Shown: piece by piece, positions 1 to 64,000 of the stretch
Numbering within the stretch: position 1 is the first letter of the stretch
Layout: each line of letters starts with the position of its first letter
DNA from: Candidatus Elulimicrobium sp.
Lineage (GTDB): Bacteria > Omnitrophota > Gorgyraeia > Zapsychrales > Fredricksoniimonadaceae
Reading direction: 5' to 3'
Assembly: GCA_020720365.1 (NCBI GenBank)
Contig: DYOU01000001.1
Location: 32,459-96,458, forward strand
DNA: 64,000 nt
Notes under the pieces: model-generated
Databases searched by the model: none
Told to the model about the DNA's origin: nothing
Seen by the model: the letters and a program-made list of their open reading frames with translations, nothing else
Program-made: the position numbers and the translations under genes

Positions 1-1159
1 AAAGGGTTTTACGATAGGCGCGTGTTCCGGACAGCAATATGCCTCCTGCCAGAATGAACCAGAAGCCATTCCATTTAGGATGTTTCAGTTCAATCCCCAA
101 ATAGATAAAAGTTGCATATAGTCTTTCCATCAGAATGGGTTGAGTCGCGGTTGTCAGCCCATTGATGAAGGTACGGCTGTCAGGAGCCCATAATGTTTGG
201 AAAAAGAGTGTAGGCAGAAAGGATAAGATGAGCGCGAATAGTGGAACCTTCCAGGAGGAGGCGACTATTTTTCTGAGTGAAGGAGATCGCAGGATCGCCG
301 CTGCGCACATGAGGGCGGTGATCAGGGAGAGTACAAGTCCTTCACTTTTTGTAAAGCTCATGAAACCAAGGCTCAAGAGCAGGATGGATAAGTAGCTGTT
401 TGATCGGCGTTCAATAAAAAGCTTGAATGCCAGCAAGGCACTCAGCAGCCATGTTCCTGTTAGCAGGTCGCTATATTGGCTGGAGGCGAGGATGACCATG
501 AACATGACCGATAGTGCCCATAGCGGAGCGAGCAAGGAGGAAAGAGTCTTGTTTATTTCCTTGAGTCCGAAGAACAGGATCCCGGACATCAGCAGGGAGA
601 TCTGGCAGGAGGTGGCCATGGGGGTCGCCTGGGAGGGTTCTCCGGTAAAACACCATGCCCAGACATTCACGAGAGGGAGCAGGAAAGGGTAGCTGATATT
701 GGAACGCCAGAGCGCGGGGTCCATCATACCGCGCCAGCCGTCGCCTCCGAGGAAAAGAAATTTGGCCTTCAGGTTCCAGCATGACCAGGCATCCCACCCG
801 CCATGCGGATAAGCGGCGGCATAAAGAAAGACGGGGATATGAAAAAGAATGAGAAAAAAGAGCCCGATCAAATCTTGCTTGTTCCAGGCATTCAGGGTGA
901 AGGGGAACGGGATCCCTTTATGTTTTGCCAGGAAGAACAGAAAGAGTGTTACGGTACAATTCAGTGCAATGACATAACCGGGAAGGAGTTGGTTGAAGAA
1001 TAGAAAGCTGGTGAATGTCAGCAGAGCTGTTGTTCCCATGCCGATGAGGGCTCCGAGAAAAAGGAGTAGCGGCATGCGCGGGCGTTCAGAGGGCGGAAAG
1101 ATCGCGATGAGAAGAAAGAAGCCCTGCAGCAGCGATAGCACAAGGGGGAAGATCATCAT
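1..1159 (-). CDS. Polytopic integral membrane protein, 3' end runs off window (GT-C / O-antigen-ligase-like fold suspected); N-terminus MMIFPLVLSLLQGFFLL...
   Basis: Manual reverse-complement translation from ATG (rc of 1157-1159) gives >380 codons with no stop and a strongly hydrophobic multi-TM sequence. The frame stays consistent through position 2-4. The ORF track omits it because it lacks an in-window stop. ATGA overlap with upstream ORF 1156-1578. Confidence 0.6.
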   Translation of the reverse strand, partial: MMIFPLVLSLLQGFFLLIAIFPPSERPRMPLLLFLGALIGMGTTALLTFTSFLFFNQLLPGYVIALNCTVTLFLFFLAKHKGIPFPFTLNAWNKQDLIGLFFLILFHIPVFLYAAAYPHGGWDAWSCWNLKAKFLFLGGDGWRGMMDPALWRSNISYPFLLPLVNVWAWCFTGEPSQATPMATSCQISLLMSGILFFGLKEINKTLSSLLAPLWALSVMFMVILASSQYSDLLTGTWLLSALLAFKLFIERRSNSYLSILLLSLGFMSFTKSEGLVLSLITALMCAAAILRSPSLRKIVASSWKVPLFALILSFLPTLFFQTLWAPDSRTFINGLTTATQPILMERLYATFIYLGIELKHPKWNGFWFILAGGILLSGTRAYRKTL

Positions 1160-1578
1160 AAGCCTTGCCTTTCAGCAAATATGATCCCCTGCGGGCTGCG
1201 TTTGAGTGGTTTTGCCGACAACTGAACAGCCGCGGCAAAAGCTTTTTTCTCATCCTGAAAATCCAGGATCAGGAAATGATGCGTGCTGTTGCCGAGATCC
1301 AGGATGACCGGAGCAAGGGTGAATTGAGCCTGGGTCAAGCGCATGGAAACTTTATCGTCTTTGATATCGCGGTCTGTCAGATAGCCGATATATTTTTCAT
1401 TTCCGCTGGCGCCTTTGATCGGGGCGAAAAGGTCTCCGCCGAAGAAATAAGGATGAAGGCGGCGTTTAACGAAGAGTGTTTTAAGGTCATGCATAACATC
1501 GATTGATCCGCCGATAATGGCGAGCAGAAGGATTAATCGAACACTGTTGCGGCGTGTCAGCCAACCGGGGATTTTCAT
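1156..1578 (-). CDS. Hypothetical protein with N-terminal signal/TM segment (140 aa), translationally coupled to the downstream membrane protein
   Basis: ORF track. Hydrophobic N-terminus (LILLLAIIGGSI). Stop overlaps start of the 1..1159 minus-strand gene (ATGA). Confidence 0.45.
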   Translation of the reverse strand: MKIPGWLTRRNSVRLILLLAIIGGSIDVMHDLKTLFVKRRLHPYFFGGDLFAPIKGASGNEKYIGYLTDRDIKDDKVSMRLTQAQFTLAPVILDLGNSTHHFLILDFQDEKKAFAAAVQLSAKPLKRSPQGIIFAERQGL

Positions 1579-1653
1579 GTGTTCATTCTAGAAGGTCGTG
1601 TGTAAATTGCAAGTGCTAGTCTGGGATATCCAGATTTATCTTGTATAATACGG

Positions 1654-3219
1654 TTGCTTATGAACAGTTACCGGTTTTTGATGGATTTTGTGCAGACTTA
1701 TCGGGGATGGTTGTTGCTGACGGTTATTCTTGCCGTGACCGTGGCAGCGTACTATCCTTCACTTTTTCACTGCGCCCGTGCGGATCAGGTATCTTTTCTG
1801 GCTGAATACGGGATGCAAACGTCCTGGAAGGATTTGACGTTCGGAGTGATGGACTATAATCGTACGCGGCTTTTCTCTCCAGGTGATTCGCTTCTTTTTC
1901 GTCCGTTGTTGTTTGTATTTCTGGGTATTCAGAAGATATTTTTCGGGTACAATTTCTTTTGGTGGCAGGTTGTGGCTTTGGGGGCGCATCTTTTTACGGT
2001 GGCCGCTTTATGGCGTTTGTTATTGCGTTGGGGAGGGCCCGGAAGCCATGCGGCAGCGGCAGTATTTTCTCTTTTCTTTTCCTTGTTATTCGTGAATGTT
2101 GAGGCAGTTGTCTGGCATGGGATTACACCGTATGTATTTTTTGCGGGACTGATCATTCTGGCATTGGAACGCCTGGAGAAATATATTGTTTCTGATGGCG
2201 AGGATCGTGTTTCCCTGGCGGAGTGTACAGGGATACTGTTCGCGGCAGTGCTGATCTATGAAGCGGCCGTTTGGTATATCCCGTGTTTCTTTATGGTTAC
2301 GATCCTTCGTTTGTTCCGCTTGAAACAGGTGAAATTTGGAGTCAGGGCGATGGTGTTGTTATTGCCGTTGGCGGTTTATTTAACGTGGAGCTTGGGCCAT
2401 TTTTTCTTGTCAGGCGCTGTTGTGGAAGGAGAGGTAGAGGTAATGATGTCGGTCTCGATCTTGGGATTGACGGCAGAGAATTTCATTAAATTAGTGAAAT
2501 GGTTCTTGGCTGGCGGACTTTTTCTTCAAGGCCAGGATGTTCGTCCGTTCAGCCGTATGATGGTGGCACCGGAGCTTTTGGGATGGGATTGGCCGATGTT
2601 CAGCGGTTTTATCTCCCGATGGACGGGGGCGGCAGCGGCCGTGTTTATGCTGGCCGCGGTCATTGTTTCGTTAAGGAGTTTTCGGGAAGGCTGGCGGGTT
2701 GGTTTGCTTGGCCTTATGTTGACGGGGTATGTGTTGATCTTAACGGTTGGGCGTGCGAATGTCCGCGCCGATGGGACGGGGCTTGAAAGCAGCCTGTATT
2801 ATTTCTATAACTTCTGGGTCCTGGCAACAGTTATCCTGTTTGTGACGGTGCAAGGCCTTTTTAAAGCTGATGGCTGGCGGAGGTTTCTGGCTGCAGGGCT
2901 TGGCATGGCCGTTATTGTTTTTTCTTTGTTCAATGCCTGGCAGATCCGTCAATTGACAGCCCGGATGGCGCGGGACCATCAGGCGTGTATCATTCTGGTA
3001 AAAACAGTGGATGCTCTTATTGCTGAACACAGTAAAGAAACCGGGTTCTCTTTTTATGTTTCGCCGAGTGTCCCCGGTAATTTCATTGTTTCCTGGTTAG
3101 TGAAGAAGGGCGATCCGGCCGGCCGGCAGTACACCTATGCCGAGGCGCTTTACCCGTTGTATTTCAATGCCGTCGCGCCGAAATACATTATTCATAATGG
3201 CAGTCGGCAGGGCCTGTGA
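1654..3219 (+). CDS. Large polytopic membrane protein (521 aa), probable GT-C-type glycosyltransferase/glycan-modifying membrane protein
   Basis: ORF track. More than 10 predicted hydrophobic helices, aromatic-rich loops. Divergent from the minus-strand membrane protein and upstream of a sugar-nucleotide modification trio. Confidence 0.55.
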   Translation: MLMNSYRFLMDFVQTYRGWLLLTVILAVTVAAYYPSLFHCARADQVSFLAEYGMQTSWKDLTFGVMDYNRTRLFSPGDSLLFRPLLFVFLGIQKIFFGYNFFWWQVVALGAHLFTVAALWRLLLRWGGPGSHAAAAVFSLFFSLLFVNVEAVVWHGITPYVFFAGLIILALERLEKYIVSDGEDRVSLAECTGILFAAVLIYEAAVWYIPCFFMVTILRLFRLKQVKFGVRAMVLLLPLAVYLTWSLGHFFLSGAVVEGEVEVMMSVSILGLTAENFIKLVKWFLAGGLFLQGQDVRPFSRMMVAPELLGWDWPMFSGFISRWTGAAAAVFMLAAVIVSLRSFREGWRVGLLGLMLTGYVLILTVGRANVRADGTGLESSLYYFYNFWVLATVILFVTVQGLFKADGWRRFLAAGLGMAVIVFSLFNAWQIRQLTARMARDHQACIILVKTVDALIAEHSKETGFSFYVSPSVPGNFIVSWLVKKGDPAGRQYTYAEALYPLYFNAVAPKYIIHNGSRQGL

Positions 3220-3294
3220 GCGATCAAAGCGCAACATTAACGCAGAAAATCTTTGTCTGACGGTTGTGATACGGGATAGTTTAAAGAAAACACT

Positions 3295-3322
3295 TTGTTA
3301 TCAGCCTCCTGGTCTATATAAT
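3295..3322 (+). promoter_or_regulatory. Sigma70-like promoter (TTGTTA-16nt-TATAAT) upstream of 3352 gene; SD AGGAGG at 3341-3346
   Basis: Read directly from sequence: ttgtta tcagcctcctggtcta tataat, then aggagg 5 nt before GTG 3352. Confidence 0.4.
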
Positions 3323-3351
3323 ATATAAAAATTTTTAAACAGGAGGTTGCT

Positions 3352-4368
3352 GTGATTTCTGTTGGAGTTATCGGGTGCGGTCATTGGGGGCCCAATCATA
3401 TTCGTGTCTTTTCTCAGCTGCCGGATTCACAATGCTTGATGTGTGCGGATGTCGATGAAGCGCGTCTTAAGGCTGTTAAATCTCTTTTTCCATCGGTTGA
3501 ATTTACCAGGGATCATCAGGATATCCTGGCGAATCCAGCGATTGATGCGGTCTGTATTGCAGCTCCGACACGGTTCCATTATCAGCTTACCAGGGAAGCA
3601 TTGGCTTCCGGTAAGCATGTATTATGCGAAAAGCCGTTGGCGATGCTGCCTGAGGAGTGCCTGGAATTGAAGGCTCTGGCGGATAAGGCGGGAAAAGTTC
3701 TGATGGTGGGGCATGTCTTTACGTTTAATTCGGGTATTCGCTGGGTCAAGGCTTATATTGATTCCGGCGAAATGGGGAAGATCTTTTATGCTCATTCCGA
3801 GCGCACGAATCTGGGGCCGTTCCGTTATGATGTGAACGCTCTTTGGGATCTGGCGCCTCATGATATTTCCATCTTTGATTATCTTCTGGGGTGCGGGGCG
3901 GTGAGCGCCTCGGCGCGCGGGTTAAAATGCCTGGGGAATACACTGGAAGACCTTGCTTTTGCTACTCTGGATTATCCGGATTCCAGGCTGGTGAATATTC
4001 ACGTCAGCTGGGCGGATCCGCGTAAAGTCCGTCAGATCACGATTGTTGGAGAAAAGAAAATGCTGGTGTGGGATGACCTTGATCCTCTCGGAGCTGTGCG
4101 CGTGTATGACAAATATGTAGAGCGTACGACCAAGTACTATGAGAGTTACGGCGAGTTTCAGCTGCTTTCGCGTGAAGGCTCGATCACGATCCCCAAGATC
4201 AATCTGGGAGAACCCCTTAAGAGCCAGGGGCAGTATTTTATTGAATGTGTCAAGAATGGCGTTGCGCCGGAGATCGCCGATGCGTTAAAGGCCGCTTCTG
4301 TTGTGCGCACCTTGGCGGCTGTGCAGAAATCCATGGATAACGGTGGAGCGTCAGTCAGGATCGTATGA
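3352..4368 (+). CDS. Gfo/Idh/MocA family NAD(P)-dependent oxidoreductase (WbpB-like UDP-sugar 3-dehydrogenase type)
   Basis: N-terminal Rossmann motif VGVIGCGHWGPNHIR, EKPLA motif, ~338 aa. Gene context with hexapeptide acetyltransferase and GT2. Confidence 0.75.
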   Translation: MISVGVIGCGHWGPNHIRVFSQLPDSQCLMCADVDEARLKAVKSLFPSVEFTRDHQDILANPAIDAVCIAAPTRFHYQLTREALASGKHVLCEKPLAMLPEECLELKALADKAGKVLMVGHVFTFNSGIRWVKAYIDSGEMGKIFYAHSERTNLGPFRYDVNALWDLAPHDISIFDYLLGCGAVSASARGLKCLGNTLEDLAFATLDYPDSRLVNIHVSWADPRKVRQITIVGEKKMLVWDDLDPLGAVRVYDKYVERTTKYYESYGEFQLLSREGSITIPKINLGEPLKSQGQYFIECVKNGVAPEIADALKAASVVRTLAAVQKSMDNGGASVRIV

Positions 4369-4868
4369 GTTTCTTCCAGCATCCTACCGCATTAGTCAGT
4401 GAACAGGCGCATATCGGGGAAGGGACCCGTGTTTGGGCTTTTGTTAATATTATGGACGGAGCGGTTATCGGCCGGAATTGCAATATATGCGATCATTGTT
4501 ATGTTGAGGGTAAAGTCCGCCTGGGAGATCAGGTGACGATCAAGAATAATGTGCCTGTCTATGATGGCGTTATTATTGAAGATAATGTATTTGTCGGGCC
4601 GAACGCGACTTTTGTGAATGATCGTCATCCGCGCAGCCGCAGTTCAGGCTGGACGCTGGAGCCGACATTGCTCAGGAAGGGTGCGTCTATCGGGGCTAAT
4701 GCGACGGTGATGTGCGGCGTGACGGTAGGTGAGTATGCGGTCATTGGGGCCGGTTGTGTCGTGGTACGTGACGTTCCTCCGCATGCGGTCATGGTGGGAA
4801 ATCCTGCACGGCAGATCGGTTGGGTCAATAAGGATGGGCAGCGTGTGAACCCTGAGGAGCTTGTTTGA
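4365..4868 (+). CDS. Left-handed beta-helix (hexapeptide repeat) sugar N-acetyltransferase, WbpD/WlbB-like
   Basis: Repeating [LIV]G-x-x-x-x hexapeptides (VIGRNCNICDHCYVEGKVRLGDQVTIKNNVPVYDGVIIEDNVFVGPNATF). Start overlaps upstream stop. Confidence 0.75.
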   Translation: MSFFQHPTALVSEQAHIGEGTRVWAFVNIMDGAVIGRNCNICDHCYVEGKVRLGDQVTIKNNVPVYDGVIIEDNVFVGPNATFVNDRHPRSRSSGWTLEPTLLRKGASIGANATVMCGVTVGEYAVIGAGCVVVRDVPPHAVMVGNPARQIGWVNKDGQRVNPEELV

Positions 4869-5590
4869 AGATCCTCGTCTGTCCTATTGCTTATAACGAG
4901 CGTGTTAAACTGCAAAGTGTTGTTGAACGTTTTTTGAAAAGCCCGGTATGCGGCAAGGTAGATTATGCTGTGGTGGACGATGGGTCTAATGACGGCACAG
5001 AAGCGCTCCTTTGTTCTTACGCGCCGCGCGGTGTGCGGACGTTGCGCCATGTTTTTCAGCGCGGCGTTGGCGCTGCCATACGGACGGCGATCAAACATGC
5101 CTGTGCGCATCATTATGATGTCTTGGTGATCATGGCCGGCAATGACAAGGATAATCCGGACGAGATCCCGGTCCTGCTGCAGGCGGTCGAGGCGGGGTTT
5201 GATTTTGTCCAGGGGTCGCGGTATAAGGGCAAGGTGGGGACAGGCGGAGATATGCCGTTCTATCGCAAGATCGCGACGAGGTTTCATCCGTGGTTAATGT
5301 CGTTCTTTCTGCGCGTACCTATTACGGACAGTACGAACGGGTTTCGGGCGTTTCGTTTGTCGATCTTCAATGACAAGCGGTTCAATATCGATCAGCCGTG
5401 GCTTGATGCTTATGAGCTCGAGCCGTATTTGATGTTCAAGGCCATTCAGTTCAGGCTTAAGTTCACCGAAGTTTTTGTTACCAAGATATATCCGCCGAAA
5501 AAACTTGGTTACACCAAGATGAAGCCGTTCCTCGGCTGGTGGAGTATTCTGAAACCGGTGTTCTATTTAGGATTGGGGATAAGGAAATGA
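4865..5590 (+). CDS. Family 2 glycosyltransferase, polyprenyl-phosphate sugar synthase-like (DPM1/ArnC-like)
   Basis: VVDDGSNDGT motif and downstream DxD-type region. 241 aa, soluble GT2 typical of Dpm1/ArnC/GtrB. Confidence 0.7.
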   Translation: MKILVCPIAYNERVKLQSVVERFLKSPVCGKVDYAVVDDGSNDGTEALLCSYAPRGVRTLRHVFQRGVGAAIRTAIKHACAHHYDVLVIMAGNDKDNPDEIPVLLQAVEAGFDFVQGSRYKGKVGTGGDMPFYRKIATRFHPWLMSFFLRVPITDSTNGFRAFRLSIFNDKRFNIDQPWLDAYELEPYLMFKAIQFRLKFTEVFVTKIYPPKKLGYTKMKPFLGWWSILKPVFYLGLGIRK

Positions 5591-6366
5591 AGATTTACGG
5601 AAAGAATCCGGTGCTGGAGCGCCTTAAGGCTAACCCCAGGAGTGTTCGCGTTATTTTTATTCAGGCGGGAAATCCTGAGCACAGTTATATCGCGTCGAAG
5701 GCGAAAAAGTACGGGATACCGATCACGGTTATCGACGGTCGTAAAATGCTCAAGCTTGGCCGTAGTATGAATACTCAAGGGCTGCTTATGGAGGTCGAGG
5801 ATTTTACGTACCTGGACTTTGAAGATGTCCTGGATGAAGCGGCGGCCGGAAGGACAACATTTGTTTTTCTGGATGGGCTTAATGATCCGCAGAACCTCGG
5901 CGCGATCATCCGCAGCCTGGGCTGTTTGGGCGGGTTTACTTTGGTTCTTCCCACTCATGACTCCGTGCACGTGACGGAGGCTGTCCTGCGGGTGGCTTGC
6001 GGCGGCGATAATTACATCAGGATCGCGAAAGTTAATAATTTGAATCAGGCCATTCAAAAAGCCAAGTCCCGGGGGATTTGGATCGCCGGCAGCGTGGTCA
6101 AGGATGGCGAGGATATCAAGAAAGTCAAATTACCGTTCCCTATTGCATTAGTGATCGGATCAGAGGAGAAGGGGATCCGGGATGTGACGCTGCAGAAGCT
6201 GGATGTCAAGCTGACGATCCCTATGGCATTCCCCCGAATGTCGCTTAACGCCGCGCATGCCGCGAGCATATTTTGCTATGAGATCATTAAACAAAGACCA
6301 AAAAGTATTAAAACAACAGCCGCTCTCGAAGGGGAAAAGCTCCGCCTCGATAACCTCCCGGAGTAA
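5587..6366 (+). CDS. rlmB: 23S rRNA (guanosine-2'-O-)-methyltransferase, SpoU/TrmH family (RlmB-like)
   Basis: MKIYGKNPVLERL start (ATGA overlap with GT2 stop). SpoU motifs FVFLDGLNDPQNLGAIIRS, LVIGSEEKGI, LNAAHAASI. Confidence 0.75.
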   Translation: MKIYGKNPVLERLKANPRSVRVIFIQAGNPEHSYIASKAKKYGIPITVIDGRKMLKLGRSMNTQGLLMEVEDFTYLDFEDVLDEAAAGRTTFVFLDGLNDPQNLGAIIRSLGCLGGFTLVLPTHDSVHVTEAVLRVACGGDNYIRIAKVNNLNQAIQKAKSRGIWIAGSVVKDGEDIKKVKLPFPIALVIGSEEKGIRDVTLQKLDVKLTIPMAFPRMSLNAAHAASIFCYEIIKQRPKSIKTTAALEGEKLRLDNLPE

Positions 6367-6928
6367 GGCCCTGGATTTCTTTGCCGAAGCCGGATTGCTG
6401 AAGCGTGTTAAGCGCAGCGGCTGGTGGGTGGCGGGGATCGAGAATCCGGAGAGTGTGGCGGATCATTGTTTTCGTTGTGCTGTGATCGGTTTTTATATGG
6501 CGCATGAAGAAGGCGCGGATCCGTATCGTGTCCTGGCGATGACTCTTTTCAATGATATTCATGAAGCCCGCATTAATGATCTTCACAAGATGGGGCATTA
6601 TTACATTGATTTTAAGGCCGCCGAAAAACGGGTTTTTGCCGATCAGGTGGCAGGGCTTCCTTCTAAAGTAAAGACAGAGTTGACGGACATCCGCACAGAT
6701 TATGACGCGCAGCATTCACTGGAGGCCTTGGTGGCGAGGGATGCCGATATTCTGGAGTGCCTGGTGCAGGCCAAGGAATATATGGATAACGGATATCCTG
6801 TTGCCAGAAAATTTCTTAAGCGTGCGCCGGGTTTTCTAAAGACGCGGACAGCGATAAACTTGTGGGACTCGCTTCAGGAGTGGGATTCGACTGTGTGGTG
6901 GGAGAATGTTGTCAAGTTCGAAAGGTAA
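6257..6928 (+). CDS. HD-domain phosphohydrolase, HDDC2/YfbR-like 5'-deoxynucleotidase family; start codon uncertain (6257 or 6278)
   Basis: LKRVKRSGW...PESVADHCFRCAVI...HDIHEARINDL matches the HDDC2 signature (LKRVPRTGW...ESVSDHMYRMAV...HD). Confidence 0.7.
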   Translation: MPRAYFAMRSLNKDQKVLKQQPLSKGKSSASITSRSKALDFFAEAGLLKRVKRSGWWVAGIENPESVADHCFRCAVIGFYMAHEEGADPYRVLAMTLFNDIHEARINDLHKMGHYYIDFKAAEKRVFADQVAGLPSKVKTELTDIRTDYDAQHSLEALVARDADILECLVQAKEYMDNGYPVARKFLKRAPGFLKTRTAINLWDSLQEWDSTVWWENVVKFER

Positions 6929-7087
6929 TGATGAGTTGGTTTCCTTGCGCTCTGTTCACAGTTGGACTTGAAAGACCGTATTAAGGCTGTTAAAAAAAGA
7001 GATTGAATTGGTGAAGGCGAAATAATAAGATTTAATGTATAATGAATTCTTATACAAATATGAAACATAACTATTATTAGAGAGCTA

Positions 7088-9049
7088 ATGTCCATTAAAG
7101 ATAATAATCTTCCTCATTTTATCGATTCGCTCAAGATCGGTGTCGGCCGTACGACATTTGGTATGAGCGCACAATTCCTTTTTGTGAATGTGGCGCTTGC
7201 CGAGATGCTGCAATACAGCCAGGCGGAGCTGCTGGGCTGTAAGATGGCGGATATTTTTGAAAATAAAAAAGCCTTGTCTGATTTTGTGACGCTTCTGAAA
7301 AAGAAGGTCAGTGTTGAGGGGTACGAGATTTTGTTGAGGCGTAGAAGGGTTGGGACGATTTGGGCATCATTATCTGTTACCGTTGATACAGACCTCAAAG
7401 AACGTCCGCAGTTCTTGAATCTGGTGATCGAAGATATTACCAGAAAGAAAGAAGTGGAGCTCGACCTGTTGCGGTCGAAGGAGATCTTCAAGGTTGTCTT
7501 TGATAATTCCGCGGCAACGATCACGGTTACGGATCAGGATGAAAAGATCGTGGCGTGGAATCCTTTTACGGAGAAGATGCTGGAGATGAGCGGTGACGAT
7601 CTTTTTAACAAGCCGATCAAGGATCTTTATCCCGAACGCGAGTGGCGCAAGATGCGCAAGCTCAATATTCGCAAGAAGGGGGTCTTGTCGGGGATCAATA
7701 CCCAGGTGATCAAGAAAGACGGTACGATCCTGGATGTGGATGCGTCGATCACTGTGCTTAAAGATGCGCACGGCAAGGTTGTCGGGTCGATCGGTATCCT
7801 GCGGGATATCAGCAAGCAAAAACGCATTCAAGAAGTCCTGCTTCAGGCCAAGTTAGCGGCGGAAGAGGCGAACAGTTCCAAGAGTATGTTCCTGGCCAAA
7901 ATGTCGCATGAGCTGCGCACACCGATGAACGGGGTGCTTGGGATGCTGGACCTGACGCTGGACACACCATTGACAGATGAGCAAAGAGATAATTTGAAAG
8001 TCGCCAAGGATGCGGCAGGGAATCTTTTGGGTTTACTGAATGATATCCTGGACCTTTCCAAGGCGGAAGCGGGAAAGATCACGATCGAAAGCATCGAGAT
8101 CAGCCTGCGCGATGTCATCAAAAGCGTATGCAAGGGGCTGGCGGTCCTCGCCCAGAATAAAGGCCTTGAGCTGCGGTATTTTGTAGCGGAAGATGTTCCG
8201 ACTTTGATCATGGGGGATCCGGTCCGTGTCCGGCAGATCATCATCAATTTTGTTAATAATTCTATTAAATTTACACATCAGGGGCATGTGGAAGTTTCTG
8301 TCCGCCTTAAGCAGCCTCAGGGTGAAGATGGTTTTTGTGAGCTTCAGTTTGCGGTCTCGGATACGGGTATCGGTATCCCGAAATCGCGTCAGAACGCTCT
8401 TTTTGAAGTTTTCAGCCAGGTGGATGAGAGTACGTCACGGCGTTATGGCGGAACAGGCCTTGGGTTGGCTATCTGTAAGAAACTGGTGGAAATGATGGAT
8501 GGCCGTATCTGGATCGAGAGTGAAGAAGGTAAGGGCAGCAGTTTTATTTTCAGCTTGCGCCTTAAGGTCAGTCCGAGTGCTGTTTCGCTGGCGGCTCAAG
8601 GGGATGGGCAGGGAGTGGTTCAGGCCGTGGGGAAGGATGCGGCGGCCTCTTCAGAGGATGTTGGCCGTTTGCGCATTCTTCTGGCAGAAGATAATCTGGT
8701 GAATCAGAAGATCGCGGCCAGGGTCCTGGAGAAGCGTGGATGGGAAGTTGTTTGTGCGTTGAACGGACGTGAGACATTGGATCTGTTGAGCAAGAATCAT
8801 TTTGATCTTATATTAATGGATGATCATATGCCTGAGATGTCAGGTGTTGAAGCGACGATCATTATTCGTACAGAGGAGAAGCAGACAGGATTGCATATTC
8901 CGATTATTGCCATGACAGCTAATGCGATGGCGGGAGACAAAGAAAGATATTTGTCGCATGGGATGGATGCGTATATTTCCAAGCCTATTGACCGTGACGT
9001 ATTGTTTCAAACCATTATTAACCAAATTCAACAGAGGAAATCCGAATGA
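7088..9049 (+). CDS. PAS/PAC-sensor hybrid histidine kinase (two PAS, HisKA, HATPase_c, C-terminal receiver)
   Basis: H-box MSHELRTPMNGVLGM, N/G boxes (NNSIKFT, DTGIGI, GGTGLGLAI), receiver DLILMDDHMPEMSG. Confidence 0.85.
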   Translation: MSIKDNNLPHFIDSLKIGVGRTTFGMSAQFLFVNVALAEMLQYSQAELLGCKMADIFENKKALSDFVTLLKKKVSVEGYEILLRRRRVGTIWASLSVTVDTDLKERPQFLNLVIEDITRKKEVELDLLRSKEIFKVVFDNSAATITVTDQDEKIVAWNPFTEKMLEMSGDDLFNKPIKDLYPEREWRKMRKLNIRKKGVLSGINTQVIKKDGTILDVDASITVLKDAHGKVVGSIGILRDISKQKRIQEVLLQAKLAAEEANSSKSMFLAKMSHELRTPMNGVLGMLDLTLDTPLTDEQRDNLKVAKDAAGNLLGLLNDILDLSKAEAGKITIESIEISLRDVIKSVCKGLAVLAQNKGLELRYFVAEDVPTLIMGDPVRVRQIIINFVNNSIKFTHQGHVEVSVRLKQPQGEDGFCELQFAVSDTGIGIPKSRQNALFEVFSQVDESTSRRYGGTGLGLAICKKLVEMMDGRIWIESEEGKGSSFIFSLRLKVSPSAVSLAAQGDGQGVVQAVGKDAAASSEDVGRLRILLAEDNLVNQKIAARVLEKRGWEVVCALNGRETLDLLSKNHFDLILMDDHMPEMSGVEATIIIRTEEKQTGLHIPIIAMTANAMAGDKERYLSHGMDAYISKPIDRDVLFQTIINQIQQRKSE

Positions 9050-9396
9050 GTCAGGTCATTGATCTAAAAGATGTAATGGAGCGTGTGCAGGACGATAAAG
9101 AGCTTTTGCTCGAGTTGTTTGATATTTTTATTGAAGATTTCAAGAGTAAGCGTGACGGGTTCTGGAAGGCGTATGAGAAGCATGACCTGGCGACTTTTCA
9201 GTATTTGGCCCATGGCCTTAAGGGAGGGGCGGGGAATATTTCAGCTATGCAGATCCATGAGAACTGTATTAATCTTGACCGGATGGGTAAGGACGGGCAT
9301 ATTGAGAATGCCAAGTCGGCGCTTGAACTGCTGGATCAGCAGTTTGAAGCGTTTAAGGTTGAAGTGGCGCGGATCAAAGCGGAATTTGCGAAATAA
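9046..9396 (+). CDS. Hpt (histidine phosphotransfer) domain protein
   Basis: HGLKGGAGNISA motif with the conserved His. 116 aa, ATGA-coupled to the hybrid kinase. Confidence 0.75.
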   Translation: MSQVIDLKDVMERVQDDKELLLELFDIFIEDFKSKRDGFWKAYEKHDLATFQYLAHGLKGGAGNISAMQIHENCINLDRMGKDGHIENAKSALELLDQQFEAFKVEVARIKAEFAK

Positions 9397-9432
9397 CGAG
9401 AGTTCTTTTATAATTCATCGAGGTGAAAGCGG

Positions 9433-9468
9433 AAAAGGGTCTTTCATATGAAAGGCCCTTTCTGTTTG
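9433..9468 (+). terminator. Rho-independent terminator after Hpt gene
   Basis: AAAGGGTCTTTCA-tat-TGAAAGGCCCTTT hairpin followed by T-rich tract. Confidence 0.45.
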
Positions 9469-9518
9469 GTCTTGTATTCAAGAGATGAATGGGGATTCTG
9501 TATTGAGGAAAATGTTGT

Positions 9519-10199
9519 ATGCCGTTTGTGATGATCTTGAGTATTATGGTTGTTGTTCTCCTTGGGGTTTTGGCGTTCCTTCTCTGGCGGATGCCGGGAA
9601 TAGGGTGGCGTCCTGTGGAAAAGAAACGTTCCGCTGCGGCTGTTCCTCCGTCCAAAGATTGGCAGGGGATCGCGGATCGGCTTGAAGGACGTGTGAACAG
9701 GCTGGAAGCGGATGCGCAGGATCTTCAGCGTCAGCTTCGGGACAAAGAAAAACAGGCACAGGAGTGGAAGGTTTCATGTGCCGGGATGCAGCAGAAGCTG
9801 GATCAGGAGAAAGCCTGGAGAGAAAAAGAGACAGCCGGTTCTCAAAAAGAAAGGCAGCAGGAGCGTTTGCTTCAGGAGGATCTGGCCAGGACACGTGAAG
9901 CGTTGAACCATGAATCAACTCAGCGGATCAGGCTTGAGGCGGAGCTTAAAGAGGCGCGACGTGTTAAAGAGGAACTTTCGCTGGCCGGGCGTACGCTGTC
10001 GTCGAGAGTTTTAGAACTTGAACGTCAGCTGGAGGCAGCGTTGAAAGAACTGAAATCGCTGCGGGAGGAAAATCTTAAGCTTCGCAAGAAGAATGAAGGG
10101 ACCCAATGGGTGGCGAAGGCTGATTATATACAGCTTGAGGCAGCGCTTAAATGCGTACGCCAGGAAGTTGAAGAGTTACGGGTAAAGAAAGAAATTTAA
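9519..10199 (+). CDS. Membrane-anchored coiled-coil protein (226 aa), unknown function
   Basis: N-terminal TM (ILSIMVVVLLGVLAFLLW) then E/R/L/Q-rich heptad-like sequence. Confidence 0.5.
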   Translation: MPFVMILSIMVVVLLGVLAFLLWRMPGIGWRPVEKKRSAAAVPPSKDWQGIADRLEGRVNRLEADAQDLQRQLRDKEKQAQEWKVSCAGMQQKLDQEKAWREKETAGSQKERQQERLLQEDLARTREALNHESTQRIRLEAELKEARRVKEELSLAGRTLSSRVLELERQLEAALKELKSLREENLKLRKKNEGTQWVAKADYIQLEAALKCVRQEVEELRVKKEI

Positions 10200-10213
10200 C
10201 GAGGAGCGGATTT

Positions 10214-11242
10214 ATGTCGTTTGATTATCGTCAGCGCCTGCCCGATGTGGCGGCTATTATGCAGGAACTTCCGGTCAGCCCGGCATTGCTGGAAGTAAAG
10301 CAGGAACGGGACAGGGAAGTTTCAGATATTATTAAAGGGAAGAGTGACCGGTTCCTTCTCATCATTGGCCCGTGTTCGGCGGACAATGAAGATTCGGTGT
10401 GTGAGTATGTGGCGCGTCTGGCGAAGTTGCAGAATCGCGTTAAAGAGAAGGTGATGTTATTGCCGCGCATTTATACCAATAAACCCCGGACGACCGGTAT
10501 TGGTTATAAAGGGATGGCGCATCAGCCTGATCCGAAGGATGAACCTAATATTGTTGAGGGGTTGATCGCCATTCGCAGGATGCATATTCGTGCCTTGATG
10601 GAGTCCGGCTTGAGCGCGGCCGATGAGATGTTGTATCCTTTCAATTATCCTTATCTGGAAGATGTCTTGAGTTATGTCGCGATCGGGGCACGGTCTGTTG
10701 AGAATCAGGAGCATCGTCTGACGGTGAGCGGCCTGGATATTCCCGCCGGGATGAAGAATCCTACGGGTGGCGATATGGGCGTTATGTTGAACTCGATCCG
10801 TGCGGGCCAGGCGCCGCATATCTTTTCTTATAACGGGTGGGAAGTGTCTACTTCAGGCAATGAGTTGACGCATGCGATCTTGCGTGGATATGTGAGTCCA
10901 TATGGCAGAAATATCCCTAATTATCATTATGAGGATATTACGCTCCTTCAGAAGATGACAGCCGAAGCGGGCATTAAAAATCCGTCGGTCCTCATCGATG
11001 TAAGCCATGCGAATTCCAATCGTCAGTTTGCTGAGCAGCCGCGTGTGGCAGTAGAAATCTTGCGGACGTTGGAGTATGCTCCGGAATTGCGCCGGTTTGT
11101 CCGTGGATTGATGATCGAAAGTTATCTGGTGGAGGGAGCTCAGTCGTCGACCGATTGTGTTTATGGCAAGTCGATCACAGATGCCTGCCTAGGGTGGGAG
11201 GACTCCGAGTCTTTGGTCCTGCGGATTGCGCAGATGCTTTAA
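10214..11242 (+). CDS. aroG: 3-deoxy-7-phosphoheptulonate (DAHP) synthase, class I-alpha (AroG/F/H type)
   Basis: LLIIGPCS, KPRTTGIGYKGM, IGARSVENQEHR, GKSITDACLGWEDSE all match the AroG family. Confidence 0.85.
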   Translation: MSFDYRQRLPDVAAIMQELPVSPALLEVKQERDREVSDIIKGKSDRFLLIIGPCSADNEDSVCEYVARLAKLQNRVKEKVMLLPRIYTNKPRTTGIGYKGMAHQPDPKDEPNIVEGLIAIRRMHIRALMESGLSAADEMLYPFNYPYLEDVLSYVAIGARSVENQEHRLTVSGLDIPAGMKNPTGGDMGVMLNSIRAGQAPHIFSYNGWEVSTSGNELTHAILRGYVSPYGRNIPNYHYEDITLLQKMTAEAGIKNPSVLIDVSHANSNRQFAEQPRVAVEILRTLEYAPELRRFVRGLMIESYLVEGAQSSTDCVYGKSITDACLGWEDSESLVLRIAQML

Positions 11243-11321
11243 TTCAGGAATATTTTGTCATGAGAACCGGTTGTGTACGACTAAATACTAACAGTTATTA
11301 AGCAGGTTCATTAACGTTCTC

Positions 11322-11828
11322 TTGAAAGGGGTTTATATGGTATCAAAGAATGTAGTCAAATTATTGAATGAGCAAGTGGCTCTTGAGTCTGAATCGTCGA
11401 ATATTTATTTGGCGATGGCGGTCTGGGCGGAGGTGAATGGCTGGAGAGGTACGGCCAAGTTTATGTATAAACAGGCTGAAGAAGAACGCGGGCATATGCA
11501 GAAGTTGATCAGTTTTTTGATGGATATCGGTGAGCCTGTCAGTATCGCCGGCATGAAGGATCCGGTCAATTCTTTTAAGGATATCGCGGAAGTTTTTGCT
11601 GTTTCTCTGAAGCATGAATTGAAATTGACGGCATCGATCCATAATATTATGACAGAAGCGCGCAGAACTAATGATTATGCGGCCACTAGTTTCTTGAAAT
11701 TCTTTGTTGATGAGCAGGTTGAAGAAGAGAGCAATATGGAGAAGATCATTCATCTGATCAAGAATGCTGGCCCGATCAGTCTGTATCTTGCGGACAAAGA
11801 GATCGGCGCGATGGTCGGAGGGGCGTAA
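11322..11828 (+). CDS. Non-heme ferritin (Ftn-like); probable true start at 11337
   Basis: LNEQVALESESSNIYLAMAVWAE...EERGHMQKL ferroxidase-site residues, ~165 aa. Confidence 0.75.
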   Translation: MKGVYMVSKNVVKLLNEQVALESESSNIYLAMAVWAEVNGWRGTAKFMYKQAEEERGHMQKLISFLMDIGEPVSIAGMKDPVNSFKDIAEVFAVSLKHELKLTASIHNIMTEARRTNDYAATSFLKFFVDEQVEEESNMEKIIHLIKNAGPISLYLADKEIGAMVGGA

Positions 11829-13001
11829 TTGTTTTCGCGGCGCACAAGCTGGGAACTTTCCGAGAACCCTTTGTCCCTGGCCCTTGCGGAACGCAAGGCG
11901 CTGGGACAGGGGGTTTTGGATCTTACGGAATCAAATCCGACGCGTGCGGGGGTCGGTTATCCGGTAGAAGCTATTCTGGCCGGGTTCAGTGATGCTCGTA
12001 ATTTGGTGTATTTACCTGAATCAAAAGGGCTGCTGCATGCCCGGGAGGCTGTGGCGGCGTATTTCAAGGTGCGGGGAAACCAGGTGCCTGTTGAACGGTT
12101 GATCCTGACGGCAAGCACGTCCGAATCGTATTCATTTCTGTTCCGTCTTTTGGCTGATCCGCATGACCGTGTGCTTTTGCCGGTGCCGAGTTATCCTCTT
12201 TTTGCTTATTTGGCGGATATTAACGATGTGGAGCCGGCGTATTATCAGCTTGATTTCGACGGTTTATCCTGGAACATTGATCTTGATTCTATCGAAGCGG
12301 CCGCCAGGAAAGGCCGGGTCAAGGCGGTTATCCTGGTAAGCCCGAATAATCCTACCGGGTCAGCCATCAAACCGGAGGAGCTGAAGGCCTTGAATGTCCT
12401 GTGCCTGCGTTATGGTATGGCGATCATTAGTGATGAGGTTTTTAGTGATTATCTCTTTGGCACTGCCAAGGAGCGCTATATCAGCCTGGCGTCTAATACG
12501 GAGGTATTGAGTTTTTCTTTAGGCGGGTTGTCGAAAGCACTTGCGCTTCCCCAGATGAAGTTGGGCTGGATCGCGGCGAACGGGCCTGCGGATGTTCTGT
12601 CCGAAGCTTTAGCGCGCCTTGATGTGATCACGGATACGTATTTGTCTGTTAATACTCCGGTCCAGAATGCCTGTGCCGGGTGGTTAACAATGGCGGGCGA
12701 GATTCAGCAGGGAGTATTGCGGCGGGTTAAGGGGAATCTTGAATTCCTGACGCAATCAGCAGAGAAGGCGGAAGTTTTCTTGTATCCAGTCGACGGTGGT
12801 TGGTATGCGGTCCTGCGGGCAGAGCTTGGTATGCCGGAAGATGAGTGGGCGGTTGCCTTGTTGAAAGATGGCGGAGTTTATGTTCATCCTGGATTTTATT
12901 TTGACTTTCCAGCTGAAGGCCATATTGTCCTTAGCCTTCTTCCTCAGCCGGAAATCTTTGAGGCCGGAGTTGATCGGCTTCTGGCTTTCTTAAAAAGCTG
13001 A
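11829..13001 (+). CDS. PLP-dependent class I/II aminotransferase (AspC/AlaA-like); TTG start per ORF track
   Basis: SPNNPTGS motif, SLGGLSKALALPQMKLGW (Lys region), ~390 aa. Confidence 0.8.
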   Translation: MFSRRTSWELSENPLSLALAERKALGQGVLDLTESNPTRAGVGYPVEAILAGFSDARNLVYLPESKGLLHAREAVAAYFKVRGNQVPVERLILTASTSESYSFLFRLLADPHDRVLLPVPSYPLFAYLADINDVEPAYYQLDFDGLSWNIDLDSIEAAARKGRVKAVILVSPNNPTGSAIKPEELKALNVLCLRYGMAIISDEVFSDYLFGTAKERYISLASNTEVLSFSLGGLSKALALPQMKLGWIAANGPADVLSEALARLDVITDTYLSVNTPVQNACAGWLTMAGEIQQGVLRRVKGNLEFLTQSAEKAEVFLYPVDGGWYAVLRAELGMPEDEWAVALLKDGGVYVHPGFYFDFPAEGHIVLSLLPQPEIFEAGVDRLLAFLKS

Positions 13002-13144
13002 TTTCTTGCGAATTCCAGGCAAAGCCATTCGGTAAAAATTCAAAGATAAGGTGAAGAAAAATTAATCGCCTGAAAACGCTGTTTTTTGGTAATATTGATG
13101 CCGCTTAAGCACGGGTTATATAATTATTAATAGGGAGGCGATGT

Positions 13145-13624
13145 ATGGCCAGACCAAGTTGGGACGAATATTTCATGAAATTGGCAATGATCGCCTCTGA
13201 GCGTGCGACGTGTCCCCGGATGCATTGCGGGTGTGTGCTTGTGAAAGACCGTGAGGTTATTGCTACCGGGTATAACGGATCGATCCCGGGTGATGATCAT
13301 TGTGAAGATGTGGGGTGTTTGATTGTTGAAAACCATTGTGTGCGCACGAATCATGCGGAAATGAATGCGATTGTTCAGGCGGCAAGAAAAGGCCATATTA
13401 TTGACGGGGCAACGGCGTATGTGACCAATATGCCCTGTACGACCTGCGCCAAGGCGCTGATCGCTGCCGGTGTCAAACGGGCAGTTATTTTCTCTGATTA
13501 TCATGATACTTTAGCGACAGATTTCTTTACGAAAGGGAATGTCCGGATCGATAAGATCCCCATGCCCTCCAAGCAGATCGTTTATGATCTGGAGAAGTAT
13601 ACATCGGCGAGGAAAGCTTCTTAA
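13145..13624 (+). CDS. dCMP deaminase (ComEB/cytidine-deoxycytidylate deaminase zinc-binding family)
   Basis: HAEMNAI ... PCTTCAKALIAAG zinc-binding motifs, 159 aa. Confidence 0.8.
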   Translation: MARPSWDEYFMKLAMIASERATCPRMHCGCVLVKDREVIATGYNGSIPGDDHCEDVGCLIVENHCVRTNHAEMNAIVQAARKGHIIDGATAYVTNMPCTTCAKALIAAGVKRAVIFSDYHDTLATDFFTKGNVRIDKIPMPSKQIVYDLEKYTSARKAS

Positions 13625-13640
13625 CGGCTTTAAGGTGACT

Positions 13641-14438
13641 ATGGAACGGATAACCAGCCTTCAGAATTCAGGGATCAAACGGGTCGTACGCCTGCGGACT
13701 AAAAAGACACGGGAAGCCAAAGGCCTTACGATCGTTGAGGGTGTGCGGGAAGTGCGGCAGGCATTGAATGCAGGAGGCAGGTTCGCGGGTGTTTATGTAT
13801 GCCGAGAAGGCGTTTATCATTGCCCCGAGGACCTTATTCTGGAGCTTGAATCAAGGCATATCCGGGTTTTTGATTCGGTGGGCAGTGTCTTCGGGAAGAT
13901 GTGCTATGGGGACAGGAAAGAGGGTGTATTGGCGCTTGTGGAGCAGCCCGAGCATAGGCTGGACGGGTTAAAGCTGTCTTTAAACCCGTTAGTCGTGGTT
14001 ATGGAACGGGTCGAGAAGCCCGGGAATTTGGGGGCAGTGCTGCGGACATGCGATGGAGCGGGAGTCGACGCATTGCTCGTGTGTGATGAGCAGACGGATG
14101 TTTATAATCCGAATGTAGTGCGTTCCAGCCTGGGGGCTGTTTTTACAGTTCCAACGATAACATGTTCCAGTAAAGAAGCGTTCGCGTTCCTTCAGGCCCG
14201 GGGGATCCGTTCGTATGCCGCGATCGTGCAGTCGCATGATTATTACTTCAAGAAGGATATGTCGGGCGCTTGCGCGATCGTGCTGGGCAGTGAACAGGAA
14301 GGGTTAAGTGACTTTTGGCGTCGGAATGCTGATGAAAAGGTGCGGATCCCTATGCAGGGCAAGGTTGACTCGTTGAATGTGTCTGTGAGTGCCGCGGTGA
14401 TGATTTACGAGGCTCTCCGGCAGAGGATAGTGGGATAA
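13641..14438 (+). CDS. TrmH/SpoU-family RNA 2'-O-methyltransferase
   Basis: MERITSLQNSGIKRV..., VMERVEKPGNLGAVLRTCDGAG, IVLGSEQEGLS, SLNVSVSAAV. ORF track start 13539 overlaps upstream gene; ATG 13641 is the likely start. Confidence 0.75.
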   Translation: MERITSLQNSGIKRVVRLRTKKTREAKGLTIVEGVREVRQALNAGGRFAGVYVCREGVYHCPEDLILELESRHIRVFDSVGSVFGKMCYGDRKEGVLALVEQPEHRLDGLKLSLNPLVVVMERVEKPGNLGAVLRTCDGAGVDALLVCDEQTDVYNPNVVRSSLGAVFTVPTITCSSKEAFAFLQARGIRSYAAIVQSHDYYFKKDMSGACAIVLGSEQEGLSDFWRRNADEKVRIPMQGKVDSLNVSVSAAVMIYEALRQRIVG

Positions 14439-14464
14439 GGAATATTCTGAAAGGCGCCTCATTT

Positions 14465-15667
14465 ATGAAATTAATGCTTTTTCTGTCGCATAACGGGATT
14501 CTTTCTCGCCGAAAAGCGTTTGAAGCCATCAAAAATGGCGCGGTCGCGGTGAATGGCCGGCTCAACCTGGAACCGTCAACGGATATTGATCCATTGAAGG
14601 ATCAGGTGCATTATCACGGCCGGCTGGTGAATGACAAGATATTTGAATATATCATCCTGAATAAACCCGACGGATATGTTACGACATGTGAGAAACAGTT
14701 TGGGCAGATGACGGTCATGGAATTATTGCCGAAGGAACTGAAGCATTTGCGTCCCGTTGGCCGGCTGGATCGGGATACCGAGGGTTTGATCCTTTTTACG
14801 AATGATGGAGAGTTGGCGAATCAGATGGCACACCCTTCATTTAATGTAGATAAAACATATTTTGTGCGGGTGCAGGGACAGTTGACTCCGGAAGCGGTGA
14901 AAAGCCTTCAGGAAGGTGTTATTCTAGATGACAGAAAGACTGCGCCGGCGCTTGTCCAGGTTTTTAAAGCGGACGCACATGAGAGTGAATATCAGATCAC
15001 GATCCATGAAGGCCGCAAGCATCAGGTGCGCTTGATGGGGGATGCGGTCGGTTTCCCGGTAGTTCACTTGAAGCGGCTGCGTCAAGGGCCGCTAGTCCTT
15101 GGGAGTTTGCCGTCGGGACAGTATCGTCGGCTTACGGAAGAGGAGGCCGCGCAGGTCCGGAATATCAAGCGCCTGGCGAATTCATATTCCAGGAATGCGC
15201 ATAAGAAAGAATTTCAGCCGCGAGTGGATGAACGCAAGCTTCAGGGCCGTCGCGGCCGTGGAGAGGTGAATAAGGAAGAGCGCTTGCGTCAGAACACGCG
15301 TGAACGGGAAGAAGAGCGCCGCCAGGTACTTCGCGATGACCGGCGTGGTCCTGTCCGCGGAAAGCACCGCCCGGATTATGTTTCCAGGGATAAGCAGCGT
15401 AGTAGTGAACGCCCTGTTGAAGGCCGCACAGAAGGTCGCCGTCCGCCTCGACCGGAATATTCTTCCCGTGACGGACACCGCAGTTCGCCAAGGCCTGCGC
15501 AGGGGCGCAGTGATGAACGCAGCCCTGCGGCGTTGAAACCGCTATTTTCGTCGAATTCAGAGAAGCGTCGTTATTCCAGTACGCGTGAATGGCATAGCGA
15601 TTCAGATGTGCACGCGCCCAAGAAAGAAACTCCCAAACAAAGACCGCCTCGCGGGCCACAAAGATAA
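14465..15667 (+). CDS. rluB: Pseudouridine synthase RluB/RsuA family (S4 domain + catalytic domain) with long Arg/Ser/Asp-rich repetitive C-terminal tail
   Basis: S4 motif at N-terminus, catalytic GRLDRDTEGLILFTNDG. C-terminal ~150 aa low-complexity R-rich region with ~25-aa direct repeat (RP.Y.SRD.(Q/H)RSS.RP). Confidence 0.8.
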   Translation: MKLMLFLSHNGILSRRKAFEAIKNGAVAVNGRLNLEPSTDIDPLKDQVHYHGRLVNDKIFEYIILNKPDGYVTTCEKQFGQMTVMELLPKELKHLRPVGRLDRDTEGLILFTNDGELANQMAHPSFNVDKTYFVRVQGQLTPEAVKSLQEGVILDDRKTAPALVQVFKADAHESEYQITIHEGRKHQVRLMGDAVGFPVVHLKRLRQGPLVLGSLPSGQYRRLTEEEAAQVRNIKRLANSYSRNAHKKEFQPRVDERKLQGRRGRGEVNKEERLRQNTREREEERRQVLRDDRRGPVRGKHRPDYVSRDKQRSSERPVEGRTEGRRPPRPEYSSRDGHRSSPRPAQGRSDERSPAALKPLFSSNSEKRRYSSTREWHSDSDVHAPKKETPKQRPPRGPQR

Positions 15668-15675
15668 GAAGAGAT

Positions 15676-17628
15676 ATGATCAGCCTAACTAATGTATCAA
15701 AGAATTTTGATGAACGTATGCTTATGGATAATGTCACCTTGAGCATTTTTCGCAATGAACGCATCGGCCTTACCGGACCCAATGGAGCCGGTAAAACGAC
15801 AATGTTCCATTTGATCCTGGGGGATATTCATCCGACCGACGGTAGTGTGATGATCCAGAAGGGGATAAAGATCGGGTACCTGCCGCAAGAGGCTCATTTT
15901 GATTCAGACCGAACGGTCATGGAAGAGGTCACTTCAGGGGATGAAGAGATCCGTAAGCTCCTGGATGAAAAGCATCGGATGGAAGAAGGCGGCCTTTGCG
16001 GAGAAGTGCGTTATGGGGATGTATTGGAAAAGTTGGAGCATTTGGGGATTTATGACCTGGAGCATAAGGCCGAAAAGATCCTGACGGGACTTGGCTTCAA
16101 GGAATTTGAGTTTACCAAGCCGATCGTTCAGCTTTCCGGCGGGTGGCAAATGCGCACCTTGTTGGCCAAGTTACTAACGTATAATTACGATCTGCTTTTG
16201 CTCGACGAGCCGACGAATTACCTGGATCTTGCCGCTACTTTATGGCTTAAAGAATATTTAGGCCGGTATCCGGGTTCTTTTGTAATGATCTCGCACGATA
16301 AGGTCTTTCTGAATGATGTTACCAATTATACGATCGTCCTTGAGAGCGGCAAGATGGTGAAGGTGAAAGGTAATTATGATACGTATGAGGCTCAGAAGGA
16401 TATCGAGTATCGCACGCTTGAAAAACGGATGAAGGTCATTGATAAGAAAAAAGACCAGCTGGAGCGGTTCACGAATCGGTTTCATGCGCAGCCGAACCGC
16501 GCTTCCGCCGTGCAGAACAAGATGAAAATGCTGGACAAGCTGGAAGATGAAAGTGTAGACCTTCCGCGGGCAAGGATGAGTATCAAGGAATTCTCTTTTC
16601 CGGAGACGACTGAAAGTGGCTATACCGTTATTAATCTGGAGCATGTCAAAAAATCGTATCCGGATAAAACGATCTATACAGACCTGAATTTTGAGATCAC
16701 CAAAGGGCAGAAAGTTTGCCTTGTTGGCCCGAACGGTGCTGGTAAGTCAACATTGCTCAAGATATTGGCGGACGTTATTCCCTTTGATGGCGGTACGCGC
16801 CGCCTGGGGCATGGGGTTAAGATGGGATACTTTTCCCAGACCAGGCTGGATGTTCTGAATCCGAACCGGTCGGCATTGGAAGAGTTGCTGAGCGCTGTCG
16901 GCGGAAGTTTCCCACAGACACAGGCGCGCAACTTGCTGGGTATGTTCAATTATCATGGAGATGATGTGTTCAAGCCTGTAGCCGTCCTTTCCGGCGGTGA
17001 AAAGAGCCGCCTGATCCTGGCTAAATTGTTGATTAACCCACCGAACCTGATCCTTCTGGATGAGCCGACAACGCATTTAGATGTGGCGGGGGTTGAAGCG
17101 CTAGTGAAAGCATTGAAGAATTATAAAGGGACGTTATGTTTTATCAGTCACGATCTTTTTTTTCTGCGAGAGATCGCTAATCATGTCGTTGAAGTTGACG
17201 GCGGAGATATTCGCCAGTATCCTGGCGGCCTTGATTATTATTTGGACAAGAAACAAGGGCGCGCCTCCGAAGCGGCGGAAGAGGCCAGGAAAGCGGCGGC
17301 ACGCCAGGCCTATGAAGCGCAGAAAAAACCCAAGAGCGATCCTCATGAGCCGGAGCATTTACGCGCGGCCCGTCAGAAGCATGAACTGGCGCTTAAACGG
17401 ATCCAGGAGATCAAAAATCGGATCAAGATGATTGAAAAAGAAGAGAAAGACCTTGAGACGGAGACTTATGTAAAATCCCGCGTAATGAGCACTTCGTTCA
17501 GCGGCCGGGGCAGGGAAGATGTTGTGGAATGCGGCCGTCGTTTGAAAGAGATCCAGCTAAAGTTGCGCGAGCTGGGTACGGAACGCAGCCGGCTGATCGA
17601 GGAGCGCGACAGGATCAATCAGAATTAA
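15676..17628 (+). CDS. ABC-F family ATPase (tandem ABC domains, no TMD; Uup/EttA-like) with C-terminal coiled coil
   Basis: Two Walker A (GPNGAGKT, GPNGAGKS) and two signature LSGG motifs (LSGGWQ, LSGGEKSR). 650 aa. Confidence 0.85.
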   Translation: MISLTNVSKNFDERMLMDNVTLSIFRNERIGLTGPNGAGKTTMFHLILGDIHPTDGSVMIQKGIKIGYLPQEAHFDSDRTVMEEVTSGDEEIRKLLDEKHRMEEGGLCGEVRYGDVLEKLEHLGIYDLEHKAEKILTGLGFKEFEFTKPIVQLSGGWQMRTLLAKLLTYNYDLLLLDEPTNYLDLAATLWLKEYLGRYPGSFVMISHDKVFLNDVTNYTIVLESGKMVKVKGNYDTYEAQKDIEYRTLEKRMKVIDKKKDQLERFTNRFHAQPNRASAVQNKMKMLDKLEDESVDLPRARMSIKEFSFPETTESGYTVINLEHVKKSYPDKTIYTDLNFEITKGQKVCLVGPNGAGKSTLLKILADVIPFDGGTRRLGHGVKMGYFSQTRLDVLNPNRSALEELLSAVGGSFPQTQARNLLGMFNYHGDDVFKPVAVLSGGEKSRLILAKLLINPPNLILLDEPTTHLDVAGVEALVKALKNYKGTLCFISHDLFFLREIANHVVEVDGGDIRQYPGGLDYYLDKKQGRASEAAEEARKAAARQAYEAQKKPKSDPHEPEHLRAARQKHELALKRIQEIKNRIKMIEKEEKDLETETYVKSRVMSTSFSGRGREDVVECGRRLKEIQLKLRELGTERSRLIEERDRINQN

Positions 17629-17642
17629 AAGGGCGCGGAGCC

Positions 17643-17900
17643 ATGAAACTTAAACTGGACCTTCATCGTGTTTTTTCCAATGGCAGCGCTATTGAGTCGG
17701 CCTTGCATGAAATTATGGGCGAAGCCATTGAGAAGCGTGCGGAATATGTGGAAATTATTCCTGGTAAAGGCAGTGGGCAGTTAAAGAAATCTGTGCTGCG
17801 GTTTCTGGAGAAAGAATATAAAGGCCGTTATACGCGCATTGAGAAGGATGACAAGAATTTCGGGCGGCTGTTTGTGCATTTTAACTGGAACAAGCTTTAA
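17643..17900 (+). CDS. Smr-domain protein (small MutS-related nuclease domain)
   Basis: LDLHRV...VEIIPGKGSGQLKKSVLRFL matches Smr core. ATG at 17643 is in-frame within the longer ORF-track ORF. Confidence 0.65.
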   Translation: MKLKLDLHRVFSNGSAIESALHEIMGEAIEKRAEYVEIIPGKGSGQLKKSVLRFLEKEYKGRYTRIEKDDKNFGRLFVHFNWNKL

Positions 17901-17904
17901 AATG

Positions 17905-17935
17905 TAAAAAACCCTTCTTGCGAAGGGTTTTTTAG
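17905..17935. terminator. Bidirectional rho-independent terminator (AAAAAACCCTTC-ttgc-GAAGGGTTTTTT)
   Basis: Perfect 8-bp GC-containing stem with A-run upstream and T-run downstream. Sits between convergent Smr (+) and micro-peptide (-) genes. Confidence 0.65.
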
Positions 17936-17952
17936 TAAAGAATAAAAGATGG

Positions 17953-18039
17953 TTACTTCTTCTTTGCAACTTTTTTAACAGCCTTCTTTGGAGCTTTTTT
18001 TGAAGCTTTGGTGGAACATTTTGATGTGCAGCAAGCCAT
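17953..18039 (-). CDS. Micro-ORF encoding 28-aa Lys/Ala-rich peptide MACCTSKCSTKASKKAPKKAVKKVAKKK
   Basis: Strong SD (GAAAGGAGAAAACATC-ATG), followed by the bidirectional terminator. Paralogous to the 18198-18266 micro-ORF. The ORF track lists a longer 70-aa version, but the SD favours the internal ATG. Confidence 0.5.
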   Translation of the reverse strand: MACCTSKCSTKASKKAPKKAVKKVAKKK

Positions 18040-18043
18040 GATG

Positions 18044-18079
18044 TTTTCTCCTTTCATGATGTTGAATATCTGAAATAAT
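18044..18079 (-). terminator. Rho-independent terminator downstream of second micro-peptide gene (AGCCCCCT-loop-AGAGGGCT + T7 on minus strand)
   Basis: Hairpin read from sequence 18049-18073 with poly-T on the minus-strand transcript. Confidence 0.5.
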
Positions 18080-18197
18080 ACTATCATGGGCAAGAAGTAT
18101 GGTAAAAGGAAAAAGTGATTTTCTGATGCAGAGGGTATAAATAAAAAAAGCCCTCTAAATGACATAGGGGGCTTCTTTTATACCTGAAGAAGATCTT

Positions 18198-18266
18198 TTA
18201 CTTCTTTTTTGCAACTTTCTTGACAGGCTTCTTGACAGCTTTTTTTACGGGTTTCTTAACAGCCAT
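18198..18266 (-). CDS. Micro-ORF encoding 22-aa Lys-rich peptide MAVKKPVKKAVKKPVKKVAKKK (VKKP/AKK repeats)
   Basis: SD AAAGGAGAAATCAAT-ATG, own terminator downstream, AT-rich promoter region upstream. Below the ORF-track size cutoff. Confidence 0.5.
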   Translation of the reverse strand: MAVKKPVKKAVKKPVKKVAKKK

Positions 18267-18404
18267 ATTGATTTCTCCTTTCTTGAGGTTTTTTGTAACC
18301 TGTAATTATATTAACACGCGATAAAATAGATTCAAAAAATATTTCATTTTATTTAAGAAGAATTTAAATAAAAATATTTTTTTCTCGACGGGGGGAAAAA
18401 CATA

Positions 18405-19511
18405 GTGATTCAACCGCTTTCTGTGTATGTCCATATTCCTTTTTGTAAAAAGAAATGTCCCTATTGTTCGTTCGCAGTGGCTGTTGGCCAAGGGCATTAT
18501 GAGAAAGATTATTTAGCCGCGATCGATCGTGAGGCCATGTCGTATGGGGCTCGGGTTTCTACAGTTTATATTGGCGGCGGCACCCCGTCATGTTTGTCTC
18601 AGGAAGGGGTGGAGTATTTGTTCGCAAGTATCTTTCAGCGGTTTACAGTAGTTGAGAATGTTGAAATTTCTTTTGAAGTGAATCCTGACAGCATAGATCG
18701 CAAGAAGGCCGCGTTGTTAAAGAAAGCCGGAGTGAATCGTATCAGCCTCGGCCTGCAATCTCTGGACGATGATGCGTTGGTATTATTGGGGCGGACACAC
18801 TCTGCTGATGATGCGTTGCGGGCATTGGGGATTTTACGTGAAGCCGGTTTTGATAATATTAATCTTGATTTCATGTATGGTTATCCCGGGCAGAGTCGAG
18901 AGGGCGTAAGGAAAGATCTCTATCGTGTTTTGGCGCTGGGCTGTGAGCATTTGTCATTGTACGCGCTTAACATTGAAGAGCGCAGCCTTTTTTTTGCCCG
19001 GCGCGTGGAGGTAGATAATGACGCGCAAGGTGAGCTTTATGGAGAAGTTTGCGGGCAGGCAGAGGCTGCCGGTGTTTATCAATATGAGGTGAGTAATTTT
19101 TCCCGCCCGGGCTATGAGTCCCGTCATAATTCAAACTACTGGCAGGGAGGCGAATATGCGGGCCTGGGCCTGTCGGCTCATTCGCATATAGCCGGAGAGC
19201 GGTTCTGGAACGCCGCGGCATTGCCGGAGTATTTACAGCTAATGAAAGTGTCTGGAACGGCCAGGGTCGGCGGAGAGCGGCTTTCAGGCCCCGAGAAACT
19301 TGTTGAAGAATTCCTTTTCGCCCTTAGAATGAATAAAGGCTGCGACCTGGGAGCGCTGGAAATAAGGTTTGGTTCTGAAATGCCGATGGAGAAGAAAGAA
19401 ACCCTGGAAAGTTTGATCGAAATGGGCTTGCTTGAGGAAGAGGGCATGCTGATCCGGGCGACACCTCGGGGACGCTTGCTTCTCGATGAGATCGCGGCTA
19501 GGATTATTTAG
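18405..19511 (+). CDS. hemW: Radical SAM heme chaperone HemW (HemN-like, oxygen-independent coproporphyrinogen-III oxidase family)
   Basis: VYVHIPFCKKKCPYCSFA (CxxxCxxC), GGGTPS; 368 aa, GTG start. Confidence 0.8.
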   Translation: MIQPLSVYVHIPFCKKKCPYCSFAVAVGQGHYEKDYLAAIDREAMSYGARVSTVYIGGGTPSCLSQEGVEYLFASIFQRFTVVENVEISFEVNPDSIDRKKAALLKKAGVNRISLGLQSLDDDALVLLGRTHSADDALRALGILREAGFDNINLDFMYGYPGQSREGVRKDLYRVLALGCEHLSLYALNIEERSLFFARRVEVDNDAQGELYGEVCGQAEAAGVYQYEVSNFSRPGYESRHNSNYWQGGEYAGLGLSAHSHIAGERFWNAAALPEYLQLMKVSGTARVGGERLSGPEKLVEEFLFALRMNKGCDLGALEIRFGSEMPMEKKETLESLIEMGLLEEEGMLIRATPRGRLLLDEIAARII

Positions 19512-19519
19512 GAGAGGGC

Positions 19520-20575
19520 ATGAAACTTTTAGGTAAGATCCTGATTGTGCTAATCGTGTTATGCGTGATAGCCGCTGCCGCCTTGCGCTTGGCCGCGGCG
19601 GACCCCCGGCTGATGAGCGCGGCTTTACGCTGGGCGGCATCCAGGTATTGTAAATCCGTTCAAGTGCAGGATATAACGATTGCTTCCCTGAAATACGCGT
19701 TTCCATCGTCCTGGGTATTGAGCGATGTGCGCGTGCGGCTGGTCCTGAACGCGCAGGTGCTGGAGATCCGCGCGGCGGGGGCGGATTTTCGGGATTTGCG
19801 GCAATTGTTAATCATCGGGGAAAAAGCTGCCGTTGATCTGAAAGGAGTAAGTGTTTTGTACGGAAAATTGAATGCCGGGCCGTGCGCGTTGAGGGCGGTC
19901 GTTACTCGTTCATCTTCCGGCATAAGCGCTGAAGGAGTTGTGTCCGTGGTGGAAATTTCATGGGACCAGTGGAAGGCGCGAGCGGTGAGCGCGGTGTGGG
20001 CGGGAGATACAGCTTCGCTGGTCTTGCATGAAGGCTTGGCGGATGTCTATGGCGGAAAGTTATCTGTTGTTGGAAAAGTGATGTTCAGAGATTCGCTGGA
20101 ATATGAGGCGGCTGTTTCATTGAAGGGAGGGGATGCGGTTGAGCTTGAACGGGCGCTGGGCCGGGATGCGCGGGAATTTTCCGGAAGGTTATCAGGGTAT
20201 GGAAAAGTGCATGGCCTGGGAGATCGTATTGATGTTCTGGATGCGGCGCTGGATATGCCGGCGGGAGGGGAAGTCAGCGCGGCATTTCTGTCCCTGATCT
20301 CTTCGTATCTTCCGTCTTCAGCCCAGAAGAAGAAGTTGGACGCTTTGATTGATTCAGGCGGAAGGCTTGCAGTTGAGGTTTTTTCGTTTACAATAAAGAA
20401 TGATGCGCCAGATCGTTTGAGCGGAAAGATTGGCCTCAAAAGCCGCGAAGCCAATATTGAATTGAATATAGCGCATGAGATCAGGGTGGATGCCAGGGTA
20501 GACTCCCTGCTTCGGACGTGGCAGCTGTTTATGGATTCATGGCAGAAAGTTCCCAAACCAGTTAAGGGCTCATAA
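19520..20575 (+). CDS. Membrane-anchored protein, short YdbH-like (AsmA-like/DUF) partner of ynbE/ydbL
   Basis: N-terminal TM KILIVLIVLCVIAAAAL. Position immediately upstream of ynbE- and ydbL-like genes mirrors the E. coli ydbH-ynbE-ydbL operon. 351 aa, much shorter than E. coli YdbH. Confidence 0.45.
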   Translation: MKLLGKILIVLIVLCVIAAAALRLAAADPRLMSAALRWAASRYCKSVQVQDITIASLKYAFPSSWVLSDVRVRLVLNAQVLEIRAAGADFRDLRQLLIIGEKAAVDLKGVSVLYGKLNAGPCALRAVVTRSSSGISAEGVVSVVEISWDQWKARAVSAVWAGDTASLVLHEGLADVYGGKLSVVGKVMFRDSLEYEAAVSLKGGDAVELERALGRDAREFSGRLSGYGKVHGLGDRIDVLDAALDMPAGGEVSAAFLSLISSYLPSSAQKKKLDALIDSGGRLAVEVFSFTIKNDAPDRLSGKIGLKSREANIELNIAHEIRVDARVDSLLRTWQLFMDSWQKVPKPVKGS

Positions 20576-20613
20576 TGGGCCCGGGGTTATGCGGGGATAG
20601 ATAAGGAGATCGA

Positions 20614-20784
20614 ATGATACAATTGCTGGCGGGATTCATGGTGGTATTGTTTTGCTCGGGATGTACGGTCAAGGCTGTGGGCGATCCCAATCGCCCGATC
20701 ACGATCAATGCGCATATTACGATCGATATCAAGGGGCTTGAAAAGACAGCTTCGAGCATGGAAGATTTTGTGAGCGGCAGTTAA
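20614..20784 (+). CDS. ynbE: YnbE-family small lipoprotein (56 aa)
   Basis: SD AAGGAGA 5 nt upstream of ATG; MIQLLAGFMVVLFCSGCTVKAVGDPNRPITINAHITIDIKG resembles YnbE (signal-Cys then PITINxxVxIEH). Not in the ORF track (<60 aa). Confidence 0.6.
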   Translation: MIQLLAGFMVVLFCSGCTVKAVGDPNRPITINAHITIDIKGLEKTASSMEDFVSGS

Positions 20785-20807
20785 TAACTTTTATGAAAGG
20801 TTGAGTT

Positions 20808-21203
20808 ATGAAAAAGATATGGACAGGTTGTTTGATGGCGGTATTGGTTTCATCGGTGGCATTGGCCCAGGGTGCGTATGACATCAAGGAAATGACGCCG
20901 GCAGTCAAGTCGGCGCTGGAAAGCCGTAAGGCCCGCTTTACTGAATTGAAAGCGCTGAAAGCACAGGGGTCCGTGGGCGAGAATAATCGTGGATATGTTC
21001 AGGCCTTGAGCGACGCGGCTGAAGTTAAAGCGTTGGTTAAAGCCGAGAATGTGGACCGCAAGTTTGTTTATGAAGCGATCATCGAGCAGAACGGGCTGGA
21101 TGCCGGTGTTCTGGAGACTGTTGAAAAAGTATTTGCCCGTGTTCAGCGGGAAAAAGCCGGCGGCGGTGAAAAAGTTCAGGATGAGGCCGGTGGCTGGAAT
21201 TAA
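20808..21203 (+). CDS. ydbL: YdbL-family periplasmic protein (DUF1318)
   Basis: Signal peptide; LKAQGSVGENNRGYVQAL matches the YdbL signature (AKAQGLVGEQ.NGYL). Confidence 0.65.
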   Translation: MKKIWTGCLMAVLVSSVALAQGAYDIKEMTPAVKSALESRKARFTELKALKAQGSVGENNRGYVQALSDAAEVKALVKAENVDRKFVYEAIIEQNGLDAGVLETVEKVFARVQREKAGGGEKVQDEAGGWN

Positions 21204-22279
21204 TTTTTACGGTATCTGCCTGCGATCGTTGTGGACTGGTCAAAGAATTTAAATAATGCTTCTCCGACCAGTTCTTTGTACGGCGGAGTTATTTTGAGTG
21301 TCGCCAGGATCTTCTTGGCTTTGGTGATACGGGTATCCACTGCTTCCAGAGCGTAGTGCAGGCTTCCGGCCTTGATCACCAGTGCTTTTATGGCTTCCTG
21401 GTCGGTCAGGTTCTTTTTGGTTTTCAGGAATATCCGGGTCATGGCCGTCAGGTCCCGGCCTTTCAGACCGGCGTAGGCATGCACGATCAAAAGCGTTTTC
21501 TTTTGTTCATCCAGGTCGCTCAGGATCGATTTTCCAATCGCCTCTTCTGTTTCAAATAAACCGATAATATCATCCTGGATCTGGAAAGCCTGGCCAATGC
21601 AAAGGCCGAAGGCGGCAAGTTTAGGGATTTCGCTCTTAGGGGCGCCGGCCAGGATAGCGCCTGTGACCAGCGGGCAATCGAAGGTGTAGCGAGCTGTCTT
21701 GAGTGAATAATTCAGAAAGACGTCTTCTTCTTTAATATTCTTTAGTTCGTCTACGCCGTGAACAGTATCGACGAATTCGCCCATGGCCGTGAAAGCGGCG
21801 GTTTGAATAAAATATTTCAGCGCGGCTTCTTTACGCTGGGGATCTTCTTTGATCGACAGGAAGGCGTCGATCGCAAGGGCGTAGACAATATCGCCGGCGA
21901 TAATGGCAAGATCGACCCCCAATTTATTCGGGTTAGCGCACGGGACGGTCGCATTGAGGACGCGGTGCATGGTCGGTTTACCGCGCCGCAGGTCAGCGCA
22001 GTCAATAATATCGTCGTGGATCAGCATAAAATTATGCAGGAACTCGATACAAGTAGAGGCGTTATACAGTGAGCGAGAGGGTTTTTTCCCTTTGGGTGAA
22101 TAGCCCAGATATCCCAGAAGCAGCAGGATCGGGCGGATGCGTTTGCCTTCGCGCAAGGAGAATTCCCGGATACTTTTGAATAGCAGCGGATCGACCAGAT
22201 GCAGTTTGTAATCTTTAGCAACATGGTCAAGAAAAAGGCCGATGCTGATATCAATTTCTTTCTTGAAGGTCGTAAGCAT
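21200..22279 (-). CDS. Polyprenyl diphosphate synthase (trans-isoprenyl diphosphate synthase; IspA/IspB/GGPPS family)
   Basis: First and second Asp-rich motifs LIHDDIID and QIQDDIIG; 359 aa. Convergent 4-nt overlap with ydbL. Confidence 0.85.
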   Translation of the reverse strand: MLTTFKKEIDISIGLFLDHVAKDYKLHLVDPLLFKSIREFSLREGKRIRPILLLLGYLGYSPKGKKPSRSLYNASTCIEFLHNFMLIHDDIIDCADLRRGKPTMHRVLNATVPCANPNKLGVDLAIIAGDIVYALAIDAFLSIKEDPQRKEAALKYFIQTAAFTAMGEFVDTVHGVDELKNIKEEDVFLNYSLKTARYTFDCPLVTGAILAGAPKSEIPKLAAFGLCIGQAFQIQDDIIGLFETEEAIGKSILSDLDEQKKTLLIVHAYAGLKGRDLTAMTRIFLKTKKNLTDQEAIKALVIKAGSLHYALEAVDTRITKAKKILATLKITPPYKELVGEALFKFFDQSTTIAGRYRKN

Positions 22280-22405
22280 AAAAGTCCTTGAGGTTAGGGA
22301 TTATTTTCTTGCTTCATAACATAGCGGAATCCTGGAATATGTGATAGGATAATTTTCAAGTTTGAAAAATTCATGGATGCGACCTGTTAACCTTGGAGGG
22401 GTGAG

Positions 22406-23002
22406 ATGAAGAAATGTTCGTTATTTATCCTGTTTTTATTGATGTCTGCGGCGGCGAATGCCGAGACGGTTTATTTGAAGAGCGGCTCAACGGCGACGGG
22501 AAAGATCGTTGATAAAAGAGAGTCGAGTATTGTCCTGGATATCGGCGGGGCAACAGTGACGTATTATAATGATGAGATCGACCGTATCGATGAAGGGGGT
22601 GCGCCTGCCGCGGCTGTAGCTGAGTCTCCCGTTAGTGCGCCGGCTGGTTCCATTAGTACTATGAAGCGCGATCTTATCCTGAAGTTTATTGATGTGTTTG
22701 GAACGCATTCGAGCATGAAAGCCAATTTTGAGCAGATGATGGCTTCGATCGGCGTTGAGGAGGCGGATAAACTTCGCAGCGCATTCGACGTAGACGAGAT
22801 CATTGAGCTTCTCGTTCCTTTATATGATCGTTATATGTCAGAGAGCGATCTGCGCGCGTATATTGCTTTTTACGGGTCTGCCGATGGCAGGAAGCTGGTT
22901 GAGGCGATCCCGCAGATCATGCGCGGCAGCGTTGAGATCAGCGCCAAGTATTTTGAAGAGCGTATGCCTGAGGAATTCAAGAAGGGCGCGGCAGCCAAGT
23001 AA
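22406..23002 (+). CDS. Secreted DUF2059-like protein
   Basis: Cleavable signal peptide (LFILFLLMSAAANA). C-terminal region (LVPLYDRYMSESDLRAYIAFYGSADGRKLVEAIPQIM) resembles the DUF2059 core. Confidence 0.5.
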   Translation: MKKCSLFILFLLMSAAANAETVYLKSGSTATGKIVDKRESSIVLDIGGATVTYYNDEIDRIDEGGAPAAAVAESPVSAPAGSISTMKRDLILKFIDVFGTHSSMKANFEQMMASIGVEEADKLRSAFDVDEIIELLVPLYDRYMSESDLRAYIAFYGSADGRKLVEAIPQIMRGSVEISAKYFEERMPEEFKKGAAAK

Positions 23003-23143
23003 GCTTTTCAAAGAGCTATAAATTATTTAATTTCAACTACTTGCATCTTTACAGTTAAATTGTATTTGATTTTGTTCATCTCCTTTGTTATATTAAGCGG
23101 CGATTTTTTTGTGCCCTTAATTTAATAATAAGGAGATTTTTTT

Positions 23144-24439
23144 ATGATTGATAGGTACACTCTTTCCAAGATGGGTCGTATTTGGTCTGAGCAGCGGAAG
23201 CTTGAGATCATGCTGCAGATCGAAGTCCTTGCCTGTGAGGCCATGTGTCAGCTTGGCAAGATCCCTAAACCAGCCCTGGAGAAGATCAAAAAAAATGCTA
23301 AATTCGACCTCGATGAGGTGAAGCGGATAGAAGAGCGGACCAAGCACGATGTTGTCGCGTTCATTCACAATGTCGGTGAGAATATCGGAGCGGAAGCGCA
23401 GTACCTTCATATGGGGATGACATCTTCTGATCTGATCGACACATCCATATCTGTTCAATGCGTGGAAGCGTCTGAGATCCTGATCGCGGATATGAAAAAA
23501 CTTCAGGCGATCTTGAAAGCTAAAGCCAAGAAGTACAAGGATACGGTTTGTATTGCCCGTACCCACGGTGTGCATGCCGAGCCAATGACGTTCGGATTGA
23601 AATTGGCGCTCTGGTATGACGAAGTTGGCCGTAATCTCAAGCGCCTGGAAGCGGCTGCGGAAGATATGCGCGTGGGTAAACTTTCCGGCGCTGTTGGTAC
23701 GTATGCGAATATTGATCCGTTTGTAGAGGAGTATGTATGCCAGAAGTTGAATTTAAGGCCCGCCAATATCGCGACTCAGGTCATACAGCGCGATCATCAT
23801 GCGAATTTTCTTAACGTCATTGCGCTGGTAGGCGCTTCGCTTAGCAAATTTGCTACCGAGATCCGTTTGCTTCAGAAGACAGAGGTGCTTGAGGTTGAAG
23901 AGCCTTTCTTTAAAGGCCAGATCGGCTCATCGGCGATGCCGCATAAGCGTAACCCGGTGACCTGTGAACGTATTTGCGGGTTGGCGCGTATCTTGAAAGC
24001 TAATGCGTCGATCGGACTGGATAATATCGCTCTGTGGCATGAACGCGATATCAGCCATAGTTCTGCCGAGCGTATTATTCTCCCGGATAGCACCATTGCC
24101 CTGGATTATATGCTCAACAAATTCATTCCTCTGGTTGACGGCCTGCTGGTTTATCCGAAGAATATGATCAATTCGCTGCAGTTGACGCGCGGACTGATCT
24201 ATTCTCAGCGCTGCCTTCTGGAATTAATGAAGAAAGGCTTGGCACGCAGTGAGGCCTATGAGATTATTCAAAGCGCGGCTATGCAGGTTTGGCAGGAGAC
24301 GTCGGATTTTCGAGATGTCCTTAATCGTGACCGTCGTGTGCGTAAGTATTTGAGCAAAGATGAGGTAGATGCGTGTTTTGATATTAAATATTATATTAAA
24401 CACCGTGATTATGTTTTCAAACGCGTCGGGATCAAATAA
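23144..24439 (+). CDS. purB: Adenylosuccinate lyase
   Basis: MIDRYTLSKMGRIWSE..., fumarate-lyase signature GSSAMPHKRNP; 431 aa. Confidence 0.9.
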   Translation: MIDRYTLSKMGRIWSEQRKLEIMLQIEVLACEAMCQLGKIPKPALEKIKKNAKFDLDEVKRIEERTKHDVVAFIHNVGENIGAEAQYLHMGMTSSDLIDTSISVQCVEASEILIADMKKLQAILKAKAKKYKDTVCIARTHGVHAEPMTFGLKLALWYDEVGRNLKRLEAAAEDMRVGKLSGAVGTYANIDPFVEEYVCQKLNLRPANIATQVIQRDHHANFLNVIALVGASLSKFATEIRLLQKTEVLEVEEPFFKGQIGSSAMPHKRNPVTCERICGLARILKANASIGLDNIALWHERDISHSSAERIILPDSTIALDYMLNKFIPLVDGLLVYPKNMINSLQLTRGLIYSQRCLLELMKKGLARSEAYEIIQSAAMQVWQETSDFRDVLNRDRRVRKYLSKDEVDACFDIKYYIKHRDYVFKRVGIK

Positions 24440-24479
24440 GGTTCAGCTTATTAGCGGTTTGTTCATTAATGAGGGATCT

Positions 24480-25187
24480 ATGGAAAAGAGAGAGAAGCTC
24501 TACGAAGGTAAAGCAAAAATTCTTTACGCGACGGATCATCCGGACCTGGTCATTCAGTATTTCAAGGATGATGCGACGGCTTTTAATGCCAAGAAGAAGG
24601 GCACTGTTGATGAAAAAGGCATTATGAACAACGGGATCTCCGCGAAGATTTTTGAGTATCTCGGGGCGAATGGCGTGCCGACTCACTTTGAGAAGCAGTT
24701 AAGTGACCGGGAAATGCTGGTAAAGAAAGTTCAGATCGTTCCTGTTGAAGTTATTATTCGTAATCGTGCGGCGGGATCGTTGTGCCGTAATTACGGGGCT
24801 GTTGAAGGTAAGGTTCTTTCTCGTCCGATCTATGAGTTGTGTTACAAGAATGATGCGTACAATGACCCTCTGATGAATGAAGATCATGTCATTACGCTGG
24901 ATCTGGCGACGGATGCGGAATTGGCGGATATGAAGAAGATCACGTTTCAGGTGAATGAGCTGTTAAAGAAGTTTTTTCTGGCACTGAATATCGAGTTGAT
25001 CGATTTCAAGATCGAATTCGGCCGTTATAAGGGAAAGATCATTCTGGCCGATGAAATATCCCCGGATACGTGCCGCCTCTGGGAAGTGGGTACTGGAGTG
25101 CGCCTGGATAAGGATCGTTTTCGTAATGACCTTGGGAATATCAAGGAAGGTTATCAGGAAGTATTAAAACGGGTTACGCATAAATGA
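24480..25187 (+). CDS. purC: Phosphoribosylaminoimidazole-succinocarboxamide (SAICAR) synthase
   Basis: MEKREKLYEGKAKILYATDHP...; ~235 aa. ORF-track start 24369 overlaps purB; ATG 24480 is preferred. Confidence 0.85.
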   Translation: MEKREKLYEGKAKILYATDHPDLVIQYFKDDATAFNAKKKGTVDEKGIMNNGISAKIFEYLGANGVPTHFEKQLSDREMLVKKVQIVPVEVIIRNRAAGSLCRNYGAVEGKVLSRPIYELCYKNDAYNDPLMNEDHVITLDLATDAELADMKKITFQVNELLKKFFLALNIELIDFKIEFGRYKGKIILADEISPDTCRLWEVGTGVRLDKDRFRNDLGNIKEGYQEVLKRVTHK

Positions 25188-28093
25188 TCTGGCGCATTGA
25201 GATCCAGGAAAAGCCGGGCATTTTTGATTCGGTTGGCAATGGTATCCGTCATGATATCCTGGATATGGGCGTTGCTTCTGTTCAAGCTGTGCGCGTGGTG
25301 CAGGTTTTTCTGATCGAGGGAGACATTGACGCCCGGAAAGCCGGGCGTATCTGCCGTGAACTTCTGGTCGATCTTGTCGTTCAGCAATACACTCTTTCAG
25401 ACTGTCCGGTTAAGGCCAGGGCGCACAAAGGCCTGAGTGAAGTGGAGATCGCGTATAATTTAGGCGTGATGGATCCGGTTGAGGCATCGACGCTCAAAGG
25501 TATCCACGACCTTGGTATTAGCGGTGTTACGGCTGTCCGCACAGCGCGTAAATATTTGATCGAAGGGGATTTATCGCCGAAAGAATTGGATATTGTTAAA
25601 GATAAAGTCTTGATGAACAAGCTTGTGCAGCATGTGGTCAAGGACCCCTCCGATTCATTCAGATCGCTTGCGATCAATCGTAAAGAGCCGGCAGCGCCAG
25701 GCCTTCAGCCGGCTTCAGTCAAACTGTTGGGATTGTCGGATAAAGCTTTGATCGAGTTGAGTAAGAAAGGCCAGTTGTACCTGAATCTCGATGAGATGAA
25801 GGCGATCCAGAAACACTTTTCTTCGTTGCAGCGTGAACCGACGGATGTAGAGCTTGAGACGATCGCCCAGACCTGGAGCGAGCATTGTAATCATAAAACC
25901 TTCCGAGGGAATATAGCTTATACATGTCATGAAGATGGCCAGGAAACGACGGAGATTATTCATAATCTGCTGAAACAAACGATCGTTAAGGCGACTCATA
26001 CGTTGAATAAGCCGTGGTGTGTTTCTGTTTTTCATGATAATGCGGGCGTGATCCGATTTGATGACAAGTTTAATGTTTGTTTTAAAGTAGAAACGCACAA
26101 CCATCCTTCGGCCCTGGAGCCTTTTGGCGGGGCCAATACAGGTGTTGGCGGTGTTATTCGTGATATCCTGGGGACGGGCCTTGGCGCCAAGCCGGTATGC
26201 AATACAGATATTTTTTGTTTTGCCCGTCCGGATTATTCTTTTGATAAACTTCCTTCCGGCGCTTTGCATCCGAAGCGTGTGATGAAGGGGGTTGTGAGCG
26301 GGGTGCGTGATTATGGCAACAAGATGGGTATCCCGACTGTGAATGGAGCGATCTGTTTTGATGACCGTTATGTGGGTAATCCACTGGTATTTTGCGGAAC
26401 GGTAGGGATCATTCCCAGGAATATGGACAAGAAGAGGGTCCGGAAAGGCGATCTGATCGTGGTTTGCGGAGGCCGCACAGGGCGCGACGGTATTCACGGC
26501 GCCACTTTTTCCTCGGGTGATCTGACGCATGAATCGGAAGTTGTTTCTTCCGGAGCGGTGCAGATCGGTAATCCTATTGAAGAGAAGAAGGTCCTGGATG
26601 TCCTGCTGAAAGCACGCGATGCAGGGCTTTATACGGCCTTGACGGATTGCGGTGCGGGAGGTTTATCAAGTGCCGTCGGAGAAATGGGTTCTGAGCTTGG
26701 AGCGCGGGTTGACCTTGAACTGGTTCCGTTAAAATACCAGGGGTTGAATTACGCAGAGATATGGATCTCGGAATCCCAGGAACGTATGGTCATGTCGGTT
26801 CCGCCGAAGAATATGGAACGGTTCAAACAGATCTTCGCGGCGGAGAATGTGGATTTTGCGGTGATCGGAAGCTTTCCGGGGACACGCCGCCTTGAGCTTT
26901 TTCTGAATGGCGTGCAGATGGCTGATCTGGACATGGACTTTATGCACAATGGTACGCCCAAGATCACCAAGACAGCGGTCTGGTCTCGTCCGGCGCATAA
27001 GGAAATGAAAGCGGAATGCCCCGTTGACCTGACGGCGAAACTGGTCGAGGTCTTGTCCGATTATAATATATGTTCCAAAGAAGCGATCATCCGCCGTTAC
27101 GACCATGAAGTCCAGGGCGGGAGTGTAGTGAAGCCTTTGGCGGGCCCTGCCTGTGACGGGCCGAGTGATGCCAGTGTCCTTCGTCCGCGGCTTGGTACGG
27201 ATAAGGGGATCGCAGTATCGAATGGGATCAATCCCCGGCTGGGCGCTATTGATCCTTATTGGATGGCGGCGTCCGCGGTGGACGAAGCGATCCGTCAGAT
27301 CATTGCCGTCGGAGGAAATTTGTCGCAGATCGCTCTTCTTGACAATTTCTGCTGGGGGAATCCGGACAAGCCGGATCGCTTGGGCGGCTTGGTACGTGCG
27401 GCGAAGGGGTGTCATGACCTGGCGGTTGCGTATGGCACGCCGTTCATTTCAGGTAAAGACAGTTTTTATAATGAATATAATGATAAAGGCCAGTCTATTG
27501 CTATACCTGGGACTATCCTTATATCTGCGATAGGTATTATGGATGATGTGACCCGATCGGTGACGATGGACCTCAAGCAGGCCGGGAATCTTCTTTATGT
27601 AGCCGGGGTGACGTATGATGAGTGGGGCGGGTCGGCGTATGCCGCCACTTATGGTGTTATCGGCGGCCAGGTACCTGTGGTCCGTTCTCGTGAAGCGCTG
27701 GCCCTTTATGCGGCTTTATCCAAGGCGATCGCAAAAGGGCTGGTAGCGTCTGCCCATGATTGTTCCGAGGGCGGTTTGGCGGTGACAGTGACAGAAATGG
27801 CGTTTGCGGGCGGTTGGGGTGCGGCGTTTCTTGCCAAGAGTATCCCGTATGAAGGCCACGCCAATCGCGATGACATGATCTTGTTCGCTGAATCCAACTC
27901 CCGCCTGGTAGTAGAGGTTGCTCCGGAGCACAAAAAGGCTTTTGAGAGGATCATGAAAGACGTTCCGTGTCAGCTGGCCGGCCAAGTGTTGGTGGATGAA
28001 GCTGTTTTCTTTTATGGCCTTAAAGACAATCTCTGTCTGAAGGCGGATATTCATTCGTTGAAAGAGGTCTGGAAACGGCCGCTGCAATTCTAA
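25184..28093 (+). CDS. purL: Phosphoribosylformylglycinamidine synthase, PurS–PurL fusion (FGAM synthase II with N-terminal PurS-like domain(s))
   Basis: N-terminal ~230 aa PurS-like (MIWRIEIQEKPGIFDSVG...), then PurL motifs (QTWSEHCNHKTF, FDDRYVGNPLV, GAVQIGNPIEEK); 969 aa. Confidence 0.85.
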   Translation: MIWRIEIQEKPGIFDSVGNGIRHDILDMGVASVQAVRVVQVFLIEGDIDARKAGRICRELLVDLVVQQYTLSDCPVKARAHKGLSEVEIAYNLGVMDPVEASTLKGIHDLGISGVTAVRTARKYLIEGDLSPKELDIVKDKVLMNKLVQHVVKDPSDSFRSLAINRKEPAAPGLQPASVKLLGLSDKALIELSKKGQLYLNLDEMKAIQKHFSSLQREPTDVELETIAQTWSEHCNHKTFRGNIAYTCHEDGQETTEIIHNLLKQTIVKATHTLNKPWCVSVFHDNAGVIRFDDKFNVCFKVETHNHPSALEPFGGANTGVGGVIRDILGTGLGAKPVCNTDIFCFARPDYSFDKLPSGALHPKRVMKGVVSGVRDYGNKMGIPTVNGAICFDDRYVGNPLVFCGTVGIIPRNMDKKRVRKGDLIVVCGGRTGRDGIHGATFSSGDLTHESEVVSSGAVQIGNPIEEKKVLDVLLKARDAGLYTALTDCGAGGLSSAVGEMGSELGARVDLELVPLKYQGLNYAEIWISESQERMVMSVPPKNMERFKQIFAAENVDFAVIGSFPGTRRLELFLNGVQMADLDMDFMHNGTPKITKTAVWSRPAHKEMKAECPVDLTAKLVEVLSDYNICSKEAIIRRYDHEVQGGSVVKPLAGPACDGPSDASVLRPRLGTDKGIAVSNGINPRLGAIDPYWMAASAVDEAIRQIIAVGGNLSQIALLDNFCWGNPDKPDRLGGLVRAAKGCHDLAVAYGTPFISGKDSFYNEYNDKGQSIAIPGTILISAIGIMDDVTRSVTMDLKQAGNLLYVAGVTYDEWGGSAYAATYGVIGGQVPVVRSREALALYAALSKAIAKGLVASAHDCSEGGLAVTVTEMAFAGGWGAAFLAKSIPYEGHANRDDMILFAESNSRLVVEVAPEHKKAFERIMKDVPCQLAGQVLVDEAVFFYGLKDNLCLKADIHSLKEVWKRPLQF

Positions 28094-28126
28094 TCGGGAT
28101 CAAAAGAAGCTTTAAGAGAGGGTGCT

Positions 28127-28789
28127 ATGGTAAAGAAACCGCATGAAGCAACACCGGATTTCTATGATATGGATCAGTGGCGTATCTTTCGTATCATGGC
28201 AGAATTCGTTGAAGGGTTTGACGGGTTGCATCATGTGAATAATGCTGTCACCATCTTTGGTTCGGCCAGGTTGAAGCCGACGCATAAGATGTATCAGTTG
28301 GCGGAGCAGACGTCCAAGCTGCTTGTGCAGAACGGTTTTGCTGTTATTACTGGCGGCGGCCCGGGGATCATGGAAGCAGGGAACCGCGGGGCGTTCCTGG
28401 CCAAGGGGGAAAGTATCGGCCTGAACATCGAACTGCCTTTTGAGCAGAAGCCGAATCCCTATATCCGTACGCTGATCAATTTTCACTATTTCTTTTGCCG
28501 TAAAGTCATGTTCGTAAAATATGCTAAAGCGGTCGTTGTTTTTCCCGGAGGCTTTGGCACACTGGATGAGCTTTTTGAAAGTCTGACCCTGACCCAGACA
28601 GGCCGCATGCCCAAAGTCCCGGTTATTATGGTGGGCAGTTATTTCTGGAAAGGCCTGCAGGGGTGGATGAAAGAAAGCCTGCTGGGGGAAAGATGTATCG
28701 ACGAGGACGATCTTAAGCTGTATCAGGTTGTGGATGAGCCGGCCGAGGTGGTCAAGATCATTAAGGATTTCTACCGTAAAAAGAAATGA
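28127..28789 (+). CDS. LOG-family protein (TIGR00730; cytokinin riboside 5'-monophosphate phosphoribohydrolase-like / nucleotide N-glycosidase)
   Basis: VTIFGSARLK, VITGGGPGIMEAGNRGA, PGGFGTLDELFE are LOG family signatures. Confidence 0.8.
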   Translation: MVKKPHEATPDFYDMDQWRIFRIMAEFVEGFDGLHHVNNAVTIFGSARLKPTHKMYQLAEQTSKLLVQNGFAVITGGGPGIMEAGNRGAFLAKGESIGLNIELPFEQKPNPYIRTLINFHYFFCRKVMFVKYAKAVVVFPGGFGTLDELFESLTLTQTGRMPKVPVIMVGSYFWKGLQGWMKESLLGERCIDEDDLKLYQVVDEPAEVVKIIKDFYRKKK

Positions 28790-28795
28790 TGTCCT

Positions 28796-29596
28796 ATGGC
28801 CAATAAATCACGCGTTCTTGTATTACGTACGGCGGGGACCAATTGTAATGTTGAGACGGCGTTCGCTTTTACCCGGTGCGGAGCCCACGTGGATGAGGTT
28901 CATCTTGAAGAGCTGTTTGCCCGTCGCGTATCGATGAAAGATTATCATATTATAGCGCTGCCGGGCGGATTCAGCTACGGTGATGACATTGCCTCCGGAC
29001 GCATTTTTGCCAATGAACTGCGGGTGCGGCTGGGGGAGGATGTAGCGAAGTTCATGAAAGATAAGAAATTGATCATTGGCATTTGTAACGGCTTTCAGAT
29101 CCTGGTTAAGGCCGGGATCCTGCCGGGCCCTTTTGAGGTCGGGGCAAAGACGATACAGACGGCGACATTGTTTAATAATGATTCCGGGAAGTTTGAAGAT
29201 CGCTGGGTGCATTTAAAGACTTCCGGTGAGTGCGTGTGGACGCAGGGATTGGCAAAGACGATCTTTGTTCCGGTAGCGCATGGCGAGGGCAAGTTTATTC
29301 CGGCCAGCAAGAAAGTCCTCGATGGGCTAAAGGTAAAAGGCCAGATTGTCTTCTCTTATGTGGCCGCAGATGGGAGCAAGCCTGTTTATCCTGATAATCC
29401 GAATGGATCCACCGAAGATATCGCGGGCTTGACAGACCCGACAGGCCGGATTTTAGGGCTGATGCCGCATCCGGAACGGCATTTTCTGGCTACGCAACAT
29501 CCTTTCTGGACGCGGCTGAAGAAGAAATCCCGGTTTGGTGACGGCGCGAAAGTCTTTCAGAATGGCGTTGATTATGTGAAGAAGAACTTACTGTAA
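28796..29596 (+). CDS. purQ: Phosphoribosylformylglycinamidine synthase I (glutaminase subunit)
   Basis: RVLVLRTAGTNCNVE..., catalytic GICNGFQIL, GLMPHPER; 266 aa. Confidence 0.85.
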   Translation: MANKSRVLVLRTAGTNCNVETAFAFTRCGAHVDEVHLEELFARRVSMKDYHIIALPGGFSYGDDIASGRIFANELRVRLGEDVAKFMKDKKLIIGICNGFQILVKAGILPGPFEVGAKTIQTATLFNNDSGKFEDRWVHLKTSGECVWTQGLAKTIFVPVAHGEGKFIPASKKVLDGLKVKGQIVFSYVAADGSKPVYPDNPNGSTEDIAGLTDPTGRILGLMPHPERHFLATQHPFWTRLKKKSRFGDGAKVFQNGVDYVKKNLL

Positions 29597-29624
29597 GCTG
29601 GAAGGTGTTGAACGCGGGTGGCCT

Positions 29625-30623
29625 ATGAAGACGTTGACGTATAAAGACAGTGGCGTGAATATTCAACAAGCCGATGAGTTTGTCTGCGCGATCAAAGGGC
29701 TCGTGAAGTCGACGCACCATAGCGGAGTTATGGACCGCACGCGTGCTTTCGGCTCTCTTTTTCAGCTGCCCAAAGGATATAAAGAACCGGTCCTGGTTTC
29801 ATCAACCGACGGGGTTGGCACAAAGCTTCTGATCGCTAATAAGCTTGGCCAACATGATACGGTAGGTATCGACCTGGTCGCGATGAATGTGAATGATGTC
29901 CTTTGTGTAGGTGCAAAGCCGTTGTTCTTCCTGGATTATGTGGCCTGCGGGAAGGTGGATAAGAAAGTTCTTGTTGCTGTTATGGCGGGCATTGCCGAAG
30001 GCTGTCGTCAGGCGGGCTGTGCCCTTACCGGTGGAGAGACCGCTGAAATGCCGGGGATGTATAAACCTGAAGATTATGACCTGGCGGGTTTTACCGTTGG
30101 CATTGTGGAGAAGTCAAAGATCATTGATGGGGCAAGAATAAAACCAGGCGATGCCGTGATCGCACTGCCTTCCAGCGGGATCCATTCTAATGGGTATTCG
30201 CTGGTACGACGGATATTCACTCCCGCTGAGCAGAAGAAGTATGCAAAGCTGCTTCTGGAGCCGACACGTATTTATGTAAAGCATGTCCTTCCGCTCGTTG
30301 GAAAATTTGATATTCATGGGATGGCGCATAATACGGGCGGCGCTTTCTATGAGAAATTGACCAAGTGCCTGCCGGATCATTGTGCCTTGCGGATCACCAA
30401 GGGGTCATGGCCGGCGCCGGAGATCTTTCAGTTGATGAGGCGGAAGGCGGCTATCGCGGAGCGTGAATTGTACCGCACGTTTAATATGGGTGTCGGATTT
30501 ATTATTGTTGTTAATCCGGCGGACGTGGCTAAAGTACGTCAGGCGATCCTTAAGACCGGACTCCCGTCGTATGTGATCGGAGAGGTTGTTCGGCGCGGGA
30601 GAGAAAAGTTGGAACTGGTGTGA
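29625..30623 (+). CDS. purM: Phosphoribosylformylglycinamidine cyclo-ligase (AIR synthetase)
   Basis: YKDSGVNI..., DGVGTKL, GGETAEMPG, SNGYSL motifs; 332 aa. Confidence 0.9.
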   Translation: MKTLTYKDSGVNIQQADEFVCAIKGLVKSTHHSGVMDRTRAFGSLFQLPKGYKEPVLVSSTDGVGTKLLIANKLGQHDTVGIDLVAMNVNDVLCVGAKPLFFLDYVACGKVDKKVLVAVMAGIAEGCRQAGCALTGGETAEMPGMYKPEDYDLAGFTVGIVEKSKIIDGARIKPGDAVIALPSSGIHSNGYSLVRRIFTPAEQKKYAKLLLEPTRIYVKHVLPLVGKFDIHGMAHNTGGAFYEKLTKCLPDHCALRITKGSWPAPEIFQLMRRKAAIAERELYRTFNMGVGFIIVVNPADVAKVRQAILKTGLPSYVIGEVVRRGREKLELV

Positions 30624-30646
30624 AAGAATTGTCTGGGCCTATCGGT

Positions 30647-31915
30647 ATGAATATCCTTGTTATCGGTTCTGGTGGTCGTGAACACGCGTTAGTCTGGAAG
30701 ATCCGCCAGAGCCCTCGTGTGTCACAAGTGTATTGTGCCCCCGGTAATGGCGGCATTGCCGGTTTGGCGGAATGTGTGGATATTAAAGCCGATGATATTT
30801 CCGGCTTGCTAAAGTTTGCGCAGGAGCGGTCGATCGATCTAACCGTCGTCGGACCGGAAGTGCCTTTGGTTATGGGCATTGTAGATATCTTTGAGAAGGC
30901 GGGGCTAAAAGCCTTTGGCCCTTCAAAAGCTGCTGCCTGCCTGGAAGGAAGCAAGGCTTTTGCTAAAGAATTCATGACCCGCCATTGTATTCCTACCGCT
31001 GAATATGGCTCTTTTGATGATATTCTTCAGGGACGGGAGTTCCTGAAACAGTGCCAGTATCCGTTAGTGGTTAAGGCCGACGGCCTGGCGGCAGGTAAGG
31101 GTGTGATCATCTGTCAGGATAAAGCAGAGGCTGAAGAGGCGTTGCGATCCATTATGTTTGATCATATATTTAAAGATGCGGGCAAACGGGTTGTTATTGA
31201 AGAATTTCTTGTTGGTGAAGAGGCGTCGATCCTGGCTGTCGCCGATGGAAATGATTTTATTATTCTGGAGACTTCGCAGGATCATAAACGGATCTTTGAT
31301 AATGATCTTGGGCCGAACACCGGAGGAATGGGCGCTTATTCGCCGGCGCCGGTAGTGACACCTGTTTTGATGGGCCGGATCGCTGAAACTGTTATTCGGC
31401 CTGTTGTGGATGGGATGCGTCGCGACGGCGTGCCGTTCAAGGGGATTTTGTACGCAGGGGTCATGGTGACAGCGGAAGGGCCGAAGGTGCTGGAATTTAA
31501 TACCCGGTTCGGTGATCCTGAAACACAGGCCGTGCTCCCTCGGTTAAAGAGTGATATTGTGGATATGATGTTGGGGTCGGTTGAAGGCCGCCTGGCAACA
31601 ATGAAGTTGGAGTGGGACAGCCGGGCTTGTGTTTGCGTAGTTATGGCTGCCGGTGGATATCCGGGAGATTATGCTTCAGGAAAAGAAATCCAGGGTTTGA
31701 GCGATGTTGGTGACGATGCGGTGGTTTTTCACGCGGGAACGAAGCAAGAAGGAGGCCGGATCGTTTCTTCCGGCGGGCGTGTTTTAGGTGTGACAGCCCT
31801 TGGGCAGGGGATTGCGCAGGCGATCGCGCAGGCGTATGCGGCGGCCGGCAAGATCGGATTTGACGGTGTGCAGTACAGGCGGGATATCGGAAGAAAAGCT
31901 TTAAATAGAACTTGA
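30647..31915 (+). CDS. purD: Phosphoribosylamine–glycine ligase (GAR synthetase); ORF-track GTG 30620 alternative start
   Basis: MNILVIGSGGREHAL, ATP-grasp region, ~422 aa. Confidence 0.9.
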   Translation: MNILVIGSGGREHALVWKIRQSPRVSQVYCAPGNGGIAGLAECVDIKADDISGLLKFAQERSIDLTVVGPEVPLVMGIVDIFEKAGLKAFGPSKAAACLEGSKAFAKEFMTRHCIPTAEYGSFDDILQGREFLKQCQYPLVVKADGLAAGKGVIICQDKAEAEEALRSIMFDHIFKDAGKRVVIEEFLVGEEASILAVADGNDFIILETSQDHKRIFDNDLGPNTGGMGAYSPAPVVTPVLMGRIAETVIRPVVDGMRRDGVPFKGILYAGVMVTAEGPKVLEFNTRFGDPETQAVLPRLKSDIVDMMLGSVEGRLATMKLEWDSRACVCVVMAAGGYPGDYASGKEIQGLSDVGDDAVVFHAGTKQEGGRIVSSGGRVLGVTALGQGIAQAIAQAYAAAGKIGFDGVQYRRDIGRKALNRT

Positions 31916-31930
31916 GCGCAAGGGGATGAT

Positions 31931-32407
31931 ATGGTTAAAGTTCAAGTGGCTCTCATGATGGGAAGTAAGAATGACCGGCCGGTGGTGGAGGAGGCTGTCA
32001 AGATGCTGGAGGCTTTTGGGATCGGCCATGAGGTCAAGGTTCTTTCGGCGCATCGCACACCCAAACAAACAGCGGCTTATGCCGAGGCCCTTCAAGGCCG
32101 CGGGATAAAGGTGGTTATTTGTGCGGCCGGTGGGGCCGCGGCTCTTTCCGGTGTTGTGGCGGCGCATACGCAAATACCGGTGATCGGTATCCCGTTGGAT
32201 TCCATGGGATTCAATGGCCTGGATGCTTTATTATCGACAGTGCAGATGCCGCCGGGCGTCCCTGTAGCGTGCGTGGGTATTGGTAAGGCCGGCGCCAAGA
32301 ACGCCGCTTTGATCGCGGTGCGTATCCTGGCTTTGTCGGATACATTACTTTTAGGCCAGCTGGATGATTTTTCCAGGGATCAGGCGGAGAAGATCCTGAA
32401 AGGGTAA
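31931..32407 (+). CDS. purE: N5-carboxyaminoimidazole ribonucleotide mutase
   Basis: VALMMGSKNDRPVVEEA...VVICAAGGAAALSGVVAAHTQIPVIGIP; 158 aa. Confidence 0.9.
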   Translation: MVKVQVALMMGSKNDRPVVEEAVKMLEAFGIGHEVKVLSAHRTPKQTAAYAEALQGRGIKVVICAAGGAAALSGVVAAHTQIPVIGIPLDSMGFNGLDALLSTVQMPPGVPVACVGIGKAGAKNAALIAVRILALSDTLLLGQLDDFSRDQAEKILKG

Positions 32408-32417
32408 GGCGGCAGCG

Positions 32418-33488
32418 GTGAAGACAAAAGTCATCAGGGTTCATTCCAGAGAATCTGATTCTGAAGCTATTCTTGAAGCGGCGCATTGCGTTCATAAGGG
32501 CGGCCTGGTTATTTTTCCGACAGAGACAGTTTACGGGATCGCCGCTGACTGTTCCAATCCTTTGGCGATGAAGCGCCTGCGGGAGGTAAAGCGGCGTTCA
32601 GATGATAAACCGTTCTCGGTCATGATCGCGCAAAAAGAGCTGGTGCGCAATTATACACCGTATGCAGACCCTAAACTTTATAAGCTGATCGATCGTTATT
32701 GGCCGGGTCCGTTGACGGTGATCGTGCCCGCAGCCTCTGAAAAACCGGGAATGACGATCGGCATCCGGATCCCTGACCACCCGGTAGCCCTTTCTTTGGT
32801 CAAGAACGCCCGTTGTACGATCGCGGCACCGTCCGCTAATTTTGAAGGCAAGCCAGCTCCGACGACATGTGAAGAAGCTTTGGCAGACCTTGATGGGCTT
32901 GTGGATATTGCGCTTGACAGCGGAAGGGTGGATATTGGCACAGCGTCAACGATCGTTGATTTTACAAAGCCGTCGCCTGAAGTTGTGCGTGCGGGTGTGA
33001 TCGCGCAGGACGATGTGAACGCAGTGACGCAGCGTAAGCATATTCTTTTTGTTTGTACCGGCAACAGCTGCCGTTCAGTGATGGCGGAATATATATTTAA
33101 AAAGAAGATCAAGGGTATCAGGGATGTGCATGTTGAGTCCTGCGGGACAGGGGTGCTTTTCCCGACATCAGCGAGCCAGGAAGCAGTTGCGGTTGTCAGA
33201 GGATACGGGATGGATGCGCGGGAACATCTCTCACAGCCTGTGACCAATATGCTTTTGAAGAAATCAGATCTGATCTTTGTCATGACCCGTGCGCATCGTT
33301 CCCAGGTCCTGGAACGTGTTCCCGGGGTTGAGGCCAGGGTTTATTTACTCGGAGAGTTCTGCAGTGAGCCGATACGGCGGGAATCTGACCTGGATATCCC
33401 GGATCCTATTGGCCATGCCCGCGCAGAATATCAGGCGTGCGCGGCGTTCATTGAGGATTGTTTGGATAAGGTTGTAAGACTAGTGTGA
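32418..33488 (+). CDS. Fusion protein: L-threonylcarbamoyladenylate synthase (YrdC/Sua5/TsaC domain) + low-molecular-weight protein (Tyr/Arg) phosphatase domain
   Basis: N-terminal VIFPTETVYGIAAD (YrdC). C-terminal ILFVCTGNSCRS P-loop (CX4CR) and downstream D-P motif (DIPDPIG) typical of LMW-PTP. 356 aa. Confidence 0.8.
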   Translation: MKTKVIRVHSRESDSEAILEAAHCVHKGGLVIFPTETVYGIAADCSNPLAMKRLREVKRRSDDKPFSVMIAQKELVRNYTPYADPKLYKLIDRYWPGPLTVIVPAASEKPGMTIGIRIPDHPVALSLVKNARCTIAAPSANFEGKPAPTTCEEALADLDGLVDIALDSGRVDIGTASTIVDFTKPSPEVVRAGVIAQDDVNAVTQRKHILFVCTGNSCRSVMAEYIFKKKIKGIRDVHVESCGTGVLFPTSASQEAVAVVRGYGMDAREHLSQPVTNMLLKKSDLIFVMTRAHRSQVLERVPGVEARVYLLGEFCSEPIRRESDLDIPDPIGHARAEYQACAAFIEDCLDKVVRLV

Positions 33489-33517
33489 GCTCCTAATAGC
33501 AGGTGAGGGATGAAAAA

Positions 33518-33979
33518 ATGACGATCTTTATTGGTGCGGATCATCGGGGATTTGATTTAAAGGCCAGGATCATTGTGATATTGAAAGCGCAGGGCCATGA
33601 AACGATTGATGTCGGGACCTATGAGCCGGAACCGGCGTGCGATTATCCGAAACTTTCTCTGGAGGTCGCGCGTAATGTGGCGCAGCACAAGAATTCGCGA
33701 GGCATCCTTGTATGCATGACGGGAATAGGGCATTCGATCGCCGCTAATAAAGTGCCGGGGGCGTACGCAGCTTTATGTTATAACAAGGAAGCGGCAGAAC
33801 TTTCTCGTCAGCATAATAATGCGAATGTCCTGGTGCTTGGTTCCAGGTTTGTGGGAGAGCGGCAGATGATCGAGATCATTAAGGTATGGTTGTTAACTGA
33901 TTTTGAAGGCGGGCGTCATTTGCGCCGCGTTAATCAGATCAAGGCTATTGAAAAGGCATACGTTAAAAAAGCGGAATAG
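33518..33979 (+). CDS. rpiB: Ribose-5-phosphate isomerase B (RpiB/LacAB family)
   Basis: [36 protein letters not shown]; SD GAGGGA 7 nt upstream of ATG 33518. Confidence 0.85.
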
Positions 33980-33987
33980 AGGTGTTT

Positions 33988-35235
33988 ATGAAGTATTTGC
34001 AGAAATCTGACCCTGAAGTGTATGCAACGATCTCCCATGAACTGAAGCGGCAGCAGGAGAACCTTGAACTGATCGCTTCAGAGAATATTGTGTCTCAGGC
34101 GGTTATGGAAGCCGCGGGTTCGGTTATGACCAATAAATATGCGGAAGGGTATCCTCAGGCGCGCTGGTATAACGGTTGTGAAAATGTAGACGAAGTAGAA
34201 CAGCTGGCGCTCGACCGCTTGAAGAAGCTTTTTGGTGCCGAACATGCGAATGTGCAGGCACATTCCGGTTCGCAAGCGAATATGGCGGTGTATCTGACGG
34301 CTGTGAAGCCCGGTGACACGGTTATGGGCCTCGACCTGGCCTGCGGCGGACATTTGACGCACGGGCTCAAGATTAATTTTTCCGGCAAGCTGTATAATAT
34401 GGTGTCGTATAAAGTGGATCCGAAGACGGAACGCATTGATATGGATGAAGTCGAACGCGCGGCGGTTGAACATAAGCCGAAGATGATCATCGCCGGATAT
34501 TCGGCGTATTCACGCGAGCTGGATTTTCAGCGGTTCCGTGAGATCTGCGATAAGCTAGGGGCTTTTTTGTTTGTGGATATGGCGCACTTTGCCGGACTGG
34601 TGGCGGCGGGGATTCATCCGAGTCCTGTGCCGTATGCGCATTTTGTTACGTCAACGACGCATAAGACCTTGCGTGGCCCTCGTGGCGGGATCGTCCTGTG
34701 CAAGGCCGAGTTCGCCAAAAAGATCGATATGAATATTTTCCCTGGTATCCAGGGAGGCCCGTTGATGCATGTGATCGCGGGTAAAGCGGTTGCTTTCGGC
34801 GAGGCATTGACGCCTGAATTCAGGATCTATCAGCAGCAGGTTGTCAAGAATGCCAGGGCGTTCGCGGCGGCCATGGAGGGGCGCGGGTTCCGGATCGTTT
34901 CCGGAGGAACTGATAATCATTTATTCATGGTCGACCTGCGCCCGAAGAATATTACCGGTAAAGACGCGGCCACATTGTTGGATTCGGTCAAGATCACCGT
35001 CAATAAGAATCTTATTCCTTTTGATGTTCAGTCCCCTGCGGTGACCAGCGGAGTTCGTATTGGAACGCCGGCCTTAACAACGCGCGGGATGAAAGAAATT
35101 GAGATGAAGTTGGTGGCCGAGTTGATCGACCGCGCCGTCTTGGGCCGTGATGATCCGGCAGTGTTGAACGCGGTCCGTTCGGGAGTGGAAGCGTTGACGC
35201 GGCAATTCCCCATTTATGACGGGTTGGTCTATTAA
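33988..35235 (+). CDS. glyA: Serine hydroxymethyltransferase
   Basis: [32 protein letters not shown] (PLP-Lys); ~415 aa. Confidence 0.92.
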
Positions 35236-35711
35236 TGAAGTGTCCTGCGTGCGGTTACAGGGATACCAAGGTCGTGGATTCCAGGGAGAATGCGGAAGCT
35301 ACGTCAATCCGTCGCCGGAGAGAGTGCCTGAAATGTTCCAAGCGTTTTACGACACATGAATATGTTGAGCAGGTGTCGTTCATGGTCATCAAGAAAGATG
35401 CGCGCCGCCAGCCGTATGACCGGTCGCGCGTGATCAACGGGATCATGAAGGCGTGTGAAAAGCGGCCGGTGAGTGTAGCGCAGGTCGAGGAAGTGGCGAT
35501 CGACATTGAACGGGCTATTCAAAAGAAATATGACCGTGAAGTGGAGTCTTCCGTGATCGGAGAGCTGATCATGGATAAGCTGGCAACGCTGGATGAGGTG
35601 GCGTATGTGCGTTTTGCTTCCGTATACCGGCAGTTCCGGGATGTGAATCATTTTATGAAAGAGATACAGGTCATTCTCGAGCGCGAGCGTGACGTGAAGG
35701 GAAAGAGATAA
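35235..35711 (+). CDS. nrdR: Transcriptional repressor NrdR (zinc ribbon + ATP-cone)
   Basis: [17 protein letters not shown]...CLKCSKRFTTHE and ATP-cone region; 158 aa. Confidence 0.9.
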   Translation: MKCPACGYRDTKVVDSRENAEATSIRRRRECLKCSKRFTTHEYVEQVSFMVIKKDARRQPYDRSRVINGIMKACEKRPVSVAQVEEVAIDIERAIQKKYDREVESSVIGELIMDKLATLDEVAYVRFASVYRQFRDVNHFMKEIQVILERERDVKGKR

Positions 35712-35712
35712 T

Positions 35713-36114
35713 ATGGTTCCTGTTGATCTGGTCAAGATCATTATTGATGAAAAAAATCATGATCAGGCTATTGTCCTGCGCGAGCGAGGAGGCAATCGTC
35801 AGATCCCGATCGTGATCGGCTATCCTGAGGCGGCGAGTATTCAGATGAAGATCTCCGGTATTTCGACTCCGCGGCCGTTGACCCATGATCTGTTTGCTTC
35901 TGTTATCACCGCTTTGGGTGGAACGGTGGAACGGATGACGATCGATGATCTGAAAGAGGGAGTTTTTTTTGCCAAACTTGTCCTGTGTGATAAAGCCGGC
36001 CGGTCACTGGCAGTTGATTGCCGTCCTTCGGATGGTATTGCGATGGCGGTTCGTCTTAATATTCCTATGTTGATCGATGAGAAAGTCTTCCTTCAGGCTG
36101 TGAAGGATGAATAG
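35713..36114 (+). CDS. Bifunctional nuclease (BFN/DUF151) domain protein
   Basis: IPIVIGYPEA...RPLTHDL...DCRPSDGIAMAVR pattern of the BFN family; 133 aa. Confidence 0.65.
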   Translation: MVPVDLVKIIIDEKNHDQAIVLRERGGNRQIPIVIGYPEAASIQMKISGISTPRPLTHDLFASVITALGGTVERMTIDDLKEGVFFAKLVLCDKAGRSLAVDCRPSDGIAMAVRLNIPMLIDEKVFLQAVKDE

Positions 36115-36126
36115 TGAGGCGCTCGT

Positions 36127-37635
36127 GTGCCGGTATTAAATGACCTTCCCGAAATCTATTCCATTATTGAATTAGCGAAAAGAAGGCAGGTTTCCGTGTT
36201 CTTGGTCGGCGGATTCTTGCGCGATCAGCACTTGAAGCGCCAGGCACGAAAGGGCGCGGACTTCGATTTTATTGTTACCGACGGCGCGATCGCTTTTGCC
36301 CGTGCCTTTGCCAAGAAAGTGCGCGGAGCTTTTGTTCTGCTGGATAAGGAATCCGGCTGCGCGCGCGTGGCCAGAAAGCTGCCCGGAGGTCTTTGGACGT
36401 ATGACTTTGCGGATCTGCGGGCGAAAGATATCGCCGGTGATATCAGAAAACGTGATTTTACCATTAACACTTTTGTGGTCGACCTGATGAAGCTTCGGGG
36501 GAACGACGATATTTTATCGGCTTGCCGGAGGAATCCAAAAGCTTTGGCGGATGTGCGCGCCCGAACGATCCGGATGACGGGTTCAGGTGCTTTTGACGAT
36601 GATCCATTGAGGCTTCTGCGTGCTTATAGTTTAAGCGCTCAGACAGGGTTCAGCATTGCTTCGTCCACGCTGGCAGCGATCCGTCCGAGAGTCCTGTTGA
36701 TACGAAACGCCTCTCCGGAACGGGTTCGGGAGGAACTGTTCAAAATATTTGAGACGTCCCGGGCGGCTGTGACAATGAGGTCTATGGCGCGGTCAGGGCT
36801 TCTGTTCGCGATCATACCGCAGTTGAAGCTGCTGGAAAGTGTGCCCAAAGGAGGGTACCATCATTTGAATGTCTGGCAGCATTCATTGTGCGCTCTTGTG
36901 GAATTTGAGAAGTTGCTGAGATCAATGGCAGGCCGTGCGCAGCTGCCGGACTATCTTGCGGAGATCGTAGGTGGAGGTCATTCTCGGTCGGCGTTGATTA
37001 AATTTGCCTGTTTGCTTCATGATACAGGAAAGCCGGAAACGCGCAGGAATCTGCCTGACGGTCGGGTGAGCTTTCACAGCCATGAGCGCGTAGGGCGGGA
37101 TATTACCAGGATCATCTGCCGGCAGTTGAAGTTATCGACAGCGGAACGTTATGTTCTTGAAGATATGGTGGCCCTGCATTTGAGGCCGGGCTATTTGACG
37201 AATTTCAAGAAGGCTCCCGATCGAATGGTCTTTCGGTTCATGCGCGATGCGAAGGAGGAAGCGGTATCGCTTCTGCTTTTGTCTCTTGCCGATCAACGCG
37301 CTACGCGCGGGCCTTTGACCAGCCCGCAGGATATTCAGCATCATGCCAATATTGTTTTACCGCTGATAGAGCTTTTTTTTGCTAAAAAGAGGGAGAAGCC
37401 GTTTGTCCGGCTGATCGATGGTGATGATCTGATCAAGGAATTAAAGTTGGCTCCCGGTCCGCAGTTCAAGGTGATCCTGGCGGCGGTGGAAGAAGCTCAG
37501 CATTTGGGAAAGGTCAAGGTTCGTGCCGAGGCGCTGGCGTTCGCTCGGCAGGAAGCAAGAAATTTCAACCCGGATCTTTCTGTTGAGAAAGCCGTGTTCA
37601 AGGAAGGGGGCAGACATGAAGATCAGAGGCATTGA
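36127..37635 (+). CDS. cca: tRNA nucleotidyltransferase (CCA-adding enzyme)/poly(A) polymerase family with HD domain
   Basis: Pol-beta head [13 protein letters not shown]...DFDF, HD region [10 protein letters not shown]...LLHDTGKP; 502 aa, GTG start. Confidence 0.8.
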
Positions 37636-38365
37636 AGTCCGGATTATCCGGAAGGGCGGCGCGGGGCTTCCTGTTTTAAGCGGGAAGGTCGATGAATGGA
37701 CGGTAAGGGCGGCCTTCAAAGAGGCCTTTCTTCAGGCTGCGGCAGAGGGGAAATCTTCTGTGACGGTCCCGGCGTTCGGATTTCAGGAAGGGTTATTTCC
37801 TTGCGTGGGTTGTGCGAAGATCGCTTCCCAGGAGATCTTGTGCGCGGGGCGTGAAGGGCGGGGCTCGCTCAAAGAGATCATCGTCTGTCTGGACACCGAG
37901 GAGGCTTTTTTAATATTTGAGAAACAGGTTTTTGGATATTTAAAACATGTTACGGAAGATATGGGCTGGGGGCCTTATGTGACGACGGATATTATTATTG
38001 AATTTGCTGAAGGGATTATTTTGATCGAGCGTACGAATCCGCCGTTCGGCTGGGCACTGCCGGGCGGGTTTGTGGATAATTATGAAAGCCTGGAGAGCGC
38101 GGCTATGCGCGAGGCCAAGGAAGAAACCAATCTGGAATTGAAGGACCTGGAGCAATTCAGGACGTATTCCAATCCTTTACGGGACCCGCGATTCCATACG
38201 GTTTCGACTGTCTTTATTGGAAAAGGCTTCGGGACAGCCAAGGCGGGTGATGATGCCAAGGGGCTCAGGGTCGTTCCTTTTACGAAGCTGAGGAAGTTTA
38301 AATGCGCGTTTGATCACAATCATATTATTGAAGATTATCTTAAAGCACGAAGAAAGGTTTATTGA
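37616..38365 (+). CDS. NUDIX hydrolase with N-terminal ~120-aa extra domain (possibly degenerate macro-like)
   Basis: Nudix box [30 protein letters not shown]-terminal [16 protein letters not shown]...[16 protein letters not shown] resembles the C-terminal half of a macro domain. In-frame ATG 37616 preferred over ORF-track 37523. Confidence 0.6.
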
Positions 38366-38461
38366 GTTGTTCTGTCATTTGGCTTGATTCTGGTATAAGA
38401 TCAGAATGGTCACAAGGCGGATGAAAAGGTTCTTTGTGAAACAGGCAGGTTTATCAAGGAG

Positions 38462-38869
38462 GTGGCGGTGTTCCCAATTAAAGAGATTATGACGAAAGAA
38501 GTGCTTACAGTCACGCGTGAAATGCCGATCATGGATGCGGCGCAGATCCTGGTGGATAAGCGTATTTCGGGGATCCCGGTTGTGGATGCGGAGCATAATC
38601 TGGTGGGTATTTTGTCTGAGTTTGATGTGTTAAGGTTGTTATCAGAAACGTCTGTCAGTGAAAAACGTGCGGTGGAAGAGTTTATGACCAGCAAGGTGTT
38701 GTCTTTTGAAGATACGGTCACAGCGCTTGAGGTGTGCGATTTTTTTCTGGCAAATCCGTCCAAACGCCGGGTGCCTATTACGTGTCAGGGAAAGCTTGTG
38801 GGGTTGGTGAGCCGTTCGGATATTGTGAAGTTGATCGTTAAACTGCGTCATCACAATTCAGCGGGTTAA
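38462..38869 (+). CDS. CBS-domain pair protein
   Basis: Two CBS motifs (IMTKEVLTV...GIPVVD; FMTSKVLSF...VGLVSRSDI); 135 aa. Confidence 0.75.
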   Translation: MAVFPIKEIMTKEVLTVTREMPIMDAAQILVDKRISGIPVVDAEHNLVGILSEFDVLRLLSETSVSEKRAVEEFMTSKVLSFEDTVTALEVCDFFLANPSKRRVPITCQGKLVGLVSRSDIVKLIVKLRHHNSAG

Positions 38870-38914
38870 ACATTGATTGACATCAGGCTGGCGCGCGATA
38901 CAATTTAAAGCCTT

Positions 38915-39670
38915 ATGAGATATATTTTATTTTCTCTATTGTTGACCCTGTCTGTTCCGGCTTATGCGGCGCCCGATCCTTTGGCTGACCTTCAGGCGGC
39001 GATCATTCAGGAAGATTACAAGGGCGCGAATGGGCTGGCACAAGAGCTTCTTAAGCGCCGCTTGTCTCGCGGCCAGGCGGCAGAAGCTCAATATTACTTG
39101 GGTCTGAGTCATTTGCGATTGGGAGAGTATAGCCAGGGGTATGAGGTTTTCAAGAGACTGCTTGCCGAGCGGCCTGTCGTGGATCTTTACGACAAGGCTT
39201 CGGTTGGAGTTATTGATGCCTTGTATATGCAAGGGCAATACGCCAATGCGTTAAAAGAGGCGATGAGCCTGATGGGGAAGAGGCGCGATTCAGAATTGTT
39301 GAGCCTTATTTATCTGAAAGCAGCCCGGGCGAATTTAAAACTGGCGCGGTGGAGTAAATCCCGGGAATTCCTGCAGAAGATCGTGATGGAATATCCTCAG
39401 AGTTTTGAAGCTGATGTAGCCCGCGGACTGCTTGAGGAAAAACAGTATTTTGCTGTGCAGGTGGGGTCTTTCAATGATAAGGCGCACGCTGAGAAGTTGA
39501 TGAAAGAGATCCTTGAACGCCAGGAGTACGCGTATATTGTGGAAACAAAATCTCCTGAAGGACGGACCTATTACCGTGTCCGGGCAGGTCAGCTGACGGC
39601 TTTGAAAGACGCCCAGGATCTGGAAAAGAAGCTTTCCGGTCTTGGCTATCCAACACTCATTTATCCTTGA
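38915..39670 (+). CDS. Secreted TPR-repeat protein with C-terminal SPOR (peptidoglycan-binding) domain
   Basis: Signal peptide, TPR-like helical repeats, C-terminal YFAVQVGSFNDKAHAEKL...YYRVRAGQLTALKDAQ SPOR signature. Confidence 0.7.
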   Translation: MRYILFSLLLTLSVPAYAAPDPLADLQAAIIQEDYKGANGLAQELLKRRLSRGQAAEAQYYLGLSHLRLGEYSQGYEVFKRLLAERPVVDLYDKASVGVIDALYMQGQYANALKEAMSLMGKRRDSELLSLIYLKAARANLKLARWSKSREFLQKIVMEYPQSFEADVARGLLEEKQYFAVQVGSFNDKAHAEKLMKEILERQEYAYIVETKSPEGRTYYRVRAGQLTALKDAQDLEKKLSGLGYPTLIYP

Positions 39671-40575
39671 TGAACGAAAAACTTTCCGTCCTTCTTCAAC
39701 AGGCTTTGATTCCAAACAAAATACTTTTTATTGTCGGTCCAACAGCCGTTGGAAAATCAATGCTGGCGGTGGAAACGGCACTTGCCTGTGGGGCGGAAAT
39801 TGTTTCTTGCGACGCGATGCAGGTGTACCGTGAGGTTAATATTTCCAGTGACAAGCCGCCCGCCGGCTTGAGGGCCGTTGTACCGCACCACCTGCTGGAT
39901 GTGGTTTCTGTGGAAGAAGATTTTAACGCAGCGAAGTACCGGGAGCTGGCTGTCGCGGCGATCGAAAGCATCCTTGGCCGCGGGGGGAGAGCTATTGTCT
40001 GCGGGGGCAGCGGGATGTACATGATGGCGATTCTCGACGGTTTATTTGAGACCGTAGAGATCCCGGAAGCGGTTCGCTCCGGGTTGACAGAACGGGCCGG
40101 AAGCGCGGGCCTGGCGGCGCTTTATCAGCAGCTGCTTCAAGTTGATCCTGAAGCGGCGGCGAAGATCAATCCTCATGATCAGTTGAGGATCATTCGTGCG
40201 CTGGAAGTATTTGAGGCGGCTGGCCGGCCGATCTCGCAGCTGCGGAAAGACCGTAAAGGCCTTTGGGGAAAATATCCAATAGCGTTGATCGGGCTTGAAA
40301 GGCCAAGGGATATCCTTTACGCGCGGGCTGAAGCGCGTGTGGAAGGGATGTTTGCGGACGGGCTTGTAGATGAGGTGCGCGGGCTTTTACAGAAAAAGTT
40401 GACGCCGAGTGCTTCGCGTTTGATCGGGATACCTGAGGTCAGAAGTTTTTTGGAAGGCCGATCTTCGTTGAGCAGGGCTAAAGAACAGATGAAACAGAAT
40501 ACCCGTCATTATATCAAGCGGCAATTGACGTGGTTCCGTAAAGATAAACGCATTGAGTGGAGTCAGATTGAATGA
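39670..40575 (+). CDS. miaA: tRNA dimethylallyltransferase
   Basis: P-loop IVGPTAVGKS, SCDAMQVYR; ~301 aa; TGATG overlap with upstream stop. Confidence 0.9.
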   Translation: MNEKLSVLLQQALIPNKILFIVGPTAVGKSMLAVETALACGAEIVSCDAMQVYREVNISSDKPPAGLRAVVPHHLLDVVSVEEDFNAAKYRELAVAAIESILGRGGRAIVCGGSGMYMMAILDGLFETVEIPEAVRSGLTERAGSAGLAALYQQLLQVDPEAAAKINPHDQLRIIRALEVFEAAGRPISQLRKDRKGLWGKYPIALIGLERPRDILYARAEARVEGMFADGLVDEVRGLLQKKLTPSASRLIGIPEVRSFLEGRSSLSRAKEQMKQNTRHYIKRQLTWFRKDKRIEWSQIE

Positions 40576-41813
40576 GAGAGCGTGTACTGGTAGCTATGGT
40601 TGATTTTAAAGAGAGAAACGCCTGGCCCATGTCTCAGTCGGCGTATGAAATGGAAGAGCTTGTAAAAGCGTGCAATGCCGATGTGGCTGGAAAAGTCATG
40701 TGCCCGGCACATCCTCCGGAAGCCGCGACGTTGATCCATAAAGGCAAGGTGCAAGAGATCGCGGGACTTGTGGGAGCCCTGGAGGCGGATACGGTTATTT
40801 TCAGTACGGAATTAAAGGGGCGCCAGCAGCGGGAGCTTGAAGAGGCATTGGGGGTGAGGGTCCTGGACCGGACGCAGTTGATCCTGGATATTTTTGCCCG
40901 TCGGGCAACATCGCTGGAAGGCAAGTTACAGGTTGAGTTGGCGCAGTTGGAATACCGTTTGCCCCGGCTTTCGGGGAACTATGAGTCTTTATCACGGCAG
41001 GGCGGCGGTATAGGGGCGATCGGGCCGGGAGAAACCAAACTTGAAACAGACCGCCGGCGGATCATGGAGCGTGTAGACAAGATCAAGAAGGATCTCGTTG
41101 AAGTGACCCGTTCGCGCCAGGTCAAACGTAAGAAGCGTCAGGGGAAGCATGTCCCGCTTATTTCTCTCGTTGGGTATACGAACGCAGGAAAGTCAACGTT
41201 GCTGAATACCCTGACGGATGCGGAAACGACGACTAAAGACGGGCTTTTTACCACTCTGGATTCTCTGTCGCGCCAATGTGTCCTGCCCAATCGCCAGAAG
41301 GTTGTTTTTTCTGATACCGTTGGATTTATGCATGACCTGCCGCATGGCCTGATCGAAGCGTTTAAGGCAACGCTTGAAGAAGTAGAGAGCTCTGACCTCT
41401 TGCTGCATGTGCTGGATGTCAGTAATCCAGAGTATTTAAACTTCAAATTATCGGTGGACAAGGTGCTTGATCAGCTGGGGGCATTGAAGAAGCCGACGAT
41501 CCTGGTTTTGAACAAGGTAGATCAGGTGGATGACAAGAGCCTTATTATTGACGCTCAGCGTAAGTTTGATATGACAGTGGCGGTTTCGGCGCGTGAGAAA
41601 TTTCATATAGGTGCCTTGTTGCGTATCGTTGAGGAACATTTGGCGGATCAGGTAGCTGAAGTGGATGTCCTGATCCCGATGAAGCGGATGGACTTGGTGC
41701 GCCTGGCGCATCAGGAGGGAGAAGTTTTGTTGGAAGAATATGGTTCCGACGGCATTCATTTGCGCGCGCGCGTTCCTGTGTATCGTCAGGAAACGTACTA
41801 CAATTGCGCGTAA
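40572..41813 (+). CDS. hflX: GTPase HflX
   Basis: N-terminal HflX domain, G1 GYTNAGKST, G3 DTVGF, G4 NKVD; 413 aa. Confidence 0.9.
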   Translation: MRERVLVAMVDFKERNAWPMSQSAYEMEELVKACNADVAGKVMCPAHPPEAATLIHKGKVQEIAGLVGALEADTVIFSTELKGRQQRELEEALGVRVLDRTQLILDIFARRATSLEGKLQVELAQLEYRLPRLSGNYESLSRQGGGIGAIGPGETKLETDRRRIMERVDKIKKDLVEVTRSRQVKRKKRQGKHVPLISLVGYTNAGKSTLLNTLTDAETTTKDGLFTTLDSLSRQCVLPNRQKVVFSDTVGFMHDLPHGLIEAFKATLEEVESSDLLLHVLDVSNPEYLNFKLSVDKVLDQLGALKKPTILVLNKVDQVDDKSLIIDAQRKFDMTVAVSAREKFHIGALLRIVEEHLADQVAEVDVLIPMKRMDLVRLAHQEGEVLLEEYGSDGIHLRARVPVYRQETYYNCA

Positions 41814-41822
41814 GGGCGCGAT

Positions 41823-41841
41823 TAGTTAGATAATCTAACTA
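41823..41841. promoter_or_regulatory. Perfect 9-bp inverted repeat TAGTTAGAT-a-ATCTAACTA immediately upstream of the hspR-like promoter (candidate operator)
   Basis: Checked base by base; arms are perfectly complementary; AT-rich so unlikely a terminator. Confidence 0.3.
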
Positions 41842-41857
41842 TTTAAATAAGATTTCC

Positions 41858-41886
41858 TTGACAAGAAAATCAGGCCGTGTTATTTT
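41858..41886 (+). promoter_or_regulatory. Sigma70-like promoter TTGACA-17-TATTTT for the hspR-like gene
   Basis: ttgaca agaaaatcaggccgtgt tatttt read from sequence. Confidence 0.4.
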
Positions 41887-41915
41887 ATTTCTGTTGATCA
41901 ATATGAGGGATATGC

Positions 41916-42200
41916 GTGAGGAGTGAAAAGAGCATCAAGGATTTTGATTGCAAGATCGACCCGCACGCTCCGCTTTTTGTTATTGGAGTAGCATCGGATA
42001 TGGTGGGTGTTCCGATCTGGACTTTACGCAAGCTTGATGAGATGGGCGTTGTCAGTCCTCGGCGTGTGGGTGTCCGTACGCGGTGTTATTCCCAGGTTCA
42101 GATCAAACGGCTTACGTATGTCAGATATTTGATGGAAGAGCGTGGGGTCAATATCCGCGGTGTCAGGATCATTTTGGAAATGGATGTGTCGAAGGATTAA
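41916..42200 (+). CDS. MerR-family transcriptional regulator, HspR-like (heat-shock repressor type)
   Basis: HTH region PLFVIGVASDMVGVPIWTLRKLDEMGVVSPRR. 94 aa; adjacent to chaperone genes. Confidence 0.65.
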   Translation: MRSEKSIKDFDCKIDPHAPLFVIGVASDMVGVPIWTLRKLDEMGVVSPRRVGVRTRCYSQVQIKRLTYVRYLMEERGVNIRGVRIILEMDVSKD

Positions 42201-42217
42201 TTTTTTTTGACAAGAAA

Positions 42218-42244
42218 TTAGCACTCGGTAATGAAGAGTGACAG
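42218..42244. promoter_or_regulatory. CIRCE-like element: TTAGCACTC-N9-GAGTGACAG (left arm perfect, right arm 5/9 to consensus)
   Basis: Follows a TTGACA (42207-42212) upstream of the sHsp-like/clpB genes. CIRCE consensus is TTAGCACTC-N9-GAGTGCTAA. Confidence 0.35.
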
Positions 42245-42319
42245 AATTATAGAATCTTTTTATTATTTTCTAAAACTATTAACCAAAAGGAGGATCTGTT
42301 ATGAGGAGGGCGTCAACAA

Positions 42320-42754
42320 TTGTTATCGGCATCAACAGCCTTCGCTTTATTTGAGAAAGCCGAGCCATCGAAAGATGATGTTACAGCCTTGAGGGCTCAG
42401 GTCGCGGAGATGCAGGGCAAGATCGCTGTTCTGGAGCAGAAATTGACTCAACAGGAGGCGGCATCTTTAGATCCTCTCGCTGGGCCGGCTGTTGCGGTTC
42501 AGGACCAGGATCCTTTTACGATGATGGATGCCATGGAACAGCGGATCCAGGCATTGTTCGGGACGTACGGTTTTGGCTCATCGTCTATGCCTGCCGGGCG
42601 TACGTATGGGGGTGGCTTCAGCCCGGACTATGATATTAAGGAAACGGATAAAACATATGTGCTGACCTTTGATATGCCGGGAATGGATAAATCCAGGATC
42701 AATAAAGAACCGGTTCAAAAGAAAGAAGCGGCACAGAAGGTGGAAGTAAAATAA
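42320..42754 (+). CDS. sHsp-like ORF with truncated alpha-crystallin domain (possible pseudogene or non-canonical start)
   Basis: [23 protein letters not shown] matches the beginning of an Hsp20 alpha-crystallin domain, but the ORF stops ~20 aa later. TTG start lies 27 nt from the SD. A 17-codon ATG ORF (42301-42354) sits directly after the SD in another frame. Confidence 0.4.
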
Positions 42755-42785
42755 ACAGGTTTATTATTTAAAAAAGGCGGCACAG

Positions 42786-44894
42786 ATGAATCCAACGATG
42801 AATGATCCTCAACAGGGAAACCAGAGCGCGCTTGAGCTTTATGGCCGAGATCTTACAGCGCTTGCGCGTAAGGATGCGCTCGATCCGGTCATCGGGCGAG
42901 ATGAGGAGATCCGTCGTGTTGTTCAGGTCTTGTCGCGCCGCACCAAGAATAATCCTGTTCTGATCGGTGAGCCTGGGGTAGGCAAGACAGCGATCGTTGA
43001 GGGCTTGGCTCAGCGGGTGATTTCCGGGGATGTCCCGGAAAGCCTCAAGAACCGGCGGGTCGTTACGCTGGATATGGGGGCGCTGCTGGCTGGCGCGAAG
43101 TTCCGGGGGGAATTTGAAGAGCGGCTGCGTGCCGTGCTCAAGGAGGTCGAAGCCAAGGATGCGGACGTGATCCTGTTCATCGATGAGTTGCATACGATCG
43201 TCGGGGCCGGGAAGGCCGACGGCGCCATGGATGCATCCAATATGTTGAAACCGGCACTTGCCCGAGGGACATTGCGCTGTGTCGGGGCAACGACGTTGGA
43301 TGAGTATCGTCAATATATAGAGAAAGACGCGGCCCTGGAACGACGATTTCAGCCGGTGATGGTTTGTGAGCCAACGGTCGAGGATGCCATTGCGATCTTG
43401 CGCGGGCTTAAAGAGCGGTATGAAGTGCATCATGGCGTGCGGATCCAGGATAGTGCTATTGTTTGTGCCGTCGTGATGTCCGACCGTTACATTACAGATC
43501 GTTTCCTGCCCGACAAGGCTATTGACTTGATCGACGAATCAGCTTCCCGCCTGCGTATAGAGATCGACAGCATGCCGCATTCGATCGATGAGAAAGAACG
43601 AGGTATTCGCAAGTTTGAGATCGAACGGCAAGCGTTGGTGAAGGAAAAAGATGATGCTTCGCGGGAGCGGCTGAATAAGCTTGAATCCCAGCTGGCGGTA
43701 TTAAGGGAGGAGAGCCGTGTCTTGCGTGCCCGCTGGCAGAAGGAGAAAGATGTTATCACGCGTATGCGTTCGGTCAAGTCTCGCATGGAAGCGGTCAAGG
43801 TGGAAGGCGAAAGGGCTGAGCGGGAGGGAGATCTGGCGCGTGCGTCGGAGATCCGTTACGGTACGCTCGTGGGATTGGGGAAAGAATTAGTGGACCGTAA
43901 TAAGGAATTGATCGCGGTCCAGGGGGGGCATCCTTTGCTTAAAGAGGAAGTAGGTGAAGAGGATGTGGCTTCTGTTATTTCTAAATGGACGAAGATCCCG
44001 CTGGAAAAATTGATGGCTGGTGAAGCGCAAAAACTGGTGCTGATTGATGAGCAGTTAAAGAAGCGCGTGATCGGCCAGGATGAAGCGATCCGGCTTGTTT
44101 CAGCGTGCGTCCGCCGCTCGCGTGCCGGATTGAGTGATCCGCATCGCCCGATGGGTTCGTTTATTTTTGCCGGCCCTACCGGGGTGGGAAAGACCGAGCT
44201 TACTAAAGCGTTGGCTGAATTTCTTTTTGATGATGAAGGTGCGATGGTCCGGATCGATATGAGCGAGTATATGGAGAAGCACAGTGTCGCCCGCCTTATT
44301 GGTGCTCCTCCGGGATATGTAGGGTATGAGGAAGGCGGACAATTGACGGAAGCTGTGCGCCGGCGTCCATATTGTGTCATCCTGTTTGATGAGATCGAGA
44401 AAGCCCATCCGGATGTGTTTAATGTCCTGCTTCAGTTATTGGATGATGGCCGTCTGACAGACAGTCAGGGGCGGGTGGTCAATTTCAAGAATACGATCGT
44501 GATCATGACATCGAATATCGGCAATGAAGAGAGCGGAATATCATTGGAGAGCGCATTGCGGGCAGTATTTCGTCCTGAGTTCCTGAACCGTATCGATGAA
44601 GTCGTTGCGTTTCGTCGTTTGGATCGGGAGGACGTCGCGCGTATTGCGGATATTCAGCTGGCGATCCTTCAGGCACGGCTGGCTGAACGGCATATTACTC
44701 TGACAGTTTCCCAAGAGGTGCGTGCGTGGTTGTCTGAACGCGGGTATGATCCGCAGTTTGGCGCGCGGCCGTTGAAGCGGCTGATCCAGCGTTCAGTGCA
44801 GGATGTTATTGCGCTGCAGATGCTTAAAGGTGAAGTGAAAGATGGCCAGCTGGTGAATATCAGCCTGAAAGATGGCCTGCCGATGATCGGGTAA
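42786..44894 (+). CDS. clpB: ATP-dependent chaperone ClpB lacking the N-terminal domain (starts at the NBD1 linker)
   Basis: [13 protein letters not shown], Walker A GEPGVGKT (NBD1), long middle coiled coil, NBD2 GPTGVGKT, sensor/ C-terminal domain; 702 aa vs ~860 for full-length. Confidence 0.85.
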
Positions 44895-44930
44895 GCCTCG
44901 AATCGAGATCTGTTCTTTGACAAAATGCGG

Positions 44931-44958
44931 TTGAATTGTCGGGTGCGTTTGTTACAAT
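44931..44958 (+). promoter_or_regulatory. Putative promoter TTGAAT-16-TACAAT only 6 nt upstream of ATG 44965 (possible leaderless transcript)
   Basis: Read from sequence; no SD between -10 and ATG. Confidence 0.3.
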
Positions 44959-44964
44959 GAACGT

Positions 44965-46002
44965 ATGCATAGAAAGTTTGTCTTCATCAGCCTTGCCATG
45001 ACTTTTCTTTTTACTGCGACGGCGGTTTCTGCTGAGACTAGAAAAGATGGTTTTTATGATGAATACGACAGCCAGGGAGGGCTGGTGAGTACCGTCCAGT
45101 ATCAGCAGGGTGTTCCGCATGGGCGGTTCCGGTCGTTCTATTCTAATGGGCTTCTACACTCAACGGGGATGTATATTAACGGCAGGATAGACGGGATGCT
45201 GATGGAGTATTACCCTGAAGGCAAGCCGAAAGCCAAGGTCTTCTATCGAAATGGTATCCTGCATGGCCCATCGACATTATATTATCCCGGTGGACGGATC
45301 AGGCTCGAAGAGCCGTATATTGCCGGATGGAAAGAAGGCGTTGTGCGGGAATATTCCCAGGATAGTATCCTGGTGTTTGAGCGTGAGTTCCGCCATAATA
45401 AGCAGGAAGGCGTAACCCGGAAATATTTTACTACGGGTGCGGTCTATCGGGACTATGATTACAAGAATGGCGTGCAGCAGGGCAAGATCCGTGAATATTA
45501 TCCAGACGGGGCCCTGAAGGGCGTTTACCAGTCTTCTGATGAGAAACGCAGCGGGCCGGGTAAGGAATATTTCAGCTCCGGAGAGCTGTTCTATGAGGGT
45601 TTTTATGAGAATGATCAGTTGAACGGCCGGGTTATTATTTATTACAAGAACGGAAAGATCCATATTAAAACGAATTACAAGAATGGCTTGATGGATGATC
45701 CAACCTGGAGCGAGTATTACAAGAGCGGAAGCGTGTATTGGGTTGTTCCGGTCAGGTTGGGAAAGAAAGAGGGTGAAGGCAGGGAGTATTATGAAGACGG
45801 TCAGTTAAAAAGTAGCGGCCTGTTCAAGGATGATCAACGTGAGGGTTTGTTTAAATTGTATAATGAGCAAGGCTTGTTAACGGCAGAAGAAAAGTTCGAG
45901 GCGGGGCGCCTGGCGCGGCGTATGGAGTTCTATCCGACGGGCAAGGTGAAGAGCGATCAGTATTTCTTTGAAGAGCAGGGAAAAACAGAGAAGGCAGATT
46001 GA
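44965..46002 (+). CDS. Secreted MORN-repeat-variant protein (YwqK-like)
   Basis: Signal peptide; ~12 tandem ~23-aa repeats of the Y..G.L...G.Y.NG...G type; 345 aa. Confidence 0.7.
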   Translation: MHRKFVFISLAMTFLFTATAVSAETRKDGFYDEYDSQGGLVSTVQYQQGVPHGRFRSFYSNGLLHSTGMYINGRIDGMLMEYYPEGKPKAKVFYRNGILHGPSTLYYPGGRIRLEEPYIAGWKEGVVREYSQDSILVFEREFRHNKQEGVTRKYFTTGAVYRDYDYKNGVQQGKIREYYPDGALKGVYQSSDEKRSGPGKEYFSSGELFYEGFYENDQLNGRVIIYYKNGKIHIKTNYKNGLMDDPTWSEYYKSGSVYWVVPVRLGKKEGEGREYYEDGQLKSSGLFKDDQREGLFKLYNEQGLLTAEEKFEAGRLARRMEFYPTGKVKSDQYFFEEQGKTEKAD

Positions 46003-46009
46003 GTTTTAT

Positions 46010-46038
46010 TTGACAGGTGAAGGTCTTTTTTTTATAAT
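46010..46038 (+). promoter_or_regulatory. Sigma70-like promoter TTGACA-17-TATAAT of the hrcA-grpE-dnaK-dnaJ operon
   Basis: Exact consensus hexamers with 17-nt spacer, verified by position. Confidence 0.55.
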
Positions 46039-46044
46039 CTCGCG

Positions 46045-46071
46045 CTAGCAAAGAAGCTTTAAGAGTGCTAA
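46045..46071. promoter_or_regulatory. CIRCE-like operator CTAGCAAAG-N9-GAGTGCTAA (right arm perfect, left arm 5/9) between -10 and hrcA start
   Basis: Position relative to promoter and hrcA matches classic CIRCE placement; arms are asymmetric. Confidence 0.4.
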
Positions 46072-46082
46072 TTGGAGTTTAT

Positions 46083-46814
46083 ATGGTTCGAGTTAATCCT
46101 CGACAGCGGAAAGATATTGTTTTGGGAATGGTTATTCAGCAATACATTTCCAGGGAAGTGCCGGTCAGTTCGGCCTTCATTGCTGAGGAGTATGAGAAGG
46201 ATATCAGTTCAGCGACTATCCGGAATATTCTGGCTGATCTTGAATCCGACGGATATCTAACGCATCCGCATACCTCTTCAGGGCGCGTCCCAACACAGCG
46301 CGGGTATCGGTATTATGTGGATTTCCTGATGCGCGAGATCGTCCTTGTTGAAGAAGAGCGCCGGCAGGTTCAGCGGGAATATGAACAGGGCGTGCGCGAG
46401 TTAAAACATCTGATGGAATTAACGTCGGAAGTGATCTCGGACCTGACGCACTGCGCGAGTATTGTAACGCTGGAAGGTTATCCGCGGACGTACTCTTTTC
46501 GCGGCACGAACTATCTGGCTGAAGCCGTGGGGGTTTACGGAGTGCAGAAGATGGCGTGTATCCTGAAAGCGCTGGAGGAAAAAGAGCGGATCCTGGAAGT
46601 CCTTCGGCGGGATCTGGACAAGAAGATCAAGATCTATATTGGCCAGGAAACGGCTTGCGAGGATTTTGACGATTGTGCGATGGCGGTATCGCATTTTCAG
46701 ACGCGCATGGGAGCATCCGGACACATAGCTGTATTAGGGTCAACGCGGATGAATTATGAACGGGTGGTTTCTACCCTTGAATACGTATCAGATCTGATGC
46801 GGCAATTAGGATAA
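46083..46814 (+). CDS. hrcA: Heat-inducible transcription repressor HrcA (short form, ~243 aa)
   Basis: SSATIRNILADLESDGYLTHPHTSSGRVPTQRGYRYYVD is the HrcA signature. ATG 46083 preferred over ORF-track GTG 46065, which lies inside the CIRCE-like element. Confidence 0.8.
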   Translation: MVRVNPRQRKDIVLGMVIQQYISREVPVSSAFIAEEYEKDISSATIRNILADLESDGYLTHPHTSSGRVPTQRGYRYYVDFLMREIVLVEEERRQVQREYEQGVRELKHLMELTSEVISDLTHCASIVTLEGYPRTYSFRGTNYLAEAVGVYGVQKMACILKALEEKERILEVLRRDLDKKIKIYIGQETACEDFDDCAMAVSHFQTRMGASGHIAVLGSTRMNYERVVSTLEYVSDLMRQLG

Positions 46815-46821
46815 TATTATT

Positions 46822-47331
46822 ATGGCAGATGAAGATATTATTAAAGAAGAAGTTGTTCCGCCTGTGATCGATCCGGTGGAGGAGAAGGTGCGCTATCAGC
46901 AGGAATTGGGTGAAGCGAAGGATAAGTATATCCGGCTCTTTGCCGAATTTGACAATATGCGTAAACGTCACGAGCGTGAGCGTAGCGAGCTGATCAAATA
47001 CGCGCATGAAGAAGTCATCATTGAAATGCTCGGATTTTATGAGGATTTTGAGCGTTGTGTCGCGGCGGCGGGAGAAAATTCTGCCGGGAGCATGGTCTTG
47101 TTAAAAGGGATTGAAATGGTCCTTAAACGCATGCAGGAATTGCTCAAGAAATATGATGTCGCGGAGATCGACGCTATGGGTAAGAAGTTCGATCATGTGT
47201 ATCATGAAGCCTTGATCGCGGTGGATTCTCCGGAGACTGAGGATGGAGCGGTCCTGGAGGTCTTTCAAAAAGGGTATACGATGGGTGGAAGGGTTGTACG
47301 TACAGCCAAGGTGAAGGTATCGAAGCATTAA
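46822..47331 (+). CDS. grpE: Nucleotide exchange factor GrpE
   Basis: [12 protein letters not shown]... and C-terminal [14 protein letters not shown] pattern; 169 aa; position between hrcA and dnaK. Confidence 0.88.
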
Positions 47332-47371
47332 TGACGGGATTTTCCCGTCTTTTAAAAAGGAGGCAGTGAGT

Positions 47372-49303
47372 ATGGCAAAATTTATTGGTATTGATCTGGG
47401 AACATCGAATTCAGCGGCGGCGGTCATGGAAGGCGGCCGTCCGGTGATCATTCCGTCAGCCGAAGGGGCTGGTGTGGCGTCGGGAAAAGCTTTCCCGTCA
47501 TTTGTAGCTTTTACGAAAGAAGGCGAGCGCTTGGTCGGTGAACCTGCCCGCCGTCAAGCTGCGGTGAATTCCCAGGGGACTATTTACGCGGCGAAGCGCA
47601 AGATGGGGACGGATCACAAGTTCAGTGTGAATGGCAAGGATTTTACGCCGCAGCAGGTATCCGCGTTCATTCTGCAGAAGATCAAGGCAGACGCCGAGAA
47701 GTATTTGGGTGATACCGTTGAGGGTGCCGTGATCACAGTTCCTGCGTATTTTAATGATAATCAGCGTCAGGCCACCAAGGACGCAGGAGAGATCGCAGGG
47801 CTTAAAGTCATGCGTATTATCAATGAGCCGACGGCTGCGTGTTTGGCGTATGGTATTGACAAAGCCGGCAAGGAACAGAAGATCATGGTGTTCGACCTTG
47901 GCGGCGGCACACTGGACGTGACGATCCTTGAAATGGGCGAAGGCGGTACATTTGAAGTCCTTTCCACGAGCGGAGATAATCTTCTCGGCGGTACAGATAT
48001 GGATAATGCCCTTATTGCGCATATTGTCAGTGAATTCAAGAAAGAGACCGGTGTTGATCTTTCGCAGGACAAGATGGCTTTTCATCGTTTACGTGAAGCG
48101 GCGGAAAAAGCCAAAGTCGAGTTGTCCAGTACCGTTCAGACAGAAGTTAACCTGCCGTTCATTACGGCCGATGCTTCTGGCCCGAAACATTTGGCATTGA
48201 CGCTTGACCGTGCCAAACTGGATTCCCTGGTGGGGCCTATTGTTGAGCGTTGTCGCGGACCGATCCGTCAGGCGTTGAAAGACGCGACAGCGAAGCTGGG
48301 CGAAGACGTCAAGGTTGACAAGATCATCATGGTTGGCGGTCCGACACGTATGCCGATCGTTCAGGATTTTGTGGAGAAAGAAGTTGCGCAAAAGATCGAG
48401 CGCGGGATTGATCCGATGGAATGCGTGGCGCTCGGCGCGGCTGTTCAGGCGGGTATCATCAAGGGAGATGTGAAGGATGTCCTGCTTCTTGACGTAACGC
48501 CGTTGACACTGGGTATTGAGACCATGGGTGGTGTCATGACGAAAATGATCGAGCGCAACACAACGATACCGACGAAGAAATCGAATGTCTTTTCGACAGC
48601 GGAAGATAATCAGCCTGCGGTGACGATCCGTGTCCTGCAGGGAGAACGACAGATGTCGAATGACAATGTAGAGCTTGGCCGGTTTGACCTTGTAGGTATC
48701 CCTCCGGCACCCCGCGGTGTTCCGCAGATCGAGGTTACCTTTGATATCGACGTGAACGGGATCGTTCATGTGCATGCGAAGGATAAAGCCACAGGCAAGG
48801 AACAGTCTATCCGTATCACGTCTCCGAAGAAATTGTCGGATGATGAGATCCAGAAGATGGTGAAAGAAGCCGAGAAATACGCGGAAGAGGACAAGAAGCG
48901 TAAAGAAGAAGCCGAGCTGCTGAATCAAGCCAATAATCTGGTATATTCGACGGAAAAATCGCTCAAGGATTATGGGGATAAAGTGCCTCAGGCGGAACGT
49001 GAAGCGATCATGAAAGAACTGGAAGCGCTGAAACAGGCGATTACGGATAAAGCGGCGGACCGTATCAAGGCGGGCATGGAGGCATTGACCAAAGTCAGCC
49101 ATAAGCTGGCAGAGGAAATGTATAAAGCCACAGCGGCTCAGGCCGGAGGCCCGGGCGCACAGGAAGGCTGCGGTGGCGGGTGTGGAGATAGTGCCGGTGC
49201 GGGAGCTCAGGATGGGGCGCCTTCCCAGGAGCCGAAAGCCGACGCGGCCCAAAAGCGTGAAGGGGTTATTGACGCTGACTTTGAAGTCAAGGATGACAAA
49301 TAA
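47372..49303 (+). CDS. dnaK: Molecular chaperone DnaK (Hsp70)
   Basis: [31 protein letters not shown] and other Hsp70 signatures. SD AAAGGAGG 8 nt upstream of ATG 47372. Confidence 0.95.
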
Positions 49304-49311
49304 AAGTAATT

Positions 49312-50442
49312 ATGAAAAAAGACTACTACGAAATACTAGGTGTTAAAAAAGACGCGTCAGTTGCCGATATCAAAAAAGTATATCGGCAGCTGGCCATGCG
49401 TTATCATCCTGACCGTGTTGAAGAAGCGGAGAAGAAGCAGGCCGAGGAGCGTTTCAAGGAGATCTCGGAAGCTTATGGCGTGCTGTCTGATGCTCAGAAA
49501 CGCCAGACCTATGATCAGTACGGCCATTCCGGGATCGATCAGAATTATACGTCGGAAGATATTTTCCGCGGCGCGGATTTCTCCAGTGTTTTCGGGGAGA
49601 GCGGGCTGGACGATATTTTGGGCCAGTTCTTCGGTGGTTCAACGGGAGGATCTCGTCGCCAGCAGCGCCGGCCGGCTCGCGGAAGGGATATTCAGTATGA
49701 GGCGGAGCTGACGCTGGAAGAGGTATTCAAGGGTGCCCGTAAGCCGATCAAGGTTCCGCGTAATGAGGTATGCCCTGACTGCAAGGGCAATGGTTCCAGG
49801 AACGGAACGGCTTTTGCGGAGTGTCAGACGTGCGGCGGCCGCGGTCAGGTGATGATGAATAGCGGTTTCTTTCGCATGGCGCAGACCTGTCCGGCTTGTC
49901 ATGGCGAGGGGCGCATTACGAAAGAAATATGCCCCAAGTGTAGTGGACGGGGGGCGCTCAAGCATGTGCGTGAGATCGAAGTTAATTTTCCGCGCGGCCT
50001 GGATAATGATTCCCAGATGCGCCTGCGTGGAGAAGGAGAGGTCGGACCGGGAGGCCCTGGAGACCTGTATCTTTTTATCCGCGTTAAACAGCATCCTGTT
50101 TTTCGTCGCTCAGGGAAAGACCTTGAACTTGACCTTCCGGTCAGTTTCGTGAAAGCTGCGCTCGGTGGTGAAGTTGTTGTACCGACCATTGAAGATCAGA
50201 TCACCATGAAAGTTCCGGCAGGAACAGAGAGCGGAAAAGTTTTTCGCGTCAAGGGCAAGGGGATGCCGGACCTGCGTGATGAGAATGCGTTCGGGGACAT
50301 TTATGCCCGTGTCATGATCGATGTTCCCAAAAAACTTTCCAATGAACAGCGCCGGTTGCTGGAAGAGTTTGCCAGGGCGAGCGGGGAAGTGCTGGCGGAA
50401 AATGAAAGCATTAAAGACAAGATCAAAAAAGTTTTTAAATAA
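49312..50442 (+). CDS. dnaJ: Co-chaperone DnaJ (J domain, G/F region, four CxxCxGxG zinc-finger repeats, C-terminal domain)
   Basis: DYYEILGV...HPD, CPDCKGNG/CQTCGGRG/CPACHGEG/CPKCSGRG. Confidence 0.93.
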   Translation: MKKDYYEILGVKKDASVADIKKVYRQLAMRYHPDRVEEAEKKQAEERFKEISEAYGVLSDAQKRQTYDQYGHSGIDQNYTSEDIFRGADFSSVFGESGLDDILGQFFGGSTGGSRRQQRRPARGRDIQYEAELTLEEVFKGARKPIKVPRNEVCPDCKGNGSRNGTAFAECQTCGGRGQVMMNSGFFRMAQTCPACHGEGRITKEICPKCSGRGALKHVREIEVNFPRGLDNDSQMRLRGEGEVGPGGPGDLYLFIRVKQHPVFRRSGKDLELDLPVSFVKAALGGEVVVPTIEDQITMKVPAGTESGKVFRVKGKGMPDLRDENAFGDIYARVMIDVPKKLSNEQRRLLEEFARASGEVLAENESIKDKIKKVFK

Positions 50443-50482
50443 TGTACGGCAGCCGTAACAATCGCGCGGGGTTCCTGTTCAC

Positions 50483-51553
50483 ATGAAAAGGGTACTGATC
50501 ACAGGCGGCTGCGGGTTTATCGGGTCAAGTTGCGCTATAGACCTGGCATTGCGCGGCTATGCGGTGACGGTGCTAGATAATCTTAGCCGCCGCGGATCGG
50601 AGTTCCTTCGTGCTGTAGTTGAAGCTCAGGGCATAGATTTTGTTCTCGGGGATATCCGTCAGCCAGGAGATCTGGCCAGATTGAGCGGTGAATTTTCCTT
50701 GATGATCGAATGCAGTGCCGAACCTTCGGCTTTTGCGGCAATGCAGGGGAAAGACGCGCGCCATCTGCTGGATGTTAATTTGCTGGGAGCGATCAATTGT
50801 TTTGAATGGGCCCGCGAACATGGCGTGCCTGTTCTGTTTCTTTCCAGTTCGCGGGTGTATCCGCATGATCGCATCAATTCCTGTCAGTATAAAGAATCAG
50901 AAGATCGCTTTAACCTTGCGGCCGACGCTCCGGGGATCGGAAGTCAGGGTATTCAATTGGATATGCCTCTTCAGGGAGTGCGTTCACTTTATGGCGCCAG
51001 TAAACTGTCAGCGGAAATGATCCTTCAGGAATATGCCTTTCTCTACAAACTTCCGTCGATCATTGATCGTTGCGGGGTGATCGCTGGGCCTGGTCAATTG
51101 GGGCGGAGCGATCAAGGGTTTTTTACCTATTGGCTGGCGGGGCATTATTTCAAGAGGCCTTTGCAATATATGGGGTTTGGCGGCCTGGGGAAACAGGTCC
51201 GGGACCTTTTGCATATCCAGGATCTTGTGCGCCTTCTGGCAGAGCAGGCGGAATGTTTGATCAAGAGGCCGGCTGAGTTCCAGGGAAAAATATTTAATGT
51301 TGGTGGGGCGATCGAGCGGACGCTTTCTTTAAAGGAAGCGACCGCGATCTGTGCTGAGTTAACAGGACATACGCTGAGGATCGGAAGTGTTCCTGGAACG
51401 CGGCCGGGAGACGTGATCTGGCAGGTGATGGATAATTGTGAAACGAGTCGTTTCTTTCATTGGCAGCCGCAGATCCCTGTGCAGGGGATCCTGGAAGATA
51501 CCTATCGATGGCTGCGAGATAATGAAAAGAATTTGAAAGATATTATTGTGTAA
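50483..51553 (+). CDS. NAD-dependent epimerase/dehydratase (extended SDR; CDP-paratose-2-epimerase/UDP-sugar epimerase-like)
   Basis: VLITGGCGFIGS Rossmann motif, YxxxK (YGASK); 356 aa. Confidence 0.75.
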   Translation: MKRVLITGGCGFIGSSCAIDLALRGYAVTVLDNLSRRGSEFLRAVVEAQGIDFVLGDIRQPGDLARLSGEFSLMIECSAEPSAFAAMQGKDARHLLDVNLLGAINCFEWAREHGVPVLFLSSSRVYPHDRINSCQYKESEDRFNLAADAPGIGSQGIQLDMPLQGVRSLYGASKLSAEMILQEYAFLYKLPSIIDRCGVIAGPGQLGRSDQGFFTYWLAGHYFKRPLQYMGFGGLGKQVRDLLHIQDLVRLLAEQAECLIKRPAEFQGKIFNVGGAIERTLSLKEATAICAELTGHTLRIGSVPGTRPGDVIWQVMDNCETSRFFHWQPQIPVQGILEDTYRWLRDNEKNLKDIIV

Positions 51554-51559
51554 CTCTCC

Positions 51560-52639
51560 TTGGAGAAAAAGATGAAGATCGCATTGGTGTCTGGATCTGC
51601 CGGGCTTGTTGGTTCTGAAGCGGTCCGGTTTTTTCACGGGAAAGGTTTTCAGGTTGTCGGGATCGATAATAATATGCGCAAGGTCTTCTTCGGCGAGGAG
51701 GGGACAACCGCATGGAATCTGACGGAACTTCGGGCTGAATGCGGTGATGGATTCATGAATCATGATGTAGATATTCGGGATGCCGTTGCTGTTGCGCGTG
51801 TTTTTGCCGAATATGGTCAAGATATTGACGTGATCATTCATACGGCGGCTCAGCCTAGCCATGACTGGGCTTCAAAAGAACCCATTATTGATTTTAGTGT
51901 GAATGCGCTGGGAACTCTTCATTTGCTTGAGAGTGCGCGCAAGTATTGCCCGCAGGCTGTCTTTATTTCCATGTCTACCAATAAAGTGTATGGTGATCAT
52001 TGTAATCGTCTGCCTTTGGTCGAGCTGGAAACACGCTGGGAGCTGGACCCGTCGCACCCGTATTTTTCAAAAGGGATCGATGAGCAAATGCCTCTGGATC
52101 AGAGCACACATTCCCTGTTCGGCGCGTCAAAACTTTCGGCGGATATCCTGACGCAGGAGTATGGGCGGTATTTTGGCATGAAGACCGGTACGTTTCGCGG
52201 CGGATGTTTATCGGGATCCCGGCATAGCGGAGTACAGCAGCATGGCTATTTGGCCTATTTAATGCGGTGTGCCATGATCAGGCGGGAGTACCAGATCCTG
52301 GGGTATAAGGGCAAACAGGTACGGGATAATATTCACAGTTATGATCTGGTGAATGCTTTTTATCATTTCTACGAGAATCCCCGGTGCGGGGAAGTGTATA
52401 ACATCGGCGGCAGCCGGTTCAGCCATTGCTCCTTGCTGGAGTCTGTTCAGATGTGCGAAAAGATCACAGGCAACAAGATGAAGATCTCCTATGTGGAGGC
52501 GAATCGTCGGGCTGATAATATCTGGTGGGTGAGTGATGTCTCTAAATTTTCTGGCCATTATCCATCCTGGGAGTTGACTAGGAATTCTGAAGATATCCTG
52601 ACAGAACTGTTTACGTATAACCATTCTCGTTGGGTCTAA
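51560..52639 (+). CDS. NAD-dependent epimerase/dehydratase family protein (second paralog); likely start ATG 51572
   Basis: [12 protein letters not shown] glycine-rich motif, FGASK catalytic motif; 359 aa. Confidence 0.7.
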
Positions 52640-52642
52640 TCG

Positions 52643-53572
52643 GTGAGCAGGGACACTCTCGTTAGTGTAGTCATTCCTACCTGCGGCCGAAATGATTATT
52701 ATATTTCTTGTATTCAGTCGCTTCTTCAGCAGGCGCATTCCTTCTTAGATATTATTGTGGTGGAGAATTCAGGGGATCTGGCTCTTGAGGGGAAGGCCCT
52801 GGTGCTTTGCCCGGCGGCAAGGGTTGTTCAGGCTCCGCAGGGATCATCGTATTGCGATCTAATGAACACAGGGATCGGGTTAAGCCGTGGTGAGCATATT
52901 CTTTGCCTGAATGATGATGTAACGCTTGATCCGGCGTTTCTTGAGAATGCGTTGAAAGGTTTTACGCTGGATCCTCGCATAGGGATGGTCACAGGCAAGG
53001 TGTTAAGGCAGGATCGAACGACGCTGGATACGACAGGTTTGTTCCTGGGTATTTGCAGGACAGCACAAGAAAGAGGGTATGGGCAGGCGGACCGCGGGCA
53101 ATTCCAGAGGGAGGGGTTTATTTTTGGCGTGTGTGGGGCGGCTGCTTTTTATCGTAAGACGATGCTTGATGAGATCAGGGAAGGTCAAGATTGGTTTGAT
53201 CCTCGTTACCGGTTCTTTTATGAAGACCTTGATATTGCATGGAGAGCGCAGAGAAGAGGTTGGAACGCTTACTACATACCTGATGCGGTGGCGTATCATG
53301 TGCGCGGAGGTTCTATCCGTGGCAACGGAGGGCAGGGGAAGCCATTTGCCCGGAAATATTTAAGTGATGAAATGCATGCAGCCTTGATCCGGAACCGATA
53401 CAGGACAATCATGAAGAATGAAACGTTGGGCGGGCTTATCCTTCATTTGATCCCGATCATCCTGTATGAGCTTTGGGCATGGGCCTATATTATTTTCTTC
53501 AGGCCGAATGTTGTGAGGGTATTTGTTGCGGAGCTTTGTTCAGTAAAAGGCCTAGCAGAATACACCAGATAA
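52643..53572 (+). CDS. Family 2 glycosyltransferase (rhamnosyl/galactosyl-transferase-like GT2)
   Basis: VSVVIPTCGRNDY, LNDDV (DxD) motifs; 309 aa. Confidence 0.75.
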   Translation: MSRDTLVSVVIPTCGRNDYYISCIQSLLQQAHSFLDIIVVENSGDLALEGKALVLCPAARVVQAPQGSSYCDLMNTGIGLSRGEHILCLNDDVTLDPAFLENALKGFTLDPRIGMVTGKVLRQDRTTLDTTGLFLGICRTAQERGYGQADRGQFQREGFIFGVCGAAAFYRKTMLDEIREGQDWFDPRYRFFYEDLDIAWRAQRRGWNAYYIPDAVAYHVRGGSIRGNGGQGKPFARKYLSDEMHAALIRNRYRTIMKNETLGGLILHLIPIILYELWAWAYIIFFRPNVVRVFVAELCSVKGLAEYTR

Positions 53573-54662
53573 AACATGTTTCCGGAAAGAAGAATGTAAA
53601 GTCGATGCAGTTATGGAGAAGAAAGGCCAGTGATCCGCATAGCAGCCCTGCCGTCACAGGTTTGTCCGCGGCTGTTTCCAGGGCACGAAATCCTGAGCGG
53701 ATAAGTGTTGTTATCAGAAATATAAAAGAAGCGAAACCCGCCAGGCCTGTTTCTGCCCATAGCTGAAGAAAGTTGTTATGCGCATAGCGGGCGTTGATCA
53801 GGTCAAGATGGCCGAGCCCGATCCCGAACAAGAGATGTTCCTTGATGATCAGGGCTGTCTGCAGCCAATAACTTAAACGCATTCGCATGGAGTAGTCTGG
53901 CTGGAAATGTTGGAATTGGGATGATGTTCGGAGGGCAAAGATGGCCGCTGCCAGAGTGAATAGCCCGATCAGCAGTACGGTTATAAGGAGCGTAATGGTG
54001 CTGTCTTTTTCTTTCTTTTGTTTGAACGCGAAGAAAATAGCCGCGGCAGCCAGTAAACAGACGATCGCTCCGATAGATTTGGAGAGCAGAAGGGCGAAAA
54101 ACAGCGGCAGGACGACCCAGGCATTGTCTTTCAGTGTAAGGGCAAGAGGAATGATCATAATGAGGTATCCCGCGAGTGTATTGGGAGTAATAAAAGGTGT
54201 AAACACCCTTTGCTGGGCAATGAAGTTACGGGCAACCGGATCAACGGTCTTTGTTTCATTCAGATAGTTTTTAATATTCTGGAATCCGCTGAAAAACTGA
54301 TTAAGATCCAGGAAGCTGATGAAGACCGCCGTCAGAATAAGGGTTATGATGACGGTGTTCTTTTGATCTTCTGCCAAAGACCGGCAAACGAAGAACAGCA
54401 GAATGCCATTCAGATATTGCAACAGGGTTAAAGCAGAGAGCAGCTTGTTGTGAGAGGGGATTAATGAGAATAAAAGAGCGGCTATGAATAACAGGACTGC
54501 CGTTGTCAATCTTCGATCGTCCCATAAAGGTGTTTCCTGAATGAATATCCAGCTGGCCAGAAAAGTGGCAAGCGCGATAGAATGCATCAGGTTGAACTCA
54601 GGGAAGGCTGTTGAGCAGATGAACGGACGGATAATAATCAGAAGTAATAGCAGAATAAACAT
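53499..54662 (-). CDS. O-antigen ligase/Wzy-like polytopic membrane protein (Wzy_C-type)
   Basis: ~10 hydrophobic helices; pattern with conserved R/H-containing periplasmic loop region (YAHNNFLQLWAETG). 3' end overlaps the convergent GT2 gene. Confidence 0.55.
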   Translation of the reverse strand: MFILLLLLIIIRPFICSTAFPEFNLMHSIALATFLASWIFIQETPLWDDRRLTTAVLLFIAALLFSLIPSHNKLLSALTLLQYLNGILLFFVCRSLAEDQKNTVIITLILTAVFISFLDLNQFFSGFQNIKNYLNETKTVDPVARNFIAQQRVFTPFITPNTLAGYLIMIIPLALTLKDNAWVVLPLFFALLLSKSIGAIVCLLAAAAIFFAFKQKKEKDSTITLLITVLLIGLFTLAAAIFALRTSSQFQHFQPDYSMRMRLSYWLQTALIIKEHLLFGIGLGHLDLINARYAHNNFLQLWAETGLAGFASFIFLITTLIRSGFRALETAADKPVTAGLLCGSLAFLLHNCIDFTFFFPETCFIWCILLGLLLNKAPQQIPSQHSA

Positions 54663-54747
54663 GAATTTAAGTATACAATATCTTTAAGTTGTTTCCTATA
54701 ACATCACAATATTTTCAATGATTAATGGATCATTCAAGGATGAATTA

Positions 54748-54912
54748 ATGACATGGCTGCTGATGTTCTTCTGATCATTTGCCCTGTTTGGGCTGTTGAT
54801 TTACCTTCTTCAGGCCTGCTTATATCGCGGCTTATTTAGAGAAGAAGGGTGTTCCATGCGACATTCTGGATTTAAACCTTGTTATGTACGAGTCTAAATT
54901 CATGTAATGTGA
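54748..54912 (+). pseudogene. Frameshifted N-terminal remnant of a B12-binding-domain radical SAM gene
   Basis: Frame a: MAADVLLIICPVWAVDLPSSGLL... stops. +2 frame continues PAYIAAYLEKKGVPCDILDLNLVMYESKFM*, the canonical start of a B12-binding domain (LP.LGLAY.AAYL.K.G..V...D). No downstream domain; a related intact gene starts at 62090. Confidence 0.55.
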
Positions 54913-55204
54913 CGGCGTCAACTGATCCTGAGATCTTTCCGGAAAAGTTCGGGATAATATTTCCAGAAGGGAAAAGCCCGTGCGAGTATTGGGAAAGTTC
55001 AGACGGGACGAATACGTTTGATGTCAGAAAGCGCAGGGTTTTGGAGATCTTTCAGTTATTAAAAGAACTGAAAGTTACAACATATTATGTAGGTATTTAT
55101 GATGGAGATAGTCCTCTCTAAGAGGCTTGTCGGAAAGGTAGAATGTGTGGCTGGTATAAGTATTTGTGCGGATATTGTTAGATAGGCCAGTCCGGTCAGG
55201 AATA

Positions 55205-56365
55205 ATGCCCGAAAAAAAGATTAATGTACTTTATGTGATCACCAAGCTTGAATTAGGCGGCGCTCAAACGCATGCGCTCGATCTGATTCGGAGTATTGAC
55301 CAGAACAAGTTTAATGTATTTCTTTTCTCTGCGCGGGAAGGGCTGTTAGTTGAGCAGGCGTTGAATATTCCCGGATTGAATTTTTATCGCTCGTCTTTTC
55401 TGGAACGGCGTATTCATCCGGTTAAAGATGTTTGTACGGTTATTTCTTTATATTTCTATATCAAAAAGCATAAGATTGATTTCATTCATACACATAGTTC
55501 AAAGGCTGGTATTTTAGGAAGGTTCGCGGCGAAAGCGGCGGGATTGAGAGGCATTGTTCATACCGTTCATGGTTGGAGTTTTCATGAATATCAGTCGAAG
55601 GTTGTGTATAATATCTTTCTTTATTTAGAGCGACTTTGCGCGCGATTTACTGATAGACTGATCGTTGTTTCTCTGCTTGACCGGGAGACGGGTGTTCAGC
55701 TGGGGGTAGGGCCGCCAGAAAAGTATAGACTCATTCGATGCGGGTTGGATGCAGAGCGTTTTAGTGTCAAAGGGCCGCTCGCGAGTGCGCGGGCAGCATT
55801 GGGGTTATCTGAAACTGATCTTGTGGTTGGGATGGTGGCCTGTTTCAAGCCGCAGAAAGATCCCTTAAGTTTTGTTCGATTAGCTGCGGCTGTCAGAGAA
55901 AAGCTCCCGCATGTTAGATTTTTCTTGGTTGGTGACGGAGTCTTGCGGGGGGAGATCGCGCGTTTGATTGGAAGTTTTGGCCTTCAGGAGAATATTCTTT
56001 TATTGGGATGGCGCCGGGATATGCCGTTGATTTATGCGGCCATGGACCTGTGCGTATTGACGTCATTATGGGAGGGCTTGCCGATCGCTATCATGGAGGC
56101 GATGGCGTCAGGCGTTCCCGTGATTGTTACGGATACCGGAGGTGTTCGGGATGTTGTCCGGGATGGAGAAACGGGCTATTTGGTTAAAGCCGCGGATGTT
56201 GAGGCTATGCGGGATAAAGTGATATTGTTATTGAAAGATCCGGAGTTAAGGGAAGATATAGCGGGAAGAGCCGTGGAATGGATCAGGAATGATCTGTTTT
56301 CTTTAAGGCATATGATGCATAAAGTTGAGGGCTTGTATCAGGAGCTTTGGATTAAGCATGGGTAA
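55205..56365 (+). CDS. Family 4 (GT-B) glycosyltransferase
   Basis: EGLPIAIMEAMASGVPVIVTDTGG (E-x7-E region) typical of GT4; 386 aa. Confidence 0.8.
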   Translation: MPEKKINVLYVITKLELGGAQTHALDLIRSIDQNKFNVFLFSAREGLLVEQALNIPGLNFYRSSFLERRIHPVKDVCTVISLYFYIKKHKIDFIHTHSSKAGILGRFAAKAAGLRGIVHTVHGWSFHEYQSKVVYNIFLYLERLCARFTDRLIVVSLLDRETGVQLGVGPPEKYRLIRCGLDAERFSVKGPLASARAALGLSETDLVVGMVACFKPQKDPLSFVRLAAAVREKLPHVRFFLVGDGVLRGEIARLIGSFGLQENILLLGWRRDMPLIYAAMDLCVLTSLWEGLPIAIMEAMASGVPVIVTDTGGVRDVVRDGETGYLVKAADVEAMRDKVILLLKDPELREDIAGRAVEWIRNDLFSLRHMMHKVEGLYQELWIKHG

Positions 56366-57341
56366 ATATTTATTTCTTTTCTCTTCAGTGTTTGTTTTTA
56401 GCCTGTTTGTCATGTGGGTTTTACGTAAGTTTGCGTTTAAGACCAAGGTTTTAGTTTCAAAGAATATTGCGTTGATCGGCGGAATAGGTATTGCTATCGG
56501 GCTGGCTTTCTCGTCAGGTCTTGGTTTTCTTGTTTTTGGCCTTGATCCGCGTCAGATCGTGCCTGTTATCGGGATATCTCTGGTCATGCTGTTATTTGGA
56601 GTCATGGATGATCTGCGAGAGGCCTCAGTTCTTCAAAAGATTCTATTACAGTGTATCGGAGCGGTATTGCTGATCAGTATCGATATCAGGACGCATATTG
56701 TGTACCTGGATTACTGGAGTAATTGCGTTATTACTTTTTTTTGGATTCTGGGGATTACGAACGCGTTGAATTTGTTGGATACAATGGATGGGTTAAGTTC
56801 GGGAGTTGCGTTCATTGCGACGATCGCATTGTTTGTTCTTTCACTCTTTTATCCTGATATTAATATTCAAATACTGGCGTTAGGTTTATCGGCCGCTATT
56901 CTCGGGTTCCTTGTTTTTAATATCCCTCCGGCAACGATTTATTTAGGAAATGCCGGGAGTCACTTTTTAGGCTTTCTTCTGGCGGCGCTTACTTTGATGG
57001 TGAGTTATACTGTCCTGGACAGTTCAGTGGCCCTGGTGTGTCCCATTATTATTCTTTGGGTTCCTTTGCTTGAAACGGTGTGTTTGATCTATTTTCGTTT
57101 AAGAAAAAGCATTATTCCATTTAATAAAAGTAATGATCATATCGCCTTCAGATTGATGGCTTTAGGGTGTACGCGTCACGGTGTATTATTGATCATGCTG
57201 GGATTGGCGTTGTTTTGCGCGCTTTGCGGGATAATGATTGGCCGGATGAATAATATTATTGGGGCGGTAATTGTGATGGCCGTTGTTATCGTGAGTTTTT
57301 TCTTTTTTAAAGTGCTGACGAAAGCCGAGTGCCATGGCTAA
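56358..57341 (+). CDS. Polyprenyl-phosphate N-acetylhexosamine-1-phosphate transferase (WecA/WbpL/MraY family, initiating enzyme)
   Basis: NALNLLDTMDGLSSG (NxxNxxDGxDGL) motif, ~10 TM helices; 327 aa; overlaps upstream GT4 stop. Confidence 0.8.
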   Translation: MGKYLFLFSSVFVFSLFVMWVLRKFAFKTKVLVSKNIALIGGIGIAIGLAFSSGLGFLVFGLDPRQIVPVIGISLVMLLFGVMDDLREASVLQKILLQCIGAVLLISIDIRTHIVYLDYWSNCVITFFWILGITNALNLLDTMDGLSSGVAFIATIALFVLSLFYPDINIQILALGLSAAILGFLVFNIPPATIYLGNAGSHFLGFLLAALTLMVSYTVLDSSVALVCPIIILWVPLLETVCLIYFRLRKSIIPFNKSNDHIAFRLMALGCTRHGVLLIMLGLALFCALCGIMIGRMNNIIGAVIVMAVVIVSFFFFKVLTKAECHG

Positions 57342-58632
57342 TCAGGAAGTTATTATTTTAGGCGCGGGCCTTGCCGGATTAAGTGCGGCGTATCATCTGC
57401 AGAAAGAAGGAGTTGCCTGTCAGATCTTTGAGAAAGAGGCTGAGGTTGGAGGATTGTGCCGTTCAAAGAAGCTGGATGGATTTACATTTGATTATGATGG
57501 CCATTTGTTGCATTTTCGGCATCAGTATACGTTTGATCTGGTCAAGTCATTGCTTAAGGGAAACTTTATAAAACATAATCGGAGCGCATGGGTATATTCG
57601 CACGAACGTTTTATTCCCTATCCGTTTCAGACGAATCTTGTTAATCTTCCTGTTGATGTCGCGCAAGAGTGCCTTGCAGGTTTTCTGGCAGCAAACAAGA
57701 ATGGCCGTGTAAAGGCGAATGAAAGTTTTTTGCATTGGATTGATCGGACTTCTGGAAAGGGGATCGCCCGGCATTTTATGGTGCCGTATAATACCAAGTT
57801 CTGGACCATCTCTCCCCGACGAATGGTGTGTGATTGGCTTGACGGGTTTGTGCCTCAGCCGACGGTCGCACAGGTTATGGATGGAGCAACGAAAGAAGGT
57901 GGTCAGCCGTTAGGGTATAATGCTTGTTTCTGGTATCCTGAAAAAGGCGGTATTGAACAACTTTCTTTAGCGATGAAGTCGCGCATCGAGCATATTCATA
58001 CGGGGTTTGAAGTTAAAACGATTGATCTGAAAGCGCGGCAGATCGAATTTGCCAATGGTGTAAAGAAAAAGTATCATCATTTGATCTCAACGATCCCTTT
58101 GCCTCAATTGCCCGGGATTGTGAAGGGGCTTCCGAAAGATGTGCGGGAAGCGTTTAGCAAGCTGCGCTGGAACTCGGTGTATAATTTGAATCTGGGATTG
58201 AGTCAAAAGAAGCGTTGTGAAAGTCACTGGATCTATTTTCCCCAGAAAGAATTGGTTTTTTTTCGTGTCGGGTTCTTTCATAATTTTTCATCCGGCCTTG
58301 TTCCTGAGGGGAAGACTTCTATATATGCTGAAGTTGCGTATTGTAAACAAAAACCTGTTGATAAGAAGAAGGTCGCCGGTCGCATTGAGAAGGACCTGAA
58401 AAAAGTCGGATTGCTTTCTGATGAAGATGAGGTTTTGGTACGTGATAGTAATGATATCCAGTGCGCATATCCTATTTATGACAGAAATTACAAAGCTTCC
58501 AGGAGTCGTATCCTGGGTTTCTTGTCCAAACATCATATTCTGACTTGCGGGCGCTATGGCAGTTGGCGGTATATGTCTATGGAGGATGTTTTATTGGAGG
58601 GCAGGGAGTTTTCCGGAAAGCAGTTTGGCTGA
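57334..58632 (+). CDS. FAD/NAD(P)-binding oxidoreductase (amine-oxidase/UDP-galactopyranose-mutase-like fold)
   Basis: VIILGAGLAGLSAAYHL...EKEAEVGG dinucleotide-binding motif; 432 aa; in glycan cluster. Confidence 0.65.
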   Translation: MANQEVIILGAGLAGLSAAYHLQKEGVACQIFEKEAEVGGLCRSKKLDGFTFDYDGHLLHFRHQYTFDLVKSLLKGNFIKHNRSAWVYSHERFIPYPFQTNLVNLPVDVAQECLAGFLAANKNGRVKANESFLHWIDRTSGKGIARHFMVPYNTKFWTISPRRMVCDWLDGFVPQPTVAQVMDGATKEGGQPLGYNACFWYPEKGGIEQLSLAMKSRIEHIHTGFEVKTIDLKARQIEFANGVKKKYHHLISTIPLPQLPGIVKGLPKDVREAFSKLRWNSVYNLNLGLSQKKRCESHWIYFPQKELVFFRVGFFHNFSSGLVPEGKTSIYAEVAYCKQKPVDKKKVAGRIEKDLKKVGLLSDEDEVLVRDSNDIQCAYPIYDRNYKASRSRILGFLSKHHILTCGRYGSWRYMSMEDVLLEGREFSGKQFG

Positions 58633-58667
58633 TTAGTTGTGATAATATTTTCTTGGTAATTTTAACC

Positions 58668-59486
58668 ATGATGAAATTATGGAATAGTTTTAAAAGAATG
58701 AAATTCTGTCAATTTCTCTCTGCCGTGGCTGGGTTTCAACAAAGAGAAGTTTTGAGGAATCTGGTCAATAAGAATTTGAAAGCCAAATATGCCGGATCCA
58801 TGCTGGGCATGTTGTGGGCGTTCATTAATCCTGTTTTACTGGCATGTATAGTAGGATTCATATTTACAAACATCCTTAAAGTGAATACGCCGAATTATTA
58901 TTTATACATTTTATCAGGGATGCTGCCCTGGACATTCTTTGCGACATCGATACAGGAAGCTTCAGTATCTATCCAGGGGCATGCGAGTCTTTTGAAACAA
59001 TTCCCTTTAGCCAGGATCTTTATTCCGGTTGCGATCGTTATATCAAATTTTATTCTTTTGTTATTTAGTCTGACGATTTTACTTCCCCTTTTCCTTATTG
59101 TTGATTTGAAAGTTATCACCTTGTTGCCATTATTAGTGTTTGCTCTGATCATATTATTGTTGTTCACGCTCGGATTATCTTTGATGTTCGCGGCCATATG
59201 CGTTGAATGGCGTGACGTGCAGCAGGCATTAAACACATTGCTGGTTTATTGGTTATGGTTGACGCCGATATTTTATAGTGCACAGATGGTCCCAAGGGAT
59301 TATAAAATTCTTTTAGACATTAATCCTATTAATTTTTTCTTGATCTTGTACAGGAATTCTTTATTTGATGTAAAAACTCCTTCTTTAGGTGTTTTGGGGA
59401 TCCCTGTGATCATGGCATTGGGAGCCTTATGGTGCGGCATTGTTTTGTTTCATAAGAAAGAAGGGGGGTTTTTAAAAAGAATATGA
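58668..59486 (+). CDS. ABC-2 type polysaccharide export permease (Wzm/KpsM-like)
   Basis: Six hydrophobic segments, ABC-2 signature region. In-frame ATG 58668 gives ~272 aa, typical for Wzm; ORF-track start 58545 is probably too far upstream. Confidence 0.75.
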   Translation: MMKLWNSFKRMKFCQFLSAVAGFQQREVLRNLVNKNLKAKYAGSMLGMLWAFINPVLLACIVGFIFTNILKVNTPNYYLYILSGMLPWTFFATSIQEASVSIQGHASLLKQFPLARIFIPVAIVISNFILLLFSLTILLPLFLIVDLKVITLLPLLVFALIILLLFTLGLSLMFAAICVEWRDVQQALNTLLVYWLWLTPIFYSAQMVPRDYKILLDINPINFFLILYRNSLFDVKTPSLGVLGIPVIMALGALWCGIVLFHKKEGGFLKRI

Positions 59487-61786
59487 AGATGGAAACAGAT
59501 ATTGCCATTCAATTAAAGAATGTTTTTGAGAATTATGAAATTGAAATAAAGACGGATGAAAAAGTGATCCGTGAGAGATATTCAGTTCTGAATGATATTT
59601 CATTGACGGTAAAAAAAGGTGAATGCCTGGCTGTCATTGGAGCTAACGGAGCGGGCAAGTCAACGATTTTGAGGATTATTGCGGGTCTCCTGAAGCCTGA
59701 AAAAGGTGAAGTTACGGTGAACGGCCGGGTGGGCAGCCTCCTGGATCTGGGAGCGGGATTTCATCCCGAGTTGACAGGCAGGGATAATTTGCGTTTGAAC
59801 GCGAGTCTGTACAATTTTAACCGGAATGAGTTTGAAGCAAAGTATGAAGAGATCCTGAAGTTCGCTGATATTGGCAAGTTTATTGATGTGCCGGTGCGTT
59901 GCTATTCGCAAGGCATGTATGTGCGTTTAGCGTTCAGTTTGGCTATTCATGTTGATCCGGACATTCTTTTGATCGATGATTGCCTTTCTGTTGGGGATGA
60001 TAATTTTCAGTTAAAAAGCATGGATAAAGCGCTGGAGTTAAAGAGCAAGAATAAAACCATTATCTTTGTTACACATAATTTCAGTTTGGCAAGACAGTTG
60101 TGTGAACGTTGTATTTATATTAAAGATCATCAGATCGTTCAAGATGCCGCTCTGGAAGAGGTTGTGTCAACGTATTTGGCACCGTCCAAGATCGATAAAG
60201 AGCAGTATCATTATTTAAGCGCCAAGATCCATGAAATAGAAAGTTACGAGGAAAGTCAGGAAGCAAAGCGGCAACAGCAGGAACAAGAACGAAGAAGGTC
60301 TGAAGAAGAGGCGGCATTCAATGAAATGATGGGGCGTCGGCAGTTGGAAGAAGAAATTTTCCAGAAAGCGCTGAGTGAGCGGCGCAAAGCCGAGGAGATT
60401 GCGTGGGGGCAGGCCGTGGCAGCACGGCGCGCGGAAGAAGAAGAGTTATGGAGAAATGAAGTGGCAGCGCGGCGCGAGGCGGAAAGAGATCGGGAGTTAT
60501 TAAAGAAGAATCACCAGAGAACGAAAGAGGTTTCTTTGTATGCGGGAGCGCTTAAGTTGGCCGTTGCTCCTTCACAAATCAGATTGTTATGTGATCATGT
60601 GAATGTGATACGCAATGCGGGCATTCAGACGCTCTTTCTAAAAGATAATATATTGGTTTGTTCCGCAACGGCCGAATGGCGGATAAAGAAGATCTCTGAA
60701 GCGCAGATCGCCTGTTTCTTAAGGTGGCCGGGATTGGAGGGCGTGGTACAGCGCTGGCATTTCATTCGTTTGGAGAATGGGGTTACAGGGCTTTGCATTT
60801 CCATGAGAGTTGCGGCATCCGTTTGTATTGAGAATGAACGTGTGGAATTCTGGCCGAATACAACAGGTGGAGTTCTGGAGGATGCTCAATGGGGCAATAA
60901 GTCCAGGTTTGTATTTTTGGGGGATCAGGGTAAAGTGCAGGTTGAAACATATCAAGATGATTGTGTTTCCGGTTCGGTTGATCAGGATGATGGTCGTCGT
61001 GTACCATATTTCTTAAAAACATGTGCTGATACTATTCTGAGTCCGGAACGAGCATCCTATCGGAAAGTTGTCTTTAATGGCGGTATCTTTCTTGGAGACA
61101 AGAGCGCTGAAAAGCGTCCGATGGTTCTGGAAAGAAGAATCTTGAGATCAGAAAATCTTGCGGTTGATTTTCAGGAGGGATGTTGTCAGATCATTTTGGG
61201 TGAGAAAGTAATAACAACCGGATTAGGTCTTTATACATCTGTTTTCTCACACGGTCTTTGGCGGGACTCAACGCAGGCTAAATGGAAGGTGGTATCTTTT
61301 TCAGGGAATAAGTTGACTGTAAGAGGGGCTTGGCCATGGATGCCTGTTATTCAGGAATGGCAGGTTGAGATCGCAGGGCAAAACAGGATCTTGTTAAATG
61401 TAAGAATGAAGATATTAAAAGATATCATGATCGATATGCAGGAGACGGTGTTGATGTTGCCGCAGGAGTATTCATCATGGAGCGATGGGAATGTATTTCA
61501 AAGATTCTCAGAAAATATGACCAGTGATGATTTCTTCAGACTTTGTTCCTTGATAAAGGAAGCGGATGGATCGGCTTCTGTTTCTGTTAAAGGAGAGGGT
61601 TTGCCGGAGATCAATTTTAAACCAGGTTTTATACAGGGGCATCGAATGATCGTTGAGAATTCAGCGCATATTTACAAGACGCAGGCTCGTCTTATGCATT
61701 GTTTAAAGGGATATCAGAAGGAAAAGGGAAGCGTTAAGGCCGGGGAAATGGATTTTTTTAAAGGGATTCTTACTATTAATAATTAG
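59483..61786 (+). CDS. ABC transporter ATP-binding protein (Wzt-like) with ~110-aa Glu/Arg/Ala-rich coiled coil and ~400-aa C-terminal extension made of two related beta-rich (Trp-rich) domains
   Basis: Walker A GANGAGKST, signature YSQGMYVRLAF, Walker B ILLIDD within first ~250 aa. Residues ~260-360 EEAAFNEMMGRRQLEEEIFQKALSERRKAEE... Then duplicated region (AEWRIKKIS...LRWPGLEG...QRWHF vs AKWKVVSFS...GAWPWMPVIQEWQV). 767 aa total. Confidence 0.8.
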   Translation: MKMETDIAIQLKNVFENYEIEIKTDEKVIRERYSVLNDISLTVKKGECLAVIGANGAGKSTILRIIAGLLKPEKGEVTVNGRVGSLLDLGAGFHPELTGRDNLRLNASLYNFNRNEFEAKYEEILKFADIGKFIDVPVRCYSQGMYVRLAFSLAIHVDPDILLIDDCLSVGDDNFQLKSMDKALELKSKNKTIIFVTHNFSLARQLCERCIYIKDHQIVQDAALEEVVSTYLAPSKIDKEQYHYLSAKIHEIESYEESQEAKRQQQEQERRRSEEEAAFNEMMGRRQLEEEIFQKALSERRKAEEIAWGQAVAARRAEEEELWRNEVAARREAERDRELLKKNHQRTKEVSLYAGALKLAVAPSQIRLLCDHVNVIRNAGIQTLFLKDNILVCSATAEWRIKKISEAQIACFLRWPGLEGVVQRWHFIRLENGVTGLCISMRVAASVCIENERVEFWPNTTGGVLEDAQWGNKSRFVFLGDQGKVQVETYQDDCVSGSVDQDDGRRVPYFLKTCADTILSPERASYRKVVFNGGIFLGDKSAEKRPMVLERRILRSENLAVDFQEGCCQIILGEKVITTGLGLYTSVFSHGLWRDSTQAKWKVVSFSGNKLTVRGAWPWMPVIQEWQVEIAGQNRILLNVRMKILKDIMIDMQETVLMLPQEYSSWSDGNVFQRFSENMTSDDFFRLCSLIKEADGSASVSVKGEGLPEINFKPGFIQGHRMIVENSAHIYKTQARLMHCLKGYQKEKGSVKAGEMDFFKGILTINN

Positions 61787-61796
61787 GAGGGCAGGT

Positions 61797-62093
61797 ATGA
61801 GGACGGCATTAATGTTAAAGAACTCAGCGCATTTTATTTTGTTGGCAGGTATGATTATGGCCATTTATTTCTTTCCTGTTAATACGTTTCAGTTCTGGTG
61901 TGTGATCGGCCTGACGGGAGTATTGTGGTTGATCGTAAGGCTTTTGGCTAATATAGGCCAGCTTGTATATGAAATGCGTCATGAGTCAGGTCGGTCTTTG
62001 GCGAATATGGAGCGTTCTCTCCATCAGATCAATGCTACGTTGCAGGAAATGAGGGATTCTATTGATTCCAAAGGAGCCAAGGACGCTGCATGA
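61797..62093 (+). CDS. Small 2-TM membrane protein (98 aa) translationally coupled between wzt and the radical SAM gene
   Basis: Hydrophobic segments FILLAGMIMAIYFF and FWCVIGLTGVLWLIV; stop overlaps the next ATG (ATGA). Confidence 0.5.
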   Translation: MRTALMLKNSAHFILLAGMIMAIYFFPVNTFQFWCVIGLTGVLWLIVRLLANIGQLVYEMRHESGRSLANMERSLHQINATLQEMRDSIDSKGAKDAA

Positions 62094-64000
62094 AGATCGT
62101 ATTGGTTAATTTACCATGGAAAAGAAAAGGCTTATGGGGTGTGCGGGCCGGTTCAAGGTGGCCGCATATTAAGAGTGCATTGGAGAAGGATTATTCCCCC
62201 TTTCCGTTCTTTATGGCTTATGCGGGGTCTTTGTTAAAACGGGAAGGGTTTGAGGTTGAGGTGATCGATTCTTTGGCCCAACAATTACCTCTTGGCCGAT
62301 TACTTAAGCTTTTGAATGATAGTCAACCGGACTTATTAGTTGCGGAAACATCAACGCCATCGTTGGCGAATGATCTGGCTATCCTGCAGAAACTGCCGCA
62401 AGGGTTGGCGGTGGCTTTATGCGGACCGGAGATCAATATTCGTGACGGACAATTTCTGGCGAGACATCCGCGTATTACATACGCGTTTGTGGGGGAGTAT
62501 GAATATACACTTCTGGAATTGGCGCAACGTTTAAAAGCCAGGCAGGATCTGGCCGGTTTATGTGGTTTGATCTATATGAATAACGGGGTGTGTCAAACAA
62601 ATCCGGCGAGGCCTTTGCGCGAGGATCTGGATGATCTGCCATGGCCTTTAAGGGATGGGCTGCCGATGGAAAAGTATAAGGATACTCCCGGAGGGATCCC
62701 TTCCCCCAGTGTTCAGATGTGGTCGTCACGGGGGTGTCCGTATCATTGTTTATTTTGCAGTTGGCCGCAGTTGATGTATCAAAGTCATCGCTACAGGACG
62801 CGTAATGTGATCGATATAGTGGATGAGATGGAATATCTTGTGACTGTAAAGGGTTTCAAGTCGGTTTATTTTGATGATGATACGATGAATATTGGCAAGT
62901 TACGCATGATGGTATTGGCGAATGAGATTAAACGCAGAGATCTGAATGTGCCTTGGGCGATGATGGCGCGGGCGGATTTGATGGAAGAGGATGTTTTGGA
63001 AAATCTGCGCGCGGCCGGATTAACGGCTGTGAAATATGGAGTAGAGTCAGGCAATCAAACGCTTGTTGATCGGAGTAATAAGAAACTGGACCTTCAGAAA
63101 CTTGAACGTATGGTTCGTTTTACCAAATCCCTTGGAATTAAAACGCATTTAACGTTTACTTTCGGGCTTCCGGGAGAGACGCAAGCGACGATTCAACAGA
63201 CAATTGACTTTGCAAAAGAGCTGGATCCTGACTCACTTCAGTTTTCGATCACAACGGCATTCCCGGGAACACAATATTTTAATGAATTGGAAACATGCGG
63301 GCATATTGTTTCAAAAGACCTTAAAGATTATGACGGGAGTTCCAGGGCGATGCTGCGAACGGATTCTTTAAGCGCCGGAGATTTGCGGAGAGCGAAACAG
63401 CTGGCGGATAAAGCCTGGCAGATGCATGTATGGAGGACCAGACCGCAGGCAAGAACCACAGAAGGTTTGCTTGGGAGATCTATCAGGAACATTAAGGATT
63501 ACGGTTTTCAGTCGTTTTTATCAAGAGGAAGTTTGTTTCTCAGGCATCGGTTTCGGATGCCAAAGTTTGAGCGGATCAATAAATTCTTGAGTTTTGACTG
63601 GCGAATAACGTTGGCACGCCCATTGGGTCAGTGGGAGAAAATAAAGAAGAATGTGTTGAATTTAATGGGTGTGCAGCATGGTTCGTATGCTTTTAAAGGG
63701 CCGGACTGTGTCCAGATCGATCTCACCAGTAATTGTAATAATAATTGTGTGAGTTGCTGGTGTAACTCTCCACTCCTGCAGGCGCGGGCGTATAAAGGCG
63801 TGAAAAAGTACAAGACATTGCCGACACAGCTTGTTCTTTCTTTGATTGATGACCTTGTCGAGATGGGTACAGGCGAGCTTTATTTCTCCGGCGGAGGAGA
63901 GCCTTTTATGCATCCGGATATCATGACTATTATGGCTCATGCCAAAGCGCGCGGCGCATATTGTTGTATTAATACGAACTTTACACTTGTTAATGAAGAA
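62090..64000 (+). CDS. B12-binding-domain radical SAM protein fused to a second radical SAM (MoaA/SPASM-like) domain; 3' end beyond window
   Basis: Manual translation: MKIVLVNLPW...FMAYAGSLLKREGFEVEVID (B12-binding region). First CxxxCxxC: GCPYHCLFCSW (~aa 215). Then TIM-barrel region, then second core QIDLTSNCNNNCVSCW plus FSGGGEPFMHPD (~aa 545-600). No stop through position 64000. Not in the ORF track because it lacks an in-window stop. Confidence 0.75.
   Translation, partial: MKIVLVNLPWKRKGLWGVRAGSRWPHIKSALEKDYSPFPFFMAYAGSLLKREGFEVEVIDSLAQQLPLGRLLKLLNDSQPDLLVAETSTPSLANDLAILQKLPQGLAVALCGPEINIRDGQFLARHPRITYAFVGEYEYTLLELAQRLKARQDLAGLCGLIYMNNGVCQTNPARPLREDLDDLPWPLRDGLPMEKYKDTPGGIPSPSVQMWSSRGCPYHCLFCSWPQLMYQSHRYRTRNVIDIVDEMEYLVTVKGFKSVYFDDDTMNIGKLRMMVLANEIKRRDLNVPWAMMARADLMEEDVLENLRAAGLTAVKYGVESGNQTLVDRSNKKLDLQKLERMVRFTKSLGIKTHLTFTFGLPGETQATIQQTIDFAKELDPDSLQFSITTAFPGTQYFNELETCGHIVSKDLKDYDGSSRAMLRTDSLSAGDLRRAKQLADKAWQMHVWRTRPQARTTEGLLGRSIRNIKDYGFQSFLSRGSLFLRHRFRMPKFERINKFLSFDWRITLARPLGQWEKIKKNVLNLMGVQHGSYAFKGPDCVQIDLTSNCNNNCVSCWCNSPLLQARAYKGVKKYKTLPTQLVLSLIDDLVEMGTGELYFSGGGEPFMHPDIMTIMAHAKARGAYCCINTNFTLVNEE

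Follow-up and report, generated by a model that had tools for sequence, protein, structure and literature searches.

What would an unusually long Wzt-type transporter ATPase do beside a small membrane protein and an enzyme with two radical SAM (rSAM) cores? The window, a 64,000-nt stretch of Candidatus Elulimicrobium sp. (Omnitrophota) DNA, raises this question at its downstream end, where these three genes adjoin genes for glycan assembly (Table 1). The 767-aa Wzt has the boundaries and layout given to it by the initial annotation, with a nucleotide-binding domain (NBD), a ~110-aa E/R/A helix, and a tandem-duplicated C-terminal region, which measures ~415 aa. An assembly frameshift between the ABC domain and the extension is excluded because orthologs keep the identical NBD-helix-C-terminal domain order, and the gene is one ORF. 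Its ATPase is of the Wzt/TagH type, as this is the closest ABC ATPase family (TagH/Wzt NCBIfam matches at E 1e-49 to 1e-52, under the equivalog cutoffs) and an ABC-2 permease gene, wzm, adjoins it. Residues 27 to 232 match the Aquifex aeolicus Wzt structures 6amx, 7k2t, and 8dku (E 1e-53). The wzm gene shares a 4-nt ATGA overlap with wzt, and every related locus has it conserved ahead of the long Wzt. Hydropathy revealed no TM segment in either Wzt or the double rSAM protein, and Wzt is predicted to be wholly cytoplasmic.

Table 1. Coordinates of the glycan export and rSAM features in the window
Feature	Position	Strand	Basis or remark
Wzy_C / O-antigen-ligase-like membrane protein	53499..54662	-	Pfam Wzy_C on called gene
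GT4	55166-56365	+	Pfam/NCBIfam; upstream module gene
WecA/MraY-family initiating transferase	56325-57341	+	Pfam/NCBIfam
FAD-dependent amine-oxidase/PRK07208-like protein	57334-58632	+	Pfam/NCBIfam
Wzm, ABC-2 type permease partner of Wzt	58668..59486	+	Pfam ABC2_membrane, E 3e-14; just outside the finding
Wzt, whole gene	59483-61786	+	767 aa, single uninterrupted ORF
Wzt NBD, aa 1-236	59483..60190	+	Pfam ABC_tran (aa 36-168), E 6e-21; TagH/Wzt NCBIfam; Aquifex Wzt structures
Wzt helical stalk, aa ~237-351	60191..60535	+	E/R/A-rich, 15-residue aromatic (Trp/Phe) period
First galactose-mutarotase-like beta-sandwich domain, Wzt aa 352-551	60536..61135	+	
Second galactose-mutarotase-like domain, Wzt aa 552-767 + stop codon	61136..61786	+	Archetype copy
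98-aa membrane protein, two TM segments + conserved charged cytoplasmic helix	61797..62093	+	Hydropathy, ortholog alignment
Double rSAM N-half, aa 1-450	62090..63439	+	Rossmann/B12-binding-like domain + first core C216-x3-C220-x2-C223
Helical linker between rSAM halves, aa ~451-525, low confidence	63440..63664	+	AF2 pLDDT 37-64 over aa 450-520
Double rSAM C-half, aa 526-637 of 910, cut by window end	63665..64000	+	Second core C549-x3-C553-x2-C556, GGGEP

The C-terminal region of Wzt matched no Pfam or NCBIfam model, including PF14524 (Wzt_C), and is not the ~150-aa jelly-roll that directly follows the NBD in canonical Wzt proteins. Structural superposition of the predicted model identified a galactose-mutarotase-like supersandwich fold, so that the suspected departure from the canonical carbohydrate-binding module (CBM) stands on both counts. 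Sequence identity to the structural neighbors is 5 to 11%, and not all of them concern sugars, as the list also contains the P1 domain of YidC, a PBCV-1 capsid protein, and a subunit of chloroplast NDH. Plain BLASTP aligned the two halves of the region only weakly (E 0.009), but profile-profile comparison paired them with 97.4% probability (E 1.1e-11 over 125 columns) and an HMM of each half found the other (E 1e-7 and 1e-8); by sequence comparison, the region is a true tandem duplication. The second domain, used as query, recovered 476 representative proteins at E<=1e-3 (127 at E<=1e-30), with several stretches matched per protein and one to six copies of the domain in each. Its 422-aa tandem in the window contains 11 Trp, many of them invariant, and the invariant positions in the homolog alignment are mostly Trp, Gly, Ser, Asp, Gln, and Arg; the W/D/S/Q/R set is compatible with a putative sugar-binding site.

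Glycan binding is not the only role that this fold would allow. It includes true enzymes (aldose 1-epimerases) as well as the non-sugar-binding YidC P1, and a docking module shared by many different cluster partners would look alike. The domains could thus serve in protein-protein contacts, as a scaffold that gathers the rSAM enzymes at the transporter, or in catalysis, as epimerase/mutarotase-like domains; we consider either role unlikely. Mutarotase (GalM) catalysis depends on a His/Glu pair, and no such conserved pair stands out among the invariant positions. Moreover, arrays of three to five copies are typical for binding modules rather than catalysts, and the fusion partners of the domain include a GT-C glycosyltransferase and a protein of the alkaline phosphatase family.

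Between the NBD and these putative glycan-binding domains, the stalk of Wzt is composed of 24% E, 14% R, and 13% A (about 20% hydrophobic and 46% charged residues overall), with Trp spaced by 15 residues here and by 15 or 22 in orthologs. Its ~110 residues would measure about 16 nm if fully helical. Extended helical repeats of varying length are characteristic of the coiled-coil rulers of the WbdD/WbbB type, and the stalk shares this trait, ranging from 31 to ~350 aa among orthologs. It is not part of a chain-terminating enzyme with a distal terminator, however: its distal end carries the predicted binding domains and not a kinase, methyltransferase, or GT. Known systems pair a coiled-coil ruler in the terminator protein with a Wzt CBM that reads the terminal cap (PMC11231755).

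A refinement of our best explanation would place the ruler in the transporter itself, with a rigid dimeric coiled-coil stalk keeping the putative glycan-binding domains at a constant spacing from the membrane, and export restricted to chains of a set length, perhaps with an rSAM-made terminal mark. We regard this as a tentative and rather doubtful proposal. In its favor, the length range of the stalk occurs among orthologs whose NBDs are ~70% identical, and the cluster yielded no second coiled-coil protein of the WbdD/WbbB kind. That no terminator enzyme was identified speaks against a ruler. Some stalks show a 15-residue repeat of regular form, with an L-x3-W-x2-A-x3-I pattern that resembles a core, but stalks with just 17 to 25% hydrophobic and 41 to 59% charged residues would fit a single ER/K alpha-helix or a passive linker too. 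In one ortholog (L011), the stalk is encoded by a 45-nt repeat whose expansion changes its length, and the stalk DNA of the window contains no tandem repeat. The shortest stalk (31 residues, L009) and a sister group of loci, where Wzt lacks the helix and has three to five tandem C-terminal domains in its place, are hard to accommodate. A function as ruler or spacer is nevertheless plausible, as it fits the length variation among orthologs.

The rSAM reading frame runs past the window end after 637 codons, and we therefore took the complete protein from L001, the contig of origin, which matches the window with 3 mismatches over 4518 nt. Its 910 residues contain two Pfam Radical_SAM domains (aa 213 to 375 and 545 to 715) and a SPASM domain outside the window (aa 795 to 848; 42.7 bits, cutoff 21.5), with no stop before the second domain, in agreement with the two complete cores that had been announced. 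The Cys triads of both cores are invariant, those of the N-half across 54 homologs. In the AF2 model (pLDDT 88.8, overall pTM 0.55), both halves are confidently folded. Where the linker lies, relatives have either a GalM-like domain as an insertion or another B12-rSAM domain. A polypeptide with two rSAM domains is indeed unusual among characterized enzymes, but it is not rare in sequence collections: there are at least 120 full-length homologs and 393 metagenomic matches, some with three or four rSAM domains. Among the full-length homologs listed, those with a source name are all named Candidatus Omnitrophota/Omnitrophica except two, a "PVC group bacterium" and an unclassified "bacterium."

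In the N-half, an N-terminal Rossmann/B12-binding-type domain precedes a CxxxCxxC rSAM core, i.e., the class B architecture, with a B12-binding match at aa 42 to 144 (23 to 29 bits) under the 32.1 cutoff. Its best family is HpnJ (TIGR03471; E 1.5e-67 over positions 18 to 421 of 472), although 228.5 bits fall well below the equivalog cutoff of 577.6, and it aligns over its full length with the HpnJ, BchE, and PhpK models. AprD4 is the best structural match (6fd2; E 7e-28 by sequence, TM 0.80 and 24% identity by fold), and TsrM, OxsB, TokK, and CysS are further fold neighbors. HpnJ, the hopanoid cyclitol-ether rSAM, is a non-methylase with a proposed role in sugar ring contraction. AprD4, which has the same domain type, is a sugar 1,2-diol dehydratase of aminoglycosides that binds no cobalamin (PMC12931638). 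The earlier guess of a methyl cap is therefore unsupported, because the closest relatives of the B12-like half are sugar-acting non-methylases.

The C-half combines its CxxxCxxC core (C549/C553/C556 invariant) with PF13186, as in SPASM-domain rSAM enzymes. It stays below cutoff against the NCBIfam SPASM families (W_rSAM_matur, AhbD, and NirJ), and its fold neighbors are SuiB, SkfB, BlsE, DesII, anSME, and BtrN. About five auxiliary Cys are conserved (C795, C813, C868, C872, and probably C864) versus the canonical seven: C795/C813 form a Cx12Gx4C-like pair, and C868/C872, probably with C864, a Cx3Cx3C, a layout nearer to a reduced or twitch-like site. In most cases, SPASM and B12 rSAM enzymes modify peptides or lipids. 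All rSAM family matches of the protein lie far under the curated cutoffs. The nearest characterized relatives of the two halves act on sugars (HpnJ, AprD4, DesII, and BlsE).

The trio does not end the cluster, as had been supposed. Downstream of the double rSAM gene in L001 and beyond the window edge lie genes for a 597-aa rSAM/SPASM protein and a 791-aa B12-rSAM+SGNH protein, a 51-aa ORF, and a GT4 gene. Upstream, the GT4, WecA/MraY-family, and FAD-protein genes (55166..58632) precede Wzm in many related loci, and the Wzy_C/O-antigen-ligase-like protein is also encoded in L003, L011, and L072. WecA-like, GT2, GT4, Wzy_C, and Wzm proteins together make up a glycan context. Genes for a UbiA prenyltransferase and an AA_kinase were seen just downstream in L001, on the opposite strand.

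Two other substrates were weighed against this neighborhood. One is the head group of a glycolipid or membrane lipid, tailored in an HpnJ/calditol-like or Hbs/Hgm-like manner and flipped by Wzm/Wzt with no long polysaccharide involved. We judge it quite improbable, even though the glucosamine on which HpnJ acts is lipid-linked, membrane lipids are tailored by rSAM enzymes of the SPASM (Hbs) and B12 (Hgm, Grs) types, and Omnitrophota have Hbs homologs. The UbiA/AA_kinase pair would suit a lipid, but besides its orientation it was not seen in other loci. The WecA-type enzyme, the several GTs, and the O-antigen-ligase-like protein point away from a lipid, the Wzt NBD is closest to O-antigen and teichoic acid exporters, and arrays of three to five putative binding domains suggest a polymeric ligand. 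The other is a small precursor peptide, modified by B12-rSAM C-methyltransferases and SPASM maturases and exported by the ABC system, as in RiPP-type maturation. The best family of the downstream 791-aa protein is a RiPP C-methyltransferase subfamily, the C-half matches PqqE, MftC, and sactipeptide and SuiB-like maturases, and the cluster contains short ORFs of 51 to 54 aa. The short ORFs noticed are unconserved, the family matches are all far below cutoff, the ABC-2/Wzt transporter has no peptidase or typical RiPP exporter domain, and the Pfam search gave no RiPP recognition element. With a glycosyltransferase-rich neighborhood and a shared accessory domain of carbohydrate-associated fold, we hold a peptide substrate to be very improbable.

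The third member of the trio, a small two-TM protein as first described, has hydrophobic segments at residues ~5 to 31 and 31 to 57 by hydropathy and a charged C-terminal helix (QLVYEMRxxSxRxLxxxERSL...E.RD..D). It is conserved in orthologous loci (38 to 42% identity to three orthologs) and matched no known family in Pfam or NCBIfam. Of the three genes, proposed to be translationally coupled, only this gene and the rSAM gene share a 4-nt ATGA overlap (rSAM start 62090); a 10-nt gap holding GGAGG separates it from wzt.

A survey for co-occurrence of the long Wzt with the double rSAM gene revealed recurring synteny. Dozens of metagenomic loci share the arrangement Wzm, long Wzt, rSAMs, GT4, and SGNH, and 11 independent loci keep Wzm, long Wzt, the small protein, and the double rSAM in succession, which bears out the view of the trio as a functional unit with the Wzm/Wzt exporter. 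The loci come in two variants, with either a stalk, two domains, and the 98-aa protein, as in the window, or no stalk and three to five domains. The 98-aa gene is present in 11/11 stalk-type and 0/22-23 stalk-less loci, and the rSAM enzyme lacks its own mutarotase-like domain in 9/9 stalk-type loci but has one in 17 of 21 stalk-less loci. This co-variation may be the mark of one clade only. Across the homologs, fusions join the C-terminal domain type of Wzt to the NBD, rSAM/SPASM, B12-rSAM, and PMT_2 (GT-C glycosyltransferase) proteins. On sister-locus rSAMs, it is found at the N terminus of the B12-like half, between the halves, at the C terminus, or on an rs597-like rSAM/SPASM protein, and in P0199 an NBD, five domains, and an rSAM/SPASM are joined in a single chain. 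These direct fusions provide strong Rosetta-stone evidence for the suspected Wzt-rSAM link.

Collectively, we lean toward reading the locus as the export-and-tailoring core of an ABC-transporter-dependent, polyprenol-linked glycan pathway, with predicted glycan-binding Wzt domains and rSAM tailoring of sugars before export. The WecA-type enzyme and the GT2/GT4 glycosyltransferases would build the polymer at the cytoplasmic membrane face. The two mutarotase-like Wzt domains most likely bind the glycan, standing in for the canonical Wzt module with another fold, and the ~110-residue helix on a 15-residue repeat would keep them off the membrane. The 910-aa double rSAM (HpnJ/AprD4-like half plus SPASM-type half), together with the two downstream rSAMs, GT4, and SGNH, most likely modifies sugars of the lipid-linked polymer, and not nucleotide sugars. 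In the locus type of the window, where the rSAM enzyme has no putative glycan-binding domain of its own, the 98-aa protein, a lineage-specific accessory, probably acts as a tether or coupling element that links either this enzyme or the stalk to transporter and membrane. More speculatively, and with little confidence, Omnitrophota and relatives might use an undescribed route to cell surface glycans, in which batteries of rSAM enzymes would tailor a lipid-linked polysaccharide after polymerization (ring rearrangement, deoxygenation, epimerization, or C-methylation) and would have a new cytoplasmic module for glycan recognition in common with the exporter. The transporter itself would then sense chain length or readiness for export by means of its coiled-coil stalk of 15-residue repeats and variable length, a ruler inside the ABC transporter.

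The locus is thus a conserved and probable sugar-polymer export module, undescribed so far, whose novelty lies in the domain fusions and in the conserved synteny with two variants. To our knowledge, in all characterized ABC-transporter-dependent glycan systems the Wzt module is a small jelly-roll reading a terminal cap, and the coiled-coil ruler belongs to a terminator protein of its own. The putative binding module of this locus has another predicted fold, is shared with multi-domain rSAM enzymes, and within the transporter is either carried on a stalk or arrayed in several copies. The stalked Wzt, always found beside such enzymes, suggests that a cell surface glycan is tailored and sized in a manner not yet studied. 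If true, this would define a new carbohydrate-binding domain family of 476 representative proteins without a Pfam model and likely the first rSAM tailoring of a polymeric, lipid-linked glycan. It would also offer a natural stalk-length series (31 to ~350 residues) for testing how exporters sense polymer length and would assign a function to hundreds of proteins annotated as "radical SAM protein" in the uncultured phylum Omnitrophota.

Compared with known systems, the parts are familiar and their combination is not. Mutarotase-like supersandwich domains occur in aldose 1-epimerases, beta-galactosidase domain 5, GH38/GH97/GH94 accessory domains, and YidC P1, whereas the Wzt domain is predicted to be cytoplasmic and comes in tandem arrays of one to six copies joined to an ABC ATPase or to rSAM enzymes. 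Alignment of the N-half covers almost all of the model of HpnJ, which like AprD4 acts on sugar rings as a non-methylase, but the half is not an HpnJ ortholog (228 versus 578 bits), has no hopanoid genes nearby, and is fused to a second rSAM/SPASM enzyme. The C-half has the CxxxCxxC, GGGEP, and above-cutoff Pfam SPASM domain of SPASM/twitch enzymes (anSME, SuiB, PqqE, BtrN, DesII, and BlsE) but differs in its auxiliary Cys, in reaching no curated equivalog cutoff, and in its fusion behind a B12-like rSAM. The closest solved relative of the Wzt NBD, Aquifex aeolicus Wzm-Wzt (PDB 6oih, 7k2t, 8dku), has a 404-aa Wzt with a compact CBD straight after the NBD, to which the Wzt of the window shows no sequence match past residue 232. 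The Wzm-Wzt systems of E. coli O9a and Klebsiella O3 and O12, with their WbdD/WbbB ruler, likewise combine an ABC-2 permease, a Wzt-type NBD whose C-terminal extension is a predicted carbohydrate binder, WecA-type initiation, a cytoplasmic polyprenol-linked polymer, and an extended helical element of variable length. In the window, however, the extension is not PF14524 but two ~200-aa predicted mutarotase-like supersandwich domains, the helical element lies inside the transporter ATPase, between NBD and predicted binding domains, and not in a terminator or polymerase protein, and rSAM enzymes occupy the genomic position of the terminator, with no kinase, methyltransferase, or Kdo-transferase evident in that role.

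ORF listing and translation placed wzt, a 98-aa gene, and the double radical SAM (rSAM) gene in the same direction in the window (table). Upstream of this trio lie genes for two SDR epimerase/dehydratases, a GT2, a minus-strand Wzy_C/ligase-like protein, a GT4, a WecA/MraY-family initiating transferase, a PRK07208-type FAD protein, and Wzm. The FAD protein directly precedes Wzm both here and in many related loci and is part of the conserved module. An exact-protein look-up matched the window proteins to locus L001 (GCA_974330425.1; 133 kb), which has 3 mismatches to the window over 4518 nt, and to one Logan contig. Since on L001 the double rSAM gene is followed by genes for a 597-aa rSAM/SPASM protein, for a 791-aa B12-rSAM that carries a fused SGNH/GDSL domain, and for a GT4, with a 51-aa ORF ahead of the GT4 gene, the trio does not end the cluster, contrary to the initial annotation. 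From ∼50.5 kb in the window, the cluster reaches to ∼20.9 kb on L001. Directly after the cluster, L001 carries a UbiA-family prenyltransferase gene and an adjoining AA_kinase-family gene; the UbiA-family protein gives weak matches to archaeal-type GGGP/DGGGP-like prenyltransferases, and a link of the cluster to an isoprenoid lipid is possible. No such pair was seen in the other related loci.

Coordinates of features in the window and in related loci (L numbers)
Feature	Locus	Coordinates	Description
FAD protein gene	window	57334-58632	432 aa; amine-oxidase/PRK07208-like; distantly similar to UDP-galactopyranose mutase
wzt	window	59483-61786	767 aa; ATGA overlap with stop of upstream wzm
98-aa gene	window	61797-62093	10 nt past wzt; GGAGG ahead of start
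Double rSAM ORF	window	starts 62090	ATGA overlap; 637 codons, then leaves the window
HemN-like radical-SAM gene and polyprenyl synthetase gene	window	18405-19511 and 21200-22279 (minus strand)	amid housekeeping genes
UbiA-family and AA_kinase-family genes	L001	20923-22304 (minus strand)	
Short ORF between rSAM and GT genes	L001	19572-19727	51 aa
Short ORF between rSAM and GT genes	L004	12737-12901	54 aa
PMT_2 fusion gene (P0224 / L004)	L004	1-1699	PMT_2 (GT-C) glycosyltransferase plus GalM-like domain
Radical-SAM gene series	L008	1-24212	GCA_043814605.1, Omnitrophota MAG
Apparent multi-rSAM ORF	L009	3555-7964	1470 aa
45/90-nt tandem DNA repeat	L011	7835-8294	about 9 copies, 61-81% matches

The remainder of the window is housekeeping, e.g., purine biosynthesis at 23-32 kb, and a candidate second long-Wzt pair at 24-28 kb (272 aa plus 969 aa) was rejected as purine-biosynthesis genes. 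The HemN-like and polyprenyl synthetase genes are probably unrelated to the glycan cluster. G+C content is 0.41-0.46 over the cluster (54001-64000) versus ∼0.47-0.53 in 1-54000, a drop that may be the signature of a surface-glycan cassette that is hypervariable or horizontally exchanged; such cassettes have been reported for Omnitrophota (2026 preprint). GC skew is strongly positive (0.17-0.30) across the entire window, with almost every long ORF on the plus strand.

The long Wzt begins with a nucleotide-binding domain (NBD; aa 1-236) that matches Pfam ABC_tran and the NCBIfam TagH and Wzt models (E, 1e-49 to 1e-52). Aquifex aeolicus Wzt structures match residues 27-232 (E, 1e-53), with no match past 232. 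By these matches, the NBD is a bona fide Wzt/TagH-type ATPase. Lacking any hydrophobic segment, the long Wzt is cytoplasmic throughout. The NBD is followed by a helical stalk (∼237-351) rich in Glu (24%), Arg (14%), and Ala (13%), which is 46% charged and ∼20% hydrophobic, with aromatic residues spaced 15 apart. Orthologous stalks keep a strict 15-residue period with 22-residue steps now and then; that of L006 is built as a 15-15-15-22 super-repeat across ∼350 residues, and those of L011 and L037 show a core-like pattern, L-x3-W-x2-A-x3-I. This periodicity is consistent with a coiled coil of the pentadecad type, and the low hydrophobicity would also fit an ER/K single helix. Among proteins whose NBDs are ∼70% identical, the stalk measures 31 aa at its shortest (L009) and ∼350 aa at its longest (L006), with intermediate lengths of 121-177 aa and, in L011, 245 aa. 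In L011, the stalk is encoded by a tandem DNA repeat, which offers a ready route to changes in length; Tandem Repeats Finder detected no DNA tandem repeat in the stalk region of the window or L006. A putative ruler function of the stalk is attractive, given this wide variation among orthologues and the lack of any other coiled-coil protein in the cluster, but it would have to accommodate relatives that have no stalk.

The C-terminal region (aa 352-767) matched no Pfam or NCBIfam model, Wzt_C included. Self-BLASTP of its two halves gave only a weak hit (E, 0.009). Nevertheless, hhalign identified the halves as homologous (97.4% probability; E, 1.1e-11), and so did reciprocal HMM searches of each half against the other (1e-7 and 1e-8), which bears out the tandem duplication described in the initial annotation. 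The AlphaFold2 model (17 sequences; pLDDT, 83; pTM, 0.74) comprises two all-beta lobes, each predicted to be a galactose mutarotase-like (GalM-like) beta-sandwich. A profile search of this domain against 1.84 billion representatives retrieved 476 proteins at E<=1e-3, 127 of them at E<=1e-30, with one to six stretches of the second-half domain type per protein. Among the proteins sampled for architecture, one joins an NBD to five copies. P0199 (1856 aa) combines NBD, copies, and rSAM/SPASM in one chain; P0170, copies and rSAM/SPASM; and P0061, B12-rSAM, rSAM/SPASM, and a copy. The domain is also fused to PMT_2 (GT-C) glycosyltransferases (P0224 / L004) and to an alkaline-phosphatase/sulfatase-family protein (P0262; 791 aa). 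No hidden GalM-like domain was found in the rSAM proteins of the window's own locus. For the modeled domain, glycan binding is the most parsimonious function, in view of its glycan setting, its carbohydrate-associated predicted fold, its occurrence in tandem arrays, and its fusions to enzymes that handle glycans.

Completion of the rSAM ORF from the flanking L001 sequence yielded a 910-aa protein, SPASM region included, with the two complete rSAM cores that had been noticed in the window: C216/C220/C223 in the first and C549/C553/C556 plus GGGEP in the second. The C-half matches SPASM above the Pfam cutoff, has about five conserved auxiliary Cys, and resembles SuiB, SkfB, BlsE, DesII, anSME, PqqE, and BtrN. 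AlphaFold2 (54 sequences; pLDDT, 88.8; pTM, 0.55) modeled two well-folded enzymes separated by a low-confidence helical linker (aa 454-511). The best family match of the N-half is the HpnJ model (228 bits versus a cutoff of 578). Among structures, AprD4 matches this half best (E, 7e-28 by sequence; TM, 0.80 by fold), ahead of TsrM, MgmA, OxsB, CysS, and TokK. HpnJ is the proposed enzyme of a glucosamine ring contraction, and AprD4 dehydrates a sugar diol without cobalamin. Because these nearest relatives are not methylases, methyltransferase was discarded as the default role of the N-half, and the previously proposed rSAM-made "methyl cap" is not borne out. Among the matches listed, more than 120 are full-length homologues (45-72% identity), and those with a named source come from Candidatus Omnitrophota/Omnitrophica except two ("PVC group bacterium" and an unclassified "bacterium"). 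Some homologues reach 1150-1570 aa with additional domains. We also observed apparent single polypeptides bearing three or four rSAM domains, e.g., four SPASM-type, three B12-type, or B12+B12+SPASM, in L089 (2234 aa), L058/L083 (1439-1442 aa and 1818 aa), L064 (1520 and 1509 aa), and L009.

The neighborhood analysis covered four context look-ups plus two loci from genomes and 80 from metagenomes, annotated by BLAST/HMM; the HMMs of the GalM-like domain were built on reference columns only, with NBD and stalk columns excluded. The recurring module consists of (GT4, WecA, FAD protein), Wzm, long Wzt, a B12-like rSAM with a SPASM rSAM either fused on or next in order, further rSAMs, GT4, and SGNH. 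In Type A loci, to which the window belongs (9 complete, plus the partial L052 and L003, where the Wzt gene is interrupted within the stalk region by an assembly gap, a string of N), Wzt consists of NBD, helical stalk, and two domains, whereas in the 22-23 Type B loci a 12-residue linker joins the NBD to three to five domains. All Type A loci and no Type B locus carry the 98-aa gene; conversely, the B12-like rSAM has its own GalM-like domain in 17 of 21 Type B and none of 9 Type A loci. These correlations are clean, yet they probably reflect one clade and therefore not independent events. Two stalk-family Wzt loci, L010 (JBAZKW010000029.1) and that of P0002, are labeled Candidatus Margulisiibacteriota and Planctomycetes bacterium RIFOXYD12_FULL_42_12, respectively, which could be due to binning error, old taxonomy, or lateral transfer. 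L008, an extreme relative, bears at least eight radical-SAM genes in series, several with GalM-like domains, accompanied by PMT_2 GT-C, GT4, GT2, carbamoyltransferase, and methyltransferase genes, with no Wzm/Wzt within 10 kb.

Recognition modules are seldom needed by nucleotide-sugar enzymes and are frequent in polymer-acting enzymes. The GalM-like module on rSAM enzymes thus suggests that these would act on the lipid-linked polymer. In the 98-aa protein, the loops are short, positive charges lie at the N terminus, and the C-terminal helix is charged, so that both termini are probably cytoplasmic; we suggest that this protein may serve as a membrane tether, either for the domain-less rSAM or for the stalk. 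Collectively, the initial annotation is confirmed as an observation and supported in part as an interpretation: the link between rSAM enzymes and the Wzt C-terminal region is well supported at the genomic level, but not the methyl cap specifically.

We found no published description of such an architecture, although a 2019 Glycobiology survey of Wzt-linked CBMs, outside the scope of our search, could list such proteins. The system is of a known kind, namely, ABC-transporter-dependent glycan assembly in which Wzt carries a recognition module (PMC11231755). It differs from that kind in the predicted fold of the recognition module, in the placement of the helical element, in having radical-SAM enzymes in place of kinase, methyltransferase, or Kdo terminators, and in having one module common to the exporter and the enzymes.
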